Assembly: GCA_043816965.1 (NCBI GenBank)
Contig: JBDRHK010000050.1
Span: forward strand, 1 to 24,622
DNA: 24,622 nucleotides
Direction of reading: 5' to 3'
Origin: Candidatus Iainarchaeum sp.
Lineage (GTDB): Archaea > Iainarchaeota > Iainarchaeia > Iainarchaeales > JAFCCJ01
The notes under the pieces were generated by a model. It worked only from the letters and a program-made list of their open reading frames with translations. It was not told the DNA's origin and searched no databases. Below are positions 1-24,622 of this stretch, in pieces; position 1 is the first letter of the stretch, and each line of letters begins with the position of its first letter. Position numbers and translations under genes: made by a program.

Positions 1-183
1 ATGGTTCTTCAGCTGAATCCTGGAGTCCACTACGCCTTCTACTCTTTCGCAATAGGTGCCCTGCTTTATATTGTTGTAAGGGATATGCTCCCTCAAAAAG
101 GGGAGGGAAAGCTTGCGTTTTTTATAATAGGCCTTCTCATCAGTGCAGTGCTTATTTTTGGCATCAATGGTTTGCCGCTGTGA
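1..183 (+). CDS. C-terminal fragment of a ZIP-family-like metal transporter membrane protein (5' truncated by window)
   Basis: Two hydrophobic helices; FAIGALLYIVVRDMLP resembles the ZIP TM7 motif (GAxLYxxxxExxP). Confidence 0.55.
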   Translation: MVLQLNPGVHYAFYSFAIGALLYIVVRDMLPQKGEGKLAFFIIGLLISAVLIFGINGLPL

Positions 184-259
184 ATCCTGCAGTGATTCTT
201 ACAGCGATTCCTGCATAAAGAATTAAATTCCTTTCCCAACCATAAGGTTCTGTGGTTAT

Positions 260-931
260 ATGGAATTGCCGGTTCTTTTTCTGAATTTCAAAACATATGA
301 GAATGGAACAGGCAAAAAGGCGTTGGCTCTTGGGAAAATTGCCGAGGCGATTGCAAAGGAAACAGGCACATCAATAGCGCTGGTTGTGCAGGCCGCAGAT
401 ATCAGGATGCTTGCTGAAGCAGTCGATCTCCCGATTTTTGCCCAGCACATAGACCCTGTGTCTTATGGCTCAAACACAGGAAAAATTCTCCCTGAAACAG
501 TTAAGGAGGCTGGCGCAATTGGAACAGTAATAAACCACGCCGAAAACAAGCAGGACAACGAATTTGTGGAATCCGCAGTAAGAAGGGCAAAAGAGGCAGG
601 ACTAATTGTCATGGTTTGCGCTGAAACAACTCAAAGGGCAAAAGAGGTTGCGGCATTTTTCCCTGAATTCATTGCAGTTGAGCCCCCTGAACTTATTGGC
701 GGGGACATCTCGGTCTCAACCGCAAAACCGGAAATAATTTCAGATTCTGTAAATGCAGTTAAAGAAATCAATTCAGAAATCAATTTGATAACTGGTGCTG
801 GAGTAAATTCAACCGCAGACGTCCAAAAAAGCACTGATCTTGGTGCCAAGGGAGTTTTTGTTGCGTCTAAAGTCCTTAAATCTGAGGACCCAAAAAAAGC
901 CATAATGGAATTGGTTGCCGGCCTTGGGTGA
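260..931 (+). CDS. tpiA: Triosephosphate isomerase, archaeal type
   Basis: NFKTY, AQHID, INHAE, AVEPPELIG and GAGV motifs; 223 aa, typical short archaeal TIM. Confidence 0.97.
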   Translation: MELPVLFLNFKTYENGTGKKALALGKIAEAIAKETGTSIALVVQAADIRMLAEAVDLPIFAQHIDPVSYGSNTGKILPETVKEAGAIGTVINHAENKQDNEFVESAVRRAKEAGLIVMVCAETTQRAKEVAAFFPEFIAVEPPELIGGDISVSTAKPEIISDSVNAVKEINSEINLITGAGVNSTADVQKSTDLGAKGVFVASKVLKSEDPKKAIMELVAGLG

Positions 932-935
932 TTAG

Positions 936-1577
936 TTGTCAAAATTCAAAAGGCCGAAAACAGAAGAGGAAAAACCGCTTAAGATTTGGAATTATATTCC
1001 TTTGGCAGTAATAGTTGTAATCATTGCGGCAATATACATTACCTTCACCACGCCAAAATTTGTTGACCTAACCCCATACATTGAAAACGAACCAACTTTA
1101 GGCCCCCAAGATGCAAAAGTAACAATTGTTGAATTCTCTGACTTTGAATGCCCGTTTTGTGCAGATGCAGCCGCAACTGTAAGGCAGGTTGTTAATGAAT
1201 ATGATGGGAAGGTGAAACTGGTTTACAAGAATTTTCCAATAGTATCAATCCATCCCAATTCAATGGCTGCTGCCGAGGCCTCTGAATGTGCCTATGACCA
1301 GGGCAAATTCTGGGAATACCATAACAAGCTCTTTGAGAACCAGGAAAATCTGGGGGTTGCCAGCCTGAGGCAGTATGCCGCAGATATAGGCATGAATGAG
1401 GGGCAGTTTGTAGATTGTTTGGGTTCAGGAAGCAAGAATTCTGAGGTTAATGAGGACCTTTCCCATGGCAAGATTGTGGGAATTAGCGGTACCCCGGCGT
1501 TTTTCATAAATGGCAAAAAAATGCCTAATAGTTCAATCAACACCTTTCGTTCAATGATTAACCAGGAATTGGGCTAA
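936..1577 (+). CDS. Membrane-anchored DsbA/BdbD-like thioredoxin-fold protein (paralog 1)
   Basis: N-terminal TM helix; EFSDFECPFC active site; SGTPAF cis-Pro loop; TTG start 4 nt after GGTGA, whose TGA is the tpiA stop. Confidence 0.92.
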   Translation: MSKFKRPKTEEEKPLKIWNYIPLAVIVVIIAAIYITFTTPKFVDLTPYIENEPTLGPQDAKVTIVEFSDFECPFCADAAATVRQVVNEYDGKVKLVYKNFPIVSIHPNSMAAAEASECAYDQGKFWEYHNKLFENQENLGVASLRQYAADIGMNEGQFVDCLGSGSKNSEVNEDLSHGKIVGISGTPAFFINGKKMPNSSINTFRSMINQELG

Positions 1578-1720
1578 ATTAACCAATTAACGTTATATAG
1601 TAATCCTTATATATTACCTCGACACCTAATTAATAAGCCGAAATACGTTCAAAATCATAGGCTTTTTAAATATTTTATTAAAGGAATAGATAAAGATTAA
1701 TTTCTGGAGGGGAAATCAAA

Positions 1721-2485
1721 GTGAGTGATGAAAAAGGAACAGTTGGTGAAAATAACCTGCTTCCAATAAGCATTGTAATTGCTTCGCTTATTGTGGCAGG
1801 AACAGTTTTTATGGTCGGAGGCAATTTATCCGGCCAGATAACAGGTTTAACAGTTGCAATAGATTCTATTGAAGTTACAGGTGGAGGTGGCACAGGAGCA
1901 ATTGTTGTTCCGCCTCTAGATAATGGTGGTGATAATGGCAATGACACCCCGCCAGCCCCGCCCGCAGCAGATGTAGGGAACCTTGCAGATGATGATGATG
2001 CCGTAAGAGGCCCGGAAGATGCGAAGATAACAATAGTTGAATTCTCTGATTTTGAATGCCCGTTTTGCGGAAGGGCAATCCCTACCGTTGAACAGGTAAT
2101 GGAAGAATATGAGGGAGACGTAAAATTAATTTTCAAGGACTTCCCGCTCAGCTTCCACCAGAATGCCCAGAAGGCTGCAGAGGCTGCCGAATGTGCAGGT
2201 GAGCAGGACAAGTTTTGGGAAATGCACGACCTTTTGTTCGACAACCAGACTGCATTGGCAATTTCTGACCTGAAGCAGTATGCGGTTGATTTGGGCCTGG
2301 ATACTGGCGCTTTCAACTCCTGCCTCGATAACGGCGACATGGCTGCAGAAGTAAGTGCAGATTTCGCGGCAGGCCAGGCAGCAGGGGTAAGCGGAACACC
2401 GACATTCTTTATCAACGGACAGAAGATTGTTGGCGCCCAGCCATTCTCTGCATTTAAAGCGATAATTGATGCAGAACTTTCATAA
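1721..2485 (+). CDS. Membrane-anchored DsbA/BdbD-like thioredoxin-fold protein (paralog 2) with Gly/Pro/Asp-rich linker
   Basis: TM helix, low-complexity linker, EFSDFECPFC, SGTPTFFING, GAQP; GGAGG upstream of GTG. Confidence 0.93.
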   Translation: MSDEKGTVGENNLLPISIVIASLIVAGTVFMVGGNLSGQITGLTVAIDSIEVTGGGGTGAIVVPPLDNGGDNGNDTPPAPPAADVGNLADDDDAVRGPEDAKITIVEFSDFECPFCGRAIPTVEQVMEEYEGDVKLIFKDFPLSFHQNAQKAAEAAECAGEQDKFWEMHDLLFDNQTALAISDLKQYAVDLGLDTGAFNSCLDNGDMAAEVSADFAAGQAAGVSGTPTFFINGQKIVGAQPFSAFKAIIDAELS

Positions 2486-2503
2486 TTGAAAGGTCATAAG
2501 TGA

Positions 2504-2537
2504 AAAGGGCTATTGCCCTTTCCTCTTTCTTTTTTTA
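2504..2537 (+). terminator. Hairpin plus T-tract terminator after the dsbA pair
   Basis: AAAGGGC-tatt-GCCCTTT followed by a pyrimidine/T-rich run. Confidence 0.6.
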
Positions 2538-2600
2538 TCTTTTATCGTCATCATTAATATTATATATTTATCATACTCAATTCTCTGTGAGGTGAAGCAA

Positions 2601-2834
2601 TTGAGCGTAACAGTTTATTCAACACCAACATGCCCCTATTGCGTGATGGCAAAGGAATTCCTGAAGGAGAACAATATTGAATTTCAGGACATAGATGTCT
2701 CTGGGAACCATGAGAATCTCCATGAGATGGTCGATAAGTCAGGCCAGCAGGGAGTCCCAGTTCTTGATATAAATGGCAAGATAATTATAGGGTTTGACAA
2801 GGAAGCCATTAAGGAAGCCCTTGATCTTAAATGA
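2601..2834 (+). CDS. Glutaredoxin-like protein, NrdH/YruB family
   Basis: VYSTPTCPYC, GVPV and IIGFD motifs. Start placed at TTG 2601, 5 nt after GAGGTGA (track start 2592 lies inside the SD). Confidence 0.92.
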   Translation: MSVTVYSTPTCPYCVMAKEFLKENNIEFQDIDVSGNHENLHEMVDKSGQQGVPVLDINGKIIIGFDKEAIKEALDLK

Positions 2835-2850
2835 CTTCAGGATTGATTCT

Positions 2851-3111
2851 ATGGCTGTGATAGTATATACCTTGCCTAATTGCCCGACCTGCAAGCTGGC
2901 AAAGGAATTCCTCAAAGAGAATAATATCGTATTTGAGAGTTATGATGTTATCGAGGACAAGGAAAAGGCAAGGGAAATGGTGGAGAAAAGAAGGTCGGTA
3001 AGAACCGAGGATGACAGGGATGTCCATTTTCCGGTTATTGATGCAAATGGGAAAATTCTCAATGGCTTCTCGGCAGAGGAACTGCGGGATGCCCTTGGAA
3101 TGAACAAATGA
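2851..3111 (+). CDS. Glutaredoxin-like protein (CPTC), paralog of the upstream gene
   Basis: VYTLPNCPTC, FPVI, NGFS; shares AKEFLKENNI with the upstream paralog; start placed at ATG 2851. Confidence 0.88.
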   Translation: MAVIVYTLPNCPTCKLAKEFLKENNIVFESYDVIEDKEKAREMVEKRRSVRTEDDRDVHFPVIDANGKILNGFSAEELRDALGMNK

Positions 3112-3129
3112 CGTTAAGGATTTGATGCA

Positions 3130-4293
3130 GTGCCGGATGTATATGAGGAATCAGTCGCATTACACAGGAAGCATAAGGGGAAGATTGAAACAGTTTCAAA
3201 GGTTCCGATAAAAACAATGGAAGACCTCTCCCTCTGCTACACGCCTGGTGTTGCCCAACCCTGCAGGCTTATTGCAGAAAGGCCTGACGAGGTATTTTCC
3301 CTAACAATGAAATCCAATATGGTTGCTGTTGTGAGTGATGGTTCTGCTGTTCTTGGGCTTGGGAACATTGGCCCTGAGGCGGCACTCCCTGTTATGGAGG
3401 GAAAGGCGGCATTGTTCAAGGAATTTGGAGCTGTTGATGCATTCCCCATCTGCCTGAATACGCAGGACCCTGATGAAATAGTTGATGTGGTGAGGAAAAT
3501 TTCGCCAGTTTTTGCAGGAATAAACCTTGAGGATATTTCAGCCCCCAGATGCTTTGAGGTGGAATCCAAACTCATGGATTTGGGAATACCTGTTTTTCAC
3601 GATGACCAGCATGGGACTGCCATAGTGGTTCTTGCAGCAATAATTAATGCCTCAAAAGTCACAGGGAAGGAGATTCCTAAAATGAGGGTTGTGATAAATG
3701 GCGCAGGCGCTGCGGGAACAGCGGTTGCGGAGGCTTTGCTTAATTACGGGGTTAAAGATATCGTGGTATGCGACAGCAAGGGAATAATTTCAAAAGGCAG
3801 GGCGGATTTGAATCCGTATAAAAAAGAACTTGCCGAAAAAACAAATACCTCTAATTTAACAGGGGATCTTTCTGTTGCGGTAAAGGGCAGGGATGTTTTC
3901 ATCGGTGTTTCAGTTGCAGGGGCATTGAAGAAGGAAATGGTGCAAACAATGAACAAGGGCCCAATTATTTTTGCCATGGCAAATCCAACCCCTGAAATAA
4001 TGCCTGCTGAGGCAAAGGCTGCCGGTGCGGCAGTCATAGGTACGGGGAGAAGTGATTTCCCAAACCAGATAAACAATGTTCTCGCATTCCCGGGCATTTT
4101 TCGTGGCGCAATAGATGCAAAGGCAAAAGTGATTAATGTTGAGATGAAGCTTGCCGCGGCAAAGGCCCTTGCTTCATATGTGAAAGAGCCAAATCCAGAG
4201 ATGATTCTTCCAGCCCCCCTTGACAGGGGAGTGGCTAATGCAATCGCAAAGGCGGTTGCAGACGCAGCCAAAAAAACAGGCGTTACAAGATAA
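3130..4293 (+). CDS. NAD(P)-dependent malic enzyme (small prokaryotic type)
   Basis: YTPGVA, VMEGKA, FHDDQHGT, GAGAAG, AMANP and TGRSDFPNQINN motifs. Confidence 0.96.
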   Translation: MPDVYEESVALHRKHKGKIETVSKVPIKTMEDLSLCYTPGVAQPCRLIAERPDEVFSLTMKSNMVAVVSDGSAVLGLGNIGPEAALPVMEGKAALFKEFGAVDAFPICLNTQDPDEIVDVVRKISPVFAGINLEDISAPRCFEVESKLMDLGIPVFHDDQHGTAIVVLAAIINASKVTGKEIPKMRVVINGAGAAGTAVAEALLNYGVKDIVVCDSKGIISKGRADLNPYKKELAEKTNTSNLTGDLSVAVKGRDVFIGVSVAGALKKEMVQTMNKGPIIFAMANPTPEIMPAEAKAAGAAVIGTGRSDFPNQINNVLAFPGIFRGAIDAKAKVINVEMKLAAAKALASYVKEPNPEMILPAPLDRGVANAIAKAVADAAKKTGVTR

Positions 4294-4339
4294 TGGCAAG
4301 ATTTAAATGGATTGAATTGGTATTTATTTTGGTGATTTG

Positions 4340-4534
4340 ATGGCTTTTGAAATAACGCACGAAAGGGGCAAGTGCATTGGCTGCGGTACCTGTGTTGCAA
4401 TATGCCCTGATAACTGGGAGATGAAAGAGGACGGAAAATCCTCCCCAAAACAGGCATTGCTTGAGGAATCTGGCTGCAACAGTGATGCAGAAGAAAACTG
4501 CCCGGTAAAAATAATACATGTAAAAGAAGTGTGA
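4340..4534 (+). CDS. Single-cluster ferredoxin
   Basis: CIGCGTCVAICP plus distal AEENCP; ATG 4 nt after GGTGA. Confidence 0.92.
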   Translation: MAFEITHERGKCIGCGTCVAICPDNWEMKEDGKSSPKQALLEESGCNSDAEENCPVKIIHVKEV

Positions 4535-4571
4535 AGCCATTTCCCCATGCCAGTTAAATAAAATACAGGCC

Positions 4572-4604
4572 TTACTTCGGTGGCCCGCCGCAACATCCTC
4601 CCAT
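4572..4604 (-). CDS. Putative 10-aa Cys/Gly micro-peptide MGGCCGGPPK
   Basis: Minus strand reads AGGAGGTGA-TGCG-ATG GGA GGA TGT TGC GGC GGG CCA CCG AAG TAA, immediately after the lrpA stop. Confidence 0.5.
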   Translation of the reverse strand: MGGCCGGPPK

Positions 4605-4619
4605 CGCATCACCTCCTTT

Positions 4620-5054
4620 TTATTTTAGGGTATGTGAAATTATTGCAGGGCAAACCCTTGTTACCCCGCCCATATTTGAAACCTTATTTTCAATGAAGTC
4701 TGTAAGTGTGCTGTTATCCTTTATCCAAATCTCAGCCATAATCATATGGTCGCCGGTTGAGGTTGAAAGGGATTTAATCTCATCAAATTCCGCAATCTTT
4801 TTCGCAACCTCGAGGAATTTATCTGGCGCGGTGTCCAGCCCAACCAATGCAACCGTGTTAAAGCCAAGCTTTTTGGGGTCAAGGACAACACTATAGCCCT
4901 TGATAATTCCCTCCTTCTCCAGCTCGCCAACCCTTTTCCTTACAGTTGATTCGCTGACCTTTATGGCCTTTGCTATTGCGGTAAAGGCAACCCTCGCATT
5001 CTTCTCCAGCATATCGATTATTTGGAGGTCCCTGTCATCAAGGATATAATTCAT
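4620..5054 (-). CDS. lrpA: Lrp/AsnC-family transcriptional regulator, LrpA type
   Basis: HTH (SESTVRKRV); GDHMIMAEIW and VCPAII match Pyrococcus LrpA signatures as recalled. Confidence 0.9.
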   Translation of the reverse strand: MNYILDDRDLQIIDMLEKNARVAFTAIAKAIKVSESTVRKRVGELEKEGIIKGYSVVLDPKKLGFNTVALVGLDTAPDKFLEVAKKIAEFDEIKSLSTSTGDHMIMAEIWIKDNSTLTDFIENKVSNMGGVTRVCPAIISHTLK

Positions 5055-5075
5055 AAGAATAATAATTTGCGAAGA

Positions 5076-5122
5076 ATATATAAATTTATCACTAATTTCG
5101 TACTTTTTTAACCTAATTTCGT
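5076..5122 (-). promoter_or_regulatory. lrpA TATA box (leaderless) with upstream direct repeat
   Basis: TTTATATAT on the minus strand at 5084-5076, about 22 nt before the ATG; CTAATTTCGT repeated at 5092-5101 and 5113-5122. Confidence 0.5.
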
Positions 5123-5168
5123 TAAGAATTTAAATATTATCAAACACAGATGTTTTATAGTGGTTTAA

Positions 5169-5783
5169 ATGGCAAAAAATGACCGTTCCTTGCTCAGGCA
5201 GAATTACCGTCAGAGTAAGGGTGAAATCAGGAAAAGGCTGGAGGAATTTTCAAAGATAACAGGCAGCGGCATTTTCTACGAGCTTTGTTTCTGCCTTCTC
5301 ACGCCGCAGTCGAATGCAAAGAGCTGTGATGCTGCAGTAAAGAGGCTAATGAAGCAGGGGTTTTTTGGAAAGGAACTTGACCCCAAAGAATATGTTAAGC
5401 CAATAAGGTTCTACAACAACAAAACATCATATCTTATTCACACAAAAAACAATTATCCGGAAATAAAGTTTAGGATTGATTCACTTAAAACTTCATCCGA
5501 ACTCAGGGAATGGCTTGTTAAAAATGTTAAGGGATTTGGCTACAAGGAGGCAAGCCACTTTCTCCGCAATACAGGCCACAGAAATCTTGCAATTTTGGAC
5601 AGGCACATAATGAAAAACCTTTTAGGCTTTGGTGTTATAGACGAGATTCCGAAATCACTCACCGCAAAAAAATACCTGGAAATTGAGAAAAAGTTTAGGA
5701 AATTTTCAGGGCGCATTAAAATCCCGATGGATGAACTGGATTTGCTTTTCTGGAGCATGGAAACAGGGGAGATTTTCAAATGA
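5169..5783 (+). CDS. ogg: 8-oxoguanine DNA glycosylase/AP lyase (Ogg2 family)
   Basis: ELCFCLLTPQ, HhH VKGFGYKEASHFLRN, AILDRH and a terminal Lys (GEIFK), typical of Ogg2. Confidence 0.93.
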   Translation: MAKNDRSLLRQNYRQSKGEIRKRLEEFSKITGSGIFYELCFCLLTPQSNAKSCDAAVKRLMKQGFFGKELDPKEYVKPIRFYNNKTSYLIHTKNNYPEIKFRIDSLKTSSELREWLVKNVKGFGYKEASHFLRNTGHRNLAILDRHIMKNLLGFGVIDEIPKSLTAKKYLEIEKKFRKFSGRIKIPMDELDLLFWSMETGEIFK

Positions 5784-6436
5784 GGGATAAAAAAGAGATA
5801 TCTGCCATAGTAGGTGGAATCAAAAAATTTCTTGGCAAAACCAAGCCAATAATCTCCCATCAAGCCTCGTTCAAGGTCCTGATTGCAACAGCCCTCAGCG
5901 CAAGGACAAGGGATGCAAACACAGCAAAGGCGGCAAAAAACCTATTTTCGAAATACAATACTCCGAAAAAGCTTGCCGCAGCAGAGATTAAAGACATTGA
6001 AAAACTAATAAAGGCTAGTGGCTTCTACAAGATAAAGGCCAGGAGAATAAAGGAAATCAGCAGGGTTTTGCTTGAGGATTTTGGCGGAAAGGTTCCGAAT
6101 GAAATTGATGCTCTGGTTTCACTTCCAGGAGTAGGGAGAAAAACCGCAAATTGTGTTCTGTGCTATGCATTCAATATTCCAGCAATAGCAGTGGACACCC
6201 ATGTTCACCGAATTTCCAATCGTTTGGGTTTGGTTAAAACAAAAAATCCTGAGGAAACAGAGGAATCCCTCTCAAAAACACTGCCTAAAAAATACTGGCT
6301 TGCCATCAATGAATTAATGGTTAAGTTTGGCCAAAGGATGTGCCTGCCCCGTTCCCCAAAATGCGGGGAATGCCCTATTAATTCTTATTGTGATTATTAT
6401 GAAAATATTTATTTGCCAGGAAAAAGAGGGGCCTGA
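5780..6436 (+). CDS. nth: Endonuclease III
   Basis: LPGVGRKTAN HhH, VDTHVHR, and a C-x6-C-x2-C-x5-C [4Fe-4S] loop; ATGA overlap with ogg. Confidence 0.96.
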   Translation: MRDKKEISAIVGGIKKFLGKTKPIISHQASFKVLIATALSARTRDANTAKAAKNLFSKYNTPKKLAAAEIKDIEKLIKASGFYKIKARRIKEISRVLLEDFGGKVPNEIDALVSLPGVGRKTANCVLCYAFNIPAIAVDTHVHRISNRLGLVKTKNPEETEESLSKTLPKKYWLAINELMVKFGQRMCLPRSPKCGECPINSYCDYYENIYLPGKRGA

Positions 6437-6672
6437 TGATTGAGCTATACCAATTGGAGGAATGCGGTTACTGCAAAAGGGTAAGGGCAAAGCTCACAGA
6501 GATTGGGATTGAATACATAATTCGCAATGTTTCTGGTGACAAAGAGCGCAGGGATGAAGTTGAGGAAATTTCCGGCCAAAGGCTTGTGCCTGTGCTGGTT
6601 GACAAGGAAAGGGGCCTGGTGCTTCCTGATTCTGAAAAAATAGTGGAATATCTGGAAAAGAATTACGGGTAA
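6436..6672 (+). CDS. Glutaredoxin/GST-N-terminal-like protein (CGYC)
   Basis: LYQLEECGYC, SGQRLVPVLVD, DSEKIVEYL; TGATG overlap with nth. Confidence 0.88.
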   Translation: MIELYQLEECGYCKRVRAKLTEIGIEYIIRNVSGDKERRDEVEEISGQRLVPVLVDKERGLVLPDSEKIVEYLEKNYG

Positions 6673-6676
6673 AAAA

Positions 6677-7600
6677 ATGGAAATAACTATGCCAAAACCC
6701 CTGGAAGAGAGAATGCAGAAATTGCTTGGCGAGGAATTTCCACAGTTTATTGAAGCAATTAAGCAGAAACCGGCAAGAGCCATAAGGCACAACCCCCTTA
6801 AATGCAGCAAGGGTGAAATGCTGAAGCAGCTATCCTCTGAAGGGATTGAAGCAAGCCGATTTTTGCCGATAAATGGCGCATTTCTTGTGAAAGGAGGGGT
6901 TAGATTCAGCGAACTCGATTCCTATAAAAAGGGATTTTATTTTGTGCAGGACCTTGCCTCAATGCTCCCTCCGATATTCCTTGAATCTTCCCCTGGTGAA
7001 AGGGCACTTGACCTTGCAGCCGCACCAGGTGCAAAGGCAACGCAAATTGCGGCAATGATGGGGAACAAGGGTGTTTTTTTTGCGGTTGAATCAAACAGGA
7101 ACAGGATGAGCTCCCTGAAGTTCAACCTTAAAAAATATGGCGCAACCAATGCACTGGCAGTTCCGGGAACATTCCTTGCCCAAAAATTCCCGGAAAAATT
7201 CGACAAGATTCTTGCAGATGTCCCCTGTTCAGGAGAAGGAATAATTGCAAAGGATAAGGCAGCTCTTAAAATCTGGAGCGAAAAAAGAATCAGGAAAAAT
7301 GCAAAGCTGCAAAAAAAGCTGCTGCTGAAAGGATTCTCCCTTTTAAAAAAAGGCGGGATGCTTGTTTATTCCACATGCACCTATGCCCCTGAGGAAAATG
7401 AGGAAGTTGTCCAGCATCTGGTTGACAAAAATGAAGGAGCAGTAATTGAAAATATTTCATTAAAAGATTTGGATTTCCATAAAGGCATCACAAAATGGGG
7501 AGATAAGGAATTTTCCCAGGAAATGAAAAACTGCGCAAGGATTTATCCTATGGATTTCAATTCAGAGGGCTTTTTCATTGCGAAAATTTCAAAGAAATAA
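6677..7600 (+). CDS. RsmB/NOP2/Sun-family RNA m5C methyltransferase
   Basis: QDLAS, DLAAAPG, DVPCSGEG and YSTCT motifs (both catalytic Cys present). Confidence 0.94.
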   Translation: MEITMPKPLEERMQKLLGEEFPQFIEAIKQKPARAIRHNPLKCSKGEMLKQLSSEGIEASRFLPINGAFLVKGGVRFSELDSYKKGFYFVQDLASMLPPIFLESSPGERALDLAAAPGAKATQIAAMMGNKGVFFAVESNRNRMSSLKFNLKKYGATNALAVPGTFLAQKFPEKFDKILADVPCSGEGIIAKDKAALKIWSEKRIRKNAKLQKKLLLKGFSLLKKGGMLVYSTCTYAPEENEEVVQHLVDKNEGAVIENISLKDLDFHKGITKWGDKEFSQEMKNCARIYPMDFNSEGFFIAKISKK

Positions 7601-8035
7601 TTATTTCGTATTTTTCAGGATTTTTTTGATTTCATCCAGGTCTGTTTGTATGTTTTCAATTTCCCTCTCAGCTTTCCTGTTGACATAGTAATCCCTCTCA
7701 GCTTTTGCCCTGTCCCTGAATGCCTGCCTGTTCTGGCTCATGAGGATTATTGGCGCCTGTATTGCAGCAAGGCAGGAAAGGGCTAAATTGAGCAGGATAA
7801 ATGGGAAAGGGTCAAAGGCATTTTCATTGGTCAGGTAAAAGAAATTTATTGATATCCATACAATTAGGAAAAGGAAAAACAAGCTGATGAAAATCCAGCT
7901 TCCGCCGAACTCGGCAATTGCATCAGCAGCCTTCTGCCCCAATGTCCTTTTATGCCTGTGAAGATGTTCCAAATCAACATAATGGTGCTTTTCATCAGCC
8001 TTTGGTTTCTGGCTCTCCTTTGGTTTCTGGTTCAT
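7601..8035 (-). CDS. DUF1003-family membrane protein
   Basis: GGSWIFI and FDPFPFILLNLALSCLAAIQAPIILMSQNRQ signature. Confidence 0.9.
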   Translation of the reverse strand: MNQKPKESQKPKADEKHHYVDLEHLHRHKRTLGQKAADAIAEFGGSWIFISLFFLFLIVWISINFFYLTNENAFDPFPFILLNLALSCLAAIQAPIILMSQNRQAFRDRAKAERDYYVNRKAEREIENIQTDLDEIKKILKNTK

Positions 8036-8084
8036 AAAATCTATTATATTAAGGCCTGCCCGTATTTAAATATTTCCTCAGGCC

Positions 8085-9035
8085 TTAAATATCCTCTATC
8101 CCATTCTCAGTAACCCGGTATATTGCTTCCCCATCAGGAAGTGACGGTGAATCAACAAGTTTTGCAACCCTTTTGTCCTCCTTGCTTTTCCTCAGATAGA
8201 GCCTGGTTTTGGATGCATGGCCCACAACATTTCCCCCTATTGGGGCTGTAGGGTCGCCAAATAAAATATCCGGCCTTGACATAACCTGATTGGTTACAAG
8301 AACCGCAACATTACTCAGTTCTGCAAGCTTCTGCAATGTTCTCATATGCACATTAAGCTTCTGCTGCCTGTCAGCAAGCTTTCCCCTGCCGATGAATTCT
8401 GACCTGAATTGTGCGGTTAATGAATCGACAATCACCATTTTTATATTTTTTTCCTTCACCATTTCCACAGCTTTTTCCGCCAGCAGCATCTGATGGTCGG
8501 CATTGTAGGCGCGTGCAACAAAAATGTTTTTCAGCACTTCCTCAGGCTTAAGCCCCTGCTTCTTTGCAACCTGTATTATCCTTTCAGGCCTGAAGGAATT
8601 CTCGGAATCAATGTAAAGGACATTCCCCCCCAAACCGCCTTTTTCAACAGGGAGTTGAGTAGTTACCGCAGTCTGGAAGCACCACTGGCTTTTACCTGAA
8701 GCCATCTTCCCGTAAATTTCAGTAATTGACTGGGTTTCAATTCCCCCGCCAATAAGTGTATCAACCTCTTTGGAGCCTGTTGTAATCCTTCCAACGGTTT
8801 TTCTCCTCTCAGCCAGCTTATCGGCAGATTCAAAGCCCATCTCAAGTGCATCCCTTGCAGCTTTTATGGCCTTTTCCCCTGTTCCATCCCCTAAACCGGC
8901 AATCTCCTTTAACTCCATTGGAGATGCTACCGCAACATTCTCAAGGGATTTATACCCTGCAGAAAATAGTTTTTCGGCCGCAGCCGGGCCCACACCAGGC
9001 AGGTCTTTAATTTCAGTAATCTTCTTGGTCCCCAT
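8085..9035 (-). CDS. radA: DNA repair and recombination protein RadA (no intein)
   Basis: N-terminal HhH (LPGVG), Walker A GKMASGKS, FRPER, Walker B IVDS, LADRQQ, VTNQV, GGNVVGH; SD AGGAGGAG. Confidence 0.97.
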   Translation of the reverse strand: MGTKKITEIKDLPGVGPAAAEKLFSAGYKSLENVAVASPMELKEIAGLGDGTGEKAIKAARDALEMGFESADKLAERRKTVGRITTGSKEVDTLIGGGIETQSITEIYGKMASGKSQWCFQTAVTTQLPVEKGGLGGNVLYIDSENSFRPERIIQVAKKQGLKPEEVLKNIFVARAYNADHQMLLAEKAVEMVKEKNIKMVIVDSLTAQFRSEFIGRGKLADRQQKLNVHMRTLQKLAELSNVAVLVTNQVMSRPDILFGDPTAPIGGNVVGHASKTRLYLRKSKEDKRVAKLVDSPSLPDGEAIYRVTENGIEDI

Positions 9036-9048
9036 ATTATCTCCTCCT

Positions 9049-9108
9049 GTGAAGGTCGGTGTTTGGGGAACGCCTTTTGGGTATGGGCTCCCCCCTGACT
9101 GCCTTCAC
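9049..9108 (-). promoter_or_regulatory. Structured 5' leader of radA
   Basis: GUGAAGG/CCUUCAC outer stem and GGGGAGCC/GGCGUUCCCC inner stem between the TATA box (9131-9138) and the SD. Confidence 0.55.
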
Positions 9109-9140
9109 TCATACTAATTAGATTCAGCCCTTTATAAATA

Positions 9141-9250
9141 GTTTTGGGGGTGGGTTTCCGGTGCGAAACCCCTATCCGGGTTTACGGGACGGCGTCCTCG
9201 CGGAGGACACCATGCTCGCTACGCTCGCAAATAAAATACGGCTTCGCTAA
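9141..9250. repeat. GC-rich palindromic (REP/MITE-like) intergenic element
   Basis: Hairpins at 9152-9171 and 9191-9211, plus GCTCGC-tac-GCTCGC; GC-rich relative to the other intergenic DNA here. Confidence 0.4.
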
Positions 9251-10558
9251 TTACCCAACCCTGCTAACAACAATCTCATCATCGCCGAACATGTTCTTCT
9301 TTACCCGTCCAACAATCGTAATTTCCTTCTCCTTTAATTTCGGCAATAGTTCCTCAACAATATCCTCGGGATTTTTCCTTTCAAGCAGATCCCTGAATTC
9401 ATTATTATCCAAACCCAATAATTTCTCCCCGTCCCCGCCAAAACCAACAACGCCAATGCTTGCGGTGTCATCCTCAATCTCAACCTTAACCAATGCCTTC
9501 TTTTTTGGGTTTTTAACCTCGCCACACTTTTCACAAATATAATTCTCTCCTATCTGCGAAACAGATTTCCCGCATTTTTCACAAACAAGGTAATGCAACT
9601 TCCCTGGCCTGATTTCACCAATCTTCCCTGTGATTTTAACCATCTCATTCCCCACAATCTGGTTAATCTTTTTTTCCTCTGCATTTTCCGCGCTCAATTC
9701 TGCAAGCGCAGGCATTTCCCTCTTCGGGTTTTTCAGAATCCTTGCCTTCCAGCCCAGATTCAGCTCAACCCCCTGTAGCCCTTCCTTTGTGTAGGCCCCC
9801 TCAACCTTTACCAAATCACCGACACTCAATTCCTTCAATACATCAACCATCTCATTCCAGGCAGCGGCCCTGCACCTTCCCTTTTCATCGGCAAGCAGGA
9901 AATTCCCGACCTTTCCCGAGCCCTTTTCAGAACTGAACTCGCGGGCCTCAAAGATTGCGGCAATCCTCGCAAAAACATCAACATCTCCAAAACCAGCAAC
10001 TAATTCATTCAGATTAAGGGTCTTTGATTCAGCTTCAGGAAGTTCCAGTTTCTGCTTCTCATCCAGAAGCAACTGCCCGCCCTTTCCCAAATTCATCTGC
10101 AATTTATCATTGAAAGATTTTGTGTAACAGCCTTTCAGCATAATTATGGAGCCGCGCTCAATCTTAAGGTCATTTAATTTATCCACATCATCATTCCAGA
10201 TAGTTAATCTCATTTCCCCTGAATCGTCGTCAATAATCAGGCTGCACAATTTTCCGCTTTTTCCGCCCTTCTCAAAACCCTTTGGCTGGAAAATCTGCTT
10301 TGCCCTCACACTCAGCGAGATGCCATTCATCCCCTCTTTCAGGTCAGAAATTTTTATCCTTTTGCTGCCGCCCCCAGAAAGCTCAACCCCCATCTCTTTT
10401 GCAACCATAAATGCCGCCCCCTGCTCACTCAGCAAGCCGGAGAATTTCTCCATCTTGTCAGATATTTTTTTCTCTACTGATTCCTTACTTTTGCCGGCAG
10501 AAACAATCTTTTTGACAATGTCCTCTTTTGATTCCAGTGAAGGGTTCATTTCAATCAA
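9251..10558 (-). CDS. rpa: Replication protein A (multi-OB-fold ssDNA-binding protein with Zn finger)
   Basis: Repeated OB-fold motifs (DDSGEMRLTIWN, DEKGRCRAAAWN, EDDTASI) and CEKC...CEKC; the start could be ATG 10549. Confidence 0.9.
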   Translation of the reverse strand: MIEMNPSLESKEDIVKKIVSAGKSKESVEKKISDKMEKFSGLLSEQGAAFMVAKEMGVELSGGGSKRIKISDLKEGMNGISLSVRAKQIFQPKGFEKGGKSGKLCSLIIDDDSGEMRLTIWNDDVDKLNDLKIERGSIIMLKGCYTKSFNDKLQMNLGKGGQLLLDEKQKLELPEAESKTLNLNELVAGFGDVDVFARIAAIFEAREFSSEKGSGKVGNFLLADEKGRCRAAAWNEMVDVLKELSVGDLVKVEGAYTKEGLQGVELNLGWKARILKNPKREMPALAELSAENAEEKKINQIVGNEMVKITGKIGEIRPGKLHYLVCEKCGKSVSQIGENYICEKCGEVKNPKKKALVKVEIEDDTASIGVVGFGGDGEKLLGLDNNEFRDLLERKNPEDIVEELLPKLKEKEITIVGRVKKNMFGDDEIVVSRVG

Positions 10559-10669
10559 CAGCCTGAAATATTCAGAAACTGAAATATTCTAAAGGGGGTA
10601 TGTTATGTAGAAGTTATTTCCCTAACAAGCTTTTTAAGCCATTTCGCACTCTTTTTTCTGTGATTCCCG

Positions 10670-11320
10670 GTGTTTGAGGAGGTTTTTCCCAATTTATTTG
10701 CTTTTTACGCGACCGATTACAGTGCGAATTCTTATCTTTTAGTGGGCAAAAAGACGGTTTTAATAGACACAGGCCTTAAATCAAGGGGGCCAGCATTAAA
10801 GGATTCTTTAGCTGCAGTGGGTTTTGAGCCTGAGGACATTGATGCTCTACTCCTAACGCACGGGCATTCTGACCATTTTGGCGCCTCCTATATCTTCCCA
10901 AATGCCGAGAAATATATGCACAAATTCGATGCCACATATGTGAACATTAAGGACGTGATATTTACGGCAGCCGCAAGGCTCAATAACCTCTATTTCCCCA
11001 GAATCACCAAAAATTATGAAATTGATTCCATTATTGATGTTGCCCCCTTTAAATTGAAGGTTTTAAGCACCCCGGGGCATACACTAGGCAGTGTCTGCCT
11101 GTATGATGAAAAAAACAAACTCCTTTTCAGTGGAGACACCATTTTCAATGGCTCTGTGGGTAGGCATGACCTTCCAAGTGGAAGCAAAATGGACCTAATA
11201 GATTCCCTGAAAAAGCTTAAAGAACTGGATTTTGACTATCTTTTCCCAGGCCATGGATTAATGCTCAAAGAGGGACAGGAAGAGAACATTAAAATGGGCA
11301 TTGAGATGCTTTCCCAGTGA
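10670..11320 (+). CDS. Metallo-beta-lactamase-fold hydrolase (glyoxalase II-like)
   Basis: THGHSDH, TPGHT, FSGD and PGHG motifs. Confidence 0.93.
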   Translation: MFEEVFPNLFAFYATDYSANSYLLVGKKTVLIDTGLKSRGPALKDSLAAVGFEPEDIDALLLTHGHSDHFGASYIFPNAEKYMHKFDATYVNIKDVIFTAAARLNNLYFPRITKNYEIDSIIDVAPFKLKVLSTPGHTLGSVCLYDEKNKLLFSGDTIFNGSVGRHDLPSGSKMDLIDSLKKLKELDFDYLFPGHGLMLKEGQEENIKMGIEMLSQ

Positions 11321-11370
11321 TAAGGATTTTTATAAATCTATCCTACCAAATAATATTGAAGGCAATCCAT

Positions 11371-12159
11371 ATGACAAAGCATTTTGGGCAGTTCTACAAG
11401 AGAATGGTGGATGACATTTCCGAACAGGGAGGATTAACCTTTTTGGTTATTGACCCCCCAAACCAGTCGCCGGAGATAGCCGGCAGGACAGCAAAACTTG
11501 CCGAAGAGGTTGGTGTAAGCGCAATTGCGGTTGGCGGAAGTGTTGGCGCCCAGGGGGAACTTCTTGACGGAACAATTCTCCAGATAAAAGAAAATTCCTC
11601 CCTCCCTGTTGTGCTTTTTCCGGGGAACATTGCAACAATTTCCAAGCACGCAGACGCGATTTATTTCATGTCAATGCTGAATTCGCTTGACCCTTATTAC
11701 ATTTCCGGCGCGCAGACAGTTTCCTCAATGCCGATAAAGAGATTAGGCCTTGAGCCAATTCCCACCTCATACATAATAGTTGAGCCAGGAAGGGCTGTTG
11801 GCTGGGTTGGAAGGGCTAAAATAATTCCCCGCGAACTTCCTTACCTTGCGGCAGCAACAGCTTTAGCTGGGGAATTCATGGGGGCGCATTGCTGCATCCT
11901 TGAGGCAGGCGGAGGGGCGCCTTCCCCGGCACCTCCTGAAATGGTGAAAATGGTAAAGGATGCAATTGACATTCCCTTAATTGTTGCAGGCGGGGTAAGG
12001 GATGAGAAATATGCCTATGACACAATAAAGGCAGGTGCAGATGTAATCCATGTCGGAACCGCAATTGAGGAAACAAGTTCTGACATGAAAACCGCAAAAG
12101 CCAAACTCACGAAAATAACTTCCGCAGTCAAAAAGGCCGGGAAAGAAAAGTTGAAGTAG
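11371..12159 (+). CDS. Geranylgeranylglyceryl phosphate synthase (group II-like)
   Basis: LVIDP, VGGS, LFPG, ADAIYFMSMLNS, GAQ, YIIVEPG, AVGWVG and LEAG motifs; start placed at ATG 11371. Confidence 0.9.
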   Translation: MTKHFGQFYKRMVDDISEQGGLTFLVIDPPNQSPEIAGRTAKLAEEVGVSAIAVGGSVGAQGELLDGTILQIKENSSLPVVLFPGNIATISKHADAIYFMSMLNSLDPYYISGAQTVSSMPIKRLGLEPIPTSYIIVEPGRAVGWVGRAKIIPRELPYLAAATALAGEFMGAHCCILEAGGGAPSPAPPEMVKMVKDAIDIPLIVAGGVRDEKYAYDTIKAGADVIHVGTAIEETSSDMKTAKAKLTKITSAVKKAGKEKLK

Positions 12160-12170
12160 TTCTAGTTTTT

Positions 12171-12389
12171 TTATTTCCGAAGGCGCTTAGCAAGAGCTGC
12201 AGCATTTCTGGCGCCAACGCCTCGGGCTCTAAAATTCCTCTCCGTAAGAGGCCCCCTTCTACTAGCGGCTTTCCTCAATTCTTGGCGTGTTGGAGTTCTG
12301 CTACTATTTTTTTCTATAAATCGTGCAGCAGTGCTTCCAGGTTTGATTTCTGGTGGCAATGCTATTTTTTTTCTTAATGCTGGCACCAT
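12171..12389 (-). CDS. Small Arg/Lys/Ala-rich hypothetical protein (72 aa)
   Basis: ATG 12389 lies 5 nt after GGTGA (overlapping the epimerase stop); fills the gap between two genes; no recognisable family. Confidence 0.65.
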   Translation of the reverse strand: MVPALRKKIALPPEIKPGSTAARFIEKNSSRTPTRQELRKAASRRGPLTERNFRARGVGARNAAALAKRLRK

Positions 12390-12394
12390 ATATT

Positions 12395-13309
12395 TCACCC
12401 AATAAATTTCTCTTCCCTCATTTCTTTAAGCATTTCCTTTATCCCCTGCTCCGTGGAATATTTCGGTTTCCACCCAAGTTTCTTTATCTTATCGATTGAA
12501 TAGTTCCTTTCCCTCACCACCCTTTTAACATGCGCAGGCGTGAGTATTGTTTTCCCGCCAAGGATTTTTGATTTCAGCAATGAAAAATAGGAAAGCAGTT
12601 TGGCAACCGAGTATGGCATGCTCCCGACAGATTTCTTAATCCCAAGCTCCCTGTAAATTATTTCATAAACATCCCTCAATTTCTTTCCCTTCTCCTCGGC
12701 AACTATGTATATTTCGCCGCTGCTTTCCTCCTGTTCAAGGGCAAAAACAATCGCACTCACCAAATCATCCACATAAATCATCTGCCAGCTGTTCTTTCCT
12801 CCCCCAATCAGGGGAAAGCCGCGCTGTATAAACCTCACAATTTTCCTCCAGTAGTTGTTGTTGCCGTAAACCAGTGCGCTGCGCAGAACCATGACAGGCA
12901 TAATTTCCTGATAACTCAGGACAATTTTTTCGGCCTCTGCCTTGCTTTCCTCATATTTGGTTTCAGGATTAACTGGCGTTTTTTCGTCAGCCTTGCCCTT
13001 CAACTTTCCCATCACCCCGCAGGAGGAAAGATGGATAAATTTGCCAACACCTGCCTTCGCACCTGCCTCAAGCAAATTTTTTGTGCCATCAACATTCACC
13101 GAAAACAATTCAGGGGAATTCTCATCCAGTTCTGCGGCAAGATGCACCACTGCATCAGTACCCTTAACAGATTCCTTAAGATGTTCAAAATTCCTTACAT
13201 CCTTCCCCTGTCCGCGGGAAAATTCCTTAACCAAATGCCTTTTTTTCTTCAGTGCTGCCGCTAGCCTTTTTCCAACAAAGCCCCCGGAACCTGTGATTAA
13301 AACATTCAT
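12395..13309 (-). CDS. NAD-dependent epimerase/dehydratase (extended SDR)
   Basis: TGSGGFVG, HLAA, NVDGT and YEESK motifs. Confidence 0.93.
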   Translation of the reverse strand: MNVLITGSGGFVGKRLAAALKKKRHLVKEFSRGQGKDVRNFEHLKESVKGTDAVVHLAAELDENSPELFSVNVDGTKNLLEAGAKAGVGKFIHLSSCGVMGKLKGKADEKTPVNPETKYEESKAEAEKIVLSYQEIMPVMVLRSALVYGNNNYWRKIVRFIQRGFPLIGGGKNSWQMIYVDDLVSAIVFALEQEESSGEIYIVAEEKGKKLRDVYEIIYRELGIKKSVGSMPYSVAKLLSYFSLLKSKILGGKTILTPAHVKRVVRERNYSIDKIKKLGWKPKYSTEQGIKEMLKEMREEKFIG

Positions 13310-13361
13310 ACATTCCTTTGGATTGAATCTTATTAAAAGCTTTTTTCGTTGAAGGAATAAT

Positions 13362-14384
13362 ATGATTCAGGTTGATGCCGCCCCTGGAGGGCAGGTTTTC
13401 AGGACCGCAATAGGCCTTGCCTCCCTTACTGGGAAGGAGATTGAAATTGTGAATATCCGTTCAGACAGGCCGAATCCTGGTTTAAGGGCACAGCACCTAA
13501 CTGCACTGGAAACAGTGGCAGGTATGTGTAATGCAACTATCAATGGCGCATCCAAAGGCTCTGGAACTGTAAACTTCCTTCCTGGAAAATTGAAAGAAAC
13601 CGCACTGAAAGTGAATATAGGGACCGCAGGCTCAGCAACCCTGCTTTTGCAGTCTGCAATGTTCCCTTCACTGAAAACAGAAACCAAGTTGCGGGTTACA
13701 GGGGGAACAGATGTTGAATGGAGCCCGCCCTTTGCCTACATGGGCCTTGTCCTTCTCCCAATCCTGAATTCAATCGGCTGCAATTTCTCTGCAGAACTTA
13801 TAAAAAGGGGCTACTACCCAAAAGGCAAGGGCATAATCTCATTCAAGTCCTCTCCCGCAAAACTGCCGCTGAAACCGCTGAACATCACTGAAAAAGGGGA
13901 TATTGAAATAATAAAGATTTTTTCCCACTGCGCATCCCTTGCCACAGATGTTGCAAGGAACCAGATGATTGCGGCAAAAAAAGAACTCCGGAATTTGAAT
14001 GTGGATTTCTCAGAATGCGTGGCGGCCAAAGAAAACATTGATACAATTGGCTCAGGAATTGATCTTTTTGCCCATCTTTCATCAGGGCAAATTATCGGCG
14101 CAAATGCCCTTGGAAAGAAAGGGTTTCCTGCAAATGAGGTGGGCAAAAAGGCGGCAAAAAACCTGCTTTCGGAACTTGGTAAGGAAAGGCCTGTTGACAA
14201 ACACCTTGCTGACCAATTAATCCCCTTCATGGCACTTGCAAAGGGAAATAGTGAAATCACCTGTACAGAAATAACCGCGCACACTGAAAATAATATCTCT
14301 GTATGCGAAAAAATACTAGGGGTTAAATTTTCGATTGAAAAAGAAGAGGGAATAATTTCAGTGGAAGGAATGGCATTCAAGTAG
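13362..14384 (+). CDS. rtcA: RNA 3'-terminal phosphate cyclase
   Basis: GGQVFR, RPNPGLRAQH, GGTDV, RGYYPKG, HLADQL and catalytic TAHT. Confidence 0.94.
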   Translation: MIQVDAAPGGQVFRTAIGLASLTGKEIEIVNIRSDRPNPGLRAQHLTALETVAGMCNATINGASKGSGTVNFLPGKLKETALKVNIGTAGSATLLLQSAMFPSLKTETKLRVTGGTDVEWSPPFAYMGLVLLPILNSIGCNFSAELIKRGYYPKGKGIISFKSSPAKLPLKPLNITEKGDIEIIKIFSHCASLATDVARNQMIAAKKELRNLNVDFSECVAAKENIDTIGSGIDLFAHLSSGQIIGANALGKKGFPANEVGKKAAKNLLSELGKERPVDKHLADQLIPFMALAKGNSEITCTEITAHTENNISVCEKILGVKFSIEKEEGIISVEGMAFK

Positions 14385-15461
14385 TTAACCGGATTTAATT
14401 TTCACCAAAACATCAGAACCAATTTTCTGGAATTCGGCATTGTTAAATTCCAGCATTTTTTTCAGTTTAATTCCGTTAAAAACATCCAAACCCCTGCCCA
14501 TAATTTTCGGCGCAAGGAAGAAATAGTATTCATCAACAATGCCTGCCTTCAGGGCTGAGGAGTTAAGCCCTGCCCCGCCTTCAATCAAAACACTCTGGAC
14601 ACCCATCTTGACAATCTCCTTCATCAGCCCCTGCATATCAACAACCCCATTCCTTTCCTTCACAATCACAGGCAATGCCCCAACTGCCATAAGCTTCTGC
14701 AATTTTGCCTTTGGCGCCCTTTTGGTTGTTGCAATAACCGCAAGCCCCTCCTGTTTCAGCAGTTTTGAACCCAGTGGAATCCTCCCCCTGGTGTCAAGGA
14801 CTATTCTAACAGGATTCCTCCCTCCCTTAAGCCTGCAAGTTAACTTTGGATTATCCTTCAAAACAGTGTTTATCCCGACCATTACAGCATCAAACTCGTT
14901 TCGCATTTTATGCACAAGCTCCCTGCTCTTCCCTGATGAAATCCATTTGCTTTTCCCCAATTCATCAGCAATCTTCCCGTCCAAACTTATTGCTGCCTTG
15001 AGAGCAACAAAGGCAGTGCCTGTTTTTTGGCGCTTGAAATAGAATTTGTTCAGTTCAAGTGCCTCCTCCATCTCAATCAGTTTTATTTTAACTCCTGCCT
15101 TTTTCAGCATTTTTCCGGTGCCTATGCATGCAATTGGATTAGGGTCATTTGATGCATAAATCACCTTCTTGATGCCTGCCCTGATTATTGCCTCAGTGCA
15201 GGGCGGGTTCTTCCCATAATGGCAGCAGGGTTTGAGAGAAATATAAAGCGTTCCTCCTTTTGCCTTTCTCCCTGCCTTTCCCAACGCAACAGCCTCAGCA
15301 TGCCTGCCCCCGAACTTTTTGTGCCAGCCCCTGCCTATAATCTTCCCGTTCTTGACAACAACAGCCCCGACCATTGGGTTTGGCGATACATTCCCTATGC
15401 CTTTTGCCGCAAGCCTTATTGCCTCAGCCAGAAACTCCCTGTCTTTCAAATTACCCACCAT
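14385..15461 (-). CDS. ribD: Bifunctional pyrimidine deaminase/reductase RibD (bacterial type)
   Basis: PNPMVG, HAE, PC-x8-C deaminase motifs; SLDGKIA, WIS, DNPKLT and EGG reductase motifs. Confidence 0.94.
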   Translation of the reverse strand: MVGNLKDREFLAEAIRLAAKGIGNVSPNPMVGAVVVKNGKIIGRGWHKKFGGRHAEAVALGKAGRKAKGGTLYISLKPCCHYGKNPPCTEAIIRAGIKKVIYASNDPNPIACIGTGKMLKKAGVKIKLIEMEEALELNKFYFKRQKTGTAFVALKAAISLDGKIADELGKSKWISSGKSRELVHKMRNEFDAVMVGINTVLKDNPKLTCRLKGGRNPVRIVLDTRGRIPLGSKLLKQEGLAVIATTKRAPKAKLQKLMAVGALPVIVKERNGVVDMQGLMKEIVKMGVQSVLIEGGAGLNSSALKAGIVDEYYFFLAPKIMGRGLDVFNGIKLKKMLEFNNAEFQKIGSDVLVKIKSG

Positions 15462-15472
15462 TAACCATTAGC

Positions 15473-16318
15473 TCAAAAAAGAATAAATTCAAGTATATTT
15501 GGATAAAGGATAACAACAAGAACCCCGGCAAAAACAAAGGGCGCAAATTTCGGGAGGTTCCTGAAAACCGCCACTTCCTTTACTTTCAATTCCATCAGTT
15601 TTTCAATCTCCCCCTTTCCAATAGTCCTCTTTATGCCAAGCCCTGCCTTCGCCACAATCCCTGAATAAATAAACTCAATGGCTGCAATTTCATCTTCCTC
15701 TAACTTTTCCAGTGGAACTGTTTCCAGATAAAATTCTTTTCTGATTCCCCGTTCCAGCGCAAGGCGAATGATGCCAATAACCATTAAAATTCCCATAAAA
15801 ATGACAAAGTTCATTGAAACCCCTAACTGGAGAATAAGGTAGAAATAAACCACAAGAAACACGGCAAGAATCCCGCCCATAATAAAACCGTTTTTGTTGT
15901 AGTTGAAGTCAATCCCCTTTTTTGCATATTTTATAATGTAATATATTGAATTGAACAAAAACGCAAGAATCGTCGCCACAAACAGGACACCGATTACAAA
16001 CGGCATCCCTGCTTCGCCAAGGAAAGGAAACAAAAAGTTGGTTTCGCCGAAAAACGGCATCAGCAACGCAATTCCTGTGAACAGCTTCACATCCCCGCCC
16101 CCAATCTGCCCAAGGAAATAAAGCAAATACCCAAAAGCAAAAACAGCTGCCGCAATTATAAACGCATTCAAATTAAACTCAATCAGGCTGAACAAAATCC
16201 CCAGCGCAATCATCGGATATGTAATGTAATCATTTATCAGGCCTGTTTTAACATCAGTATAGGCGGCAGCCGCAGACCCGATAATGAGGACAAAAACCCT
16301 GAAAATCAGCAATTCCAT
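15473..16318 (-). CDS. Peptidase A24 prepilin peptidase (EppA/PibD-like)
   Basis: Polytopic membrane protein; YTD and GGGDVKL aspartate motifs; C-terminal FAPF. Confidence 0.88.
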   Translation of the reverse strand: MELLIFRVFVLIIGSAAAAYTDVKTGLINDYITYPMIALGILFSLIEFNLNAFIIAAAVFAFGYLLYFLGQIGGGDVKLFTGIALLMPFFGETNFLFPFLGEAGMPFVIGVLFVATILAFLFNSIYYIIKYAKKGIDFNYNKNGFIMGGILAVFLVVYFYLILQLGVSMNFVIFMGILMVIGIIRLALERGIRKEFYLETVPLEKLEEDEIAAIEFIYSGIVAKAGLGIKRTIGKGEIEKLMELKVKEVAVFRNLPKFAPFVFAGVLVVILYPNILEFILF

Positions 16319-16389
16319 GTTATAATTTAATGTTGAATGGTTTTAAACTTAATTAGGTCTTTCTTTTCATAAAAAATTAAAAACCAAAA

Positions 16390-16584
16390 CTATTTATTTC
16401 GCTTTTTTTTCTTTTTCCGCATGCTTTTATTTCTTTCTGCTTGGACTTCTTTCGCAAATCGTCCCAATGCCTTATCTATTCCCTCGCCTTTCTTAACTTC
16501 TACTCCTACCCCTGGCTCAAGTCCCCATTTTCGGGGGTCGTTCCCACTTTTAGTTTTTTTAACCGGGCGTGTGTATTTCGGCAT
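16390..16584 (-). CDS. Small basic protein resembling bacterial ribosomal protein bS21
   Basis: VEVKKGEGIDKALGRFAKEV matches the bS21 N-terminal pattern; Lys-rich C-terminus; TATAAATA (16614-16607) 23 nt upstream of the ATG; T-rich tract after the stop. Confidence 0.6.
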   Translation of the reverse strand: MPKYTRPVKKTKSGNDPRKWGLEPGVGVEVKKGEGIDKALGRFAKEVQAERNKSMRKKKKKRNK

Positions 16585-16615
16585 TAAAAAATAAGAACCA
16601 GACTACTATTTATAC

Positions 16616-17959
16616 CTACCTAATCTTCATCTTCTTTTTCCTTCCGAAACCTTTCATCAGTTTTTCCAGATTCATCCCGCCCTTTTTCTGCATCTTCTCC
16701 AAGTCAATCTTTGCCATCTTTTTAGCCATCTTCTCCATGACCTTGTACTGCTTCAGCAGTTCCCTTACATCTGACTCTTTCTTGCCAGAACCTTTGGCAA
16801 TCCTCTGAATCCTGTTCTTGTTCAGCAGCTCAGGATTTTCCTTTTCCTTATCAGTCATTGACTCCATAATAACCTTAAAGCCATCAAGCTTGCCCTCACC
16901 CAATTCCATCATTTCCTTCGGGACCTGCTGCCCCAAACCGGCCATATCCATTACCTTATCCAAAGGGCCCATCTTCCTTGCGGCCTTCAATTGGTTGTAA
17001 AAAATTTTCAGGTTAAATTCACCTTCCATAAATGCCTCTGCATTCATCTCCTCTGCCTCAATTTCCTTAATCTTCTCCAGCAACCCCTGCAAATCACCAT
17101 AACCCATAATTCTGGAGAGGAATCTCTGTGCGTCAAATACCTCCAAATCAGCAGGCTTTTCCCCAGTCCCAATAAAGATTACCGGTGACCCTGTCTCATT
17201 GCACGCCACCAATGCCCCACCCCCTTTTGCAGAGCCATCCATTCTGGTGAGAATTACCCCATTGACCCCGACAGAATCATGGAATGCCTTTGCCTGCTTT
17301 TTAGCAAGCTGCCCGATATCTGCACCCAAAACCAACCAGGTGTTATCGGGGTTTAATGCCTTCCCGATGACAACAACTTCCTTTTTCAGTTCACTATCCA
17401 GCGCACTTCTCCCTGCAGAATCAACAATAACCAAATCCTTTCCCTTGAATTCCTTCATCCCTGCCTCAACAATCCTTGCCGCATTCTTCTCCTTCTTGTC
17501 CCCATAAAAATCAATTTTTACCTTGTCAGCAAGCTGCTTCAATTGTTCATATGCCGCAGGCCTGAATGCATCTGCCCCGATTAAACCAACCTTCATCCCC
17601 CTGGCCGAATAGTATTTTGCAATCTTAGCTGCGGTTGTGGTTTTTCCGGAACCAAACAATCCGACCAATAAAATTCTTTCAGGCTTTTCAGGGGCCTTTG
17701 CCTCACCGCCCAATTTCTCGGCAAGCAAATCATAAGTGGTTTTAATCACATGCTCCCTGCGGTTTATTCCCTTAGGGAGATCCTGAAATGCGGAATCCTC
17801 AATTTTTTTGCTTATTTCAAGAACCAGTTTAACATCAACATCGCCTGAGATAAGCGCCCGCTGCAATTCCTTAACTGCGGCCTTAACTGTCTCCTTATCA
17901 AGAACGCTGGAATTCCTGATTTTCTCAATTGCTTTCCTTAAATTCTCTCCCAATCCCAT
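16616..17959 (-). CDS. srp54: Signal recognition particle protein SRP54
   Basis: GLFGSGKTT, DAFRPAAYEQL, DSAGR, GSAKGGG; M domain (SMT..E, RIAKGSG). Confidence 0.97.
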   Translation of the reverse strand: MGLGENLRKAIEKIRNSSVLDKETVKAAVKELQRALISGDVDVKLVLEISKKIEDSAFQDLPKGINRREHVIKTTYDLLAEKLGGEAKAPEKPERILLVGLFGSGKTTTAAKIAKYYSARGMKVGLIGADAFRPAAYEQLKQLADKVKIDFYGDKKEKNAARIVEAGMKEFKGKDLVIVDSAGRSALDSELKKEVVVIGKALNPDNTWLVLGADIGQLAKKQAKAFHDSVGVNGVILTRMDGSAKGGGALVACNETGSPVIFIGTGEKPADLEVFDAQRFLSRIMGYGDLQGLLEKIKEIEAEEMNAEAFMEGEFNLKIFYNQLKAARKMGPLDKVMDMAGLGQQVPKEMMELGEGKLDGFKVIMESMTDKEKENPELLNKNRIQRIAKGSGKKESDVRELLKQYKVMEKMAKKMAKIDLEKMQKKGGMNLEKLMKGFGRKKKMKIR

Positions 17960-18036
17960 CCAATCACATCTATATAGATATATAAAGTATAAAAAAGAAA
18001 ATATAAAAATAGGATAAAATGAAAAAAAGAAGAGAC

Positions 18037-18186
18037 TTATTTGGTCTCTGCCTTTTTAGTCCTGAAATTGGCAAAAGGCCTGTATTTGGTCTTTGTCCAT
18101 GCCTCTGGCTGCTTCTTCCTGAGTTTAAATTCCTCAGCAAGCAATTTTAGCCTGAGCTCTTCAGTAGGTTGCATAGTTAGTTCCAA
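18037..18186 (-). CDS. Unannotated small basic protein (49 aa; (M)ELTMQPTEELRLKLLAEEFKLRKKQPEAWTKTKYRPFANFRTKKAETK)
   Basis: GGTGA directly after the TRAM stop, then TTG (alternative ATG 18174); open to TAA 18037; followed by a T-rich tract. Confidence 0.6.
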   Translation of the reverse strand: MELTMQPTEELRLKLLAEEFKLRKKQPEAWTKTKYRPFANFRTKKAETK

Positions 18187-18195
18187 AAGAATCAC

Positions 18196-18636
18196 CTACT
18201 CCTTCTCTTCTTCCTCAGATTCGGCATCTTCCTCATCTGATTCCTCGGTTTCCTCTTCCTCTGCAGCAGGTTCGTCCTCTGAAGCCTCTTTGGAATCCTC
18301 AGATTTCTCTTCCTCTGCGTCTTCGGAGTCTGCCTCTGTTTCCTCAGATTCTTCCTCTTCAGAATCTTCCTCGTCTACGTCTTCAGCAGGTGATTCATCG
18401 TCTCCTGAACCTTCTCCAACAACCTCGCCGAAAGAAACCTTTCCCCTGACTGCGGTGATTTTTACCTGTACCTTGTCACCGGATTTTGTGCCAGGAACGA
18501 TAACAACGAAACCCTCAACTTTTGCGATTCCGTCGCCCTTCTCTCCGACGCCGATTATCTCCATTTCCCTGATTTCCCCTTCCTTAAGCGGGGGGTCCTT
18601 CTCGAACCTTTTTGTATTGTATTTACTAAAACTCAT
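18196..18636 (-). CDS. Single-TRAM-domain RNA-binding protein with long acidic tail
   Basis: PPLKEGE...GEKGDGIAKVEGFVVIVPG..GDKV.VKI TRAM signature; AAGGAGG upstream of ATG 18636. Confidence 0.9.
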   Translation of the reverse strand: MSFSKYNTKRFEKDPPLKEGEIREMEIIGVGEKGDGIAKVEGFVVIVPGTKSGDKVQVKITAVRGKVSFGEVVGEGSGDDESPAEDVDEEDSEEEESEETEADSEDAEEEKSEDSKEASEDEPAAEEEETEESDEEDAESEEEEKE

Positions 18637-18867
18637 TTGAATCCAATCCTCCTTGTTAGGCAACCAACGCAACCAATCCTATGCAGGCAAATCCAGGCTT
18701 AAAAAGCAGATTTAATGCTAGAACCAGTTATTTTAATTACCTTTATTTCATTATTTTATTTCCTCAAATTTGAGTGTTTATGTATTTATTGGCGGTTTAA
18801 GTCCTTTTAAAGCCTTCGGTCGCCGGTTTAAGACTAAATCCGGCAAAATATTAAATATTTGTTGGAA

Positions 18868-19155
18868 CTATTCCAAAACAGTCAGTTTGCCGTTTTTGCC
18901 TGTGCCTATCTGGATCTGGCCCTGGTATTCGCTGCACCAGCCTTCCTCAATCTTAATTTTATCGCCCTCTTTGACCTGCTCGGTCTGCTCATTCCAGAGA
19001 GTCATCTTTACCTCGCCAGTATCATCCTTTAAGGCGGCATTTGCCACTTTTCCGCTTCCCCTTTCATTTGCGAAGCTCCTTACCTCTCCAATAGAGACAA
19101 TTTCCCCCTCAATGGAGTCAATAGCTGCCTTGGCCTTTAATTCATTAACTTTCAT
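18868..19155 (-). CDS. ssb: Single-OB-fold single-stranded DNA-binding protein (SSB)
   Basis: KVANAALKDDTGEVKMTLWNEQ...GDKIKI...YQGQIQI matches the archaeal single-OB SSB pattern; SD AGGAGGT. Confidence 0.88.
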   Translation of the reverse strand: MKVNELKAKAAIDSIEGEIVSIGEVRSFANERGSGKVANAALKDDTGEVKMTLWNEQTEQVKEGDKIKIEEGWCSEYQGQIQIGTGKNGKLTVLE

Positions 19156-19192
19156 CGTTCTACCTCCTAAAAAAAGAACTTATTCATTTAGG

Positions 19193-19291
19193 TTAGAAAC
19201 GGTTAAAAAGGTTCTTTCTTCTCAGGGAGCTAAAGAGGTTCCTATTAACCGTTGTTCCGGGAATAAACCTGCAAATCCTTGAAGCAAACAT
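19193..19291 (-). CDS. Putative 32-aa small ORF upstream of ssb (MFASRICRFIPGTTVNRNLFSSLRRKNLFNRF)
   Basis: GGAGGTGG-aaaat-ATG; TTTAAAAA box at 19333-19326. Confidence 0.45.
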   Translation of the reverse strand: MFASRICRFIPGTTVNRNLFSSLRRKNLFNRF

Positions 19292-19378
19292 ATTTTCCAC
19301 CTCCGAAAAAGATGAGTTCAAGGCCTTTTTAAAGAACAAAGGAAGGGAGCTCGTTTCCGGTGCGGATTTACCTTAAGA

Positions 19379-19762
19379 TTATTTCCGGTGCGGCCTTAAA
19401 AAATAGAAAGCAGCTGCAAATATTGCCACTATTACCAAACCCATAAGGCCATATGTCAGAAAATCCGCCAAATCCTTTGGGATATAAAATCCGCACAAAT
19501 CCGCCTTGTAAGTTTCCCCAAAATATTTCTCAGGATCTCCTGTGTGTGTCCCCCTCATAACCTCAGTCACATCCTCCCCACAATCATGCTCAAAATGCCT
19601 GCTCCCATACCCCCCAACAGAATAAACCGAATTTTCATAAATATACAGGCAGGCTTCCCTTTCTGCTTCAACATCCTCCTTTGTCATGCATTCTGTTTCC
19701 TCAGCAAAAACAAAAGGCAAAAGGAAAACAAAAACCAAAACAACAAAAATTAATTTTTTCAT
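19379..19762 (-). CDS. Secreted, C-terminally anchored cytochrome b5-like protein
   Basis: Signal peptide MKKLIF...VFA; T.EDV...CLY.YE..VY...H....CG.DVT......H pattern; C-terminal TM plus basic tail. Confidence 0.65.
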   Translation of the reverse strand: MKKLIFVVLVFVFLLPFVFAEETECMTKEDVEAEREACLYIYENSVYSVGGYGSRHFEHDCGEDVTEVMRGTHTGDPEKYFGETYKADLCGFYIPKDLADFLTYGLMGLVIVAIFAAAFYFLRPHRK

Positions 19763-19814
19763 TCGCAAGAATAAGCACAAAACTAATATTTATGATTATG
19801 TAATTTTGACGAAT

Positions 19815-20939
19815 TTAGGAAATTACCCTATCCAAAATATACTCCGGCTTGAATTCCACCAAATCCTCATATCTTTGCCCTGTGCCGATAAACACAATAG
19901 GTTTTTTCAATTTATACAAAAGTGAAATCGCAGTCCCGCCCTTTGTGTCGGTGTCGATTTTGGTTAAAACAAATCCATCCAAACCCAAATGCTTATCAAA
20001 TTCAGTTGCCTGGTTTAACAATGCCTGCCCGGTAAATGCCTCCCCAACATATAATTTCAAATCAGGCTTTGCAACCCTCTCAATCTTCTTCAGCTCTTCC
20101 ATCAAATTCTTGTTCGTTTCCTGCCTGCCTGCAGAATCAATCAAAACAAAATCAATCTTTCTTGCTTCAGCAGCCTTCACCGCATCAAACGCAACTGCCG
20201 CAGGGTCTGCCCCATACTGGTGCTTCACAACCCTGACCCCCAATTTTTCAGCATGCACCTCAATCTGCTCAATAGATGCTGCACGAAAAGTGTCGGCAGC
20301 GGCAAGAATGCAGCTCATATTTCTTTCCTTAATTGCATGGACAATTTTAGCAATTGAAGTAGTCTTCCCCGCACCATTAGGGCCCAAAAACATAACAACA
20401 AATGGCTTCTTTTTCCCAGCCATCCCAAAAAAATCAATTTCTTCAGTGGAAATCATTGATGAAAGAACCTTTTTGATTTCCTCTTTCAGGAAAGCAGTTA
20501 TATCCTTTCCTCTTGGAACTTTCTTTCCAACCAACTGAGATTTCAATTCGGCAATCAATTCAACCGCTGTCTCCTGCTCGACATCGGCCTCCAAAAGCGA
20601 AAGCTCAAACTCATCCAAAAAATCAGATAAATCCTTTTCATCAATCTTAATTTCCCCGGATATAAAGCCCGTAATTCTGCTCTTAACAGAAACTTTCGCC
20701 TTCAGTTCCTTTCCTTCTTCCCCTCTAACTTCCTTCAATTTCTCCTCAGGAGCCCTTTCTTCTCCTGCGCTGGCCTCAACATATTCATCTTCAGGAATTG
20801 AAAGTTCCTCTTCTTTCTCCTCAACAGCTACTGCCGGCTCTTCCCTATTCTCAACAGATTCTTCTGGCTGCTTCTCTTCAAGTTTTCCGGTTAGTTTATC
20901 AGCAAAGGAGCCAATCTTTTTCTTCAGTAAGTCAAACAT
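19815..20939 (-). CDS. ftsY: SRP receptor FtsY
   Basis: Acidic A domain, GPNGAGKTT, DTFRAA, DSAGR, TKID. Confidence 0.97.
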   Translation of the reverse strand: MFDLLKKKIGSFADKLTGKLEEKQPEESVENREEPAVAVEEKEEELSIPEDEYVEASAGEERAPEEKLKEVRGEEGKELKAKVSVKSRITGFISGEIKIDEKDLSDFLDEFELSLLEADVEQETAVELIAELKSQLVGKKVPRGKDITAFLKEEIKKVLSSMISTEEIDFFGMAGKKKPFVVMFLGPNGAGKTTSIAKIVHAIKERNMSCILAAADTFRAASIEQIEVHAEKLGVRVVKHQYGADPAAVAFDAVKAAEARKIDFVLIDSAGRQETNKNLMEELKKIERVAKPDLKLYVGEAFTGQALLNQATEFDKHLGLDGFVLTKIDTDTKGGTAISLLYKLKKPIVFIGTGQRYEDLVEFKPEYILDRVIS

Positions 20940-20984
20940 TTACACCACTAAACAGCTAATGAATCAGGGGAAAAAAGGAAAAAT

Positions 20985-21413
20985 CTATTTATTGGCCGCA
21001 GAAATTCTATTAACTGCCTTTGAAATATTATCCAGATTCTTGTAAGTTTGCTGAATCTCCTTCTCAAGCAGGGAAATATTCTTCTCAATGCTGGCAAGCC
21101 TTTTTTCCATTTCTTTAATGGCATTTTCAGGGGTATAATCAAGCAACAAACTTCCAGGGAGGTTTAACTGAACCTTCTCCAGCTTATCAATAGTTACATC
21201 AATTAGCGCTCCCCCGCCAAGTGGAATTTTAACAGCCAGGCCCTTCTTGGCCTTTGAAAGAATTTTTAGGGCATCTATTGCACCCTTTGTTTCGTTAACA
21301 ACTCCCTGCATGGCATTAAACCTCTGGGTTAATTGTTCCATCTTCTGCTTCTCGCCCTCAAAAATCCCGGCCAATTGCTGGGGATTTATATGAACCTCTT
21401 TTGGACTTTCCAT
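20985..21413 (-). CDS. pfdA: Prefoldin alpha subunit
   Basis: Coiled coils flanking IPLGGG beta hairpins; conserved operon position. Confidence 0.88.
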   Translation of the reverse strand: MESPKEVHINPQQLAGIFEGEKQKMEQLTQRFNAMQGVVNETKGAIDALKILSKAKKGLAVKIPLGGGALIDVTIDKLEKVQLNLPGSLLLDYTPENAIKEMEKRLASIEKNISLLEKEIQQTYKNLDNISKAVNRISAANK

Positions 21414-21632
21414 TCATTTCCCCTCCAACAATTTTATCCCATTTATTTTAATGACCCTTCGCTTAAGTTTATGCTTTGAGCCCATCAGTGCAAATAAATT
21501 TTCCCTTGCAGTTCTCTCATTAAAGCCAAAAACCAGTTTTGTGAATTTCTTCTCCTTGCCCCTTTCCAAAAATGTCCCGCTGGCCTCAAATGTTTGCTGT
21601 GTCAGTTCCTTTTTTCCATCTTTCCTTGCCAT
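21414..21632 (-). CDS. rpl18a: 50S ribosomal protein L18Ae/LX (eL20)
   Basis: KFTK...ARE.LFA.MGSKHKLKR..I.I signature; operon position. Confidence 0.92.
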   Translation of the reverse strand: MARKDGKKELTQQTFEASGTFLERGKEKKFTKLVFGFNERTARENLFALMGSKHKLKRRVIKINGIKLLEGK

Positions 21633-21633
21633 A

Positions 21634-22290
21634 TCATTCCCCTCTCAATCCTTCATCAACCCTTATCAGCTCATGCCCCGAGGTATTGGCCCCGACAACA
21701 GCAGCGTTGCTGTTTGCGACAATATCATTGCCAACAAAAGGGTCACCGTAATTCAGGGTGGTTATGCTCCCATTAACTTTGAAAAACTTTTCCAGTTCTG
21801 AGAATTCATCCTTCCCAATATTTGGGTGCACAATAAAGCCTTTATTTGTTACTGTAAGCGCCGCCCCTGGCAAATCAAACCCTGCAACCTGTTTCTGCAA
21901 AAATTCAACCCCGAAAAAATCCTGCATTTTATCAACAACCTTTTTTCCAATAAGTGGGGAGGCTATCCCCCCATTCCTGTTCAGCGCAACAAGGTTCCCC
22001 AGGGCACTCGAATTCAATGCAATAACCTCAAGATTATTTTCCTCAAATTTTTTAATCTCTGTTTTCTCCGCAAAATATGGGAGGGCAAATTTATTTCCCA
22101 AGCCTGCAACAAACACCCCTATCAACGAACTGCTTGCCACAGAAACATTAATTATTTCCGTATCCAATATTTCGAAATTCTTCAGTTCCTTTGCCTCAAT
22201 CCTGTTTGGAAGCAGCAAAACATCATCAGTTGCAACGCAAAAAACTCCCAAAAATGGGCTTGCATTGACAGTTGATTTAACAATCTCCAT
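21634..22290 (-). CDS. eif6: Translation initiation factor 6 (aIF6)
   Basis: Pentein repeats (LGV, LIG, LGN, TNKGFIVHP, TLNYG..VG..ANSN, TSG.EL). Confidence 0.94.
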   Translation of the reverse strand: MEIVKSTVNASPFLGVFCVATDDVLLLPNRIEAKELKNFEILDTEIINVSVASSSLIGVFVAGLGNKFALPYFAEKTEIKKFEENNLEVIALNSSALGNLVALNRNGGIASPLIGKKVVDKMQDFFGVEFLQKQVAGFDLPGAALTVTNKGFIVHPNIGKDEFSELEKFFKVNGSITTLNYGDPFVGNDIVANSNAAVVGANTSGHELIRVDEGLRGE

Positions 22291-22298
22291 TATTTACC

Positions 22299-22742
22299 CT
22301 ACTTTCTCTTGATTGCGGCCTTTTCAGAGGCTCTTTCCCGTTCTTTCTTATCGGCCTTTTTCTTATCTTCCTCTTCCTTAACTGCCTTCTGGGCGTCAGT
22401 CATGGCTTCCTCTTTGCCTTTCTTCTCGTCCTTCTTTTTCTTCTTTTCTTTCTCCTTCTCAGCCTTTAACTTCTTGTCATTTGCCAGTTCCTTGCCACCT
22501 TTGGCATAAACCCTTAAAATGTCCCCATCCTTCCAGAAAACAACCTCAAGCTTCCTCGGGATGTGATGTGACTTTTCCAGAATAATTTCATTCAAATCAT
22601 TGCTAACCAAAACCTTGTCCATATGGGTGTGCTTTGCCGCAAATCTCCTTACGGCTTCCACAGCTTTTCTTGACCTTTTTGTTTTTGGCTGCAGGAAAAC
22701 TTTCCTCAGCGGAATCACATACTCTGCCTCTTCCCCTTTCAT
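22299..22742 (-). CDS. rpl31e: 50S ribosomal protein L31e with Lys/Glu-rich C-terminal extension
   Basis: YVIPLR...KRSRKAV...F..KH...LNE.I...PRKL; ATG 5 nt after GTGA. Confidence 0.9.
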   Translation of the reverse strand: MKGEEAEYVIPLRKVFLQPKTKRSRKAVEAVRRFAAKHTHMDKVLVSNDLNEIILEKSHHIPRKLEVVFWKDGDILRVYAKGGKELANDKKLKAEKEKEKKKKKDEKKGKEEAMTDAQKAVKEEEDKKKADKKERERASEKAAIKRK

Positions 22743-22747
22743 AAAAA

Positions 22748-23023
22748 TCACTTCCTGCCCTTGTCCCCTTTCTTAACCCATTTCTTATTTATCTTTCCGG
22801 ACTTGACAGGCTTCTTGTTCTTAATCTTGCCCTGCTCAGCCTGCTTCTTCTTGTATTTCATTCCTAAATCTGTGCTTCTCCAGTGCCTTTTTTGCCTTCT
22901 GTTCCAGATTCTTTTTCCGGCTTTCTGCATAATCCAGACAGGCACATTGGTCAGGCCTGCGCCAACCTCTTTCCTTGCCGCAATCAGGAATTCCTTCTTT
23001 TCCTCATCCTTGTTCCTTGCCAT
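22748..23023 (-). CDS. rpl39e: 50S ribosomal protein L39e with basic C-terminal extension
   Basis: MARNK...VPVWIMQK...RHWRSTDL; operon position; ATG 5 nt after GTGA. Confidence 0.88.
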   Translation of the reverse strand: MARNKDEEKKEFLIAARKEVGAGLTNVPVWIMQKAGKRIWNRRQKRHWRSTDLGMKYKKKQAEQGKIKNKKPVKSGKINKKWVKKGDKGRK

Positions 23024-23028
23024 AAAAA

Positions 23029-23349
23029 TCACTTTCTCTTGATATTGATTTCTTTTTTCGCGCTCATTTTTGAAAGCAAATCCTTTAACTCGGCATCACC
23101 CATCTTTCCCTGCAGCCTGTTTGCCTGCACAAAGTAAAGAAGGGCCTGCGATACCCTGAGATAAAGATCCTTGTTAACCAATTTCACATTGTTCAGCCTT
23201 GCCCTTGCCTCATCTGTCAGAACTTTCCTGAGAACAGCGCTAAGTTGGGATTCAGCCTCCAATTGCCTATGTTCTTCGGAATTTTGCTGGGCATATTGCT
23301 GTTTCAGTTCCTCCATTTTCCTTTTACGAATATCATCTTCTTCGCTCAT
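23029..23349 (-). CDS. PDCD5-like DNA-binding protein
   Basis: IRKRKMEEL, LT.EARARLNNVKL, KKEINIKRK; located between rps19e and rpl39e. Confidence 0.92.
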   Translation of the reverse strand: MSEEDDIRKRKMEELKQQYAQQNSEEHRQLEAESQLSAVLRKVLTDEARARLNNVKLVNKDLYLRVSQALLYFVQANRLQGKMGDAELKDLLSKMSAKKEINIKRK

Positions 23350-23924
23350 TTTGACTGTTCCTCTTTCTTGGGCATTTCCTTCTTTTTCCCGATGCCCTTT
23401 TCCTTGGCCTTTTTTCTGTCTTCCTGCCCCTTCAGGGCTTCCTTGACCTCTGTGGCGGCCTGGTCCTTAACCTCTTTCCTAAGGGCCAATTCCTTCACAA
23501 CAGGTCTCCTGTTCTTAATCTTAACCGCAACTTCCTTGGCAGTCTTGGAAAGGAATGATTCCCCCTTGGAGGAGATTCCCCTGCCTTTCTTTGCCCTCTT
23601 AATCAAACCCTCTTTTTCCAGTGCCTGCAGGCAGGCCCTTATAACTTTCCCTGAGGCCTTCTTGAACTTCTCAGGCCTTACGCCCCTATTCTTCTTTCCA
23701 CCGTAATAGGTTCTCAATGATTCAGTTCCAACAGGTCCGTCCTTGTAAACCCTGTAAAGGACGCTTGCCGCCCTTACATAAAACCAGTCAGGCCTTAATG
23801 GTGCCCTTTCCCTGTGTGCTCCGCTCTTTACCCATTTAACAAAATCAGGCTGCTTCAGCGTTGCCTTAAATTCCTCTGCAATGGCATCAATAAGCTCTGT
23901 TGCCGGCACATCGTAAATTCCCAA
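23346..23924 (-). CDS. rps19e: 30S ribosomal protein S19e with charged C-terminal extension
   Basis: VKSG.HRER.P...DWFYVRAAS, YGG, SGKVIR..LQALE; TTG start after GAGGTGA. Confidence 0.96.
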   Translation of the reverse strand: MGIYDVPATELIDAIAEEFKATLKQPDFVKWVKSGAHRERAPLRPDWFYVRAASVLYRVYKDGPVGTESLRTYYGGKKNRGVRPEKFKKASGKVIRACLQALEKEGLIKRAKKGRGISSKGESFLSKTAKEVAVKIKNRRPVVKELALRKEVKDQAATEVKEALKGQEDRKKAKEKGIGKKKEMPKKEEQSK

Positions 23925-24028
23925 TCAATCACCTCTCCTTTCGGAGTTTCTTTGTTCCAGCGCAATCGCGCGAACGCCAAAAAAAGCGTTTGTTGTACAA
24001 TAATTTCCCTTAATAAGCTTTAAAAAGG
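23925..24028 (-). promoter_or_regulatory. rps19e operon promoter and hairpin-containing leader
   Basis: TTTTTAAA box near 24019-24026; three short hairpins, the last CUCC-GAAA-GGAG adjoining the SD. Confidence 0.5.
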
Positions 24029-24033
24029 CTTCC

Positions 24034-24585
24034 TTAGCTTGCCTTGAGGATTAGGCCGTCAACTATGCAGTCCCCGCTGACAATAAGTGTATCGAAATTG
24101 GAATTAAAGGAACAATCAAAACTGTGCTTTTCATACGAGTCTGTTATGCTGGATGGGTTACCTGCGCTTGCAGTACAGCTGCCGTCCCCATCAGGATCGA
24201 TGTCGAATGTACATCCTGCACCTTTTGCCCAAATTGCCCCTTTAGCATCCTTGCCAGCAAAAATCGCCAGATGGGAACCTGCTCCTCCTTGGGATATGTT
24301 TCCCCCGGCCAAGTCCACAGCATAACCATTAAAGTAGGAATCCGTAATTGTTGAAACAGATCCGCCAAACTCGGTAAGCGGCCCTCCTGCAGGATCCTCA
24401 AAGCTTCCATCCTTGATTTTCGAGCCTGTGCTCAGCTGCTGCCAAAGGACATCCCTGAATGAGGTGTCTGTCCCCCCTATCCCGGATTCTGAAATTATGT
24501 AAAGCAGGGTGATAACCACTATCGCAACCAATAGGACCCCGCCAATAAGCAGCAGATATTCCAGAGAGCCTTGTGCCTTGTTCAT
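24034..24585 (-). CDS. Class III signal peptide (type IV pilin-like) protein
   Basis: MNKA|QGSLEYLLLIGGVLLVAIVV: Q+1, E+5, then a hydrophobic helix; beta-rich C-terminal domain with 4 Cys. Confidence 0.88.
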   Translation of the reverse strand: MNKAQGSLEYLLLIGGVLLVAIVVITLLYIISESGIGGTDTSFRDVLWQQLSTGSKIKDGSFEDPAGGPLTEFGGSVSTITDSYFNGYAVDLAGGNISQGGAGSHLAIFAGKDAKGAIWAKGAGCTFDIDPDGDGSCTASAGNPSSITDSYEKHSFDCSFNSNFDTLIVSGDCIVDGLILKAS

Positions 24586-24622
24586 GCTAATTAATAGAAT
24601 TCAGGAAGTATTTAATCCTTTG

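What the first reader, a model, noticed from the sequence alone, without database searches (positions are those of the whole stretch)
16390..16614. bS21-like (bacterial ribosomal protein) small gene in an archaeal genome, next to srp54
Seen: a 64-aa basic ORF with its own TATA box (TATAAATA 23 nt before the ATG, leaderless geometry) and a downstream T-tract, so probably a real gene. Residues 28-47, VEVKKGEGIDKALGRFAKEV, follow the bS21 N-terminal pattern V-x-V-x-x-G/N-E-x-I/L-D/E-x-A-L-x-R-F-x-K/R, then run into a Lys-rich helix (RKKKKKRNK). The central bS21 segment (G.L.E.R.R..YEKP) is missing and a ~25-aa N-terminal extension is added. Established: bS21 is a bacterial, organellar and phage protein that sits by the anti-SD end of 16S rRNA and is not a standard archaeal r-protein. 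Inference: a horizontally acquired or domesticated bS21 derivative that could modulate SD-dependent initiation in an archaeon mixing SD-led and leaderless genes.
Basis: partly seen in the sequence, partly recalled or inferred. Interest (0 to 1): 0.8.

Follow-up and report, generated by a model that had tools for sequence, protein, structure and literature searches.

The report
Small archaeal protein with bS21-like core
A real, very basic 64-residue gene beside srp54 belongs to a small, patchily distributed protein family of one DPANN archaeal phylum; its 20-residue core resembles the start of bacterial ribosomal protein bS21, but it lacks the part that anchors bS21 to the ribosome, so a ribosomal role is possible but unproven.

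Summary
The ORF is real. It lies on the minus strand (16390-16584, 64 aa) with TATAAATA 22 nt before the ATG and T-tracts after the stop. It sits in an archaeal window between srp54 and an A24 prepilin peptidase.

It is not an orphan. Iterated six-frame profile searches found a family of 48-104-aa basic proteins in 16 of 196 genomes of the same order. A profile built without the window ORF finds only that ORF among 29,167 open frames of its genome (E 9.5e-5).

The bS21 likeness is reproducible but short.
- As a single sequence it is below threshold: PF01165 scores 17.6 bits against a cut-off of 27. Unrelated long proteins in sister genomes score as high.
- At profile level the family matches the first 20-38 residues of bS21: hhalign probability 83-91%, none of 200 bS21 shuffles or 13 real decoys close, and the top four PDB hits are bS21 at E 0.017-0.065.
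- The bS21 anchor helix (YEKPS region) is absent, and no bacterial or phage relative was found.
- The gene is accessory, and a same-genus genome carries an unrelated ORF in the same slot.

Verdict: a new lineage-specific small basic, probably RNA-binding, protein with a bS21-type strand-helix. It is not a bS21 orthologue, and an effect on SD use is unsupported.

The parts
16390..16584 (-). CDS of the 64-aa basic protein (stop included). It is 34% Lys+Arg with no Cys. Residues 22-45 form the conserved PG / strand / helix core, and residues 52-64 form a Lys-rich tail.
   Evidence: Searches give the ORF. A leave-one-out family HMM hits only this frame in the genome (E 9.5e-5). An HMM of the ten more distant members also hits only it (E 0.001). 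AF2 with the family alignment gives mean pLDDT 73.6 and a helix at 36-62.
16607..16614 (-). TATA-box-like TATAAATA, 22 nt upstream of the ATG and 1 nt after the srp54 stop. The geometry fits a leaderless transcript.
   Evidence: Read directly. That it functions as a promoter is inferred, not shown.
16365..16389 (-). Oligo-T tracts directly after the stop codon (TTTTGGTTTTTAATTTTTT), a likely archaeal terminator.
   Evidence: Read directly. Terminator function is inferred.
16355..16615 (-). The 261-bp segment (promoter, ORF, terminator) that differs completely from the same-genus genome G001, while both flanks are nearly identical. It marks a replaceable slot between srp54 and the peptidase gene.
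   Evidence: DNA alignment. SRP54 is 95% identical between the two genomes. The G001 ORF is not a family member (hmmsearch 0.1 bits, hhalign prob 0.3%).
16616..17959 (-). srp54, the upstream neighbour (context only).
   Evidence: Pfam SRP54, SRP_SPB and SRP54_N.
15473..16318 (-). A24 prepilin/preflagellin peptidase, the downstream neighbour (context only). In most relatives it follows srp54 directly.
   Evidence: Pfam Peptidase_A24. Synteny.

Best explanation
The ORF is a genuine, independently transcribed gene. It is a shortened member of a fast-evolving family of small (48-104 aa), very basic proteins confined, as far as searched, to one DPANN order/phylum. That phylum includes the record the tools name archaeon GW2011_AR10; I recall it as Iainarchaeota/Diapherotrites, but no call showed this.

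Full-length members have three parts:
- an N-terminal 'MPR..G' helical module;
- a conserved core, PG-x2-V-x-V-x3-E-x-[IVL]-[DN]-x-A-L-x-R-[FLM], which is a strand followed by an amphipathic helix;
- a Lys/Arg tail.
The window copy keeps only the core and the tail.

The core resembles the N-terminal strand-helix of bS21. This may be very remote homology or convergence. The protein is not a bS21 orthologue, because it lacks the C-terminal helix that anchors bS21.

Most likely mechanism (inferred): an intrinsically disordered basic protein that folds on binding structured RNA through the strand-helix and the basic tail. The small ribosomal subunit is the leading candidate target. It would act as a dispensable accessory factor, not a core ribosomal protein.
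For: Gene reality and family.
- BLASTP to the G017 (AR10) 93-aa protein gives 41% identity over 49 residues, pairwise E 8e-8.
- Iterated profile searches of 196 genomes gave 10 (A5, E<=0.05), 16 (A6, E<=0.05, at least one false positive, G185) and 16 (A7, E<=0.01) genomes with a match.
- Hits found with a core-only profile turned out to start with MPRY or MPRKW, like the seeds MPKY and MPRK.
- The leave-one-out HMM finds only this ORF among 29,167 frames (E 9.5e-5).
- Subgroup I against subgroup II gives hhalign probability 94.8%, P 5e-8.

bS21-type core.
- PF01165 and TIGR00030 are the only family hits, and the G017 protein also hits PF01165 (E 0.018).
- The A7 profile against 177,635 PDB sequences gave 28 hits at E<=10, of which 15 are bS21. 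The top four are bS21 at E 0.017-0.065, always aligned to bS21 residues 2-35.
- hhalign of the family against 9 diverse bS21 sequences gives probability 88.3%, P 2.9e-6, 20 columns.
- The two subgroups taken separately give 90.8% and 82.6%, the latter over 38 columns.
- Controls: the reversed profiles score 8.3 and 7.1. None of 200 bS21 column shuffles reaches 20; the maximum is 15.7. Thirteen real decoys score at most 14.9.

Accessory nature.
- 16 of 196 genomes, and 4 of 55 high-quality ones, have a match.
- Genomic contexts vary between lineages.
- The slot is replaced in G001.

Basic, RNA-binder-like character: 34% K+R. AF2 shows one long helix and no globular core.
Against: - Single-sequence evidence is within noise. 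Of 196 genomes searched in six frames with PF01165, 40 had a hit at E<=0.1, none passed the cut-off, and four scored above the window's 17.1 bits. Three of those four lie inside unrelated 312-542-aa frames.
- phmmer of P0001 against PDB found no bS21. The best hit was the KRAS4b tail, at 15.9 bits.
- BLASTP against E. coli bS21 found nothing.
- Only 2 of 13 members hit PF01165.
- hhalign against a narrow gammaproteobacterial bS21 profile gave only 54% and 31%.
- Three of 200 family column shuffles gave scores near 130. Inspection showed 2-8 aligned columns at 0-25% identity, which I read as hhalign artefacts, but they are reported here.
- The ESM Atlas lead to bS21 for P0001 scored 0.81, a level a third of shuffled proteins reach. 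A full-length member gave no bS21 lead.
- Foldseek found nothing at E<=0.001 for either model.
- RNA or ribosome binding has not been shown by anything here.
- Family recruitment was iterative and seeded from this ORF, so profile drift cannot be fully excluded.
Confidence: 0.5

Rival explanations
1. True bS21 derivative. The family would descend from a bacterial or phage rpsU taken up by an ancestor of this archaeal phylum. It would still dock on the 30S platform over the 3' end of 16S rRNA and change how SD-led and leaderless mRNAs are initiated.
For: All the profile-level matches listed above. In subgroup II the alignment runs to bS21 residue 39. Foldseek's six weak matches for the P0001 model include five chains from bacterial ribosome entries of 55-69 residues; name two of them (8fmw_U, 8rd8_NV) as bS21 (E 5-8, not significant). 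eS26 sits at the rRNA 3' end in TACK archaea, and its authors liken it to bS21 (PMC11698992, listing abstract and passages). No eS26 was found in this genome (86% complete), so that site may be free. Accessory bS21 copies are known in phages and bacteria (PMC9723584 passages; PMC9578407 listing abstract).
Against: Passages of PMC9723584 state that the C-terminal helix anchors bS21 to 16S rRNA and that the N-terminal helix only lies over the anti-SD. The window protein has only the N-terminal element. Scores are below both curated cut-offs. No intermediate or donor-like sequence was found. The motif is internal, not N-terminal as in bS21. The platform of archaeal 30S differs from the bacterial one (established knowledge). 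The gene is patchy even within genera.
Confidence: 0.25
2. SRP accessory protein. It would be a replacement for, or a remnant of, SRP19 encoded next to srp54, helping SRP54 bind SRP RNA.
For: It lies directly after srp54 in G000 and G027. In G001 the (unrelated) ORF in the same slot overlaps the srp54 stop codon. SRP19 (PF01922) passed its cut-off in 0 of 41 relatives and 0 of 201 genomes of the phylum, while three archaeal controls rang. By eye, and from recalled SRP19 sequences, I saw a resemblance to the C-terminal half of SRP19.
Against: No SRP19 hit for P0001 or for the family profile in Pfam or PDB at E<=10. The genome's SRP RNA lacks the 40-nt model segment just 5' of helix 8, which I read as helix 6, the main SRP19 site. 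Most family members are not near srp54. SRP19 is dispensable in archaea (PMC6098224 passages).
Confidence: 0.06
3. The ORF encodes nothing with a sequence-specific function. It would be a chance or decaying ORF in a variable intergenic insert, or a generic polycationic peptide.
For: Extreme divergence and patchiness. The window copy is truncated relative to the family. The slot holds an unrelated ORF in G001. One low-depth contig in run X2 carries a 4-nt insertion after 16423 that would shift the tail frame.
Against: The core motif is conserved across families of the order. The frame is intact and has promoter and terminator signals. The family profile hits only this frame.
Confidence: 0.08

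Closest known systems
bS21 (rpsU; Pfam PF01165, TIGR00030)
   Same: Small and strongly basic, folding only on RNA. The strand plus amphipathic helix 'V-x-V-x3-E-x-[IL]-[DE]-x-A-L-x-R-F' matches bS21 residues 2-21 (up to 39 for the longer members), with hhalign probability 83-91%.
   Different: Below both curated cut-offs. No central or C-terminal helix (the YEKPS region with its conserved aromatic residue). The motif is preceded by 25-55 residues instead of opening the protein. The family is archaeal, patchy and fast-evolving.
Accessory bS21 copies: phage-encoded bS21 and bacterial bS21 paralogues
   Same: Non-core, lineage-specific small basic proteins thought to retune ribosomes (PMC9723584 passages; PMC6375957 and PMC9578407 listing abstracts). 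This is the nearest model for how an accessory copy could work.
   Different: Those proteins are full-length and recognisable as PF01165. No relative of this ORF was found in 50,697 phage records or in IMG/VR.
eS26 of TACK/Asgard archaea
   Same: A small basic protein at the 3' end of SSU rRNA, which its authors liken to bS21 (PMC11698992 passages). It would be a functional analogue if this family binds there.
   Different: No sequence relation was tested or seen. eS26 was not found in this genome.
SRP19
   Same: A small Lys-rich archaeal protein functionally tied to SRP54, which is the gene next door.
   Different: No profile match. SRP RNA helix 6 appears to be deleted here.
aS21 (Pyrococcus abyssi 30S)
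   Same: An archaea-specific small SSU protein discovered late.
   Different: aS21 has two zinc knuckles and sits at the eS21 site (PMC7005279 passages). This protein has no Cys.

Membership tests
bS21 (PF01165 / TIGR00030) | Score at or above the curated cut-off of the family model | tested here: not met
   PF01165 scores 17.6 bits against a cut-off of 27, and TIGR00030 scores 13.7 against 28.95. Only 2 of 13 family members hit PF01165 at E<=10.
bS21 (PF01165 / TIGR00030) | N-terminal strand plus first helix motif (V.V...E.[IL][DE].AL.RF[KR]) | tested here: met
   hhalign of the family against 9 bS21 sequences gives probability 88.3%, P 2.9e-6, with bS21 columns 2-21 aligned. The subgroups give 90.8% and 82.6%. 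Controls are clean.
bS21 (PF01165 / TIGR00030) | Second (C-terminal) helix that anchors the protein to 16S rRNA, with the conserved YEKPS-type segment and an aromatic residue | tested here: not met
   Alignments of the window ORF end at bS21 residues 21-33. After F43 the protein has no aromatic residue and runs into a Lys tail. The role of that helix is taken from PMC9723584 passages.
bS21 (PF01165 / TIGR00030) | The motif opens the protein (strand at residues 2-8) | tested here: not met
   The motif starts at residue 26-28 here, and at residues 45-60 in full-length members.
bS21 (PF01165 / TIGR00030) | Physical component of the 30S subunit | not testable with these tools
   No RNA or proteomic data were available. 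The complex prediction with uS11 gave no verdict (see Tried and rejected).
SRP19 (PF01922) | Profile match, and an SRP RNA with helix 6 to bind | tested here: not met
   No PF01922 hit for the ORF or in the genome. The SRP RNA alignment lacks the 40-nt segment 5' of helix 8.
New family: small basic 'MPR' proteins of this DPANN order (defined here) | Core PG-x2-V-x-V-x3-E-x-[IVL]-[DN]-x-A-L-x-R-[FLM] recognised by a profile built without the ORF | tested here: met
   The leave-one-out HMM gives E 9.5e-5 and a unique hit among 29,167 frames. The HMM of the ten distant members gives E 0.001 and a unique hit.
New family: small basic 'MPR' proteins of this DPANN order (defined here) | N-terminal helical module (MPR.G....[IV]KR[IL]A[KR]..G[VI]P) | tested here: not met
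   Absent from the window ORF and from the G027 and G154 copies. Present in 10 of 13 aligned members.

The most novel reading that the evidence does not exclude
A DPANN phylum carries an accessory small-subunit protein descended from, or converged on, bacterial bS21. It would sit over the 3' end of 16S rRNA in the niche that eS26 fills in TACK/Asgard archaea and bS21 fills in bacteria. Strain by strain, it would shift the balance between SD-led and leaderless initiation. The window's truncated, leaderless copy would be a minimal 'anti-SD cap' version.
Probability: 0.15. Interest if true: 0.8.

Novelty: new variant of a known kind. Interest (0 to 1): 0.45.

Why it matters
bS21 is treated as strictly bacterial, organellar and phage-borne (PMC7897474 passage calls it bacterial-specific). 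My three searches found no report of an archaeal bS21-like protein. A family of archaeal proteins sharing its RNA-facing strand-helix would have two possible meanings. It could extend the evolutionary reach of this module. Alternatively, it could show that a 20-residue basic strand-helix is a recurrent solution for binding rRNA. Either way, it gives a concrete candidate for the unknown accessory ribosome or RNA-binding proteins of reduced DPANN genomes. The work also shows how a borderline single-sequence hit can be tested by first building the protein's own family.

Tried and rejected
- **Sequence searches.** The word-index search of 5.8 billion proteins found only the ORF itself. phmmer over 1.84 billion representatives found the ORF itself plus two acidic bacterial repeat proteins (1101 and 737 aa). 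Those match 'DP..W..PG' repeatedly, and I judge them spurious. tblastn against phage records found no match. P0001 in JGI metagenome contigs and in IMG/VR found no relative. The A1 scan of genome contigs found only the AR10 record. The bS21 alignment A3 in IMG/VR returned only E. coli-like copies.
- **PHROGs.** Nothing for three family members.
- **Divergent-SRP19 idea.** Raised from recalled sequences and rejected.
- **Circular-permutation idea.** This proposed that the N-terminal module equals the bS21 C-terminal helix. hhalign gave score 11.2, P 0.067, not significant.
- **G001 ORF as a diverged family member.** Rejected.
- **Structure.** Foldseek against PDB gave no match at E<=0.001 for either model. 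The Atlas's own model of P0001 has pLDDT 0.43.
- **Complex prediction.** uS11 (16-row alignment) with the family (13 rows) gave no verdict, score 0.30 against a mark of 0.32. This is not evidence either way.
- **Expression.** No RNA holder is listed among the 7 runs returned. The contigs of three DNA runs cover the stretch only in pieces.

Full report
**1. What is there**

The ORF lies on the minus strand, 16390..16584 with the stop, and encodes 64 aa: MPKYTRPVKKTKSGNDPRKWGLEPGVGVEVKKGEGIDKALGRFAKEVQAERNKSMRKKKKKRNK. On the coding strand, TATAAATA occupies 16614-16607. That is 1 nt after the srp54 stop codon and 22 nt before the ATG, with no SD-like run between. T-tracts follow the stop.

The window is archaeal. 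It holds eS19, eL39, eL31, aIF6, prefoldin alpha, FtsY, SRP54, a class III signal-peptide protein and an A24 peptidase. The genome is 1.34 Mb in 109 contigs and 86% complete.

**2. Single-sequence tests of the bS21 idea**

- Pfam gives one hit, Ribosomal_S21: E 0.0031, 17.6 bits against a cut-off of 27, residues 28-59 on profile positions 2-33.
- NCBIfam gives only TIGR00030: 13.7 bits against 28.95.
- BLASTP against E. coli bS21 finds nothing.
- phmmer against PDB finds no bS21. The best hit is the polybasic tail region of KRAS4b, at 15.9 bits.

A six-frame PF01165 search of 196 genomes of the order shows what noise looks like. Forty genomes have a hit at E<=0.1, none passes the cut-off, and four hits score above the window's 17.1 bits. 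Three of these four lie inside unrelated frames of 312-542 aa. The fourth, a 39-aa frame in G141, may be a fragment of the family described below.

**3. The ORF has relatives**

Large sequence searches found nothing useful. A six-frame search of relatives found a 93-aa protein in G017, which the tools name archaeon GW2011_AR10, hypothetical protein QT03_C0001G1053. It is 41% identical over 49 residues, pairwise E 8e-8.

I then iterated profile searches over the same 196 genomes.
- A core-only profile (A5) gave 10 genomes at E<=0.05.
- A6 gave 16 genomes at E<=0.05, including at least one false positive, a 200-aa protein in G185.
- A7 (13 members) gave 16 of 196 genomes at E<=0.01, and 4 of 55 among high-quality genomes.

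The core-only profile contained none of the N-termini. Even so, the new hits begin MPRY, MPRKW or MPRKH, like the seeds MPKY and MPRK.

Full-length members are 77-104 aa. They have an N-terminal 'MPR.G' helical module, a linker, the core PG-x2-V-x-V-x3-E-x-[IVL]-[DN]-x-A-L-x-R-[FLM], and a basic tail. AF2 models the N-terminal module at pLDDT 96-97 in the G118 member. The window copy, like those of G027 and G154, lacks the N-terminal module.

Three independence checks support membership.
- An HMM of the other 12 members hits only this frame among 29,167 open frames of G000 (E 9.5e-5).
- An HMM of the ten members that exclude G000, G027 and G017 also hits only it (E 0.001).
- The two subgroups align at hhalign probability 94.8%.

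**4. Profile-level test against bS21**

The family profile was searched against 177,635 PDB sequences.
- With 2 members, KRAS came first and four bS21 chains followed (E 0.08-0.65).
- With 7 members, the top three hits were bS21 (E 0.058-0.4).
- With 13 members, there were 28 hits at E<=10, of which 15 are bS21 from diverse bacteria. The top four are all bS21 (E 0.017-0.065), always aligned to bS21 residues 2-35.

hhalign against a narrow gammaproteobacterial bS21 alignment gave only 54% and 31%. I then assembled nine diverse bS21 sequences from E. coli and from phage-collection records. Against this set the family scores 34.4, probability 88.3%, P 2.9e-6, over 20 columns. Subgroup I alone gives 90.8% over 23 columns. 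Subgroup II alone gives 82.6% over 38 columns, reaching bS21 residue 39.

Controls:
- The reversed profiles score 8.3 and 7.1.
- 200 shuffles of the bS21 columns have mean 8.0, maximum 15.7, and none reaches 20.
- 200 shuffles of the family columns gave three scores near 130. On inspection each has 2-8 aligned columns at 0-25% identity, which I take to be numerical artefacts. None of the other 197 reached a score of 20.
- Twelve real proteins of the window plus a uS11 alignment score at most 14.9 against the family and 14.6 against bS21.

The likeness therefore does not come from composition. It is, however, short, and at database level its significance is only about 0.003-0.07.

**5. What is missing**

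Passages of PMC9723584 state that the N-terminal helix of bS21 lies over the anti-SD, while the C-terminal helix is tucked against 16S rRNA and anchors the protein. A conserved aromatic residue there stacks on A1534. The window protein aligns only to the first element. After F43 it has no aromatic residue and ends in a Lys run.

Other tests add nothing in favour.
- Only 2 of 13 members hit PF01165.
- Foldseek found nothing at E<=0.001. For the full-length G118 model there is no such pattern.
- The ESM Atlas feature search put bS21 clusters first for P0001 at 0.81, a level reached by a third of shuffled proteins. It gave no such lead for a full-length member.

**6. Context and evolution**

I examined 28 srp54 loci.
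- In 15, a peptidase-like ORF of about 270 aa starts within 40 nt of the srp54 end, judged by the printed N-termini and not scanned with Pfam. In one more it starts at 136 nt.
- In 3 (G000, G001, G027), a small basic ORF lies between the two genes.
- The other 9 have other neighbours or end early.

The G027 ORF is a family member. The G001 ORF (91 aa) is not: hmmsearch gives 0.1 bits and hhalign gives 0.3%. This is despite G001 being of the same genus with a 95% identical SRP54 and nearly identical flanks. A 261-bp promoter-ORF-terminator cassette has therefore been exchanged in place.

Elsewhere the family sits in other contexts: after nadC-nadD in one lineage, between cca and the HVO_2753-type zinc finger plus aEF-1beta in another, and in other places again. 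No mobile-element genes were seen beside it. The distribution is patchy even within genera. This is the profile of an accessory gene, not a core ribosomal protein.

**7. The srp54 neighbour**

SRP19 (PF01922) passed its cut-off in 0 of 41 relatives and 0 of 201 genomes of the phylum, while three archaeal controls rang. That made a divergent SRP19 worth considering, and recalled SRP19 sequences looked similar by eye. The tools do not support the idea.
- No SRP19 match appears for the ORF or for the family profiles.
- The genome's SRP RNA (RF01857, 138 bits) lacks the 40-nt model segment just 5' of helix 8, which I read as helix 6, the SRP19 site.
- SRP19 is dispensable in archaea (PMC6098224 passages).

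**8. Mechanism**

Shown:
- The gene is real, and the protein is small and very basic.
- It has a conserved strand-helix core and is accessory.

Inferred:
- It binds structured RNA and folds on binding.
- The 30S platform near the 16S 3' end is the leading candidate target. This rests on the bS21-type element and on the absence of eS26 from this genome. eS26 is reported only in TACK and Asgard archaea, where it contacts the rRNA 3' end (PMC11698992, listing abstract and passages).

I give about 25% to true bS21 descent with ribosome binding. I give about 50% to the more cautious statement: a lineage-specific RNA-binding protein whose relation to bS21 is unresolved and which is not an orthologue.

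**9. Comparison and novelty**

Under bS21, two of four tested defining features fail outright (the cut-off and the anchor helix), and a third (N-terminal position) also fails. I therefore do not file it as bS21. It is best described as a new family carrying a bS21-like module.

My literature searches found no archaeal bS21-like protein. aS21 is an unrelated zinc-knuckle protein (PMC7005279 passages). I did not consult supplements of these papers.

**10. Verdict**

Interest is moderate (0.45): the firm result is a new small-protein family, and the exciting reading remains a minority possibility.

Noticed in passing
G000 contig C107:695-966 (locus L081); whole phylum for SRP19: SRP19 (PF01922) passed its cut-off in 0 of 201 genomes of the phylum, while controls rang in three archaea. 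The SRP RNA of this genome lacks the 40-nt model segment just 5' of helix 8, apparently helix 6. This suggests a bacterial-style SRP19-less SRP in a whole archaeal phylum. Two papers hold both 'SRP19' and 'DPANN'. The one I checked by passages does not report this.
   Followed up: partly
window 16355-16615 versus L036:1220-1501 (G001): Between two same-genus genomes with a 95% identical SRP54, a 261-bp promoter-ORF-terminator cassette is replaced by an unrelated 91-aa basic ORF whose start overlaps the srp54 stop codon. Both flanks are nearly identical.
   Followed up: partly
L030:1405-1716 (G118) and other full-length members: The N-terminal 'MPR.G...KR.A[KR]..G.P' module is predicted as two helices (residues 5-20 and 29-36) at pLDDT 96-97. 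It has no Pfam or Foldseek match, so its fold and role are unknown.
   Followed up: partly
L009 (G141:C77:12376-12465): A 39-aa open frame (…RNGEPIERALRRLQKKKK…) scores 17.8 bits on PF01165 and 12.1 bits on the family HMM. It may be a truncated or frameshifted family member, in a genus where the family occurs.
   Followed up: no
window 16423 and 16452, runs X2 and X3: One low-depth contig of X2 has CAAC inserted after 16423, which would shift the frame of the Lys tail. One X3 contig matches 16325-16452 exactly and then continues with 25 unlike letters. These may be strain variants of the cassette or assembly noise.
   Followed up: no
L114 (Vibrio phage 2.275.O, MG592671.1 32138-32605): The phage bS21 homologue (annotated RpsU3) sits between an IF-3 gene and an L7/L12/ClpS-like gene, forming a small translation cluster in a 349-kb phage.
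   Followed up: no
L028:1906-2337 and 238-1491 (G017): The AR10 family member is flanked by a 144-aa Lys-rich protein with no Pfam family, which looks coiled-coil to me, and by a 418-aa protein with only a weak HTH_23 hit. Both are uncharacterised.
   Followed up: no
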